Shown piece by piece: positions 1 through 60,000 of a stretch of 60,000 nt of DNA; position 1 is the stretch's first letter; every line of letters begins with the position of its first letter. Where the stretch lies: the NCBI RefSeq assembly GCF_018350175.1, contig NC_058368.1, positions 79,796,001-79,856,000 of the forward strand, in the 5' to 3' direction. Both the position numbers and the translations under genes were made by a program. Source of the stretch: Felis catus (taxonomy: Eukaryota). The notes below the pieces were generated by a model. The model had not been told where the DNA came from, searched no databases, and saw only the letters and a program-made list of their open reading frames with translations.

Positions 1-3000
1 TTTTTGGTGCAAAATGAACACATCTCAGTAGAATCCGTGACAAATATGACCCCATCATAATGGCTCAGGGATGCATTTTTAAGGGATTAAATGTAGCTTT
101 ATTTACAACATAAAGCATTCCATCTGTGTAAAGCCGAGAATTTTAAAGGGGAAGAAAGCCAATCTCATTACAATTCTCCCTCCCCTGGTCAGAACTCGTT
201 GTCTCATTTTTTCCCAAGTGTCTTCTTGAGTTTTTTCTGTCCCATAAATAACTCTCTGTAGGGCTCGGCAGTGGATAAGAGTACTTGCACCCTCCTTTCG
301 AAAAGGATTAAAATAAAATTTAATCCTCATTTTCATTACAGTATTCAAGTAACAGGATTTCTTCTTTTCTACTTTGATGTGTAGGAGAGCTGAATTAAGA
401 TGACAATCGCATATACACAAATAGCGCCTGAAGGAACGTTGCGTTTCTGGATTTCCGGTGAAGCAACAGCCGGCTGCGGGTAGCCCCCAAAGGACACCAT
501 CATGGGGCCCATCTGAAGCCTCCACTTAACAATGTTCAAGAGATTAGGTGAAGAACAAGTTAACTCTGTGTTGTTTTCCATCAGGATGATAAGAACCTCC
601 ATTCTCCAACGGAGAATAGGAAACTTTTTTGGAAACAGTAACACTGTTTTCATTCACTCAGTACCATAATCTCATGGAAGATTAAAGAGGGTCAAAATAA
701 GCCCAGGTGGCCCCACCTATGATGTCATTTATCTTCACAACAAACTAACGAGATAAATCTAGAAGGCTTCAGAAAAATTAAAAGACAGCTTTTATTCACA
801 ACCAAAGATCATCCACTGTCAGCAGGATAGGCTTGGAAAATGCAAAGTAATAGGAGTAAATGTTGAAAGACATAACCAGTTGAGATAAACATTCATCTGT
901 GAGACAATGACCTGGGGAGAAACAGCTCCAGTGCGTGGTCATGCTACAGACCTAAACGGTAACTTGTCCCATGGTCCCAGCGAATCTGACCCAAAGTAGA
1001 CTCATGTTTTTTGGCTTACTAGATGAATGAATGACTGAGGGTTTGAATTCATTTAGTAAGATAATATGTGTAAAAGTTCTGCGTAAACTATTTGAATAAC
1101 TAGCTTGTAAATTATGCTTATGCCATAATAGCTATTGTGTAGAACACTCAATGCACTTTTGTTCTGGACACTACCAAGGAAACACTGGCCTGAGATCTTC
1201 CCTAAGCAAGACCGTGACAACAGTATTCATCATCTTCCCTTCCTCTATCCTTTCCTCCATGCCAACGTTTTAGGAGCCCTTTGTATTATTTTCTCCAAAT
1301 CTCATCTTCTCGTATTGCCAAAGGACCATAAAAATTACCTCATCATCATTTAGTCCTTCCAGCGTGTTGGTCCCCTTCTCCCTGCAGACCCTTTGCCTTG
1401 CTCTCCCCTCCGCCTGGGGTGCTCCTGCCCAGATCTTTCCGTGCCTGGCTGCATCCTGTTGTAAACTTCTCTGCCTAAATGTCACTGTCTGCCAGACGCC
1501 GTCTCTGCCCAATCCTGCCCCAGCCAGCACTCACTCCCTGCACTCCCATGTCTGCCCCGGCCCCTTCTCTGCTTCGTCACCCTTGCTGGAATGTGGACTC
1601 ACCTCATTTGTCCCTGCTTCTCCCTGCTCCATAAGCTGGGGGAGGCAGCCTTTATCGGCCTGGATATCCCCAAATCCTACAAATGCTCACAATTGTTCCC
1701 CCCAATATGAATAGATCTTAAACTGCAAAGTCAGTGTTCTATCCCCTGCCTCCCCTAAAATAAGATTTTTCTGCCTGCTTCATGCCTCTGTCAGATAATA
1801 AAGGGCAGCCTGGATACAAAGCATTGTCTCATTTGGGCGCCTCAATCAAACCTTTCACCTTCCGAATGTCATATGGTCACTTACCCTCTCGTGTCCCCCG
1901 AGTGTGATGGAGAATGAAATGGGGAGATATATGCTGTAATTGAAAATGAAGTGAACATGAAAATCAGCCCAACGTGGTTTACGGGCGTCTTAGTAGAAAA
2001 GCTTCACTTTTTTCCCTTTGCTTCCTCACCTATGAAACAGATGACGGTTTCCCACTGAAAACAGGGCAGGTCTACTCTGCTGTTCTATTTACTGGGGTAA
2101 GCAACCCAGGCACACAGGACAGAGAAGGGACCTCTTTGTTTTGGTCTCAGGGCTATTTGCTCGCTGGGAGGGCTGGTTTTGACAAGGAATGAGCACAGAC
2201 TAGGCAGCACCTGTTAGACCCTGTGTAAGGTAGTCCCTTTTCAACATGATGTTAGTAGCACTTTAAACGATTCAGACGGAAGGGGCCCAGCTGGTCATGG
2301 AGCTATAGGACGCCCTTATTAGGAGGTGTGTCATATAAATATAGATGTGTACGTGACATAAATATAGATCCCCTTACAGCACACTCTGTGCTGTGTTCTC
2401 TGCACAGGGGAGAGAGAGCTCACTCATTTCAGTAAAGAGGATGCCCCCCCTTCCCCGCACTACCCACCCCCCCCCCGCAGGAAATGCAACTTTTTTGAAG
2501 TTCCGATTACATTTGCAAAGGAAAAGATCTCAAATGAGAAGTTAAAAAAAGAAAACTTCATTTTGCAAGGAACAATAAAATTTAAGATTAGTGCATAGTA
2601 GCATTCTACATTTTTTTAATTTTAACCAAGTGTTTTTAAAATTAATAAAGGTAAGCCTTCAATGAGATAAGAAAGTAAAACTAAATGAAAAACAAACTAG
2701 AGCACTTTCATTTCCATCTGTTTACCTGTTCTGAAAGCAAATGTGGGTGTTGGCGAGCATCTGGAAGGAGGCCACATGATTGCTTTCCACAAATAAGCCC
2801 CGAACTCATTGGACATTAACTGTCCAAATCCAGAGACCAGCTTTCTATTACTTTGGCCCAATTCCATGAAGCGACTCATTTCCTTGGGACTCCGTCAGGA
2901 AAAGTTAAACTCAACCCTTTTTTTTTTTCATAGCTTTTTTTTAGTTTTAGGTTACAAAAGTAGTATCTGTTCAATGCTCAAAGCTTGGAAAACTCATAAA

Positions 3001-3009
3001 AACATGAAG

Positions 3010-3320
3010 ATATGTTTATAATCATCTGATACTCCTAAGACTCCACTCCCCGCCATTATAATCACCATTAACACTGGTACATCTTCGTTATTTCTTTGTG
3101 TTCACATGCACACTTCAGGTGTTCCGTCCTAATACTGTCTTTCTGTACACCTTTCAAGGGGTCTTCTCTTAACAATACCTTGTAAAGTTTTACCCAGTTT
3201 GAAATGTCCCTCTCTGGCCCGATGTTTATTGATTGTATAGTGCTCCATTGTATGGATTGTTACCATTTCTCTGGGCCACACTTTTAATTTTGGAGTCTTT
3301 GGGTTGCTTCTGCTTCCTCT
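3010..3320 (-). mobile_element. Ancient L1 (L1ME-like) 3' fragment
   Basis: Motifs 'gtatagtgctccattgtatggat' and 'tttgggttgcttc' resemble antisense L1ME 3' sequence; highly decayed, boundaries approximate. Confidence 0.45.
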
Positions 3321-3324
3321 ATTT

Positions 3325-3366
3325 AGCTAGCTAGCTATCATCTATCTATCTATCATCTATCATCTA
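3325..3366. repeat. Short (TAGC)n/(TATC)n microsatellite
   Basis: tagctagctagctatcatctatctatctatcatctatcatctag is directly visible. Confidence 0.8.
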
Positions 3367-3639
3367 GGTGCTTATCTCATGTATTTTCTATACATTAGAT
3401 AAATGGTACATATAAAATTTATGTGCAATCTTCTGTACTTATTGTCAAAGAGACTAACTTGCCTACCCGACATCTATTTTCTCTTCTTCCTTGCTAATAT
3501 GATTTTGATTTTGTTCAATGTGGGAATATCCCCAGCTAATTATTTCACCTCCCCTGTGACAAAGTCCAGTCCTTACAGCGGGAACAAAAGATGCTAAGTG
3601 GTACTTCTGGGGCAGCCCTTTGGTGAGAGAACACATGTG

Positions 3640-3940
3640 GCTCCCATCATTCACATGGTTCTGTGCACTTGCTTTGTCTGCTCCTGTTTTCTTGCCTGGG
3701 AAGCAGATGCAATGAGTGGAGATAGGCAGCCATCCTGGGACCATGAAAGCCACCTGCTTAGGAGGGAGTGGTGGAAAGCAGGGAGGAAACTGGATTTGAT
3801 GGCATCATGGGGCCACCAGTCTAGCCCTGGCTCCTTGCCTCCAAATTTCATGTTATACAACAAATATATGCTTCTATTTGATGGGCGCCATTGCTTTCTT
3901 TGACTTTGTATTATTCAAAGCAGAACACAGGGTGCTATCC
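3640..3940 (+). mobile_element. Old MaLR LTR fragment (MLT1J/K-like)
   Basis: 'ggcagccatcctgggaccatgaaagcca', 'gatggcatcatggggccacc..agccctgg' and the terminal 'ttattcaaagcagaaca' resemble the 3' half of MLT1J/K. Confidence 0.5.
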
Positions 3941-4073
3941 GTAGTATTATTCATAATACCATCCATTTAGAGTTGCTAAGTATGAAATCTTCCAAATGGA
4001 ATACCAAGATCTCAGGCTGTGCAATTTTGTAGACTTTAGATTCTCATCATCACTTTGCTTCTCAGAAGGTTTT

Positions 4074-4284
4074 TTTTTTAACGTTTTTATTTATTTTTGA
4101 GACAGAGAGAGACAGAGCATGAACGGGGGAGGGGCAGAGAGAGAGGGAGACACAGAATCGGAAACAGGCTCCAGGCTCTGAGCCATCAGCCCAGAGCCCG
4201 ACACGGGGCTCGAACTCACGGACCGCGAGATAGTGACCTGAGCTGAAGTCGGACGCTTAACCGACTGCGCCACCCAGGCGTCCC
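4074..4284 (-). mobile_element. Young felid Can-SINE (SINEC_Fc-like)
   Basis: Near-consensus tRNA-derived head, CT tract and A-rich tail on the minus strand; TSD TCAGAAGGTTTT at 4062-4073 and 4285-4296. Confidence 0.97.
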
Positions 4285-7119
4285 TCAGAAGGTTTTAATC
4301 AATATTAACTCTGACCAGCTATGGATGAGAGTGTGAATTCGCCACGATCACAACTGTATATCTTCTTCTCCAACCCAACTCCACAGAAACCAATGGGCTT
4401 CCTTGTTACTTTCATTTCAGTTTCTTTGTGTTGATGAATTCAAGCATGGTTTGGTTCCGGGTGTTTTCTTGAAACTTTAGTTCTTCTGTGAACTTATCAC
4501 TTGTACTCTCTTTTCTATTATTTTTAAACATAAGATCAATATGGGGATTTCTATTGTAAGAATTATTAGGAGAAAACGTGAAGACCATTGGACGTATGTG
4601 GCTTCTGGAAATCTCTGTCCTGGGTGAGAACACACCAGCCTAAAACAGGGTGGTAGGCATCTGAAGTTGGTGACTTGTCCTAAATAAATCCAGAGTCATC
4701 TCAGCTGGAAACACAAGATGCTTGCTACAGAGAGAAGGCTCCCAGGATGCCTCTGGGCCAACCCTGGGCTGCTGGGGGTCACGTGATGCTTATGATCCTT
4801 CTTTGGGGAAGTGGGAACGTTTCTCTGAAGATGTAAAGATAATAAGGAGAATCACCACACTTTTCCAGTATCTCATTTCTGAGGTTCCAAATGTTTCTGC
4901 TCCCCTCACACTCCTATCTTGAAACGTTTGCATCATCGAGCGAGAATGGGACCTTTCTTTCTTCAGATAAATTGAGAGAGCTGTATGGCTTTTCCTCTTG
5001 CCTTCTCAACACACAGGGCAGCGTAATCAGCCAATGTCAGCAAAAGTTCTTTTGGATCCTTGCAGACTAGAAGGTGAGATCATTCCCCAGAATTTCAGTC
5101 TAGTATTGTCAAGGAAGTGTTGTAGCAAAGTTTAGGGAAAGCATAAAGCATTCTTTCTATTATACAGAGACAAAATGCCTATTGCATAACTCAACTCAGA
5201 GACTCAAGTTACATTATTTCTCTTACTTTTATCAACAGTGCCTAAGTAAGGTGATTTGGGCAAACATCCCAAACAAAAGAAACCCAAGGGCTCAGGTATT
5301 CCATCAATTATGTATGGGCCCAGCAAGACCCGGGAACACCAGGGGATTGCTGTTACATTGGGCTCCATGTGTGGTAGCTCCTGGGCTGGTGCCACTCCAT
5401 TATTTATACAGCACTCATCACACTAGCCACTAAGCACTTTCTCAACATCAGACATTACACTGGTGTGCAACAGAAGGGGCTGAAAGTTCTATGACGTCTC
5501 AACATCATCAGCTTGGACTAAACACTTACTCTAAGCCCAATGTTAACCACACACTGAGTGACCCCACATGAGCCAGCAGCTTTTGACCCAGAGGCAATAA
5601 TCTGTGGTTCTTGGATCTGCTCCTTTCTCCCTCCCCCTTCTCAACCAGGCTCTTGCCATGTCATATAAGAATTACCACAATATGTACCTCCTCCCCCTAT
5701 CCCAGGAGTGACCCCCTTCATCAATATTTTCTTTAGTTTTATTTCTACAGCACCCTCATCACTGGACGCAGTCCCTGGCAACAAAAAAAAGTGAGAAAAA
5801 CACAGGTAGATGAGTTTCTAATGCAGAGATGTAAAGCCATCTGGTTTCCTTCATTTCTTGAACAGTTCACCAACCAATCCTCCCTTCCTTTCAAATTCAG
5901 GTAAGGATCCACCTCTAAGAAGACCTTGAAAGGGAAAGCAGCATAGTGTCTGTCATTTCAGAATTTTATTTCCACAAAACTGCATTTCCCAAAACTTCAT
6001 TGCTTTAGAGTAATTATGTATCAGTCCCTTGCAAAACTCCCTGCTTCTGTCAGAAACAATGTCCCTCTCCTCATTCATTCAAGCTCAATATCTCCAAATC
6101 ACCATTGATTCTTCCTTCAACCTTGTCCTCAACATCTATTTCTGGAACCACAAAAGTACAGACTTCTGAATTTGGAAGATTCACAGGGACTGCTGAGGCT
6201 GTCACTCAATACCATAATGTTACAGATCAGAAAGCAGAATCTGGTCAAGATGGAACACCTTGTCCACAGCACCACTGCTGGAGAAGAGAGTTGTGTCTTC
6301 TCAGAGAAGCTCATGGATGCCATGACTGATGCCCTTCTCATTGTTTCCCCTTTGCTTCCTGACTGAGATGGTGCCGACACGATCGCCATGCCCTCTCCCC
6401 AAAATGTCCTTGATCTCAGGGTGGCCTCCTGGTTGATACCAAATCTTTGAAACTAGGACTCTGGTTATGTCACCTTCAGTAGACATTGAATTGGGGTAGA
6501 ATTTAAGCCCAAGCTTAATATATGTACCCCAATCTTTTCTTCCAAGCAAATTAGTGTGCTCACCTCTTGGTTTCTCAGTAACACAACCTGGTACTCTCCT
6601 TCTTTGCATTTATCTAAAGTACTTTGCACACAATAGACAGAGAGCCTTTCCTCTGAGAGCTTCATCTGCAGATTTACCCTGCATCACATTTTCATTCCTG
6701 TCTTTATAGAATTTAATAAATGTGGCACCTATTGTGGTGAGCAAGCACCTCAGACCAGTGACCCCATTAATGATAATGATAATAGTGAGAAGCAACCATC
6801 ATCTTTATGGAACAAGTGTTGAGCGGGATAATGTCTCTACAGCTCACGCCCAATGTCTAACAACTCGTTTTCTGCCTGCCTAAGACAGTTTTCTTTTCTG
6901 ACTGCCACTTCAGTCTCCTACTAAGAAACAGTCAGAGGTGAAAACATTGGTCTTCCCAGGTGACTTTATTCATTGAAGACATTAAAGGCAACTTTCTTTT
7001 AAAAGGATGTCTTGGAACAAAGACGATGGTCTCTTCCCTCTTGTTCTTTCTGTTTGTCTAGCTCTGGGAAGGATAGTCACTCTACCTCCAGCCCTCCCAT
7101 TCAGGGACCCACAGTTCAC

Positions 7120-7700
7120 TCAACACACGGTTCATTGAGAAGTGAGATGTTTCCAGACTTGGGCCAGGCACCAGGCAAATAAATATGAATGAACAAATAG
7201 CTTCTGCCCTCAGGAGTTTTCAGTAAATAGAAGCAGAGATGCACACATATTATTGCAATGAAGTGTAATAAATGCCATGAGAATTAGATCAAATTCCAGC
7301 ATGGCCACAAAAGAGCTGCAGTAAATTCCCTCTGGGGAAGTAAGGGAGCTTCCAGGGGTAGTGAATGTGTGGCTGGGCTTGGCAGGTGAGCAGACATTTA
7401 TTCTCTGCGTAGCAAGGGAAAGACACAAAGGAAGGGCTTTTGTGAATTATGGTGGGGGACTACATGTGGGCGCCCTAGCTAGAGTGTCAGATGCAGATCA
7501 AGGCAGTGGCCAGAGAGCCAGGGTCCAAAGAGCAGCCAAAGGAGTTGGGGTCTCATCCTACGGACAAGGAGGAGACATGGAAATACTTTAAGTGGAAGGA
7601 AGGGGATATATTTGTATTACTTGAAAACTCTCCCAGCCACAGAATGAAAGATGATTCCAGGAAGCAGTACTGCAGACTAGAAGACCATTGTGTGCTCAGA
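7120..7700 (-). mobile_element. L2 LINE relic
   Basis: 'ttcattgag...ccaggcaccagg...atgaatgaacaaatagcttctgccctcaggagtttt' matches the antisense L2 3' end pattern; decayed. Confidence 0.6.
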
Positions 7701-8739
7701 GCAAGAAGAAACACAGGCAGAAACATTTATAATTGGAGCCAAGTGTTGTTTTAAGGCCATATCTTAATCTGATATATTCTGAGTTGATGGAATACTTGAA
7801 AGTAGTGTAAACATTTGTGGCAAAAAAAAAAAAAAACCTGCAGGAGAAACTAACTTATGTTTGTTTTTCCCTGTTATGGGTATAAATTTAAGGTGACTCT
7901 ACCTCCCCTAGGGCCTTCCTGGTCTGAGGAGTGTCAATAATAACTGCGCTTTAAGGTCAGTTGGGACACACCCAAAAGACCCTCACCCTTCACTCAGGCA
8001 TGGGATTCAGAAGTATGTGGCACTTAAGGAAAGCTGCACTGGCCCCAACACAGCGATGGAAGGAGGAAGAAATGGTAGAAGATTCCAGAATGCTTGTGAT
8101 CTGCATCCCACTCCCACCCAGCAGCCTAAGAAGGACAGACCCTCTGATGAAGCATCGTGTATAGATTTGGCTATAAGTGGATGGAGGGATTGAAGGAGAC
8201 TGAAGAACTATGGCCTGGAGAGCACCGGGGGAGACAGTGCTGTGCCCAGATTTGGTGCTGAGGAAACAGAACCCTCTCCTTCTACGGCATCGTGTAGAGC
8301 AACTCAATGCCCACCTTGAGGAATTGAGATAAAGACATTTCTCCTGTCCCCAGACACCTTGAGCCACAAAGGTCCCTCAGCCCAACCAACATGGTTAACT
8401 TGGCGAACCAAATTCATATCTTTTCTCTTTTATTTATTTTTGTTTTCCTAACCTCTCAAGAGTCATCTAGCTGTTGAGTGTGGTAGAGAGAAAGACTCTG
8501 AACGGAAGGCCATTTAGGTTTATCCACAATGACTCCATACTCAGTATTGATTTCTTCTTTCTGGATTCTCAGCCCTTGGTACCTTACTACGCGATGATGC
8601 TTTCATTTTTCTCTACATTTTGGAAACTGCTGAGGACCGACCTCTATAATTTCTCTCAACATCTCACCAGAAGCTTTCTTATTCCTGACTTTTTCCAGTG
8701 TCCCTGTGGAGAAGGTCAGCCCCAAGGACTGAAGACACA

Positions 8740-8880
8740 ACACTGTATGGCAGTTAAGCAAGGCCTGTAAACTATCCACATTTGAAACCTGGCCGCGCCA
8801 TTTACTAGTGTTATCACCTCAGGTAAGTAACTCAATCCCTTTTGCCTTGATTTCTTCACATACAAAATAATATTTTATCT
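8740..8880 (+). mobile_element. MIR SINE relic
   Basis: 'tttgaaacctggccgcgccatttactagtgttatcacctcaggtaagtaactcaatccc...tttcttcacatacaaaat' is a MIR core. Confidence 0.65.
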
Positions 8881-11421
8881 ATTTCTTCCTTCTTCGGTTT
8901 GTTGTCGGGAAAAAGGACATCATGCAGGACTGTGCAACGAGCTCTTACCCTAATACCTGCCCATGGATTTAGGAAAAGTAAGGAAGTAGTTGTCCATAAT
9001 GAGAGTGCTCTGCCCGCGTCAGTGAGGACACGTGTCCCCTTGGGTCCCTGGTGCATCACTCCCCGTCGGGAATGAGTTCCACCACGAGTTAGGGAATGGC
9101 CTCCATGCCCTACCTGGGAAAACGGATGAGCAGGGAGAGAGCAAAACCCCACAGTATTTTCTGCCCCCAGATCCCTGGCTGCACAAAGACAGCATTTGCA
9201 ACTAACACCCTAAGACTCCAAGGAATAAAGCTGACCTAGGGAGCCAAGAAGGTATGCTGAGTGCTAGTTCCAGAATCTACCAGAAATAGCTGAGAAGTCT
9301 CTGAGGTGGCCCCTCGGGGATGTGGGACACTCCTGGCACTACCAGACCCCTTTCTCACTTTCATTCTCAAAGAGTTTGTGTTTCCTTGGCAGTCCCCTCT
9401 TTTGTGGGCCAGGAGCTTTGCCATAGATGTTTCTGAGAATCTTAAGTGAATACTGTTTCTGTCAATCTGAACTTGTTTGGTGGCTAGGTTATTTTTTCCC
9501 CTTTGCTCCTTTTCTTCTTTATTAAAGCTGACAAATGGGGAAGAAAACGAAAAGGAAAAGAACAAGCCCAGGGCCACAGGATGCTGGGAAAATCGCTTCT
9601 ATTTATAGCCTAAGACATTTTCAGCCATGTAAACACCTCTGCTAATCGCTGCCCTGCATGCAAGACCCTGGGGATCATGGCGCTGCCCTGGAAAGCTGGC
9701 AGCCATATACGGCAGAGCAGGGAGAGCCCTGGGCAGACTCATTGTGCTCCAAGTTGTTTCCAGAAGGAGTGGGGAAGATGGTCTGCGTCGAGCCCGCCTC
9801 GCTGAACAGCAAAGGGCTGCATGGGCCCCCGGTCCTCTCTCAGAGGGAACAGAATCTTGGCACCCACAGAACCTTTGGCAGAGTATCATCAAGAAGGGCC
9901 TGGCCTACCACCCCCAATCAGGCCAATCTAGCTGACAATATAATAGCAGAAATTCCCACGTGGAGGGGCGGCTTCAGCACAGACTAGCTGTGTGACCCCA
10001 GGGAGGAAGCCTGTAAGTGGGAGGCTGCGTTTGCTCATTGGTGAACCAGGACTGCAGCCACCTCATCAGGTAACCATGAGAATTCGACAGAAATGGTGCA
10101 GGTGCGGTGCGGCCTCCAGAGAGGCCATGACCTTGGAGTGCAGGGGTCTGGAAAGGCTCTGTAGACAAAGCGACACCTCAGTGTGGATTTGAAGGACGCT
10201 TAGAAGAAACCAGGAGGCAAAAGACATGGTTCTTCCCATCGACTCACTCCATGGGCAAAATCAAAGTATATAGAAATATCCTCTTCCTAGAGATAATACA
10301 TAACATTTTTTCTGCTATTCTTTCCAACCAATGAAAGAAGTTCATCGTTGTACTCTCTGGGTGCACCAGGGGAAAGTATCTGGGCCACTTTCGATGCTGG
10401 GGTCTAAAGGCAATAATGAGTGAACCATAAAATTGTATGAATCCAGAGTTAAAACCCCAGTTTTCCAAATGTCCTATTTATATGGAAAAAGTAAACATTT
10501 GTTTCATTTCTTTTTGGTCCAAGAAGTAGAGACATGATTTGGGCATAGATAAATCTGGTTAAAAAGATGATTCTTCCTGGTATTCAATATGGCCAACAGC
10601 AGCACCAATGTATCCTAAATGTATTCGAATGTATTCTGAAGCTCCAAGGTATCAAATCACGTTTTTGTTCTCAAGGGCTCATTTCTGACTTCGTTCCAAT
10701 CATTCTTTTTAGAAAATCACTTTAAGAGGCGACAGGACTCAAGAGTTGACTCAAAAGCAGCAGGACAGCCTCAAAATCCTGCCCGGTTTCCTGGCTGCCG
10801 CCCAGGAAGTCCAAACGTGATTCCAGAATTTGTCGGAAGGGCTTCACTCCATTAACATGCAAAATCTCCAAAAAAGAATAGTGCTCGAGAACTCCACGTG
10901 TTCACAATAACACGATTTCAGGGAACATAGTCCCAGAGCAGGAAGTGAGAGGGTAGAGTGGGCTGAGTCTAGAGGGTGGGGACCAAGCAGGACTCAGGAA
11001 GCTGAGGCCAGGGTCCAGAAGGTGGCTCTTGTTCTTTCCAGCATCTTCCCTCAGGTTAACCTGGCTCAGTGGGCTGAGCTTCCAGTCTGGGTTTGAACAA
11101 CATTATTCACCTTCTGGTCCCCTTGCTTGAATATTTAGGCCTTCAAATCATACTTTGCCCTCCTGCGCACTGTATTCTCATCTAAAATGGAAATATTATG
11201 GTATAAGGATCTATTACAAATGAGAATTGAGCGTAAGAAACACTCACGAGTGCCCCCAGAGTACCTCACATGTTTAAGCAGCTACAAAGGACTCAAGTTC
11301 TCCTCAAAGGAAGCCCTTAATGGCTTTATCCTCTTGACAAGTAATGTTACTGTTAGATGATTTGGACCCAGTCCCAACACATAGAGTGTGCAAGCGAGTG
11401 AGTCACAAAACAGGAAGTACA

Positions 11422-11583
11422 GGGAGGCCTAGGGGGCTCAGTCGGTTAAGCGTCCGACTTAGGCTCAGGTCATGATCTCACGGCTTGTGGGTTCGAGCCC
11501 TGCATCGGGCTCTGCACTGACAGCTCAGAGCCTAGAGTCTGTTTGGATTCTATGTCTCCCTCTCTCTGCCCCTCCCCCAGTCA

Positions 11584-11625
<42 letters not shown>

Positions 11626-11651
11626 AATAAACACTTTGAATTTTTTTTTTT
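11422..11651 (+). mobile_element. Can-SINE
   Basis: Head 'gggaggcctagggggctcagtcggttaagcgtccgact', (CT)n tract, tail; TSD AAACAGGAA(G/A)TACA at 11408-11421 and 11652-11665. Confidence 0.95.
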
Positions 11652-12060
11652 AAACAGGAAATACAAATGAATAGCAAACAAAGAGGAAAATGACCTCACT
11701 GGACCTTAAAGATGAGACAAATACCAATTTTTATCTGTAACATCAGAAAAGCTGAGAGATTGCTGAACACTGGGAACCTATACGGTTGCATATATATCCG
11801 ATTTGCACAACCACACTTAGAATGTGCTTTATAAAGCCTTGGAAATGTTGTTTGTGAGACTTTCCTCAAAAGTGGGGAAATACTCATTATGTGTAAATAT
11901 ATATTTGAATAGACCAAAAGACCAGTAGAACTATAACAAGATGTCAATGAGGGTTATCTCGCAATCTCGAGGTTATATATGTTTTCCTTCCTTGTGCCTT
12001 ATTCTATTTTCCCAATTTGCTATAAATAGCAGATGTTTGTGATTAGAGAAAAAATGAAAT
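11652..12060 (+). mobile_element. Ancient L1 (L1ME-like) 3' fragment
   Basis: 'ggaaatacaaatgaatagcaaaca...acctcact' and the terminal 'ttattctattttcccaatttgctataaatagc...' resemble L1ME 3' ends. Confidence 0.5.
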
Positions 12061-12334
12061 GGTCTCAATGGAATAGCTCTAAATGTTCAAACCTCCTTGT
12101 TTGCCTGTCCCAGGGCTCCCACGGGACACCATGTTTGAGCCTCACCAGAGTGTGTTAATCAATTTCTGTGCTTATCGGTGGAACAGTCTGGAAAACATTA
12201 TCCACAGTTAAAATAGTCAAGAGCACTATTTCCACTGTTTTGTTTTATCAGATGATATTGTCCACCATTGCTCGGCTAGCATTTAAAGACTTGGAAAGTA
12301 GATTCAGGAGGTGAGGCTAACTTGGTTGTTTAGC

Positions 12335-12610
12335 TACACGAACTGTAATTCACACACAGTTGTAAGAAACAAGAAGGAGAGAGTCGACTGTATACCCCTC
12401 ACCCAATGTTCCCGGTGGTAATATTTTCAAACCATCGTGCAGAACGTTGGTACAACCCACCATATTACTCAGATTTCTCCAACTTTACGTGTGCGTGTGT
12501 GTGTTCTCACTTCTACACAATTTCATCACATGTGCACATTGGCATCTCCATCACCACAGTCTGGACACAGAGCCCATCACTATGATCCCAGTAACTCTCC
12601 TGCTGCCCCC
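12335..12610 (-). mobile_element. Old L1 (L1MB/L1MC-like) 3' UTR fragment
   Basis: 'attcacacacagttgtaagaaac..gagag..tgtatacccctcaccca..ttccc..ggtaatattt' and 'catcaccacagtc..gacacaga' are typical of the antisense L1MB/MC 3' UTR. Confidence 0.65.
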
Positions 12611-13817
12611 TGGAGAACATGTTTTTAACTCTCATATGTGGGTCACATAACCTATCACTATCACATAGCCTATCATAACCTATCACATAACCTATCAGCT
12701 TGGGCGCTCGCCTTTGGGGTTCCTGTTTTACATTAACTATTTGAGTCTTAAGGTCAGAGTTTGCCAGATGAATAAGGCTCTGGTTCCCGGCACCCTAAAA
12801 CACTGAAATTCCTATTACAGGAAAAAAAAAAACAACAGTAGGAGGTAGGGCTGAGGAGGTCAGCTTCCTACCACGGCCGTAACCACATACAGTGGAACAG
12901 ACACCGGACTTATGCAGGAACCAGAAAATGGTGCTTTAGCTCAGGACACTCTCCCTCTCCAAGAAACTAGAAGAATTTTCTTTTAATGTCCATTTACCAG
13001 ACCTACTTTCATAAAATTATCTAAGCAGAATCAATAGCCTCTGTAGCACTCTGAATGAGTTCATCCAGGTGTCCATTTGTCCACAGCACAGTGCTAGCAT
13101 TTCCTGACATGGAAAGTGTTCTCCAGGAAGGGAGAGGAAGTAAACCCTCAACTGTCTGTAAACTTTCCAACCCCTTTGACCAGGAGGATGCCAGCCATGA
13201 CGGGCAGGAAAGCCAGCAACTGGACAGAATACATCTCCTAGAACTTCCTGAGCTACGGTAAGTGACAGGTGTGCCACCCCTGGGTGAAAAGCTCAAGGGA
13301 ATCACGGGCAAAGGACAAAACTTTCTCAGAAGTTGTCAAACTGGGAACTGGGCCAGTCATGTACCCCTCCTGTGCAGTAAGTTGGAGAAAGACACATGTC
13401 ATTAGTGATCTTCATTATCCAAGGACTGTCAGCCCTGCCTATTCCGGAGTTTCTGACTCATCTGTGAATCCAGAAACCAGCATCCGTGGGTCAGATGCGA
13501 GTCACCTAATTGACCATCATTGACCATGACCATGGTAACGAGCACACATGGCTGCAGCTAAGTGCAACATTGGACAACGTGGACAAACGGTGGCACAAAT
13601 ACAATGTGGCAGGCTAACAGTCTTTAGTGTATATTAGGCTCATTGTCACTCTCAAAAACATGGTAAGAATAGTTGTTAGAAATACGAGTATAACAACTAA
13701 AGCTCCAGAAGGCATTATCTCCCACAGAGAGCCCCAACTGCTAGAAAATGCCCAGTGTGGGAAGTTTCCATGCTGTTCCCTCCGTGCTGGAGAGCGTAAA
13801 GGTGGTCTGTTCCGGTG

Positions 13818-14175
13818 GTGTGCCAGTTAGCTAGGCTGTCGTAACACAATACCACCCACAGTGGCTTAAACAACAGCAACTTACTTTCTCCCAGTTCTGG
13901 AGGCTGGAAGTCTAAGGCCAAGTTGCTGGTAGGGAGAACCGTTCTTGGCTCCAGACGGTGGCTGTCTCCTATACCTCCTCATGTGGTCTTCCCTCTGTGT
14001 GTGTGTGCTTTGAGAGGGAGCTCTGGTTTTTCTTCCTCTCTTTCAGGGGCCCCAGTCCTATCAGATCAGGGCTGTATCCTTATGACTTCATTTAATTACC
14101 TCCTTAAAGACCTGGCTCCAAATACAGTCACATTGGGCATTAGGACTTCAACATCTGGATTCCAGGGGGATGCTC
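13818..14175 (-). mobile_element. MaLR solo LTR (MLT1A/B-like)
   Basis: 'tg..agttagctaggctgtcgtaacacaataccac...ggcttaaacaacag..ttctggaggctggaagtc' through 'ccaaatacagtcacattggg..ttaggacttcaacat'. Confidence 0.88.
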
Positions 14176-15053
14176 ATAAGAGACGGCTGGGAGATTGCAG
14201 GTACTTCTAAATTCGAACAGTTGCCAGGTATCATCTTAAAGCACCCAGCACGTTCCTCACTCCTGGACGTCTGGTTCCTGGAGGAAAAGCTGGGTCTCCA
14301 GAGGGATGTTGAGAACAGCAAATCCTAGGGACATTTTCACACTCAGTGAAGGTAAACGGGAACTTAAAGGTGAGTCCCTGAGATCCCTCAACTTCCAGCA
14401 CCCCCTGCCTGTCTCCAAGCTCCACCCCCACCTCCTCCCCCCCCCTCCCCACCCGCCGAGAGCCAGACTGGAGAGGTGGTGTCAAGGCGTTGTTACACCT
14501 GTGCGTGTTCCATTGACAGAGTGTGCAAATATGATTTTAACCTCTCCCTTGCCCCACCCCCCCCCAAAACACAGCTAAGATTTGTGCTTAAGTTTTGTTT
14601 CCATACGACACCCAGGATCTGCAGCCATGTGTACCTGCTTCACCCATGACTTCCAGTTCTACAAGTCTCTTCCATTTGGACCTTCTTTTAGGGAATTAGG
14701 AGGGAGTAGAGGGTGAGTTAAGGGGCATCTCAAGTAATCTATTTTGGGTGAAAAGCAGATAAAATCAGATCAAATATCTGCCAAGTTTCAATGTTGGAAC
14801 TTAAGGGGCCCCCTCTGCTGCCTCACCACTGCCCCCACAACCAAGAACAAAGCTCTACTGTGACACTTTCTGTGTTGTTTTATACGTTTCTTTCCTTACC
14901 TGTGGCCGTCACAACTCTGTGAGCTTCTGTACAGCTAGAGTTGGCTCTTGGCTATTTTCCTGGCACCTTAAATGTCTCTACCACCTAAAATACTTCAGGC
15001 CATACTGTCGGCATACCACCAAAAATTTGCCAATTAGAATTAAGTAAATTCTT

Positions 15054-15250
15054 TTTAGATTCTTTTTCAATGTTTATTTATTTTGAGAGACAGACCATGT
15101 ACAGGGGAAAGGAGACACTGAATCCGAAGCAGGTTCCAAGCTCCAAGCTGTCAACACAGAGCCCAACGCGGGGCTCGGATTCACGAACCACGAGATCATG
15201 ACCTGAGCCGCAGCTGGATGCTTAACCGACTGAGCCACCCAGGCACCCAG
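15054..15250 (-). mobile_element. Can-SINE
   Basis: Antisense SINE body; 17-bp TSD GAATTAAGTAAATTCTT at 15037-15053 and 15251-15267. Confidence 0.96.
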
Positions 15251-15384
15251 GAATTAAGTAAATTCTTAGAGAGGAAACGTTAGCTTTCCTTTCATTGTGT
15301 TGGTCAAAAACTAGAAAACACCATCCAAGGAAGACTCTTTCCTAACTTGAGAGGATTATAGGATAGGTCCTAAAGTATCGTTGG

Positions 15385-15495
15385 TACAGTAAGCAGTTAT
15401 TAGCACCTACTTGTATGCAAGGCATTCTGCTAAACACTATGAGAGACACAAAAATATGAAAAGACCCCTGTTTCCAAAGCACTTAAAGAGAAAGA
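15385..15495 (-). mobile_element. L2 3' end relic
   Basis: 'ttattagcacctacttgtatgcaaggcattctgctaaacact..gagacacaaaaatatgaaaagac' is an antisense L2 terminus. Confidence 0.65.
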
Positions 15496-16389
15496 GAAGA
15501 GAGAATGTGTGCTCCACAGAAAACTTCAAAATCAGTATTTGGATGGAATACTCCCAACGCTTCTAAGCATGCATGACAGCCACCAGCCACTGTCCGCCAA
15601 CAGGTGGAACATGAATTAGCAAAAGTCAGATCAACTTCCCCCTTGTCATCCTTTTTTCCAAGTGGGAAACACTGAAACTCTAGCGTTGAAGATTCAATGG
15701 GAAAACTAGGACAGTCGGGCTTTAATGTGTGTAGGATTTGAACACTCGATGGGTCGTTACCAGTTTACTCCCCTGTGCCCTCTTCCCATGCTTCTGTTTC
15801 TCCTTAAGGATACTACACAGATTTTCATCCCATCAGCCACCCCTGCTCCACACAGCCCCACGGCCTCTGGGAAGGCTGACTCTTCCCCAGGTTCGAAAGT
15901 AACTAGGTCAGCACCTTTCCTTCTCTGGCCACAACGTCTGCTCATTTGATAGGCAGTCACTCAGGGTGACTATCAGGAGTGTCCTTTGGAGCAACACGAT
16001 GGAAGCCCCGCTCTGTCTGCAGGTTGTACTAAGTCCTTGCCAGAAAACAGGGGAACCACCTTTCAGGTGAAACACAACCTTAAAAGGCCGACTTTGTCCA
16101 GAATCTCAATGACATCATCTAGCTTCTCAGTCAACCAGTGCCAAACCTTCCCCTCTTCTCCGTTTTCAGCTTCCTGAAGTCAGAATAAGAGTCACCTCCA
16201 ACGCTTAACCAGCTGGATTTGGCTTCTCTGTTATTTGTACACCTAATGAGTCCTAACTGACATCTGTTTTATCGGAGGAAAGTCCCAAGAAATTCAAACC
16301 ATTTTATATAATTTCCTTGGAAGCCAAGTCTTTTGAAGGACAACAGTGTTGAGAAGCCTCCACTTGAGGGTTCCAGTCCAGTGACAAAT

Positions 16390-16600
16390 GGGAAGGACTT
16401 GACATCTGAAGAATTTGATGGCCTGGCACTTATGTTGGGAACCTTAATCTTGAGAAGTTGTTTATTCATTTTGAGCCTCAGATTCATCAGCTGCAAACTT
16501 GGGGTGTAACAGGAGGGTTCCACCCGACAATGGAGATGGTTGGCTTCAATGAAGTACAAGGTACAAGGTACCAAGCCAGGCTAATATTCGCTCAAGTGGA
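16390..16600 (+). mobile_element. MIR SINE relic
   Basis: 'cttgagaagttgtttattcattttgagcctcagattcatcagctgcaaacttgggg' is MIR-core-like. Confidence 0.55.
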
Positions 16601-18997
16601 ATAATGGAAGATAAAGCCAACTTATCCATTTACATAAAATTATTGGTATATTTGACAGATCATCAATAACTTTGAAAAACGTCCCATGTATGCTAAAGCT
16701 GTGGCTGTCAGTCCAAGTTCATATGTCACTCCTCAACACAGGGGCAAGACCTCCCAAAGAAACCACTTTCAGAAAGGTGGTTGAGCGGCCCCAGCCTCCA
16801 CGATTTCCCCTCTCTGTGTATTTTTTTAATCTCAAATAAATCAAAGACTATCATTCAAGGTTACAACTACATTTTTCAGTGTGACATCTAAGTAAGGCAG
16901 GAAGCAATGAAAACGTGGGATTGTCCTTTTATGGAGGTATGTTTCCACTTGGTAAACATTTTCAGACACGGAAGCCACGGAGTTCATGGAGAAGAATGTA
17001 GAAGACGTGAGTTGCTTCGACTGTTGTGTTTTCTATGTTCTTGGTATTCAATGTCTCTCGTTCTGAATGTTTGATCTTATTTAGTTGCTGATGCCAAATG
17101 TTTAACTCAGAAAGATAAGACTGAAGAAGAGTGAGGGCTGCTTTTCCCCCTACATGTGTGCATTTCTTTTTTGCTTCAAAGGGGTTTACAGCATATACAG
17201 AAAGAGGGGGGAATACACTCCCTGGTGTCCCAAGTAAGATTACACACAACTAAATCACAAAGACATTAAAGTAATAAATCTTCCTTTGTGTGGAAACCAA
17301 ACCAATCACACAGTTGAGATCCCAAGGGGAGGCAGGGTGGATGGAGGGGAAGAATGAAGGGAGAAAGGCAAGGTTTGATGGAGAACATTAATTTTTTTCC
17401 CTTCACAAAAAAAAAAAAGCCATAAACCTGCTGTTTCTCTATGGCTCATTCATTGCTGACCATTAAATTCTATTGCAAAAGTGTGTCCCTTGGGGGAATC
17501 TGCATCAAAACTAAAAATGCACGGCTATGATGATGCAAATTCAAAGTTTGAAAGATACAACTCCCAAAATGAGATCTCAAAATTATGGATGACAACCTTC
17601 CACAGAAGTGAAAATGAAATGACAGTCAGGAAGAATTTTAATTACTTCATGTACATTTTACGTCTTTTTTAAAAGATGCATGTCTGCTCTCAGATGTTGT
17701 CAGAGACAAAAGGCAAAGTTCTCCTTGTGGTAGAAACCTACCTATTTCATACCCTCGTCCTGAAAAAAGACAGAAAACAAATAAATTGAGGTAGAAACTT
17801 TCAATAATCAATTCTGTGAACCCCAAATAGAGCCATGGCAACAGTAGAATACAACTCACTACTTTAAGAGGCAACTGTCAGTGCTGGAATAAATGGCGAT
17901 TCTCTCGTTGGACACTTAAAGCATCTTCTGGCAAATCGAAGCAGTGTGGCCACAGGACTGTGAGCCCCTCGAAACCAAAACCCACCTACCGGGAGCTTTG
18001 CCAGACAGCAGCTTCTCATGGGATGCATCAGAGGGCACCCCCAACAGCAGGCTCAGTCGGAGAAAGCTGCCATCTGACCAAGTCACCAGTGTTCAGTATT
18101 TTTGGAAATGACTCCATTCTCCCTATTGTTAGCAAAGAGAAGTCCTAGACAACCCATCTCCAGGGTATTCACCTACCATCCATCATCGCAAAGGAATTTT
18201 GATGCTAAACAAAATAAAACACAAATACAAAGCCGATTTATTGCTCTCTCCAAGGACATTCTAAAGCCAAAAATATTCTCTTAACAATTATTGACTTTCT
18301 TTATTCTTTATTTTTATCCTTTATACACAGGTAAAGAGAAATTAGGTTTCTAAGTGCCATGTTGTATCAAAGAAAAGGGGGAGGCTTGTTTAGAACTTAA
18401 AGAAAAAGAGAGGAAAGGAACAATAAACAACTAGTGTCTGAGATCTTGCTGGTATTCCAGATTAAAAGATGAGACAGCCTTGTTTAATAACAGTGAGACA
18501 CTCTGGTTTTGCGAGTTCAAGTCAAATAATTTGACGTCGTTGCTTTGGGGATATTAATATTCACAACATGCCAAGAAATTTGATATGTGGTATCCCTTGA
18601 CTCCTTTTAAGGGAACAGATTTTTTTTTTGATATATATATATTCATCCACATGTAAGCTAGCTGTGTGTTTAAGGCCACAATAAATTAAACTCAGTGCTT
18701 TGATACATGAACCCCATTCATCTGAGGCTTCCAGGAATTGAATTTAAATCAAATATTGCATAAAAAGTGGCAGAATTCCACTTCAGACCCTTCTCTCATC
18801 AAGGTTTATTTTTATGAAATTGAGCACAAATATTTACTACGATTTATAAAGTTCAACAGATCTGGCATAGTCCAGGCCTCTGGATAAATGGTTTTGTTTA
18901 CCTCAGTTCCATTAGAAAATTTTGACTCTATTTAAGGGGTATTCATATTGGTAAATTAACTGCTTCATTTGTTAAGTTCCATTTAAAGTAAAATTTA

Positions 18998-19188
18998 CTG
19001 GTGGGGGAGAAGGGAAAATGGGTGATGGGCATTGGGGAGGGCACTTGTTGGGATGAGCACTGGGTGTTGCATGTAAGTGATGAACCACAGGAATCTACTC
19101 CCGAAGCCACGAGCACACTGTATATACTGTACATTAGCTAACTAGACAATAAATTATATTTTAAAAAATTAAAAAATAATAGGAATAT
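18998..19188 (+). mobile_element. 5'-truncated carnivore L1 (3' UTR only)
   Basis: 'ggtgatgggcattggggagggcacttgttgggatgagcactgggtgttgcatgtaagtgatgaaccac' with AATAAA and an A-rich tail; closely similar to the 3' end of the L1 at 21.6 kb. Confidence 0.92.
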
Positions 19189-19286
19189 AAGAAAGAAAGA
19201 AAGAAAGAAAGAAAGAAAAAGGAAGGAAGGAAGGAAGGAAGGAAGGAAGGAAGGAAGGAAGGAAGGAAGAAGGAAGGAAGGGAGAG

Positions 19287-19333
<47 letters not shown>

Positions 19334-19337
19334 AGAA
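19189..19337. repeat. Compound (GAAA)n(GGAA)n(GAAA)n polypurine microsatellite
   Basis: About 149 nt of pure purine, including (GGAA)12 at 19221-19268, directly after the L1 tail. Confidence 0.97.
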
Positions 19338-20000
19338 CTGTTTTCATCAGGTCTAGCACACTCAAAATTGTACTGATTTGAAAGATAAACATGTGCATTA
19401 CTCTACAGCATCCACTCAGTGGGACACAGGCAAGACAGAGGGACAGGAAGTTTACCAAATGCAAAAGCTCAGCATCCACAGAGCAATCCTTGACGAATGC
19501 CCAGGGCCCGTCCACCGAAGCAGGTGTTTCCAAGAGCACAGGAAGAGAGAAGAAGCGAGGAAGGCCACAACTCTGCACAGACAACCTGAGAGATGTAGCT
19601 TAGTTCTACAAGGTTGAGCAGTAGACAAAATGAATTTGCAGTTAATTTGGCCCAAGCAGTGCTGTGAATTTAGGTCACGCCAAACCAAGATGCTACCACT
19701 TTCTGATACTTCTGCTCACTGATCCACACATAGGAGATTCCATGGCTCCCCTGGAAAGTGAGGGCCTCCAACGGCTCTGACCACACACACTCTGTGCTTG
19801 GCCACTATCTCCTGGCCTTGTGTAGCTCCAGAGAAGTTCAGGCCCACAGACCACTCAGAAAATTGAGTGGAGATCATAATGTCTGGCTCAGAATGATCTG
19901 GGAAGTATTACATGAGAATTGTTATGTAAGGACACCTGAAATATCTATTTTGAGGCTTTTTCAAGCACTGACTTAGAAGGATGTTTCTAAATAATATGTA

Positions 20001-20226
20001 GGGGCGCCTGGGTGGCTCAGTCGGTTGGACATCCGACTTCAGCTCAGGTCATGATCGCACAGTTCATGAGTTTGAGCCCCACATCGGGCTCTGTGTTCAC
20101 AGCTCGGAGCCTGGAGCGTGCTTTGGATTCTGTGTCTCCCTCTCTCTCTGCCACTCCCTGCTTGCTCGCTCTCTCTCTCTCTCTCTCTCTGTCTCAAAAA
20201 TAAATAGACATTAAAAAAATTTTTTT
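20001..20226 (+). mobile_element. Can-SINE
   Basis: Head GGGGCGCCTGGGTGGCTCAGTCGGTT; TSD AATAATATGTA at 19990-20000 and 20227-20237. Confidence 0.96.
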
Positions 20227-20361
20227 AATAATATGTAAATAAAATTGGCAGGTGACCTCATAAATCGCATTTATCATCATGAGTACACTCAACTAAAGCA
20301 GGCTAAATCCCTAAACAGACAGACATAAAAAAATGTCCATAGTCTTATTTACAGGAAATAG

Positions 20362-21765
20362 TAATAGACTTAAAAATGTATGGCCAACTACCCTTTGGCA
20401 AAGCAAGAAAGAGTATCCAATGTAAAAAAGACAGTCTCTTTAACAAATTGTGCTGGGAGAACAGGACAGCAACATGCAGAAGAATGAAACTAGACCACTT
20501 TCTTACACCATTCACAAAAATAAACTCAAAATGGATAAAGGACCTGAATGTGAGAGAGGGAACCATCAAAATCCTAGGGGAGGAAACAGGCAACAACCTC
20601 TTTGACCTCAGCCACAGCAATTTCTTGTTCAACACATCTCCAAAGGCAAGAGAAATAAAAGCAAAAATGAACTATTGGGACCTCATCAAGATAAAAAGCT
20701 TCTGCATTGCAAAGGAAACAATCAACAAAACTAAAACAGAATGAGAGAAGATATTTGGAAATGACATATAAGATAAAGGGTTAGTATCCAAAATCTATAA
20801 AGAACTTACCAAACTCAACACCTGAAAAACAAATAATTCAGTGAAGAAATGGGCAGAAAACATGAATAGACACTTCCAAAGAAGACATCCAGATGGCCAA
20901 CAGACACATGAAAAGATGCTCAATGTCACTCATCATCAGGGAAATACAAATCAAAACCACACTGAGATACCACCTCACACTGGCCAGGGTGGCTAAAATT
21001 AACAACTCAGGAAACAACAGATGCTGGTGAGGATGTGGAGAAAAGGGAACCCTCACGCACTGTTGGTGGGAATGCAAATTGGTGCAGCCACTCTGGAAAA
21101 CAGTGTGAAGTTTCCTCCAAAATTTAAAAACAGAACTACCCTATGACCCAGCAATAGTGCTACAAGGTATTTACCCAAAAGACACAGGAGTGCTGATGCA
21201 CAGGGGCACATGTACCCCAATGTTTATAGCAGTGCTTTCAACAATAGCCAAAGTATGAAAAGAGCCCAAAGGTCCATCAACTGATGAATGAATAAAGAAG
21301 TGGTTTCTGTATACAATGGAATACTACTTGTCAATGAGAAATAATGAAATCCTGTCATCTGCAGCAACGTGGATGGAATTGGAAGGTATTAGCATAAGTC
21401 AGAGAAGGACAGATATCATGTTTTCACTCATATGTGGAACTTGAGAAACTTAACAGAAGACCATGGGGGAAGGGAAGGGGGACGATAGTTTCAAACAGAG
21501 AGGGAGGGAGGGAGGGAGGGAGGCAAACCATAAGAGACTCTTAAATACAGAGAACAAACTGAGGGTTGATGGGGGGCAGGGGAGAGGGGAGAATGGGTGA
21601 TGGGCATTGAGGAGGGCACTTGTTGGGATGAGCACTGGGTGTTGCATGGAGGCGATGAACCACGAGAATCTCCCCCAAAACCAAGAGCACACTTTACACA
21701 CTGTATGTTAGCCAATTTGACTATGAATTATACATAAAATAAGCACATAAAAAATAAATAATAAT
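20362..21765 (+). mobile_element. 5'-truncated felid/carnivore LINE-1: decayed ORF2 C-terminus plus 3' UTR
   Basis: ORF 20376-20744 reads 'YGQL..KDSLFNKLCWEN..MKLDHFLTPFTKINSKWIKDLNV..WDLIKIKSFC', typical of L1 ORF2. It continues with stops and frameshifts into the Cys-rich end, then the 3' UTR and A-rich tail. Confidence 0.97.
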
Positions 21766-22599
21766 GGAGTGGAGAATTTACTGAAGTGCCATGAGAAAAT
21801 CAAGTTTCTTCCCTGAAACATATTTGCCTTGAATAAGGAGGACCGTTTGGCAGGAAACAACCTGGTGTGATTGGAACAGGAAACCCAAATAGGTCACCTA
21901 GTAGAAATCAACATAACATTTCTCTCTCAACTAAAATAGCTCTAAATCCCTCCCTAGCACACATGCGTGTGCGTGCGTGCACAAACGCACACACGTATAC
22001 ACACTTCCTGGGGTTAAGTCTCTGCTACCATCTTGGCTCAAAAGTGAGTGCATTCGTTCCTGTCTAGACACAGGAGTCCTGATGACTCAGGGTAAGTGGA
22101 GGCTCTCCGTGGGCAAAGACATTGTACTGTATTTTAAATTAGGGAAATAACACCTCCATAATCAACCCCTAAATATGCTCCTTTCTTGAGTCACTGGGTG
22201 AGTCAAGTGCCATCTAAATTCTCAAGTGGAGTTAAAAAATAAGCTGGCCCACCTTCTGTTCCACAAAAGAACTGTAAGATTCCCCAAATAGAATAAGTAC
22301 AGCTAAGGGAACCACAGAGCTTCTGCAGCCTTGCAGCTGATTGCTAAGTTTGAGGGGAAAGAAGAAAAGCCAATCGTGTTCAAAATCTTGTTCCATTCTA
22401 GAGTCTCACAAGAAGTTGGATTTTTAAAAAAATGTCTAAGTCTACAGAAACAGTAACTTCATACACACACATACAAATGCTCATATACGTGAAGGCAAGC
22501 GTGTGTGCAGCTCCCATGACCTGTACCTGTCAGAAAAACTTTGGAAACATACGAAAGCCTCAGTGGGATGATACAGTGAGCAGTGCTGGGAATCAGAAT

Positions 22600-22797
22600 A
22601 TTTTTTTTAATGTTTATTTATTTTTGACAGAGACAGAGAGAGAGCATGAGCAGGGGAGGGGCCGAGAGAGAGGGAGACACAGAATCGGAAGCAGGCTCCG
22701 GGCTCCGAGCTGTCAGCACAGAGCCCGACGCGGGGCTCGAACTCATGAACCGTGAGCAGAAGTCAGACGTTTAACCAACTGAGCCCCCCCGGTGCCC
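22600..22797 (-). mobile_element. Can-SINE with a small internal deletion
   Basis: Antisense SINE; the 'atcatgacctgagc' segment is missing between 'gaaccgtgag' and 'agaagtcagacg'. Confidence 0.94.
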
Positions 22798-23866
22798 GAG
22801 ATTATTCCTTCATATTCTTGTTTATGGAAACACGGAAAGCCAGTGTTTCCAGGACATTCGTGTTCCTCTAGCTCGGTCTTACAGAGGCAAGGTGGTGGCT
22901 CCATCAAGACTCGGAAATCCGTGCAGAGAGGGGCTCAGCTGCGGCCCCCTGATCACGGCCTCTCTGCCCTCAGAGTCTGGGCCACCACGTCCAGTGCTGC
23001 TGTGTCCACACAGTGATGAGTAGCTTTTGCTGAAACACCTCCCTGAACCCACAGGACGAATCACAAATTGGGCACTTGCTTATCCCCTTCCCAAGTCCCA
23101 GAGAAAAGAACGGAGCCAAGCAGCCCCCCGCTCCCTGCCCCCAACACTGGGGCCCCTGCTCTGGATCCACAGAGCACCCACGGCTGCTCCCTTCCACCTC
23201 AATGGGGCCACAAGGTGGAGATGATGACGTCTGCCATCATTCCCAAGTCCCAGGGGGGAGAAACACATGATTTTAAACCCCTCCCGACCTGAGAAACTTT
23301 CAATCATCTGCCCTGAGCCTCCGCCTCCCCAACCAGGCCAATGAAGCTCCCCAGACTCTCTCGCTGAATGTGCTTCTGGGGTACTTGTGTCCTTCACGTC
23401 TGTCCCATGAAGAAAGGGAGGGTGATCATCAGGAACAGATCTCAGCAGGTCAGCTCAAAGGGGGAGCTAGTGTGCCTGAGCCTGTGGCGGCCCCAAGAAC
23501 CTGCAGTCTGGGCCGCTCGCCAGCCCCACTCGCTGCACAGACGCCCCCCTCTCCGTGCAGACAGGAGTGGGGACCTGCCCTGTTCCCCACACTGGCCCAT
23601 GGGAGACCACACTGGGCTGCTGGCCAGAGGGTGGGATCACCCTACAGCCTCAGTGTGAGCCGTCCTCCTTTTACAAGACAAGCGGCTTTCTCTTTTCTCC
23701 ACCTCGCTGTGATGGGGCGGGGTGGGGGGGGGAGGGTGTGGTTGGCAGCTCTGTGAGCCTCCCAAACACTGTGCTTGGGTCTGTTGACCCCTGAAGGGTC
23801 CCAATTTCAGTAGGAGACCAGCCTCTTGTCCCCCTGGCTCAGCTCCCTCAGAAACATTCTGGAATA

Positions 23867-24067
23867 GAGGTGCCCGGGTGGCTCAGTTGGTTGAGCATCT
23901 GACTCTTGATTTTGGCTCAGGTCATTATCTCAGGGTCGTGAGATCGAGCCCTGAGTTGGGCTCTGTGCTGAGTGTGGAGCCTGCTTGGGATTCTCTCTCC
24001 CTCTCTCTCTCTCTGCCCCTCCCCACCACTTACATGTTCTCTCTCTCTCTCTCTCTCTCTCAAAAAT
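23867..24067 (+). mobile_element. Can-SINE (older 'gactcttgat' type), tail truncated
   Basis: Head and CT tract present; stops at 'ctcaaaaat' with no poly(A) tail or TSD. Confidence 0.92.
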
Positions 24068-24117
24068 GACCTGAGCTGAAGTCAGACACTCAACGGACTG
24101 AGCCACCCAGGCGCCCC
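24066..24117 (-). mobile_element. Can-SINE 5' head fragment fused tail-to-tail with the previous SINE
   Basis: 'atgacctgagctgaagtcagacactcaacggactgagccacccaggcgcccc' is the reverse complement of a SINE 5' end. Confidence 0.92.
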
Positions 24118-24120
24118 ACA

Positions 24121-24320
24121 CACTTCCAGTTATAAAATTACTAAGTCACGGGGAACACAGTGACAGTGTCAATGACATTGACAGTGTCAATGTCACACTG
24201 GTGACAGGTGGTAGCTGCAGCTTACTGGACACAAATCTCGAGTCACTGTGTTGTGCCCCTGAAACTAACATAACATCGCATGTCAGCGATGAAGTGAAGA
24301 CAGTAATGAATAAATAACTT
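24121..24320 (+). mobile_element. Older L1 3' end (L1MA9/L1_Carn-like)
   Basis: 'cttccagttataaaatta.taagtcacgggga' and 'gttgtgcccctgaaactaacataacat..atgtca' are L1MA-type 3' UTR hallmarks. Confidence 0.7.
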
Positions 24321-27300
24321 ACTTTAAAAGCCGAAGAGAACATCCATGTCGGATGAAATCTGACCAAAAACGGTTTCACTTGAAAGTCTCCGCTGGACCG
24401 CTCTCGTGTTGGCGGGACATTCAAAGTACCTCCTAAAAACAAAGGACAGGATCCTTCATCACTCGGCAAATTAATGTGATGGTGGAAGCGGGTGACATTT
24501 GACACCTGCACCGAGTTCCGTATTTGGATGGCAACCGTGCGCCTAATCATGCCCAGGCGACTGCGTGCCTGTCTCCTGACCAGAGTAACTGTCACTCGGG
24601 CCTCAACCGCTCCTGTGATACGCAGTAAGTAAAGACGCGACCTGTTTGTCACTCTGACCAGACACCACACCTGGTTTCTCTAGGTCTCGGGCCCAAGGGA
24701 AAGAGGGAAAACAAAAGTGGAATATCTGACCTGTGCCACAAGGACAGTCCTTCAGTGTCCCGACGGGGTTACAGCCTGCCCCCCACTCCGGAAATAGGGC
24801 TGCAGGGAGCATTCATGACCTCAGCCTTCCTGAAGAGAGGGTGACTTCATGAATGTGAGTGTCAGGTGTAGGCACCTGTGCTAACACCTCCATGACGGCG
24901 TTACTGGGCTGGCACACTGCACAAGATTCTGTGCTCCGAATGTGAGCAGAGCCAGCTCAACCCAGCCAGAGAGCTGGCCCGTGAATCTCAGCTGTCGCGG
25001 CCAGTCCCTGCACCATCCCTATGCACTGTCCCCAGGGCCTGTCCTGCAATATTCACGGGGAGCCCCACTGTGTTACCTTTACCTGGCTTTGTCACATGCA
25101 CAGGTTGTCCGCTACTTTCCAGAAATCCGCGAATGACTCCAGAATCACTCTACGCCAATGTAGGATGCATTTTATTCGTGCCACTCTTTAAAGAGTAAAT
25201 AAATTGAAGCACAAGAAATAATCGAAACCAGGATGTACCTCTGGCAGCTGCACGGATGCAGGAAGCCCGGAAGACCTGTCTTTTGAGCACAGAGCTAACC
25301 TCACTCCCCGCCCCTGCTACCCCAGAACTGCTGGAGGTGCCCTGGGAGAAGACCAGGGGCCAAAGGAAGGGTAGCTGTGTTTCGGAAACAGTCACCGGGA
25401 ATTTAGGGCAAACTTCCTGGGAGTGTGTTAGAGGCTCATGAGGTTGACAGCATGGTGGGGACACTGAGCACTCTGGATTTTCCTCACATCTCTCCGTCTT
25501 GTGTTGAGCACACCTCCTTCCTTGGCTGCCTCTCCTCCTCCAGAGGCATCAGATTCCCCTCTCAGCCCCAAACCCACCCTGCTGGGGGTTCCACTGAACC
25601 CACAGGGGCGGGAGCTTTGACTTCTCAGTTCGACACTTACTTTGGTTCGTTCAAAGGAAAAAGCAGAGAATGACCCTCACTTGGGCATTTGCGATTTCAC
25701 AGGATATACCGGATGCGAGGAACACTCACCGATCATCTACTGCCGACTAGGAACAGCCGTACGATTCCAGAATTGAACCTTCAAGTGCAATGTCTGGCAT
25801 CCGCCCCATGGGGAGGGAGGTCCAGGATTGGTTGGGCACAGTTGGAACGTTGTCCAGGAACAAGACCATCTTCCTCCTGCACTGCTGCTGGTCGCTCGCT
25901 CACAGTCAGGCTGGCGTCAGCCTCCCAGGGCTACCCTTCACTTTGACTAATCACATACCAACAGATCTCTGTATTTTAAATGATTACGCAGATTCTAGTC
26001 ATTACTTGGCCAACTTCCTCCAACAGCACTGTGTACATAGAGACAAAGACCAAATGGAAAGTATTTGTCAATAAGAGGAGGCACAAAGAAGGAAGAACAA
26101 TGAACCTTATTTTACATATTTGGTTAAAATCTTGGCTTAGAGAAACTCACGCTTGGAAAGCACCACTCACTTAGCGAGCTGCCTCCACGTCACCCCATAC
26201 TGACCTATTGTACAAAACATACAGCACACGCCGCCCAGAAAAACATCTGAGTAGAAACATCATTTCTAAACTTCTTTCAAAATATGTGCATATGCCTAGG
26301 AATATTTTTGAGCAATGTCTTATATCATGGTGTCTACAAAATAAAAAAAGGAAGACCACAGCTTCTCCTCCCTAACAAGTGAGCCCTGTCCACCGCCCCG
26401 CCCACCCCACACACACACAAAAGGAGCTACTCAAACAAGTCTTCCAAGAACTCATGGTCTAACAGAGCAAGCTCCAACACTGACGTGCTTTTGTACCATG
26501 TGGGTTGAAAGTCTGAGAGGCACCCGTTCACAGCTCAATGCAGGTCCCGGAGCCTCTACTAAGAAGACAACAACCTAGACTCTGTCTGATATCCAGAACC
26601 ACATACTTTATCCAAGTGGCCACTCTCCAAAAATTTGTGAATGATGGAAGTGCTTGTGCTGGCCAAATTGGACAAATACATTTTAATTACCCAGCTCCAC
26701 TCCTACCTCTCCCAAGGCAGTTGTAAACAATAAACAATCCGTCATAAACAATCTCATTAGTAATTTTCAAGATATCAAACGACATTTCAAGCCTACTTTC
26801 AACATAAGATTTGCGTCTTACTCTCATCCCTGTTTCAGAAATGAACACGGATCACCAATGTGTAAACAGTGGCACCTCTGTGCATACAGTATCAGAGGGG
26901 CCGCTTCGTATGCTCTCCGCAGCGATTGGGCAAACTAGTTTAATTTCAAAAATTGTTGGGGTCCTTTATACTTGTGGTCTTGAGATTTCCAGATCTCTCA
27001 CACACACGGAGTCAATAAATATGAGCTTTCAAACCACCACGTAGACACAAGTACACACAACTACGAGATTAAAAATTGGGCCTCCAGACAGGTATCCTAG
27101 AACCAGACAGGTGCAGATAGGAACTGTTTCCACACCCCTGGTGCAGTCTGGCCCCTGCCCCCTGAGTTGGATGGAGCTGGTAGCCTCAAGATCCCTCTCA
27201 ATCTGTGATCTGCTCCTGCTAAAGCCCCTTCACAGTCCCTCATGGGGCCTGAGTGCAATTTCCCTTTGGCTCCTCTCCAGTTCCAGTCCCAACCAATCCA

Positions 27301-27569
27301 CACATATTCTAGTCAATGCAGACTTCCCCAAAGAACCACGGGTCAACTCCCTCTATGAAGCTGTGTCACAACAACTTACCTTAAAATGATAATGAGGAGA
27401 GGCTAAAAGACTCTCAGGTGGGAGCCAACAATGCAAGGCAGAGCTTCAACATCACCTCTTCAACGGACATCCAGTGCCTTCTTCCTCATGACACGCTGAG
27501 CCTGCCACTAGGAGCAAGTCACTTCCTAGTCCCTGCAAGGATCCCACCCGGGAATTGGTGGGCACAGGA

Positions 27570-28128
27570 ACATTAGCATTCCTGCTGTTCTACATTCTCA
27601 CCAACAGTTCCTGTTTCCAGGGATTTTGTTTTGTTAGCCATTGTAGCAAGTTCGTACTGGTGCTTGTCTTTCTCACGTCTCCAACCTGATTAGCTGATGG
27701 TATTGAGCACTTTTTCTTATGCGTATCGGCCATTCCTAGATTCACCCTTCATGAATTGTGTGTTCAAGCCTGTCGCCCATTTTTATTAGTTTTTGTTTGT
27801 TTGTCTTTTTATTATTGAGTTGTAGACATTCTTTATATATTCTGGATACTAATCTTTTGTCAAGTGTGTTGTGACAAATATCTGCCCCTAACATGTGGCT
27901 CGCCTAATCATTTCCATAATAGTGTGTTTTGATAAATGGAAGTTTTTCATTTTCATGAGTCTGATTTATTCATTATTTTCTTTTATGGTTAGTGCTTTTT
28001 GTACCCTATCTAGGAAATAATTGCCTACCCTCAACATCAGGAAAATGCTCTCTTTTTTAATGGAAACCGTATAGGTTCAGCTTTTACATTTAGATCTGTG
28101 ATCCCTCCAAATTATCTATGTGTATGGC
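27570..28128 (-). mobile_element. Ancient L1M ORF2 3' region fragment
   Basis: 'attgagcactttttcttatg..tcggccatt', 'ttattgagttgtagacattctttatatattctggatact' and 'tttacatttagatctgtgatcc' are antisense L1 ORF2 hallmarks. Confidence 0.85.
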
Positions 28129-28130
28129 TT

Positions 28131-28215
28131 TGCATCCATTTCCTGGGGCTGCCATAAAAAATTACGACAAACAGGTGGCTTAAAATGATACAAAAGTATT
28201 CTCTCATGTCTGAAA
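28131..28215 (-). mobile_element. MLT1 LTR terminal fragment
   Basis: 'tttcctggggctgccataaaaaattacgacaaacaggtggcttaaaa...tattctctca'. Confidence 0.75.
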
Positions 28216-29067
28216 ACAGTTGCTTTACATATTTTGTTCAACATTTTAGTTGCTTATGGCTCACTATCTTACTTTACATTCCTGTCTGTCTTAACTGGTC
28301 TCACCACAATGACCAAATCTTCCTCAGCCTACACTCCGAACAAATCTAGCTGCACTCTGTTTCCGTTTCCACCAACACGAGAATCCTGTGTGCCTTCTTC
28401 ATGTCGCATCTTCTGAGGGCCCGGCCCAGTGCCCTCCGAGTAGGGGGCAGACAGTTAATATCTACTCAGTGCGCTGTTGTGACGGGACTGACTTCAGATT
28501 AAAACCTTGGCTTAGAGAGAAAACCACAGTCCCACCAAAACTTCGGTGGGGCCACTCACCTCTGCTGACATACCACTGTGTATGTCAGTGACCCAATCTC
28601 CAAGCTGGAACCTCAGCCAACCATGTGCCCCAGGGGACCGGAGGCAGAGTGAAGGCCACAGTGTAGACACCCGGCTCTTGCAGCTGCCTCTCCTTGCCGA
28701 AATTCTGGGCTGGAAGTCCAGACCCTGGGTCACTGGGATTGGCCGCTGAAGGGATCCGTTTATGTTATGAACGATGATACCTTGCCCCTTCTGCAGACCC
28801 AGGCCATTTTTCTCTTCCACTGGCAACTTTCATCTCGATTCAGGAACGGTTAAGATCCTGGCAGCATTTTGTTCTCTGAACCTATAAAACAGGGAGAAAA
28901 TGTGGAGTTAGAGTAGTTTCTCTGAGCAGGGAGTCTGCTAGTTGATAGCAAAGATTTGAGCAAGAAATAGGAGACATGTTTTAGTGTCAGTATGGAAAGA
29001 CATCCCCAAGCACTGGGGGACTGGGAAGACTTTAGGTGCCCTGGAGCTGATGACCCTTGCCCATAAC

Positions 29068-29134
29068 TGTGTTAGCTATGTTCTCCAGAGAAACCAAGGC
29101 AATAGGAGATGATCAGATAGAGAGAGAGAGAGAT

Positions 29135-29176
<42 letters not shown>

Positions 29177-29894
29177 TGATAGATGATAGGTAATAGATGA
29201 TAGATAACAGACATATAATCGGTATAGATAATTGATAGCTAGATGATAGATAATTGATAGATATATAGATAGATAATAGATGATAGAGAAGATAGATATA
29301 GATATAGATAATTGATAGCTAGATGATAGATAGATGATTGATAGATAGATAGATGATATATAGATAATTGGTAGATAGCTAGATGATAGATAATAAGATA
29401 GATAGATAATTGATAGATAGATGATAGGTAATAGATGATAGATAGATAACAGATATATAATAGATATAGATATAGATAATTGATAGCTAGATGATAGATA
29501 ATTGATAGATAGATGATAGATAATTGATAGATAGATACCCAGATGATAGGTAATTAATAGACAGATCTTAAGGAACTTATTCACTTGATCGTAGGGACTA
29601 GCAAACCTGAAATTCATAGGGCAGGCCAGCAGGCTGGAAACTCAGGCAGGGATTAGTGCTACAGTTTCATGGAAGAATTTCTTCTTCTGGGGAAACCTCA
29701 GTTTTGGCTCCCAAGGCCTTCAACTGATTGGATGAGGCCCACCCACAGTATGGAGGATGCTCTCTTTTCCTGAAAGTAAACTGGCTGTAGATGTTAAGTG
29801 CATCTACAAAATGTCTTCACAGCAATATCTGGAGTAGTGTTTGATTTCTAGATTCTATAACCTAGCCAATTGACAGCTACAGTTAATGGTCACA
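29068..29894 (-). mobile_element. ERVL solo LTR (MLT2 family) interrupted by a GATA expansion
   Basis: Starts 'tgtgttagctatgttctccagagaaac..aatagga'; has internal 'ggccttcaactgattggatgaggcccacccaca'; ends 'ctagccaattgaca....agttaatggtcaca' (TG...CA termini). Confidence 0.9.
29110..29560. repeat. Complex (GATA)n satellite with higher-order structure
   Basis: GATA/GAT/TAGA units with recurring 'gataattgatagctagatgata' blocks. Confidence 0.97.
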
Positions 29895-30833
29895 GTAGTC
29901 TTATAATCTACAGAAGTAACAAAAAGGGGTGCCATCTAATAAAATAAATCCTAGAACCACGTTGTGAAGAAACACCAGGAGACAAAATAAGTTTTCAAGC
30001 AGTAGTAGCATTTACTTAAATTGTGAGGCCTGCAAATTAGGAGAATCCAAGGAGGAAAATCCATTTACGAAGACTCCTCATGGGCATGGGGTGGCCTTCA
30101 GCTGCACCCTGAGAAATCTCTAGAATCCAGAGGAGAGTCTTAAGACCCTTCCTTCAGATCAGCTGGGGTCGAGAACGCGCATGATGACTTGGGTCAGGGA
30201 CAGGAACCTGGGTCTTGAGCCTGTGGGAACAGAAAAGATCCTGTAGACACCACCGATTCGACAGCATCATCATTCCCACAGGAGGAAATGGACCGTGTTT
30301 TCTGACTGCGTTTCATTTTCGTGTCGCATCCATGCAAGCTTTACAAGCTCAGCAACACGTCCAGGGGTGCGATCGCTTTTGTCCCTCAGTAAAGCCCTGC
30401 AAGAACACGGGCCGTGTGTCACCAGAGCCCTCCCACAGACGAAGAGGTTCCTGCCGCCGTGCAGACCGGTGGGGCCGGATGGCTCTGCTGTGCACACATC
30501 TCTTCTCCTGCACTCCCCCGTGCGCCCTGGGCCCTAGGAGAGGAAGCTACCTAAACACAAGTCCCTTAACGCAAGCTTTAGAGGCACTGGTTTTAAGTTT
30601 CGGGGCAAGAACTACAAAAAGGCCGTTAACACGTACAAAAGGCTTCACCTCACCAGCCGTCAGAGAAATGCATGTAAAAACAGGATCCTGCTTCACTTTT
30701 CCCCCAGTCTGAGCCACTCTACCTCTGGTGTGTTTAGACCCCACAACTGCCTGGAAAGGCCCTTCAGGGACTGTCTTCAGGGGAGCCCCAAGGCCTCAGG
30801 AGAGGGCAGTTTTAAAGTAGCAATCAAGAACCT

Positions 30834-31058
30834 GGGGCGCCTGGGGGGCCCAGTGGGTTGAGCCTCTGACTTCAGCTCAGCATATGATCTCAAGGTTTGA
30901 GTTCGAGCCCTGCATTAGGCTCTGTGCTGACAGCTCAGAGCCTGGAGCCTGCATTGGATTCTGTGTCTCTCTCTCTCCACCCCTCCCCTGCTTGCTCTCT
31001 GACTCTCTCTCTCTCTCTGGCTCTCTCTCTCTCTCTGAAAATAAATAAACTTTAAAAA
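30834..31058 (+). mobile_element. Can-SINE
   Basis: Head 'ggggcgcctggggggcccagtgggttgag', CT tract, AATAAA tail. Confidence 0.94.
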
Positions 31059-31172
31059 GTATTTTTTTTCTCCTAGAAGCCAGAAATCAGGAAGAAAATG
31101 AAGAAAAGATTAGTACATATGATCACACACACCCTTAAAACTAATGTATGTTTAAAAAAAAAAACATAAACA

Positions 31173-31300
31173 AGGGCACCTGGGTGGCTCAGTCAGTCAA
31201 GCGCCTGACTCTTGATTTCAGCTCAGGTCATGATCTCATGGTTGGTGAGTTTGAGCCCTGAGTCAGGCTCTGCGCTGACAGTGTGGAGCCTGCTTGGGAT

Positions 31301-31354
<54 letters not shown>

Positions 31355-31414
31355 CTGCCCTTCTATACTCGCTCATGTGTGCACTCTCTCTCTCTTAAAA
31401 TAAACATTTTAAAA
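31173..31414 (+). mobile_element. Can-SINE ('gactcttgat' type)
   Basis: Head, long (CT)n tract, tail. Confidence 0.94.
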
Positions 31415-32002
31415 ATACCATACACAAATTTAAAAATATCATTTTAGGAAAAATATTTAAAACATAGAAAATACATCAAGGCCTAATTTCTTTCCTACAC
31501 AAATACTTCTCACAAGTCAACAAAAAGAAATCTAAACCACCTTACATAAAAATAGATAAAACTAAAAATATAGATAGATAATAAATTATGTAAACATATT
31601 CAACATCGTAGTGACTAAGGATTGAGTAAGGCCAGGAATAAACATCCTTATACTTTAGTAGGACCAGCTGTGGCCTCCCTGGAAGGCAACCTCACAGCTG
31701 CATTCAAGAACCAAAGATGCACATCCCCTTTGTCCTCACAAATCCACCTGCAAAAATGTATCCCCTGCTTGAACACGTATGCAGACCTGTGTTCTATGGC
31801 ATCCCTTCTGCCATCTTGGAACTGGGGAACCCACTGGGAACAAGGTTAAGTCCATCAGATTTATAGTAGAATATCCTCCCAAAGAAGGACGTGCAATCTT
31901 TAAATAAAAGAGAGAAAAACATGAGAATAGTCTAAGTAATATTAAATGGGGAGACAGGGAGAGCAAATTTCAGAAAGGAATGCATAATATAAAAGCATTT
32001 GG

Positions 32003-32235
32003 GGGGTACCTGGGTGGCTCAGTCAGTTGAGCATCCAACTTCAGCTCAGGTCATGATCTCACGACTCGTGGGTTTGAGACCCCTGTCGGGTTCTGTGCTG
32101 ACAGCTCGGAGCCTGGATCCTGCTTCGGATTCTGTGTCTCCCTCTCTCTCTGCCCCTCCCCCGTTCATGCTCTGTCTCTGTCTCAAAAATAAATAAACAT
32201 TAAAAAAAATAAAAATAAACAAATAAATAAATTTT
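32003..32235 (+). mobile_element. Can-SINE
   Basis: Full body; AAGCATTT flanks both sides as a probable TSD. Confidence 0.95.
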
Positions 32236-32499
32236 AAGAAGCATTTAGGGAAAAATTTCTGGAAGAATGCATCCAAAAAAAAATGTTCATAGGGGTTGCA
32301 GAAGGGGGGATTTTGCTTTTCACTTTGGGCCATTTAGTAACATTTGAAATTTTATCCATAGGACACATCACTTGTATAATAAGAAACCGACTGAAATTTT
32401 AGAAAAGTTGCATTAAGTGTGAAGATAGCCCTTATATATTGACATATTCTAGCACTCTGAATATACACAGATGACTTGGCTTGAAAAAGGTATGGGGTG

Positions 32500-32702
32500 G
32501 GGGCACTGACTGGCTCAGTTTGTTAGGCATCTGACTCTTGATTTCGGCTCACATCATGATCTCATGGTTTGTGGTTTCGAGCCCTGAATCAGGCTCTGTG
32601 CTGACAGTGTGGAGCCTGCTTGGGATCCTCTGTCTCCCTCTCTCTCTGCCTCTCCCATGCTCACTCTCTCTCTCAAAATAAATTAACTTAAAAAAAAAAA
32701 AA
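32500..32702 (+). mobile_element. Can-SINE ('gactcttgat' type)
   Basis: Head, CT tract, poly(A). Confidence 0.93.
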
Positions 32703-33891
32703 CACGACACATTCTTCACATTTCTTTTGTTTTGCCAAATGCAAGCCTTCTAATCCAAAGCAAAGTAAACGGCAGTCGATTTTGCTTGTGTAAGGGGTAT
32801 TCAGACAATTTGGGCACCTGTGTCAATGTCTGTGGTGAGAAGGTAGACCGTTGCTCCTGGACGTAAAGGTCCGTCCCTAATCTAGCCAGTCCATGACACT
32901 GTACTTACCATGTAAGAAGTTTCAAGCAGTGGCTGCGGTCCTCTGCGGGAGTAGAAGAGGCACGAAATCTCTTTCAGATTGTTACCTTCTCCTGCTTGTG
33001 GCCAGAGTTTCATCTGCCATCCACCCAAAACCGCCAAACTTGGGTTCGTTAGTTAATTTCTGTTCTCACTTGCTCAGCGTTTTATTTCTTCTACTCCAAT
33101 ACCGGAAAATAGTTTAAAGTGGAGTGGATAGAATATAGGAGAAATACCTCCACCCAGGACCCAACTCACCCCTTGCAAGAAATCAATTATGAAACTTTTC
33201 AGGCCATTAAAAATTTTGGAGGTATTTTTAATGGTATCTGGCTTGCCACATTACACTGAAGGTTGAAGAGCCCGGAGAATATTCAGTGTGGAGCTCCTTC
33301 CAATGCCCACCATCCTGTCCCAAGGGAGAAACAAATGTTCTGGAAAGGAGCCTCAAAATGGCCCACTTACCCACCCCACTCGTGCCCCAAGCTGGGAACC
33401 ACTCTCACAAGCAGTAGAACATTAAAAGTAACATTTATTTTCAAAGCCACAGATCTCTCAGGAGCTAGTTTTTAATTATAGGCTTACAAAGGATTTTTGG
33501 ACTTAATTTTTTCTCCAGTGATTTGGAAAAATGAAAATATGTGTTTCCCTTTGGCAGAGCTTTCCAGAAGGACTCATAGTGTGAAGTAAGGAGTAGACGT
33601 TGTGATATTTGACACTGATTTGCTTAGGAAGCCACAGATGATGGAGAGCAGACTCGATCACGTGCCCCACACCAAAGGAACAGGTTGGATCAAGGCTACA
33701 CATGCACTGACACCAGGGGCAGCTGTGGGGCATCACCAGGAGCATCCACTGGCCTCAAGGCCAGGAGGGGCGAGGTGGGCGCATTCTCTCACAATCCCCC
33801 ACAGCATGAAAGACGTTATTTAAATGTTACAACAAAGAAAGAGGCTTCAACCTACATTAAACAGAAATTTTTCACAACGTTAAAAAATACT

Positions 33892-34094
33892 GGGGCTCCT
33901 GGGTGGCTCAATCAGTTAAGCATCCGACTTCAGCTCAGGGGATGATCTCACAGTTTGTGGATTCGAGCCCCACATCAGGCTCTGTGCTGACAGTTCGGAG
34001 CCAGGAGCCTGCCTCGGATTCTGTGTCTCCCTCTCTCTCTGCCCCTCCCCTGCTGTGCTTTCTCTCTCTCTCTCTCAAAAATAATTAAACATTA
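33892..34094 (+). mobile_element. Can-SINE (first of a tandem pair)
   Basis: Full body; TSD AAAAAATACT at 33882-33891 and 34095-34104. Confidence 0.95.
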
Positions 34095-34109
34095 AAAAAA
34101 TACTAGTGA

Positions 34110-34269
34110 GGGGTGTCTGGGTGGCTCAGTTGGTTAAGCATCTGACTGTGGCTCAGTCATGATTTCATGATTCATGGGTTCGAGCCCCGCGTCGGGCTCT
34201 GTGCTGACAGCTCAGAGCCTGGATCCTGCTTCGGATTCTGTGTCTCCCTCCCTCTCTGCCTCTTCCTCA

Positions 34270-34300
<31 letters not shown>

Positions 34301-34332
34301 AAAACTAAATAAACATTTAAAAAAATTAAAAC
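34110..34332 (+). mobile_element. Can-SINE (second of a tandem pair)
   Basis: Full body; TSD AAATACTA(G/A)TGA at 34098-34109 and 34333-34344. Confidence 0.95.
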
Positions 34333-35319
34333 AAATACTAATGAAAGCCATGAGCACTTTGCCGTAACTCAGGGGCACCGACATGGGCAAGCTTCTCTGT
34401 CCACGTCAGCACCGGTTGTGTCTAAACCACCTCGCACAGTAGTTTCTGACTCTCCTCTTGTCCTTCAAAGTTCTGGCGTGGCTCACGTGTGATTGCTTTC
34501 CCAGGAACTGAAATTCTAAAACCGTCGTGAAAGGGTTCCCTTTATTTCTCTTTTCTTGCCAGCCTCTCAGGACTCTGCTTGGCTCTTTCTCAACCCTTCA
34601 TCTCTCTGTTCTCTTCCTGAACTACCTTTACCCTCCAGTAGTTCCGAATCCGTGGAAGAGTCTGCAGAGGCTTTCAAGGACCCGGGTTTCTAGGGGCCAG
34701 CCCGCCGCTGGCCCACAGCAACGGTTCGGGCAGCCCCTCCCCACAGGGTTTCCTGCACTTGCCCCTGGGTGGGGGTGGGGGAGGAGCCATGTTTCTGAGG
34801 TGTGGCCCCGTGGGACAAAACGTGCTAGGAGATTAGATAAGTTTGGGAAACATTGCCTATTACACCCACCAACTCTGTACGTAGTTCTGAGAGGTCCTGC
34901 TGGGGAAGAACCCGTAATCCTTTGTTCGACGACTCCTAAAGTTATTTGACTATTGGTCAAAAACTGATCCAAAGGGCAGCCAGGGAGTGAGGCATTCGCT
35001 TTATAAATAAGCACCAAATAACTACCTACCTGGGAGGGCCAAGTCACTGACAGCTATTGTACGTTAGAGCGGATGAGCTCACCAGGACACCTGCCTCAGG
35101 GCCACTGATCAGTCTCAGTGATTGGGGATGTCTTCACTCGAGAAGTCAGGAAAAAGCAGAAAAGTACAAGCATTCCTATGTCCATGAGTAACAGAGCCTC
35201 ACAGAGGCAGTCTGCAAGGGTGCGGTCCCAATATTCTGCTCGGGGAAGAGGCAATAACAACACTGTGATGTACAGAGAGATACCACAGAGCTGAAAACAA
35301 GAGACAATGCTCCTTGAGT

Positions 35320-35545
35320 ACGTGTCCTACACCCGGCCCCGTTCAGAGGGCTTCACGTCTATTAATTCATGCATTACTCACAATAACCCCCCGTGTAGGA
35401 AGGATCATCTCCGTTTTATAGATAAGGAAACTGAGGCACAAGGAGGTCGACTGCCCTGCCCTTAACTGCACAGCGAGTAAGTAATGAAGTTGGGGTTCGA
35501 AGCCAGGCAGTCTGATTCCAGGATCTGTGCCCTTCACCGCAGGAT
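35320..35545 (-). mobile_element. MIR SINE
   Basis: 'ccgttttatagataaggaaactgaggcac' core and 'ggggttcgaagccaggcagtctgattcca'. Confidence 0.88.
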
Positions 35546-35943
35546 ACACGCATGCCCTATCCTGTGGATTGTCTCTTCCCAGTATGAAGTCCGAGTGTCA
35601 AGGAGCCAGCACCTTTGAAAAGATAGCCCACACCTCCCTCCCTCCCCTTCGCTACAGCTACATGCCCGGACAGACGAGTTTTCACTGTTCTCCAGCCAAG
35701 TGCAGACAAGAGGATGTCTCAGACATGGTGGGAAATTGTAGGTTCTCAAATCTGAAGCCATGAGTGTCCCGCACTGGAGGCCCCACGGTGGGGAGGGTGC
35801 CGGAAGTGGCTGGGAGTTGGATTCCCGGGTAGCAGAGACCCTGGTGCAGAGGGGGTAGCATGAGGGCACCTCCCCACGGGGGTCCTGGGCTCCCCCAGAG
35901 CAGGGGCTCCAGCGGGAGCAGCACGGGCTCTGGGAGGCTGCAG

Positions 35944-36125
35944 CAGGGGTGCTCACACCTGAGCAGACATCTCGCCCTTGGAGCTTTGCTGAAACGCAGG
36001 CCACAGGCCCCGCCTCCAGAGTTTCTGCCTGAGAAGTCCGGGGTAAGGATAAGAATGCGCACTTCCTGCAAGTGCCCAGGGTGCTGCCTCTGCTGGTCCA
36101 CGGACCCTACTTGGGTGCCACCAGT
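35944..36125 (-). mobile_element. MER5A-like hAT-Charlie DNA transposon relic
   Basis: 'ggccccgcctccagagtttctg' and 'caagtgcccagggtgctgcctctgctggtccacggacc' match the MER5A reverse complement. Confidence 0.75.
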
Positions 36126-37087
36126 GGGTACAGACTAGGGAGTCACTCGGGCCCTTCTCATTTGCCAGGCTCACCCCCTTCGGCTGGGCACTTGCCACCA
36201 CTCTGCTCCACCCCTCCTCTTCCACTTGACTTCCTCTCGCCTCCCCTTCCCGGGCTCGGTGTGTCGGCCATCTCCCAGAAAGCCTTGCCTGACCCCCTCG
36301 TCCGCTCATCCACGCTGCCTGGAAACGAACAGCTTCCCCTCCCAAGACACCAGTTGCTGGGTCTGCTACTCGCTTGGCCATCAGACCACACTCGCCACTC
36401 CTTGCAGGGTCCCCTGATCTCGGCACTGTCCACCAGATATGGTGGTTTCAACAAATACCGGTTAAATCAAGGAGCAGACTCATCTAGCTTGAGGCCATCC
36501 CTTAGAAGAGGACATCTGAGGGGCCCCACCAGACTTGGCTCTGTGGCCCTTCCCGACTTGCCCCAGTGTCGCTTCCAGCACTGGCCCCCCTGACTCCCTC
36601 CCCGTGCTGCCCTTCACACCTCACAAACCTCACCATTCGGCCACATGCCCAGCAGTGTAGGGTGATTACTGTCTGAACCGATCATTCCTGGGCGTGCAAA
36701 GGACCCTCTTAGCAACTAATTCAGGGACTGAAGATGCACATTTGAGCTGTCCTAGGAAGACCAGCATGCTGGGGCAGCGCAAGAGTGGAACTTCCTTGTG
36801 AGGCTGCTCTCTCGTGCTCATAAGGTGGTCCACCAAGGGCCTCTTTGAGACAGCTGTCCATCCTCAGTCCGGTCCGCTGTGGCCAAGTTGACAGAGCCAC
36901 ATGGTGTAAAACATGGCAGCCCGTGATTAGGTGAGCACACGATCAGGAGTCTGGGGACACTTAGCTGGTGATAGTGTAACGCACAGTCTTCTGGAACAGA
37001 CGGTCCCCTATCAAACACACAGGCTTGCTAACAAAATGTTTGAGGAGTCCGCACAGGCCCATCCCACAAAACTCCTTGGGATGTTGA

Positions 37088-37265
37088 TGTCTTAGTCTGT
37101 TTGGCTTTCTACTACAAAACCCGCCAGGTTGGGTGCCATATACACACGAGAAATTTACATATCACGGTTCTGGAGTCTGGAAGCCTGAGGTCCCCTGTTT
37201 CTCCCTTCTGTGCGGAATGACCTCTGCTCCCAGATCCTAGCACTTAGGTTGGGACCGTTCAGATA
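37088..37265 (-). mobile_element. MLT1A-like LTR fragment (internally deleted)
   Basis: 'tgtcttagtctgtttggct..tactacaaaa..gaaatttac.tatcacggttctggagtctggaag'. Confidence 0.75.
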
Positions 37266-38039
37266 CTCCGCAAAAAGCAGCCTAGGGAGCAAATCCTCTT
37301 TGTTTGTCTGGGGAGATCTGTTCCCAATTCCACACAACAGACTGGAGCGTGAACTATAGGACAGGATCCATTTGCGAGTTGGAGCTGTCTGGAAAAGAGA
37401 GTACCGACCTGACCCCACTGAAGAAAAAAATCTGGGCTAGTTCTTTCCGATGGTGATGGGCATTGTTAGTGTTTTCAGTAAGACAGGAACAAACAAGACT
37501 GCATTTAAGAGTTTAGAGAGGGGAAGAAATGTTTCCTTTTGGGAAGCAACAACCATATGTGCAAAATAACAAGCAGGGTTTACTGATCATTCGATGGGGG
37601 AAAAAATAAAGACTAAGAAAGGCAGGCCCGAGTTCCCAAGGAACGCTAATTATAAAGATTTTAAGCGGATGAACTCCAGATCAAAGCCCACAGTCCTCTG
37701 ATAAGATCACATACTTGTTAATGGAACAGAGTGTCATCAACTTATTTTTAGCTCAGGAACCAGAATACTTCAGTGTCACATGATCATAGTGTGACACAGG
37801 TGGCCCAAAATCAGGGCAGCTTTTGTTTTTCTCCTTGGGAGCAAAGCACTAGGGTTGTTTAAGAAAAATAAGGACTCCTCCTATTTTGCAATTTCTTTTT
37901 TTTTCCACCTCTGAGACCATACTTTTTTTTATTGTATACAAATAGTTGTGTGTGCTTAAAAACATATACAATTCCTCCACATATGTGTTCAAACATAAAC
38001 TAAGGATACAAATGTTGCACTATGCGTTTAAAAAGCCAC

Positions 38040-38535
38040 TTGGTAGTTTTCTACTGTGTTGTAACAAATTACCCTTGAGTTGGTAATTTGTTAAACAATA
38101 CGAATTTATTATGTTACTATTGTGGAGATCAGACATACAAAATGGGTCTTCCTGGGCTCAAGTCACGGAGGCAGGACCTCCGTCCTTCTGGAGGCTCCAG
38201 TGGAGAATCTGCTTGCTTGCCTTTTCCGGTTTTGCAAGACCACCCCCTTCCTTGGCTTGCAGCCCCTCCCCCAACAAACAGCAGGTGCCTGTAGGCAAGC
38301 CAGGCCCTTGTCACCCCGACATCTCCCTGGCTCTCTGGCAATGGGAAAGGCTCTCAGATCTTAAGGAATCCTGCAATTACATTGGGCCCACCTGGATAAT
38401 GCAGAATGTTCTCCCATCTCAAGGTCCTTAACCTTAATCACACCCACAAAGTCCATGTGCCAAGCAAGGTAACATATGCGCAGGTTCCAAGACAGGGTGT
38501 GGACATCTTGGGGGGCCATTATCCTGCCTACTACA
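38040..38535 (-). mobile_element. MaLR solo LTR (MLT1D/E-like)
   Basis: 'ccttctggaggctccagtggagaatc', 'attacattgggcccacctggataat', 'atctcaaggtccttaaccttaatcaca' and the end 'ggggccattatcctgcctactaca'. Confidence 0.88.
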
Positions 38536-39581
38536 GCCACCATAGCATTTCTACTAACTTCCCCCATCCCCATTCTAAAATTAGCATGTGCTTTTCCTTC
38601 ATATTAAGGCAATCGTCAAGTTGTCTGTGATCAAGGCTTTGGGAGGAAACCCCATACATCTAATTCCACTATCACTCTATATTTAACAGGACAGATTAGG
38701 AGTAGCGTTTATCCAGAGAACCTCAGAGTTGACAGAAGCCAGGGAGGAATCCCATGGCCCCCACAATACAGAGGTCCAAAGCCTGCATTCATGCACCACA
38801 GTAGGAGCAGGCTGCCCCTCTCCAAGCACGTCCCCACTTCTTGAATCCTAGGCCTCCTACTTACCTCCTCCTCAGTCTCTTTCATACTATACTCCTTGTC
38901 CTCTCTATTTGGGCCCTTTTGCCAATGCTGACCTCATGGTTTCTGGAGGATGGCACGCAGTCCCTCGCATTCCCGGGCATTTATTTCCCTAGATGCTTCC
39001 ATCTACCATGATTCAGCTGCTGGTATAGCACTGCTGTTTTGGTGCTCAACTCTTGTTCTCCCTGGGTCTCCACGCTGAACATGAACAGGTCATTTAGCGA
39101 CAGATGTGCCCTGATGTCCTTCAGGGCTTAACTTTTTATATCCAAGTGGGACTTCCTCGCTACTCCTTGATCAAAAATTCATTTTAATTTTTGTATTCTC
39201 AATCCTGGCTAGTAATATCATCATCATCATGCACTCAAGATAGCAAATATGAGAGTCTTGCCATCAACCCAGATTCTTGCCTATCCTAAAATAAACACTT
39301 TTTAATAAGTTTTTGAAATCTGCTTATTCTATCTGAGAAGTGTCTTTCAAGTCCAGTCTTTCATTTCCTTGAAAAGACAGAAGACATAAAAGATAGACAC
39401 ATAGAGAAGCAAAGTACTCTTTTTCTCCCAGATAACAGTCAAGGACATTACCTGCCCCAAGGTTCAAGGGTGGAAGTTTCTTACAGTATTATCATGCAAT
39501 GACCTGCCATATTCCTAAAGTTCCACAAAATAAGTTTCCAAGATACATCTATGGGAACATGCTATCAGAATGTCATTTCCA

Positions 39582-39800
39582 GGGGCACCTGGGTGGCTCA
39601 GTCGGTTGGGCATCTGACTTCGGCTCAGGTCATGATCTTGCGGTCCATGAGTTCGAGCCCCGTGTCGGGCTCTGTGCTGACAGCTCAGAGCCTGGAGCCT
39701 GCTTCGGATTCTGTGTCTCCCTCTCTCTCTGCCCCTCCCCTGCTCATGCTCTGTCTTTGTCTCAAAAATAAATAAATGTTAAAAAAAAAATCTTAAAAAA
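39582..39800 (+). mobile_element. Can-SINE
   Basis: Full body; perfect 15-bp TSD AGAATGTCATTTCCA at 39567-39581 and 39801-39815. Confidence 0.97.
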
Positions 39801-41298
39801 AGAATGTCATTTCCACTGCTATGGTGCTTCTGTGTTGACCGGAATAATTATTAGAGCACAGAATGTTTTCAAGTGGAAACTTTGGAAAAACTCAGTTGTA
39901 AATGCAGCGTACGCACAACCATAGTGTCCTAAGTGGTGTCGCCATGAATTTCCTGCCATCAAACCAGCTGATGACTTGGGGTCCAGGGGCAGGGGGTGGC
40001 GATATTGCAAAAATATCCTTATTTTGAAACCTCAGAGGTCATAACTCTGCTTTTACAAACCATCATGCATTTTCACGGCCACCCACAAGTAAATGTCACC
40101 AGGCACTTAGCATTTTGATCCCTGAATCGTGTTTTCTCCAGGCACTACCTGAACACGATGTTGAGTGTGTCAAGCCTTGGCCCTTCCTCCTCACACTGTG
40201 CTACAACCCTGCCAGAATCTCCATTTGTGTCCCTGGCACCACCCTTGGTCCAGGGTCCAGCGGTGCATTGCCCTGCGTTGATCCTGTATTGATGTCAACT
40301 AGGATGTGCAACATTGCATTGATATCAACTAGGATTCACTGATATCAACCAGGATGTGCAACAAACAGGTCTTCATAACCTGATGTAAATCAGCCACAGG
40401 GGTCTCTTCAACATTGACAAACCCAAGAATGTCTCACTAACTAAAACAGATTTTATATTCTCTGTGCGTATCGCACACAGATTGGCAGTTACTTTTCATC
40501 AGAACTATTAGTTACCTTATTGTCCTCATTTCAGCATGTGGACCAATCCGATAAAATGCTAATTTCATTCTGAAGTCTTGTGATATTTTGTTCTTAACAT
40601 CACATTAATTTCATTTTGAATTGGCACGTTTTTGTAGAAATTACTTTGAAGTAACTTACAATGTAATTCCAAAGAACTTTAAAAGGTATGATTATCTCCT
40701 GATGCAATAGATTAGTCCGGGCTTCCTAATGATATGTTTCCAATAAGTAAAAAAATGTCCCACTATACATTTCATTTTTTTCTGTTTTCTTTCACCTCTT
40801 TTGAGATTCATCAGCAACCCTCTTCCACAAAACACTGCAAAGTTGAAGTGGTTTTGAATGCATTTTATTTCATTTTCTTTTTTAATCAGGGCTTTTTACA
40901 ATTAGAAATGCCTGGTTTTTAAAATTCTACTGCCCCACTACAGAACATTCAAATATTAATTCATTTTTATTTAATCATAAAAATAATGCATTAATATGAT
41001 TTAAAAAGCGCACATTTTTATCTTTCATTCCTCTGGTGTTCTCTATTACAATTTTTTAAACTACACATTTAACCATATCACTTTAGGCAATGTCTATTGA
41101 ATCACACTTTTAATGTTAAATTAGGTTTATATTACTGTACAACAACTATATTCTCCTCTGTAAGCCTTGACAAATCATCCATACTTTATCTAAAGGACTG
41201 TCTTAAACTAAAATGCTATAATCACATTTACAACATTAGGATTGTGGAAACATCGCCACCGCAGAAATGAATGTGCAGTCCGACTCTTGAGCAAGAAA

Positions 41299-42025
41299 CG
41301 TCATCATACATCACATCGTACATCATACACACATCATATATCACGTGTAATCATAACACGTCACACCATACATGATGAATACATCATATAGACATCACGC
41401 ATACATCATGCATCACACCATACGTCATACATACATCATACATCACAAATACACGTCATACATCACACCTTGCATAAATCACACAGATATCATTCATCAC
41501 ACATCAGACATAATCATGCATTGCGTCATCCATCATGTATAATTCATGCATCAGACTACACATCATACATCACGTCATACATATATCATATATCTCATGC
41601 ATACATCATACACCATGCCTATATCACACAGACATCTACATCATACATCACATCTTGTATCACATGCATACAGTATACATACATCATACATCACATGTGC
41701 ACATCATACATCACACCATACACCATGCACACATCATATATAACATAAATACACATGTACCACATCATACGTCATGTATCACATCATGCATACATCATGC
41801 ATCACAACATACATCATGCATTGTATGCATCCATCATGCATGCATCCTGCATCACATTGTACATCATACATACACCATATGTTGCATGCATGTGTGATAC
41901 ATCATACATCACACCATGCACACATCATACATGCACCACACATCGCATCATTCATCATACATATATCCTGCATCGCATCAGACATCATGCAGACATCATG
42001 TATAACATCATACATCATATATCAT
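41299..42025. repeat. Degenerate CATCATA/CATCACA/CATCATG low-complexity tandem array
   Basis: About 725 nt of G-poor CAT/CAC-based units; produces the His/Ile/Thr-rich ORFs in the track. Confidence 0.95.
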
Positions 42026-42499
42026 TGTCAGGGAATGGCCCACCCATCGAACATTTAGGGGAGTGACATTAAATTCATTTATGTCCCTTTTTGTTTGGCT
42101 GGTTTCTTGTTTTTCTTCTGGGTTTGTCTTGCGCTCCTCCTGAGCCAGCTTCAGTTGTCACTACTCCTAAATCCCGGGTCCCGTTTCTTTCCTGCACTCC
42201 TGTTCCGTGCTGCTCAAGTGCATCTGGGTAAGTGTTTGCCTGCACGTGTGAAGACGAAAGCTCCCCCAGTGCTGGCAGGTGCCAAATAGTGTTATGTTGC
42301 CCAACACTTTGCTGGGTATTAGCTCAGCATGAATGCTCAGCTCAAAACCATTTGCCACCAAGCTGGATAGACCAGTCCCTCATGGGCAGACTCAATGCTA
42401 ACTGTTGTCTCCTCCATGAAGATTCTTACTCCAGGAGGTGCATGCGTACCTTCTTACGTCTTTGGGATCTGCACTCGAAAGCAGCTTCTGAGGGAGGCC

Positions 42500-42723
42500 T
42501 TGCCTGTACACCTCACCTGCGCTCTTTCCCCAGGCAACACCTCACAGCCCCTCTCCCTGCTTCTTCTCTCTCTGAAGCCTTTAACGTCATCTACTAATCG
42601 ATGTATCTTACTCGTCCATCTGCGCATTACCCTTCTGAGCTTGTGTCCAGAGCTGCACTTGGCACATAGAAAACACTGAGTAAATAAAAATAAATATCAT
42701 AAATATCATTGTTGGATGAATGA
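42500..42723 (+). mobile_element. L2 3' end relic
   Basis: 'cttggcacatagaaaacactgagtaaata...ttgttggatgaatga' is the L2 terminus. Confidence 0.7.
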
Positions 42724-44090
42724 GGAAACTGGGAAGCCACTGTCCTGCTGTCTTCCTGTGTCCCCTCGAAGCAAGTCCTCTGGTGTTGACATCACCCTTG
42801 TCATGCCCTAGGTGACTGGTGTGTGCTTGGCTCACTCTGTAAGCATCTGGGCTTGTGTCTTCACGCTCGCTCGTCCAAGCCACAGGTCGTGTTTCCAGGA
42901 CAGCTCATTGTTTGTAAGTTATTCTTCTTAGCTGTTCCCAGCTGAAAACTGAAATCCCTCTCAGCTCAAGGACACCTTTCCCCTTTTCTCTCCTTGATCT
43001 ACTCTTTCCTTCCATGAACTCCACTCTCCACTCTGAAAGTCCTGAATCTATTTCCCACACCTCAAAACGTGGCTCTTAGCTTCCCATGTCTGTCTGATGA
43101 GCTGAAATCTTCTTAACATTCTTTTCCAGATCACCACTGGCTCTTCAGCCAAGTCCATTCTGCCATTTAGCCCATCCAGACAGCTTTAATTTCAACGATC
43201 CTATTTGATAAGAACTCTTTTTTACTCTCCTATAGCTCCTCTTTCAAAGCAAACTCTTCATGTTTTATGGAGGAATTATCCTCTCATTGCTCGCTAAACA
43301 TTAGAAAGTGTCACATTCTTTTCTGTTCCGTGAAGTGTTCATGCTTCCTCAAGGGTTGGCTGTTTTGCTTGAGGGTCATGATTGCTTTTCGTCAAACTCT
43401 TGAATGCTTCGGATATCTGGTGATCCTGGGGGTGTTTTCTTGTGTTGTGGGAAGATCTGTTCCATCTACTGCAGGCAGTCGGAGTGTGTTGCTTTTGTGG
43501 CTATATTCTTTCTGCCTCTCACAGGGCTCCCCCAGGGCGCCTGGCTCGCTGTGCATCACTGAAGATGAGCTCTGCTGATGGACTGTGGGGAGGGAGCTAC
43601 CAGGGAATCCTCAGTCACTGTCCTGAGCCCCAGGTGACTCTGGAGTATGATGGTTCCCTGTATTTCTGTCTTGGAAGGAGCTGCTGTCTTTTTAAACTTT
43701 CCTCTCTTCTCTGTCTTCCACAGGGACTGGGCTGACTATAAGGACCAGCCTCTGTCTCCAGGCCTTTCCAGGCTCGGGGGCTGCTTCCTCCAGAGAGCAG
43801 TGTGCCAGCACCAGCTGAAGGTTCTGAGAAGGGCGCCCAAGGACCGCTGCGCTAAGCATTTCTCAACTAATCATTCCCGCTATTGGATAGTCAATGCCTG
43901 CCTTGAAACTTCTCTGGGATCTCCTGGGAAGGCCCGTGACATTCTCCCCCATTGCTGTGAGTGAGTCTCTTTGCTCTAGATCCCCACCCCTGGCCCCAAA
44001 TGCTTTCCCTCTTGCAGGAATCCCTTGACATTCCCTGCTTCCTGGAGATCTTGTCTTTGTTTCTTCTGGATTTTAAAAGAATGGAAACAT

Positions 44091-44305
44091 GGGGCACCTG
44101 GGGGGCTCAGTGGGTTGAGCGTCTGACTTCGGCTCAGGTCATGATCTCGCGGTTCGTGAGTTTGAGCCCCGCATCAGGCTCTGTGCTGACAGCTCGGAGC
44201 CTGGAGCCTGCTTCGGATTCTGTGTCTCCCTCTCTGTCTGCCCCTCCCCTGCTTTTGCTCATTCTCTGTCTGTCTCTCAAAAATAAATAAACATTAAAAA
44301 AATTC
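44091..44305 (+). mobile_element. Can-SINE
   Basis: Full body; TSD (TTT)AAAAGAATGGAAACAT at 44072-44090 and 44306-44324. Confidence 0.97.
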
Positions 44306-44646
44306 TTTAAAAGAATGGAAACATGATTTCTATTTCTCAAATATTTGATTTCATACCTTTTGACAGGTAAAGCGTGTTTACAAGAGTGATTTTTATTGTT
44401 CTACCAAGTTGCCTCCTCTCTCCAAACCTTTCCTCAACCCCACATTGCTAATTATTTGCTTCACTTCATGCTATAAAGACAGCTAACAATCTTTCTGCTA
44501 CCCTAATGCATTCTTGTATTTGATTTGATATTTGTCAATTGGACTAAGAAATTGCAAATCACAGTAGTTGTCTTTTACATCACTAGTTTAAAAATCTTTC
44601 CTGTAATCTACTTTGGATTCCTCTTTCGATTAAAGTCCTATTTAGA

Positions 44647-44854
44647 GGGGTGCTTGGGTGGCTCAGTTGGTTAGGCATCCGACTTCAGCTCAGGTCATTA
44701 TCTCATAGTCGGTGATTTCAAGCCCCGCGTCGGGCTCTGTGCTGACAGCTCAGCGCCCGGAGCCTGCTTTGGATTCTGTGTCTCCCTCCCTGCTCTTGCT
44801 CTGTCTCTCTCTGTCTCAAAAATAAATTAAAAAAAAAAAAACATTTAAAAAATT
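44647..44854 (+). mobile_element. Can-SINE
   Basis: Full body; degenerate TSD TAAAGT(CC/AA)TATTTAGA on both sides. Confidence 0.95.
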
Positions 44855-46329
44855 TAAAGTAATATTTAGAAACACACAGACTCCCCTTTTACTGCACTAA
44901 CAACATCATGAGGTGTTCATAGCTTGAGAGCAAGTTTTAGAAATCTCAGGTGGGGTCTTCCCGCTCAAATCAACGATGTGTCCTTTACATTCTAAGCTTG
45001 CCCATTCTAAGCACAAGACACCGAAAGTAAACCACCTGACTCTCATCTCCCAAGAAGTTAGTAAACCTTCTGAGGGTCCATATTAGCCCAGTAAGATGAA
45101 CCATCCCTGTACCCTCCTTGCTTCCAAAAATGGGATGAAACTCAAAGTCCATAAAGGTAGTTACAACAAAGAAGAAGGAAAAGCCCAAGGAATTGTGCCC
45201 AAGAAGGGGACACTGTACAGAGTGGTGTGGAGGAGAAGGAAACTTCTAACAGATATTTCAAATAAAATTCATCGTTTTTCCTGATTGTTCATATTTAGTT
45301 GTTTTTTAGAAACCCAATATTAAAAAGATTTTTGTGAAAATAAACAGAAATTTAAGGTATCTGAGGCTTCCTGTTATATTGGAGTATAAATCTCAGATTA
45401 CTTAAAGATAAGTACAAAAGTTCTAGGATCTTTAGAATCCTCAGATAAAAACATTGTCTGAAAACATTCTGGACTTCAGTCTTGAGTAGGAACTAAATTT
45501 TAAGAGATCCTCGTTCAGAGATGAAAAGGACACGAAGGGAAAAGGTAATAATGGAGTCCTGCAAACTGCTTAAAATACCAACAGAAAACCCAGTCCAGCC
45601 TCTGTCCTGCCTCTCACCCCACATGCCAATTACGATGGCACCCGCCTTTGCCCTCACCCTTGACAACTCAATTCCAAACGCCAAGTCCAACCCTGAAACT
45701 ACCTCAGGGAAAAATAAACAGTGCAGAACAACCCAAGCACGTCACAACCCTCCCTGCCAAAAAGCCTCGAGATCAGTGCCTGATCTTTACATGGACTCAA
45801 GTAGGATTCACATCCATCTGACAGAGCAATTTAGTTCAGGGACCATCCACCATTCTTCCTTCCGTGGCTCCTGGTCTCTCGCATGAGCTCACAGAACTGT
45901 TTTTGTTTCTAAAGATGGTAGGAAATGAATCCCACAGGCCTGGCTGTCTATACACCCTAGGGATTCAAGCAAACCTTTGGAAAATGCCAGTCATCTCCAC
46001 ATCCAGAGTCCGGGGTTGCAGCCCCAAATGCCCAGATGCTGTCCAGGTCATGGGGAAAGGAGCCTCCCTGAGGGCCCTCCCCACCTTCTGGGCTTGCTCT
46101 TCAGCCCTGGTCCTCCATAAAACCCCATCTGCAGACCCTTCCCTGGGACCTTCGCCCCTGCCCAGTGAAGAGGGGGACGGACCTCCAGCAGGCAGGGGTC
46201 CTGCCTCTCCTGCTGCAAAGGAGATAGGCGCACATCTGAATGGTAGACTCTTTAAGAAACAGTAATTCATCTTAGAGAAGCCTGGCCTGGGAACTTGGCA
46301 TGCTTTGCACATAAAAGCAGCCAGCTAAG

Positions 46330-46665
46330 AGACACCGCGGACGCACGGGTGGAGCGAGAACACCAGTGCAGAGGCAGAGCGGGCTAGGTGACCGCAAGCC
46401 CCGAGACCGAGAACTCACGGAGCACATGACCGAGTGCTCCCGGAGACGCGGAGCCAGCGCACATTGTTGCTTGGCGCCCTGCGCTTTTGCAACAGCCGCC
46501 GCGCTCCTCTCCAGTCGCCAGTGGGTATGAGCGGAACGCTAGAAAAATGAACCATAGTGCTTCTATTTATTTATAAAAACCAAAAAACATAGCTCTGATA
46601 GCTCATAAGGCTTCCATGGCAGAAGCTGAATTGAAACTTCAGAAGAATTAAGCCCCGCCCACTCT
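46330..46665 (-). promoter_or_regulatory. Small CpG cluster with candidate TATA/GC-box promoter and first exon
   Basis: About 23 CpGs in 46331-46540; TATAAATA on the minus strand at 46568-46575; GC box CCCCGCCC at about 46653-46660; minus-strand donor CC|GTGAGT after 46419. Function is inferred. Confidence 0.4.
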
Positions 46666-47099
46666 GGCAAATATCCCCTGAATGGGGTCTGGGGACCTGC
46701 CAGCCACTTGTGTCAGTCATTTCCTGTTCTGCCCACAAACCAGGTAGTGCTCTGTGCCCCGAGCTCTGACTGTCCCCTCCTCCTAACACAAAGAAAGAAG
46801 CACAAATCAGAAATCAGAAGGCTGTGGAATCTACTCCCCACACTCGCAGAGAAATGGGCAAAACGTTGATTCAATTTAGCCCAGGCTCAGGGAGTCTAGT
46901 ATTTTCTGTTTTATTTTCCTAATAAAATAGCGTTTTTGTGATAATACATTATGGTTTCATTGTGCACGTCCTAAAGAATGTTGTCTTTTTTAAACATCCT
47001 GTGGCACAGAGGTGCAGATCTGATTTTCGGGACTTTCTCCTTTTGTATTTTTGTTAACAAGTACAACTTGGATAGAAAATGACACTCTGTGTGTATGAC

Positions 47100-47101
<2 letters not shown>

Positions 47102-47145
<44 letters not shown>
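47102..47145. repeat. (TG)22 microsatellite
   Basis: Perfect dinucleotide run. Confidence 0.98.
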
Positions 47146-47146
<1 letters not shown>

Positions 47147-48199
47147 ATACACAGAGTATGCTAAAGACTTGACACACAGTGATGCATTCACTGCCTACAA
47201 AAGCCTTAAGGGTGGGATTCTCATCCACCCACACAGGTGAGGAGCCTGGGTCTTGGTTAGGTTATAACCAAAGGACTTCAGGACCTGTCGTGGTCTCACA
47301 AGCTGCATCATTGCTGGGCCAGATGGCTGCCTCTGGACCTCACCACACCCCCTCCACACCTGTGAGAAAGAGCCAGGTCTACCTTCCTTAGACCCCTTTC
47401 CCCATTCAGTTGAAGCCTGGAGTTTAGCCAAAGACAGATCCTGAGTGGACGAGAGGCCCCTTCTGGGAGCATTGCCTGCTTTCCAGCTCTTCCCTGGCAC
47501 TGTCTCATTCCCCTTGGGACCCTTTCCAAAGATGCACCCTGGTTAGATAAGAGCTGCAGCTAGATCCCCAGAAATGCACACAACCAGGGTCGAGCAGGGA
47601 AGAGGTGCCAGCAGGGGTGGAGCTGAGGAAGAAGGTCGCCAGGCCAGGCGCCCAGTCACTGTCTCAAAGGCAGGCGGCATAATCCTGCTCCGTAGATGGT
47701 AAAGCCGGGAGCACATGCAGTCAGCCCAGGGCCAACAGCTTACAAATGTCAGCGGAGATTCAAGCCCCATGCTCCCGGGCTCTCACAAGCAGGTGCTCCT
47801 TGGCCCCCAGAAATGTGCCCCTCTCGAGGAGGGACTGGTGGGGGTCGCTGTCTGGAGGTGAGACAGATGGCCGCAGGATTTCAGGGCGAATGGGGCTGGG
47901 GTGTGCATGGGGAAAGCCATTTGCCACAAGGGCCATAAAGGGAAGAATCTGAGCCTGCAGAAAAGACGTTGTTGGCGTTCCTTCCCAAAGAACATCCACG
48001 GCAGCCGCAGAAGCGGTGGGCACTGATGCCAGGTCTGGGGGTCTCTGACGTGACTCGGTACCGGGTCTCCAACCTGAGGGCAAGCTGCAGGAAGGTCTGA
48101 AGGCTGGCCTTGACCCGGCACCCCCGAGGGGGTGGGACTGCAGAGCCGGCCACTAATGCCAGGCGTGGCCTCTGTGTGAACACCGCACCTGTCTTCCAG

Positions 48200-48708
48200 G
48201 AGCAGATGCCAACAGGGACTCTGTCTCTCCCACCGTGAAAAGGCAGCCTGACTTTAAATGCCCCTGCTGTCAGCATCCCAGAAGACAGGAGGTGGGGTAA
48301 CACGCCATCACGGACTCCACTGACCGAGTGTCTGAGCCCAGGTAAGTATCTGCTTGTCCGTCTGCTCGGATGCTCTACGTGTGCACCTGTGTTTTTGCCT
48401 GCCTTCCTTTCTCATATTTTATACTTCCCCTTTGCTGCTCTCTGACCATATTCTATGACCACGGTGTATTTTTATTAGTTTTAGCTTGGTCTTTGTTCCC
48501 TATTCTTAATTTAAACTTATGATGGCTAGCACACTCAATTTGCTTTGCAAAAAGCAAACAAAAGGAAGTAGCTTTTTATTACAAGCTCTAGTTGATTTTC
48601 CCTGCAGCGCGCTCGGGAGGCAAGAAGCTCCCTCGCCTCCAACACGCAGCCCATGACGAAGACGACGTGGCTCCTTGTCACTTCTATGTCTGCACAACCT
48701 GACCGAAG
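48200..48708 (+). other. Two candidate non-coding exons (48200-48341 and 48608-48708)
   Basis: Acceptor 'cctgtcttccag|' and donor 'CAG|GTAAGTAT' for the first; acceptor 'gattttccctgcag|' and donor 'AAG|GTAACT' for the second. The first has stops in all three frames. Confidence 0.3.
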
Positions 48709-48930
48709 GTAACTTTCCTGAGAGGAGCCCACTGGCCACACCCCAGGGCCCTGGGTCCTCCAGCAAAGGGGGGAACCCATGTCCTGGTCCAGGTAACGTG
48801 TGGGAGCACAGGTGACTGGGGATTGCAAAGAAGATAGAAGGAGACCCAGAGAATCCCGGCTTCTGATAATGCTGTCCAGTAAAAGACACTTCCAAGCTCT
48901 GTGTGCAAAAACAGCACGTCTGACGGCATT

Positions 48931-48953
48931 AAAAAAAAAAAAAAAAAAAAAAA
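48931..48953. repeat. Poly(A) run of about 23 nt
   Basis: Directly visible; no attached element recognised. Confidence 0.9.
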
Positions 48954-49285
48954 GCCAATTGAATAAGATACCCTGAGGCCACTGGCAATGCTGAGAGATC
49001 AGGAATCAATAGATTTCCTTGTGATTATACATCTTCCAAGAATGTCATTACAAGAGAACTCACAGACAAAAATCCACAAAGCATTCGCTTGGTGACGGTT
49101 GCCCAAATATTCGGCCTTGATGAACAATTTACAATAATGTTTTCAAACGGGACACTAACTCCAAAAACCAGCCATTGGTCTATCCCAGAGGAGGGGGAAT
49201 GGGAGCACATTATCTCACTTCACGACTTACTTCTCTTCAGCAGGAAACTACAAAACGTTGAACCATAGTAGAAGGTAATGGGACA

Positions 49286-49489
49286 AGGGTGCCTGGGTGG
49301 CTCAGTTGGTTGAACATCTGACTTTGGCTCACTTTGTGAGTTCAAGCCCTGCATCAGGCTCTGTGCTGACAGCCTGGAGCCTGCTTTGGATTCTGTGTCT
49401 CCCTCTCTTTCTGTCCCTCCCCCACTCAAGCTCTGTCTCTCTCTCTCTCTCTCTCTCAAAAACAAATAAACATTAACAAAAAAATTTTT
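49286..49489 (+). mobile_element. Can-SINE with internal deletions
   Basis: TSD AAGGTAA(T/C)GGGACA at 49272-49285 and 49490-49503. Confidence 0.95.
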
Positions 49490-49634
49490 AAGGTAACGGG
49501 ACAGATGATACTTGATGCCATAAAGATCAGCACGGGGCAGCTTTCCGAAATGCCCTTAGGGGAAACTTTATTTTACATTTCACAAAGCTAGGTATGTTAT
49601 GTCGTTCCTGTTATAGGATAAAGCATCAGATTTT

Positions 49635-49861
49635 TTTTATTTTTTTAAATTTTTTTTTCAACGTTTATTTATTTTTGGGACAGAGAGAGACAGAGCATGA
49701 ACGGGGGAGGGGCAGAGAGAGAGGGAGACACAGAATCGGAAACAGGCTCCAGGCTCTGAGCCATCAGCCCAGAGCCCAACGCGGGTCTCGAACTCACGGA
49801 CCGCGAGATCGTGACCTGGCTGAAGTCGGACGCTTAACCGACTGCGCCACCCAGGCACCCC
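49635..49861 (-). mobile_element. Very young felid Can-SINE (SINEC_Fc-like)
   Basis: CpGs largely retained; long tail; perfect 16-bp TSD TAAAGCATCAGATTTT at 49619-49634 and 49862-49877. Confidence 0.97.
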
Positions 49862-51639
49862 TAAAGCATCAGATTTTAAATACCGTCTGTTTGTCGCGGG
49901 GTGCTCCTGACAGAGCAGCTCTTGTGACACCCTGGCCCCTACTATGAGGACCATCAGAGCTCCGTTCTTTCCTCCTTCCCTGTTTCTAACACAAATACCC
50001 GTCCTCTGGACCAGTCTCCAGCTTTATATGTTTTCCTCCAGGGACTCGTTACCGATCTCTGCCTTATAGTGGAGCCACTGAATTGCTGAGCCGGCAGGCG
50101 TCCTGGGAATCGCCGTCTGATGCCTTCGGTTGCAGGTAGAGAAGGACACCTGAGTGCCTGAGACACAAAGTGACCGGTCAAGGCCACACAGCTGGTTAAT
50201 GTCGGGAAGCATCAGCGACAAAACGTCCCCATCCCCGTGCTTCTCAAATGCTTGCTCTCTGGGATTGTTTCCAGAGATGCTCGAATGTTCTACTGACTCC
50301 TAAGAAATCCACGTATATTTGGAGTGTACATCTCAAAGAAATGGGGGTATCTGAGGTAACGTTCTTAGTGCACTAAACCCCAGAAAGGTTCCCAGAAACA
50401 ATAGTTTCCTGCGGAAAAGCACTTCCTCTGCCTGAAGAAGGCTGGGGCGCCTAATGTGACACCAGGCAAGAAGCCACCCAACACCAGGGCCGTGCCGGAG
50501 AGCCGGCTGTGCATGAGCCATTGGCTGCTTCAGAGACCAGAGACCACAGCTCGCTTCTTTAGGTCGGCCACATAGACCCTCTGCCTCCGTATTCTCTTTC
50601 CTCGGTTTTCCATTCAATAAATACAGCCTGGAGGGAGACGGTGTCATGGCAGGGCAGGGGAACCAAGGTTTCTGCTCCTTTAGACGGGGTCCCAATATCT
50701 TAGACTCCCACTCTCCTGCCGACAGTGTTTCGGCACATGACACTGCCACTCGGGTCCCCTTCCCGAGGCGTGGCGCTGGGCTGTGCAGACTCCTTCGTGG
50801 CGCCTGCGGGGAATGTAACCCCAGGTACTCAATCCTGGGCAGCAGCACCGGGGTGGACTTGTCTGCGGTGGACTCTTGACTGGCGCTGGATCGCTCCCCT
50901 TTGCTGCCCACGCTCCGGAGACCTGCCTGATGACCTGGCTTAAGTGGGGACTTGTGTCGTGGGATTCCCAAGTACTGTGTGTGCCTTCCACTAGTAAAAT
51001 AGGTTTCGTGCTAACAGGAGACGGTGCAGTTCACCGACCTGTCATTTTGCTTGTGTCCTCGAGGCCCTTACATTTCACTTGAGGTGCAAAACTGTCCGTT
51101 AGAAGGAAAATTTCTTTTTCGTTCGTAATGCTGATCATGAACAGGTTCTAAGTATGTGCAAAAACCCCATTAAAGCAAAGAGATGACTATGAAAAAAATG
51201 TCTGTATACAGGGGGAAGAGAAGCCACAATCACTAGTTTTGTCTTTGGCTGTTTCAGAATGGCTCGTTTCTGACGCCTGCTGGGACGTCTTCATGTTTGG
51301 TAGAATTTCCCGCCTCTGGGCAAATCCAGGAGTGCGCTGGCTGGATGTTCTGGTAAGAGGATGTCCCACTCTGTGAGCACTGTCTTCCCGAGCATCTGTG
51401 CCAGTCTGTGCTCCCGCCAGCCATGATGGGGGCTCCGCCCACTCCTGTCTTCGCCAGGATTTGGTGCTGTGCTCTCTCCTGTCCACACTTCCGTCTCCCC
51501 GTCGGTGACCTGAGCATCTCTGAGGCCCCTGGGGCCGCATCCGTGAGCCTGTGTTGAGTTCGTCACCTCAGACTGTTTCATGGCACCCCCATGGGGCACG
51601 TTTGCTGCCTGTTAGCAATGGTGAGGGTGGTCTGGGGAC

Positions 51640-51935
51640 CACTGTGGGACGAACTGTGTCCCCCCGCCCCGGCACATTGGATGATGGCTGCCCTCAGAGG
51701 TAGGGCCTTCAAAGAGGTAATTAGGGTAAACTGAGCTCACCTGGGCTGGACTTAATCCAGTATGACTGGTATCCCCAAGAAGGGCAGCTGAGGACACAAG
51801 ACAGAGGGACGGCCACACGAGGACATGGGAAGAAGGCAGCTGTCTGCAAACCATGGAGGGAAGCCTCAGAATGAAGCAGGCCTGCCGGCACCTGGACCTG
51901 AGGGCTCCCGCCCAAGGGTCGCTGTGTGGTCAAAG
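51640..51935 (+). mobile_element. MaLR LTR (MLT1A/B-like), decayed
   Basis: 'gaactgtgtccccc', 'agggccttcaaagaggtaattagggtaaa.tgag', 'taatccagtatgactggt' and 'agaaggcagctgtctgcaa..ca.ggag.gaagcctcagaa'. Confidence 0.82.
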
Positions 51936-53349
51936 GCTGCATGTTGCTGACGTCTGGCCCCTGGGCAGCCAGTCCTGTCTCTGCACGACAGTGACCCCAA
52001 CCTCCATGGTGCCGGGCACGTTACACAGTGCTTTGTCTGCTGAGCCCTCGCAAGGCCAGCCAGGCCTGTTTGAAACGGCAAATGTAACAGTGACAGTTAC
52101 CTCCCTTGTGCTCTTTGCCAGAACCTTCCAGGGCACTGAGGACTTAGGGCTCTCCAAAGCTCCCGGGCCTGAAGCTCCGAGAAACAGGCCACGGTTGTGC
52201 TGGACGCGGACCAAAGCTCCCGCCTGTCTGCCCGGCCGTCAGTCACCTCCTGCAGCATCTCTGCTGGGCCCGGTCACCCTCCTTTCTGCTCTGGCCTGGG
52301 GCCCGGGGACGGGGGCCATGCTCACAGCTGGGCACCCTCAGGCCGATCGCCACCAGGAACGGGGGATGGTCTCAGAACTGACGTCTGCAGTCTGGCTGGG
52401 TCCTCATCGTGCTCAAGGAGACAGAGAAGACACAGTCCTGCACACAGGACGGGGACACTTTCCTGGACTTGTCTGCTAGAATGCCTCCTTTTTGCAGCCA
52501 CAGTGTTTGAGAAATGACAGCTCAGAAGCTCCAGTGCCTTCCAGAAACACCAGCCTCAGAACGGGAGGGGCCGGACCAGCCTCAGAGCGGGGTGCCCAGG
52601 GCCAGGAGCACCCTGGCGCTCTATCCCCCCGCTTTGTGGGGCACGTCTTGTCCCCCTCCACCTGCCTCCCCCCACCCCCCCCCCACACACACACACAGTC
52701 ACTGTAGACACTACTCATTTCCACATACCTATCACGAACGTCGTCAGACCCCAGAAACATGGAAGGCATTACACGGTGCATTACGCCTGTGCTCACCGCC
52801 CGGAGTCCGCAAGTCCTAATTTCTCACACCGTGATCCATTCACCCTCTCTAGCCCTGCGTCCACTCTCCTGTTCGTTATGTATTTCAAAGCAGGTTTCGG
52901 ACGTGAGCGCACCTGCTCCTGGACGCTCGTACCTGTGCATCCTCCGCCAGAGTTCGGTGTCCGTTTACGGCTCTGCTTCAAACCCCACCTTTTGAACGTA
53001 ATGATGTAGGGGGTGATTTTTTCCTTTCAAATCTCACAGCGCTGCTGAGGATGACGGGAAGTGCTCCCGAGAGGAGGAAAATTGGGGCTGGAGCTCCTGT
53101 CTGTGGCAGGAACGCTTCCTGTTCGGCGTTCACACAAGCAGGCTGGGAACTGAATCAGATGCAGGGGATGCGATCCTCCTTAGTATACCTGAGGGGAAGA
53201 GGTCAGAGTCCAGGAGGCCCCGGGGACCGGCCCAGGGCAAGAAGTTCTGTGCAGCTGGGGCCCCAGCCCTGTGTGTCTGCCCCCAGCTCCTTCCTCAAGC
53301 TTTCTTCCCTCTGATGCTTCCCTCTGCTCCCCATCACCCCCCACCCTCA

Positions 53350-53700
53350 TCCGTCTCTCTCTGTATCTCTCTGTGTGTCTCTCTTTTTCCATCTGTCTCT
53401 ATCTTTGTCTCTTTCTTCCTCTCTCCCTCCTTCTGTCTCACTCCATGTCTCTGTCTCTGTGTCTCTTCTCTCTGTCTTTCTCTGTCTCTCTGTTCCTCAC
53501 TCCCCTGCCCCTATCTCTCTTCCCTCCCTCTGTCTGTCTCTTTCTGTCTCTCCGTGTCTGTGTCTCTGTGTCTCTCCTTCCCTCCGTCTCTTTCTGTCTC
53601 TCCGTGTCTGTGTCTCTGTGTCTCTCCTTCCCTCCCTCTGTCTCTCTCTCTCTCTGTATCTTTCTGTGGCTCTTTCTGTCTCTCTTCCTCCCCCCTCCCC
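53350..53700. repeat. CT/CTGT-rich low-complexity tract
   Basis: Pyrimidine-rich; the unit 'tctttctgtctctccgtgtctgtgtctctgtgtctctccttccctcc' recurs at 50-bp spacing. Confidence 0.95.
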
Positions 53701-54682
53701 CGCCCCAGTGTGACTTACTCCCTGCACTGTCCCGGACCCTTGCGCCCCATGAACTGGCATCTGACACCTCCATGGTAACACAAAAACGTAAGTTGAACCA
53801 ACACAAGAACACGGAGAATGAAGTAATTGGGGGATTTCTGTGCGAATTTAAGAGTTGGCACCAGAAACAATGAAATCTGAGAAAGTGACTTCACTAGATA
53901 GTAATTTTGCTTTAGGGAAACCACAATAGCAACAGGGCTCGTGAAATCCTCTGTGGGCTCTCACCGGTGTCATGACACGAGCCGTGTGGCAAGGACCCCG
54001 GTCGAGGTGCCCATGAGCCTGCAAACAGAGGGGCAGTGGGACCCTACGGCCCCTTGTTTCTGGGCTCCCTGTGCCTGGGGAAGAAGCCCACCACCCACAG
54101 ATGACTATTCTTGGAAGAACCTCCCGCGGAGCCACGGGGAGCTGGAGTCACTGTCCCCTTTGTCCCCTGCTCCCAGAGGGCCCTCTGGGACTAACGTCAT
54201 GATGCCCGGCTCTATGGGGTCTTCTGGCACCTTCCAGGGGGCAGAGCTGCTCCTGTGGCCATTCCCCCCACCCCGCGTGCGCACCTGCCCCCACTGGCTC
54301 CTGAGGCCCCTGTAGGGTACACCCCCCCCAGACACCGTGGGGCCCTGGCGGCCTCAGCCTCAGCCCCTGGAGACGTGCCTTGGGCGGCTCACTCACTTGA
54401 GGCCTCTCCCCTAATCACCCCACATCCCCCCCTGCACCCCCAACCCCACGGCCATGCTCGAGGCCCCGCCAGGGCTGGGGACACTGCACCAGGGACAGTG
54501 GGAATTATTCTGGTTCTCCAGAGCCCTGGGAGTGTCTTGTCACCCAGCCGCCTCCTTCCTGCCAGGGGGTCCCTCAGGCATGGCTGTCTCTGGGGGCCAT
54601 GACCAGGTCATCCCCTACCGCCAGGCAGCCCCTCAACGCCCTGTCCCCAGTGGTCCCAGCTGCCCCACAGAGTCCCAGCAGG

Positions 54683-54684
<2 letters not shown>

Positions 54685-54716
<32 letters not shown>
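54685..54716. repeat. (TG)16 microsatellite
   Basis: Perfect dinucleotide run. Confidence 0.98.
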
Positions 54717-54718
<2 letters not shown>

Positions 54719-55277
54719 CTGCCATACGCCGAAGCAAGCACGGCCACCAGAAATTCAAGGCCATCAGCGTCGGCCGGAACCCCCTGTGAGGAGCAGGTCC
54801 GAGAACCTCCACGCGGGCACTGACTTAGGGACTTGAGCGGCTTGAGGACCGGGGCAGAGGTCACATGGTAGTGAGCCGATCTCACGAGCTGGGCACTACA
54901 CTGCCCGTTACTAAGTGCCCTCTGGCACGGCCCCTGGGTCCGGCTGCCCATCCCTGCTCGCATGTTAGAGCCCCCAGCCGCCTCCGCGGTGCTCTTCCTG
55001 GACGGCCTGCTCTTATGTTCCCGCTGAGAGGGACTGTCCACTTAGCTCCCACGTCAGAGAAAGAGCCCGCCGTCACCACCCTTGTCAGACACCATCCTGC
55101 AGGCATTAAAATACCATGTTTACATTCGACTTCCCTTGCTTCTATCTGTCTGACTTCCAGACATAGGCCTCGGGGCTGAGGGGAGGCACGCCGGCCGTGT
55201 GTGCCTCACCTGTACCTCGCCCAGCACCTGGCCTAGCGCCCGTGCCTGGCAGGCACTTGTGAAACACGTGTTGGAAA

Positions 55278-55512
55278 GGGGCCCTGGGGTGGCTCCTTCA
55301 GTTGAGTGTCCAGCTCTTGATTTCGGCTCAGATCATGATCTCCAAGTCGTGGGATCGAGCCCCGTGTGGGGCTCAGTGCAGAGTGGCGAGTCTGCTTGGG
55401 ATTCTCTCTCCCTCTCTCTCTCTGCTCCCCGCCTACTTCCTTGCTCTCTCTCTCTCTCTCTCTCTCTCAAAATAATAATAAATAAACTTTAAACAACATT
55501 TAAAAAAAAAAA
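55278..55512 (+). mobile_element. Can-SINE (older 'ctcttgat' type)
   Basis: Head 'ggggccctggggtggctc', CT tract, A-rich tail. Confidence 0.93.
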
Positions 55513-56835
55513 GAATGGTAAAAAAGAAAAAGCAACAGTACTGATCACTGACAGACCACAGGTATGGCTACACCCTCCACCCGTCTCCTCCTGTCACCCC
55601 AGCACAGCACACAGGTGAGCCTGCCCCATGGCCTGCCATCTCCAGCTGGAGCAGAGGAGGCATCGCGTTGTGGCATCCAGAATCCTGCCCCCACACTCCC
55701 TCCTCTGGGTTTTCTGGCAGGACCCCGAAACTGGGGAATCACAGCTCCTCGGTGCAGGCAGCCGTCGCTGTGGGTGCTTTGTGGTCTCAGTAACCAGAAA
55801 TCAACAGAAAGCATGGCCGGGCTATGTCGGGCACAGATTCCAGCACGTTTCAGGGCCAAGGGCTGATGGTGGAAATCCGTGCCTTCACCTCCCTCTGTCT
55901 GTCTGTGTCCCTGTCTGTCTGTCTTAATCTCTCACATCCCGTCATTCTCGCCCCATTTTTAAATCTACTTATTTTTTACCTATCAACCGAATACCACCCT
56001 CTGCCAGCGATTACCAAGATTGTAATCGTGATGAACCACTGATTCACAGCCACCTTAGTGAAATTAACCCAGCCCGGGAAATTAGTGATGCATCGGGCCG
56101 ACATCTCCAAATCGGCCCCGCCAAACACAGTTCTGCAGAACCTCAGACGAGCTCAGGTTTTCTGAGGAGAAATCAGAGAGTGAGATTATTTAGTCTGAAA
56201 ATAAATGCTGTGAAGTCGTTCAATAGCTTCAAGCATCATGAAGCCTTCCGACTCGGTTTCCATGGAAGACGGACCCGAGGAAATAAATTTCTGTGTCCGA
56301 GTGATGCGGAGAGCAGGCCGTGCCCGGGATGGGGAGGGAGGCCCCTGCGCCCGGCCGAATGTCGTGGGCTCTCATGCCCTCTCTCTGCCTAAACTTTGGG
56401 TTTTGTTTCTGTTCCCTGGGTAGTTTTAAAATTACTAAATACACACGCCTGTTGTGCATTTTCCAGACACAAACTGATTAGCGTGTTTGGGAAAGTACAC
56501 ATGTTCCCTCCTCTACAAGCACACGGGAGGGCGTCCTGTACTCTTGTGCAACCTGCTGTTTCCTTTAACCACATACGTGAGGCACCTGTACAGACCGTTG
56601 CGCACGGTGTTACCTCATCGTTGGATGGCACAGACCCTCACGCCCAGGTATGCGCCTCTCCCCTCACCATGGCTCTGTCGGACACAGCTTTGTGATCTTT
56701 CCATTGTTTACAGAACTCATGCCCTATCTGCACACTTACGTGAGTGTGTCCATAGAATAAGTTCCTAGGAATGAAAATAAATTCCTAGAGAGGGAATAAC
56801 CGGATGAAAAGCAAGTCTATTTTTAACCCCCGTGG

Positions 56836-57054
56836 TTTTTTTTTAAGTTTTAGTTATTTATTTTAAGAGAGGGAGCAAGAGAGAGCATGAGCAGGGGAGG
56901 GGCCGAGAGATAGAGAGGGAGAGAGAGAATCCCAAGCAGGCTCCACGCTGTCAGCACAGAGCCCAACATGGGGCTCGAACTCACGAACTGAGATCGTGAC
57001 CTGAGCTGGAACCAAGAGTCGGCCGCTTAACCACCTGAGCCTCCCAGACACTCC
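56836..57054 (-). mobile_element. Can-SINE
   Basis: Antisense body; degenerate TSD ACCCC..GGTTTT on both sides. Confidence 0.93.
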
Positions 57055-57106
57055 ACCCCTGGGGTTTTGAGTAAACCTTTGTGTCTTCAGATGACACTTA
57101 CATGAA

Positions 57107-57278
57107 GCAGGGGTTCTCACAGGGAGCCACAGAGAAGGCCGCTAAACAGGTGGCTGGGTCTCCGCTCCTCAGAGCTGCTCATCTGGAAGGCCCGGGCTGT
57201 GACCCTGGAACCCACATCGGGGAGGAGCTCCCAGCTGATGCCGATGCTGGTCCGGGGACCACACGTGGGGAGCCAGTG
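57107..57278 (-). mobile_element. MER5A-like DNA transposon relic
   Basis: 'caggggttctca' start and 'ctcccagctgatgccgatgctggtccggggaccacac' end match the MER5A reverse complement. Confidence 0.75.
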
Positions 57279-58522
57279 AGTGAAACCATCTGCTTGCTTT
57301 CGAGAAGAAGGAAGAAATGAACTCTGGGGGCCAGAGGTGGTGTCCTCTCTTTTCTGAATGCCCTGCCCTTGCCCACCGGGGTGAGAGGGAAGGCGGGTCA
57401 CCGGGGAGAGGCCCACCGTCACTCTGCACTCCAGAATCTGTGCATTTCAAGCCCTCCCCCCACACTCCCAGCACGCCTACTCCTTCTCAGGAGCCGTCCA
57501 GCACCTTGTGGCTTCCGGTGATATTTGTTTAGCAAGCCCTCTGTGGATTTGTCTTCACGCCTTTTTAATGACGCTCGAGACGGGTAACTGCCACCACCAG
57601 CACCATGAAGAGCCTTGTGTGCCTGGCACACAGTTCCCATGATATCTTAGAAAAGTGTCTTCTCCAACCCCCCCCCCCCCGACTATGGCACGAATACTCA
57701 CACACGGAGCGCCCTCTTGCACTTTCTATGAAAAGCTGTCACAGCCTGCCAAGGTCACGGCCACGGTGAGATTAGCCCACAGTGTACTAGCCTGTTTGCA
57801 TTTCCTAGATGTGATATTTTAAACAACAGGACAGGAGCCATGGGTGGGAGGGATGAGGACACAGGGCTGCCGGGGCGTGTGGCCCACTGGACACTCACCA
57901 AGGGGGTTCAGAGGAGGTCAACCCAAAGTCCCTCGGCACACAGGGCACAACTACCCACTGTACCCCTACTTGAGAAGAACGAGCCACTCACACTCAAGTC
58001 CTATGTCCCGAGGCTCAGGCAGGCTCACCCCCTTTTCAGGACCTACCCACCAGGCCACTGGGATGACCCCCACTGTGCCTCCGCATCAGTTGTCTTCACG
58101 GGCCCCTACGTGCTGTAAAGCTCGGCACCTGTCAGCCTTGTTCATTCTATTTCTCGTGACTGCAACAGATGTTGAACTTATTTGATTACAAGCAATATTG
58201 GGACAGTATTTCCATGTCTTCACACTCACTCATGGCTTCCTGTGCAAGGACCTTCATCGGCCCACGTGATAGAGGCCATGGCCGAAACTGGAAGAAGTTA
58301 TACAAGTTTTTTCTGAGGAGACCCAGCTGGAGAGTGAAAGATTCCATTCCAAACCCTACTTCTGGGCTTTTCTATCACTGTGTCTCACTGGCTCCCTCTG
58401 TGTCTGTTAATGAGTGTGATTATTTGTAACAAGTAGCTGACCAAGAACTTCAATGTGCCAGGTAACTGCTAAGAAACACAAGCTACCACAGGGGGTACCG
58501 ACCTTGAAGACAGGTCTTTCCA

Positions 58523-58733
58523 TGGGGCACCTGGGTGGTTCCGCGGGTTAGGCATCCGACTTCAGCTCCGGTCATGATCTCATGGTTCCTGGGTCCGAGC
58601 CCCGCGTTGGGCTCTGTGCCAACAACTCAGAGCCTGGAGCTGCTTCAGATTCTGTCTCCCTCTCTCTCTCTGCCCCTCCCCCACTCATGCTCTGTCTCTC
58701 AAAAATGAATAAATGTTAAAAAAAATTATAAAA
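58523..58733 (+). mobile_element. Can-SINE
   Basis: Full body; perfect 17-bp TSD GAAGACAGGTCTTTCCA at 58506-58522 and 58734-58750. Confidence 0.97.
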
Positions 58734-59384
58734 GAAGACAGGTCTTTCCAGCACCTTCACTGCACAGGCGGTCAGACTGAGGCCCCAGGGTCTAGCACCC
58801 CTTCCCACTGGCAGGTGACCTAGCCAGACTCCCTGCTGGGTCCGGTGATCCACAGGCAAGTGCCAACCACTGGTTTCTCTGGAAGCCAGCCTGGCCTACA
58901 GACTACAGAGAGAGGAGAGAGGAGCCCATGACCAGTCGGGAAGTACTCGCTGCAGAGCTAAGTTCTGACCTGAGACTGGCAGTGGACGGGGCCTCCGAGG
59001 ACAGACTGCCTAGCTCCGGACGCACGGTGGTCCATATGTGGTCTTGTTATGTGGTTGGGGGCTGACCTCTGCCCATGAGTACGTAGTTTACTTGCAGGGG
59101 CAGAAGTGACACCGATGTGAAGAGCGCCCCGTCGAGAAACAGCATGTGGAATGGGTACGCAAGAGAGGGCTGGCTGGGGTGCCCCGCTGTGGGGGGCAGC
59201 CGGGAAGGCGTGGGCTGGGCCCTGCCCATGGCAAACCTCCAGCACCGCCCCACAGGCTCTCCAGACCCCACACGGACCCTGGGAGTGGCCTCTGAAACCC
59301 GGGCGCCCAGGGCTGGACCACACTGCTAACCAGACCCCAGAAGCCCGAGGTGCCTGGCGCTGTGTGGTCAGCGGTTGCGGCTGG

Positions 59385-59943
59385 GTCCAGGCCCCAGGGT
59401 CTGCTCCCTGCTCCCTGCTCCAGCTCCAGGATCCAGGATCCCAGGTCCCAGCTCCCTGCTCCCAGCTCCCTGCTCCCAGGTCCCAGCGCCCAGATCCCAG
59501 CTCTCAGCTCCCTGCTCCTGCCTCCCAGGTCCCAGGACCCAGGTCCCAGGTCCCAGCTCCCTGCTCCCTGCTCCCAGGTCTCAGCTCCCAGCTCCCTGCT
59601 CCCAGCTTCCAGCTCCCTGCTCCCTGCTCCCAGCTCCCGGCTCCAGTCTCTTCATGAGGACCGAGGGCCCTGGAGAGGGTGTGGGTGGAGTACCTTGCTT
59701 CAGTCCCGTAGGCAGCCGCTTGGAGCTGGGAGCTGGGAGCTGGGAGCCAGGAGCTGGGAGCTGGGAGCCAGGAGCTGGGAGCTGGGAGTAAGGAGCAGGG
59801 AGCTGGGACATGGGACCTGGGACCTGGCTCCAGTCTCCCAGGTCCCAGGTCCCAGGTCCCTGCTCCCTGCTCCCAGCTCTCAGCTCCTTACTCCCAGCTC
59901 CCAGCTCCTGGCTCCCAGCTCCCAGCTCCCAGCTCCCAGCTCC
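59385..59943. repeat. Heptamer minisatellite (CTCCCAG/CTCCCTG/GTCCCAG) in three blocks of alternating orientation
   Basis: C-rich block at about 59385-59640, G-rich block at 59722-59827, C-rich block at 59838-59943. Confidence 0.95.
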
Positions 59944-60000
59944 AAGCAGCTGCCCAGGGGACTGAAGCAAGGTGCTCCACCCACACCCTCTCCAGGGCCC
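59665..60000. repeat. Long inverted repeat (163-bp arms, 10-nt spacer), open at the window edge
   Basis: 59665-59827 versus the reverse complement of 59838-60000: 19 mismatches in an ungapped manual alignment. Confidence 0.95.

What the first reader, a model, noticed from the sequence alone, without database searches (positions are those of the whole stretch)
59665..60000. Symmetric ~336-bp palindrome built into a heptamer satellite, running off the window edge
Seen: 59665-59827 is the reverse complement of 59838-60000, around a 10-nt spacer CTCCAGTCTC. This is more than simple-repeat symmetry. The outer ~62 bp are unique sequence (gggccctggagagggtgtgggtggag[t/c]accttgcttcagtccc...) with only 4 mismatches between arms. 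The rare variant units 'ccaggag' and 'taaggag' occur in both arms, shifted by whole heptamers. Both visible arms are 163 nt with no net indel (19 mismatches ungapped). The right arm is cut by the window, so the palindrome may be longer. Established: closely spaced long inverted repeats can extrude cruciforms, are fragile, and give long dsRNA hairpins if transcribed. Inference: a fold-back duplication that has since diverged, possibly one unit of a larger alternating-orientation array.
Basis: partly seen in the sequence, partly recalled or inferred. Interest (0 to 1): 0.72.

Follow-up and report, generated by a model that had tools for sequence, protein, structure and literature searches.

The report
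Fold-back copy inside a cat minisatellite
A real 336-base DNA palindrome sits inside a 7-base tandem repeat in apparently non-coding, likely cat DNA, and it likely arose when DNA copying doubled back once and pasted in a 175-base inverted copy, a known kind of mutation with no function shown.

Summary
The palindrome is real: 163-nt arms, 10-nt spacer, 19 ungapped mismatches. The spacer is part of a 12-bp direct repeat (59639-59650 = 59826-59837) that brackets a 175-bp segment: a 14-bp linker plus the left arm. The upstream heptamer array and the right-arm array share orientation and register across that repeat (13 of 13 and 12 of 12 units). One event explains this: the left arm is likely an inverted, locally templated insertion into a once-continuous minisatellite, a '4 before 1' template switch (PMC7954356). 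This predicts that the palindrome ends about 14 bp past 60000 and is not a unit of an alternating array; I could not read beyond the edge. The equal arm lengths hide two offsetting 14-bp indels (chance 8-27%). Six substitutions in 149 aligned bases suggest about 9 Myr (3-19), if cat. There is no Rfam or Pfam hit, and transcription is untested. The scan has noted template-switch palindromes on other DNA before. Verdict: a clean, rather long example of a known mutation class, probably neutral.

The parts
59398..59649 (+). Upstream heptamer minisatellite (array A), consensus CCCAGCT/CCCTGCT/CCCAGGT, about 35 units, C-rich on +; likely the left part of the ancestral array
   Evidence: TRF 59403-59644, period 7, 34.7 copies; unit table
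59639..59650 (+). Direct repeat copy 1 (12 bp, GGCTCCAGTCTC), last units of array A
   Evidence: Exact 12-nt match to 59826-59837; 0 copies in the other 59.4 kb on either strand
59651..59664 (+). 14-bp linker; predicted to be the outer end of the inverted insert, with its mirror image just beyond the window edge
   Evidence: Lies between repeat copy 1 and the visible left arm; mirror not testable in the window
59665..59717 (+). Left arm, unique part (53 bp), 4 substitutions against the right arm
   Evidence: blastn 94% over 52 nt to 59949-60000; next-best hit in the window 18 nt, E 0.011
59718..59827 (-). Left arm, heptamer part (about 16 units) in inverted orientation, G-rich on +; likely the derived copy
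   Evidence: TRF 59718-59827; unit string
59826..59837 (+). Direct repeat copy 2: last 2 bases of the left arm plus the 10-nt palindrome spacer (59828-59837)
   Evidence: with 59650 fixed, 59837 is the only one of 350 downstream positions with a backward match of 5 nt or more
59838..59947 (+). Right arm, heptamer part (about 16 units), same orientation and register as array A; likely the ancestral donor
   Evidence: TRF 59830-59947; register 12 of 12 units in phase
59948..60000 (+). Right arm, unique part, cut by the window edge; likely the original flank of the minisatellite

Best explanation
The palindrome is likely the scar of one local template switch: a 175-bp inverted copy of the minisatellite's right end and flank sits inside the array, between two copies of a 12-bp word, and it likely has no function. 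Shown: the direct repeat, the inverted arm next to it, and the shared orientation and register of the two outer arrays. Inferred: the ancestor was one continuous array of about 50 heptamers followed by the unique flank. The simplest route is on the G-rich minus strand. The new strand came through flank and array, stalled just past the 10-nt word and folded back with that word as the loop, priming on 2 bp (4 of 5 bases can pair). It recopied about 175 nt of itself, unfolded, and rejoined the template at the start of the word, copying it twice (order 3-2-4-1). An inter-strand switch of the plus strand (4-1-3-2), or fold-back repair of a staggered break, gives the same product. The arms then took 6 substitutions and two 2-unit slippages.
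For: Exact 12-bp direct repeat whose second copy ends on the base before the right arm; absent from the other 59.4 kb. It is the only backward match of 5 nt or more among 350 positions downstream of 59650. Array A and the right array are in one heptamer phase relative to the repeat, 13 of 13 and 12 of 12 units, and share unit types. The 5 bases before spacer copy 1 match the arm's inner end at 4 of 5, with 2 exact at the junction. Walker et al. describe '4 before 1' events that look like one large insertion with direct plus inverted repeats (PMC7954356, section 8 and S5 Fig legend). Fold-back priming from 2 terminal pairs is shown for Pol theta (PMC11292364, abstract and passages). Yeast fold-back insertions reach about 150 bp (PMC11724301, passages). 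Of 6 substitutions, 1 is G-U-compatible on + and 2 on -, none compensatory: no sign of selection on an RNA stem.
Against: No pre-insertion allele or outgroup was seen, and the donor of the 14-bp linker lies outside the window, so one junction is unchecked. The insert (175 bp) exceeds the hominid gold-standard maximum of 128 (median 12), though that search was limited to +/-100 nt and dropped repeat-masked donors. It also exceeds the 3-30 bp quoted for mammalian inverted Pol theta insertions. Inside such arrays 12-nt matches are not rare in general: 119 of 25,641 position pairs, 0.46%, so the case rests on where the match falls, which I noticed after the fact. The register match has a 1-in-7 chance on its own. 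G-quadruplex stalling as trigger is weak: mean G4Hunter about 0.95 in magnitude, under the usual 1.2 cut-off (recalled).
Confidence: 0.7

Rival explanations
1. The visible palindrome is the centre of a longer one, or one unit of an alternating-orientation array: past 60000 come the mirror of the linker, the 12-bp word and array A.
For: The right arm is still pairing perfectly (26 identical bases) at the window edge. The three visible arrays do alternate +, -, +.
Against: It needs the central spacer to equal the end of array A by coincidence or by extra switches; one event explains both. Nothing left of 59398 has a counterpart elsewhere in the window (59000-59400: best other hits 11-15 nt).
Confidence: 0.1
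2. Two steps: a 187-bp tandem duplication (word, array end, flank), then an inversion of the first copy that spared the word.
For: Gives the same final layout; minisatellites duplicate readily and the arms show unit slippage.
Against: The inversion breakpoints must coincide with both ends of the duplicated unit; less parsimonious.
Confidence: 0.08
3. The hairpin is functional or actively maintained: a transcribed long dsRNA (ADAR or Dicer substrate), or a DNA hairpin whose arm lengths are kept equal by structure-templated repair or selection.
For: Very stable fold on either strand (-352 and -350 kcal/mol). Arm lengths are equal despite indels in both arms.
Against: Net-zero length after 2-4 unit indels has an 8-27% chance in simulation. 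No compensatory substitutions. Variant units are out of register, which repair within a paired stem should have erased. 0 Rfam matches in the window. 0 Pfam families in 53 of the 57 stop-free frames of 100 aa or more starting at 45497 or later. An unchecked AI note puts the last COL4A1 intron 44.8 kb beyond the window, far for read-through.
Confidence: 0.08
4. Assembly or library artefact (fold-back chimera).
Against: A chimera would give identical arms; these differ by 6 substitutions and two 14-bp indels. 14 of 24 listed runs, from 5 studies, hold 0.97-0.98 of 303 sampled words of 57100-60000, of which the palindrome is 11.6%; 12 are flagged as possible sources, and 2 (X7, X8, one study) are not. 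This does not prove the few junction-spanning words.
Confidence: 0.02
5. A mobile-element product: an L1-mediated retroduplication with a 12-bp target-site duplication, or a MITE/foldback transposon.
For: A 12-bp flanking direct repeat is within the usual size of L1 target-site duplications (recalled).
Against: No poly(A) at either insert end and no T-run/A-run target. The insert is a copy of the adjacent DNA. The direct repeat flanks one arm, not the whole palindrome. No second copy in the window.
Confidence: 0.02

Closest known systems
Four-point template-switch mutations, '4 before 1' class (Loytynoja and Goldman 2017, PMC5453318; Walker et al. 2021, PMC7954356)
   Same: Reverse-complement copy of adjacent DNA, plus a direct repeat of the 4-to-1 segment, appearing as one insertion.
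   Different: Copied tract about 175 bp against median 12 and maximum 128 in their gold-standard set; the donor is largely minisatellite, which their filters exclude; no ancestral sequence was available here.
Inverted templated insertions by fold-back at breaks (Pol theta stem-loop extension, PMC11292364; yeast Pol delta plus end joining, PMC11724301)
   Same: Priming on a few terminal base pairs around a short loop, self-copying, then rejoining.
   Different: Longer than the 3-30 bp quoted for mammalian cells and the 2 to about 150 bp in yeast; loop 10 nt against a favoured 6 nt; the 12-bp duplication would need a staggered break.
Template-switch-born hairpins and de novo miRNAs (Monttinen et al., 10.1101/2023.04.19.537475)
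   Same: A hairpin stem made in one step, with a 10-nt loop.
   Different: Stem of 163 bp or more against the preferred 35 bp; apparently intergenic; no Rfam match; transcription untested.
Closely spaced inverted Alu pairs as fragile sites (PMC10164571; review PMC7999016)
   Same: Short spacer (10 vs 12 bp), arms 88-96% alike, could form a hairpin on single-stranded DNA.
   Different: Arms are about half an Alu, are not SINE-derived, and are single-copy in the window.

Membership tests
Local template-switch mutation, '4 before 1' class | Inserted fragment is the reverse complement of nearby DNA | tested here: met
   163 of the 177 bases 59651-59827 mirror the adjacent right arm
Local template-switch mutation, '4 before 1' class | Direct repeat of the 4-to-1 segment on both sides of the insert | tested here: met
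   12-bp exact repeat 59639-59650 / 59826-59837
Local template-switch mutation, '4 before 1' class | The whole insert is accounted for by the donor | not testable with these tools
   Donor of the 14-bp linker would lie past 60000; no genome held; no copy in three collections
Local template-switch mutation, '4 before 1' class | Ancestral allele lacks the insert | tested here: inconclusive
   No outgroup; only the indirect sign that flanking arrays are in register
Walker et al. operational 'short-range' set | Donor within +/-100 nt and not repeat-masked | tested here: not met
   Tract 175 bp, two thirds minisatellite; limits read.
Pol theta inverted templated insertion | Priming by 1-3 bp pairing around a short loop | tested here: met
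   2 exact (4 of 5) bases, 10-nt loop; criteria
Pol theta inverted templated insertion | Length 3-30 bp in mammalian cells | tested here: not met
   175 bp
L1-mediated insertion with target-site duplication | Poly(A) tail and T-run/A-run cleavage site (recalled) | tested here: not met
   Insert ends and repeat inspected
MITE / foldback transposon | Target-site duplication outside both terminal repeats | tested here: not met
   The direct repeat flanks one arm only; the right outer edge itself is out of view
MITE / foldback transposon | Dispersed copies genome-wide | not testable with these tools
   None in the window; no genome held
Inverted SINE pair | Arms are SINE sequence | tested here: not met
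   The unique arm part has no hit over 18 nt among the window's many SINE copies
miRNA or structured RNA gene | Match to a known RNA family | tested here: not met
   0 Rfam matches at gathering score in 60 kb
miRNA or structured RNA gene | Transcription and processing | not tested
   No read-level data were obtained for the locus
Immunoglobulin switch or 3' regulatory-region repeats (recalled) | Located in an immunoglobulin heavy-chain locus | tested here: inconclusive
   AGCT density is 4-7 per 100 nt vs 0.44 background, but no Pfam domain in 53 upstream frames; unchecked notes place the window between MYO16 and COL4A1

The most novel reading that the evidence does not exclude
A G-rich minisatellite seeded an unusually long (175-bp) fold-back insertion into itself, and the hairpin has since been held at equal arm length for millions of years. 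Each arm's 2-unit gain offsets the other's because hairpin-templated repair or selection on a long dsRNA or DNA structure favours symmetry. The G-rich left arm can pair with either C-rich neighbour or fold a quadruplex, making a small three-state structural switch downstream of COL4A1.
Probability: 0.08. Interest if true: 0.55.

Novelty: new member of a known kind. Interest (0 to 1): 0.22.

Why it matters
If the reading holds, this is a clean fixed example, with readable junctions, of a template switch longer than published short-range surveys could detect and inside a repeat they mask. It hints that minisatellites may hide a class of 100-200-bp fold-back insertions. As one neutral locus it changes little. 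It would matter more only if arm symmetry proved to be maintained across felids or the hairpin were transcribed and edited.

Tried and rejected
No own genome is held. No read-level data were obtained (laid nothing), so the two junctions, the continuation past 60000, variation between cats and transcription all stay open. A 24-base pattern from the unique arm found 0 matches in metagenome, viral and prokaryote-genome contigs. Rfam: 0 matches. Pfam: 0 families in 53 of 57 frames of 100 aa or more from 45497 on; frames further left and the 4 frames over the palindrome were not scanned. Earlier notes by sequence gave only two bacterial heptamer repeats sharing 5 and 3 of 180 words, and none in relatives. 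My 'rare-word' null returned 0 pairs, including the observed one, so it was mis-specified and is not used. Unit-gap alignments at gap cost 0.9 and 1.5 were degenerate (107 aligned, 5 gaps) and were dropped; costs 2.5 and 4 agreed. RNA runs with small word shares (X18-X20) are no evidence. Rejected: L1 retroduplication, MITE, inverted SINE pair, artefact, immunoglobulin switch region (see Membership tests). One search for a paper on palindromes made by template switching inside a minisatellite (10 papers, listing only) showed no obvious match; this is not a proof of absence. Supplements of PMC7954356 (S1 Data, S1 Table, S5 Fig image), which would give counts per event type, were not opened.

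Full report
Observation. As RNA it folds at -352 kcal/mol, z -26, with 0 of 100 shuffles as good. It is the strongest inverted self-match in the window. In the other 59.4 kb the longest closely spaced inverted pair is a piece of two opposed SINEs. TRF finds three period-7 arrays: 59403-59644 (+, 34.7 copies), 59718-59827 (-, 15.7) and 59830-59947 (+, 16.7). The unique part of each arm is therefore about 53 bp.

Setting. The SINE sequences look felid to me (recalled, not tested). Unchecked notes of this scan call the genome cat and place a MYO16 exon 708 kb before the window and the last COL4A1 intron 44.8 kb after it. I did not verify these. Rfam gives 0 matches in the window. Pfam gives 0 families in 53 of the 57 stop-free frames of 100 aa or more that start at 45497 or later. 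The locus is apparently intergenic.

Is it real DNA? 14 of 24 listed runs, from 5 studies, hold 0.97-0.98 of 303 sampled words of 57100-60000; 12 are flagged as possible sources and 2, from one study, are not. The palindrome is 11.6% of that stretch, so most of its words occur in those data, but the few junction-spanning words are not proven. The arms differ from each other, which a fold-back chimera would not produce. No reads were laid (searches returned nothing) and no genome is held, so the DNA past 60000 is unseen. A 24-base pattern from the unique arm is absent from three public collections, none of which is a mammalian collection.

The spacer, with the two bases before it, forms a 12-bp word (GGCTCCAGTCTC) that occurs exactly twice: at 59639-59650, closing the upstream array, and at 59826-59837, ending on the base before the right arm. 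It does not occur in the other 59.4 kb on either strand. With 59650 fixed, 59837 is the only one of 350 downstream positions with a backward match of 5 nt or more. Against over-reading: 119 of 25,641 position pairs between the two arrays share 12 nt or more, so what counts is that the match falls on the arm boundary, and I noticed it after the fact. Between the two copies lie 175 bp: a 14-bp linker and the left arm. The upstream array and the right-arm array have the same orientation, share unit types, and sit in the same heptamer phase relative to the word, 13 of 13 and 12 of 12 units (1-in-7 by chance). Taking out 187 bp would leave one continuous array of about 50 units followed by its unique flank.

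Mechanism (inferred). In the four-point model a strand leaves its template at 1, copies 2 to 3 in reverse complement, and returns at 4 (PMC5453318, parts 1-2 of 6 read). Walker et al. found many events with 4 before 1; these give a direct repeat plus inverted repeats and look like one large insertion (PMC7954356, section 8 read whole, other passages). Here, on the G-rich minus strand, the new strand passes flank, array end and the 10-nt word, folds back with the word as loop, recopies about 175 nt, and returns to the start of the word. The bases needed to prime are there: 2 exact at the junction and 4 of 5. On the plus strand the same product comes from an inter-strand switch. Break repair is a third route: Pol theta extends stem-loops from two terminal pairs (PMC11292364, abstract and passages), and yeast fold-back insertions run from 2 to about 150 bp (PMC11724301, passages). 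The sequence cannot tell these routes apart. A quadruplex stall is a possible trigger: 6 of the window's 25 four-G-run motifs lie in the last 600 bp, and allowing quadruplexes lowers the predicted energy of array A's G-rich strand from -33.5 to -57.1 kcal/mol. But mean G4Hunter is only about 0.95, so this step is weak. The model makes a sharp prediction: the right arm should run only about 14 bp past 60000, as the mirror of 59651-59664.

Since the event. The parsimonious unit-aware alignment has 149 aligned bases, 6 substitutions (4.0%, 95% interval 1.5-8.6%) and one 2-unit gain in each arm. Equal length thus hides two offsetting indels; simulation gives net zero in 8-27% of cases. At the cat pedigree rate of 0.86e-8 per generation at 3.8 years (10.1101/2021.04.06.438608, search listing only), 4% means about 9 Myr; conversion between arms or a slower long-term rate would make it older. 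One of the 6 substitutions is G-U-compatible on the plus strand and 2 on the minus strand, and none is compensatory.

Function. None is shown. Template switches have yielded thousands of primate hairpins and at least 18 miRNAs, with a preferred stem near 35 bp (10.1101/2023.04.19.537475, part 1 of 4 read); this stem is far longer and apparently outside a gene. For fragility, yeast Alu pairs 12 bp apart lose about 15-fold at 94% and 58-fold at 86% identity (PMC10164571, passages), and cruciform extrusion starts by melting the centre and is disfavoured by spacers and mismatches (PMC7999016, passages). A residual lagging-strand hairpin is plausible; a strong fragile site is not likely.

Comparison and verdict. 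It works like a '4 before 1' template switch and meets the two features that the window can test. The ancestral allele and the linker's donor could not be tested. It falls outside the operational limits of the published short-range set and the usual Pol theta length, so I do not file it under either. L1 retroduplication, MITE, inverted SINE pair and known RNA family fail a defining test. The scan has noted template-switch palindromes on other DNA, including one beside a bacterial heptamer repeat and one in a RUFY-family intron (unchecked). Novelty: new member of a known kind. Interest 0.22. The boldest reading left open, arm symmetry actively maintained or a transcribed dsRNA, gets 0.08.

Noticed in passing
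window 59535-59645 with 59721-59831: The left arm can also pair with upstream array A (111 nt, 86% complementary, 75 nt apart, pair I5), so it has two competing partners.
   Followed up: partly
window 49287-49860: Two SINEs in opposite orientation, tail to tail, about 150 bp apart; the second is flanked by a direct repeat. An ordinary inverted SINE pair.
   Followed up: partly
window 23869-24115: Short inverted SINE-head pair, 36-nt arms 175 nt apart (I3).
   Followed up: no
window 24157-24193: An 18-bp unit in two tandem copies that is also a near-palindrome with a 1-nt spacer (I22); possibly another small template-switch or slippage product.
   Followed up: no
window 41302-42025: Degenerate CAT/CATA-rich array of about 720 bp with several periods (7, 11, 30, 43, 50) and strong C skew.
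   Followed up: no
window 29115-29537: GATA-type microsatellite of about 420 bp.
   Followed up: no
window 53344-53685: Pyrimidine-rich TC/TG tract with an internal 50-bp duplication, 94% match.
   Followed up: no
window 20343-21140: Frames that read like a LINE-1 ORF2 fragment (recognised from memory, not scanned).
   Followed up: no
window 50001-60000: G+C rises from about 0.44 over much of the window to 0.49-0.67 in the last 10 kb, with CpG observed/expected up to 0.67 at 56001-57000.
   Followed up: no
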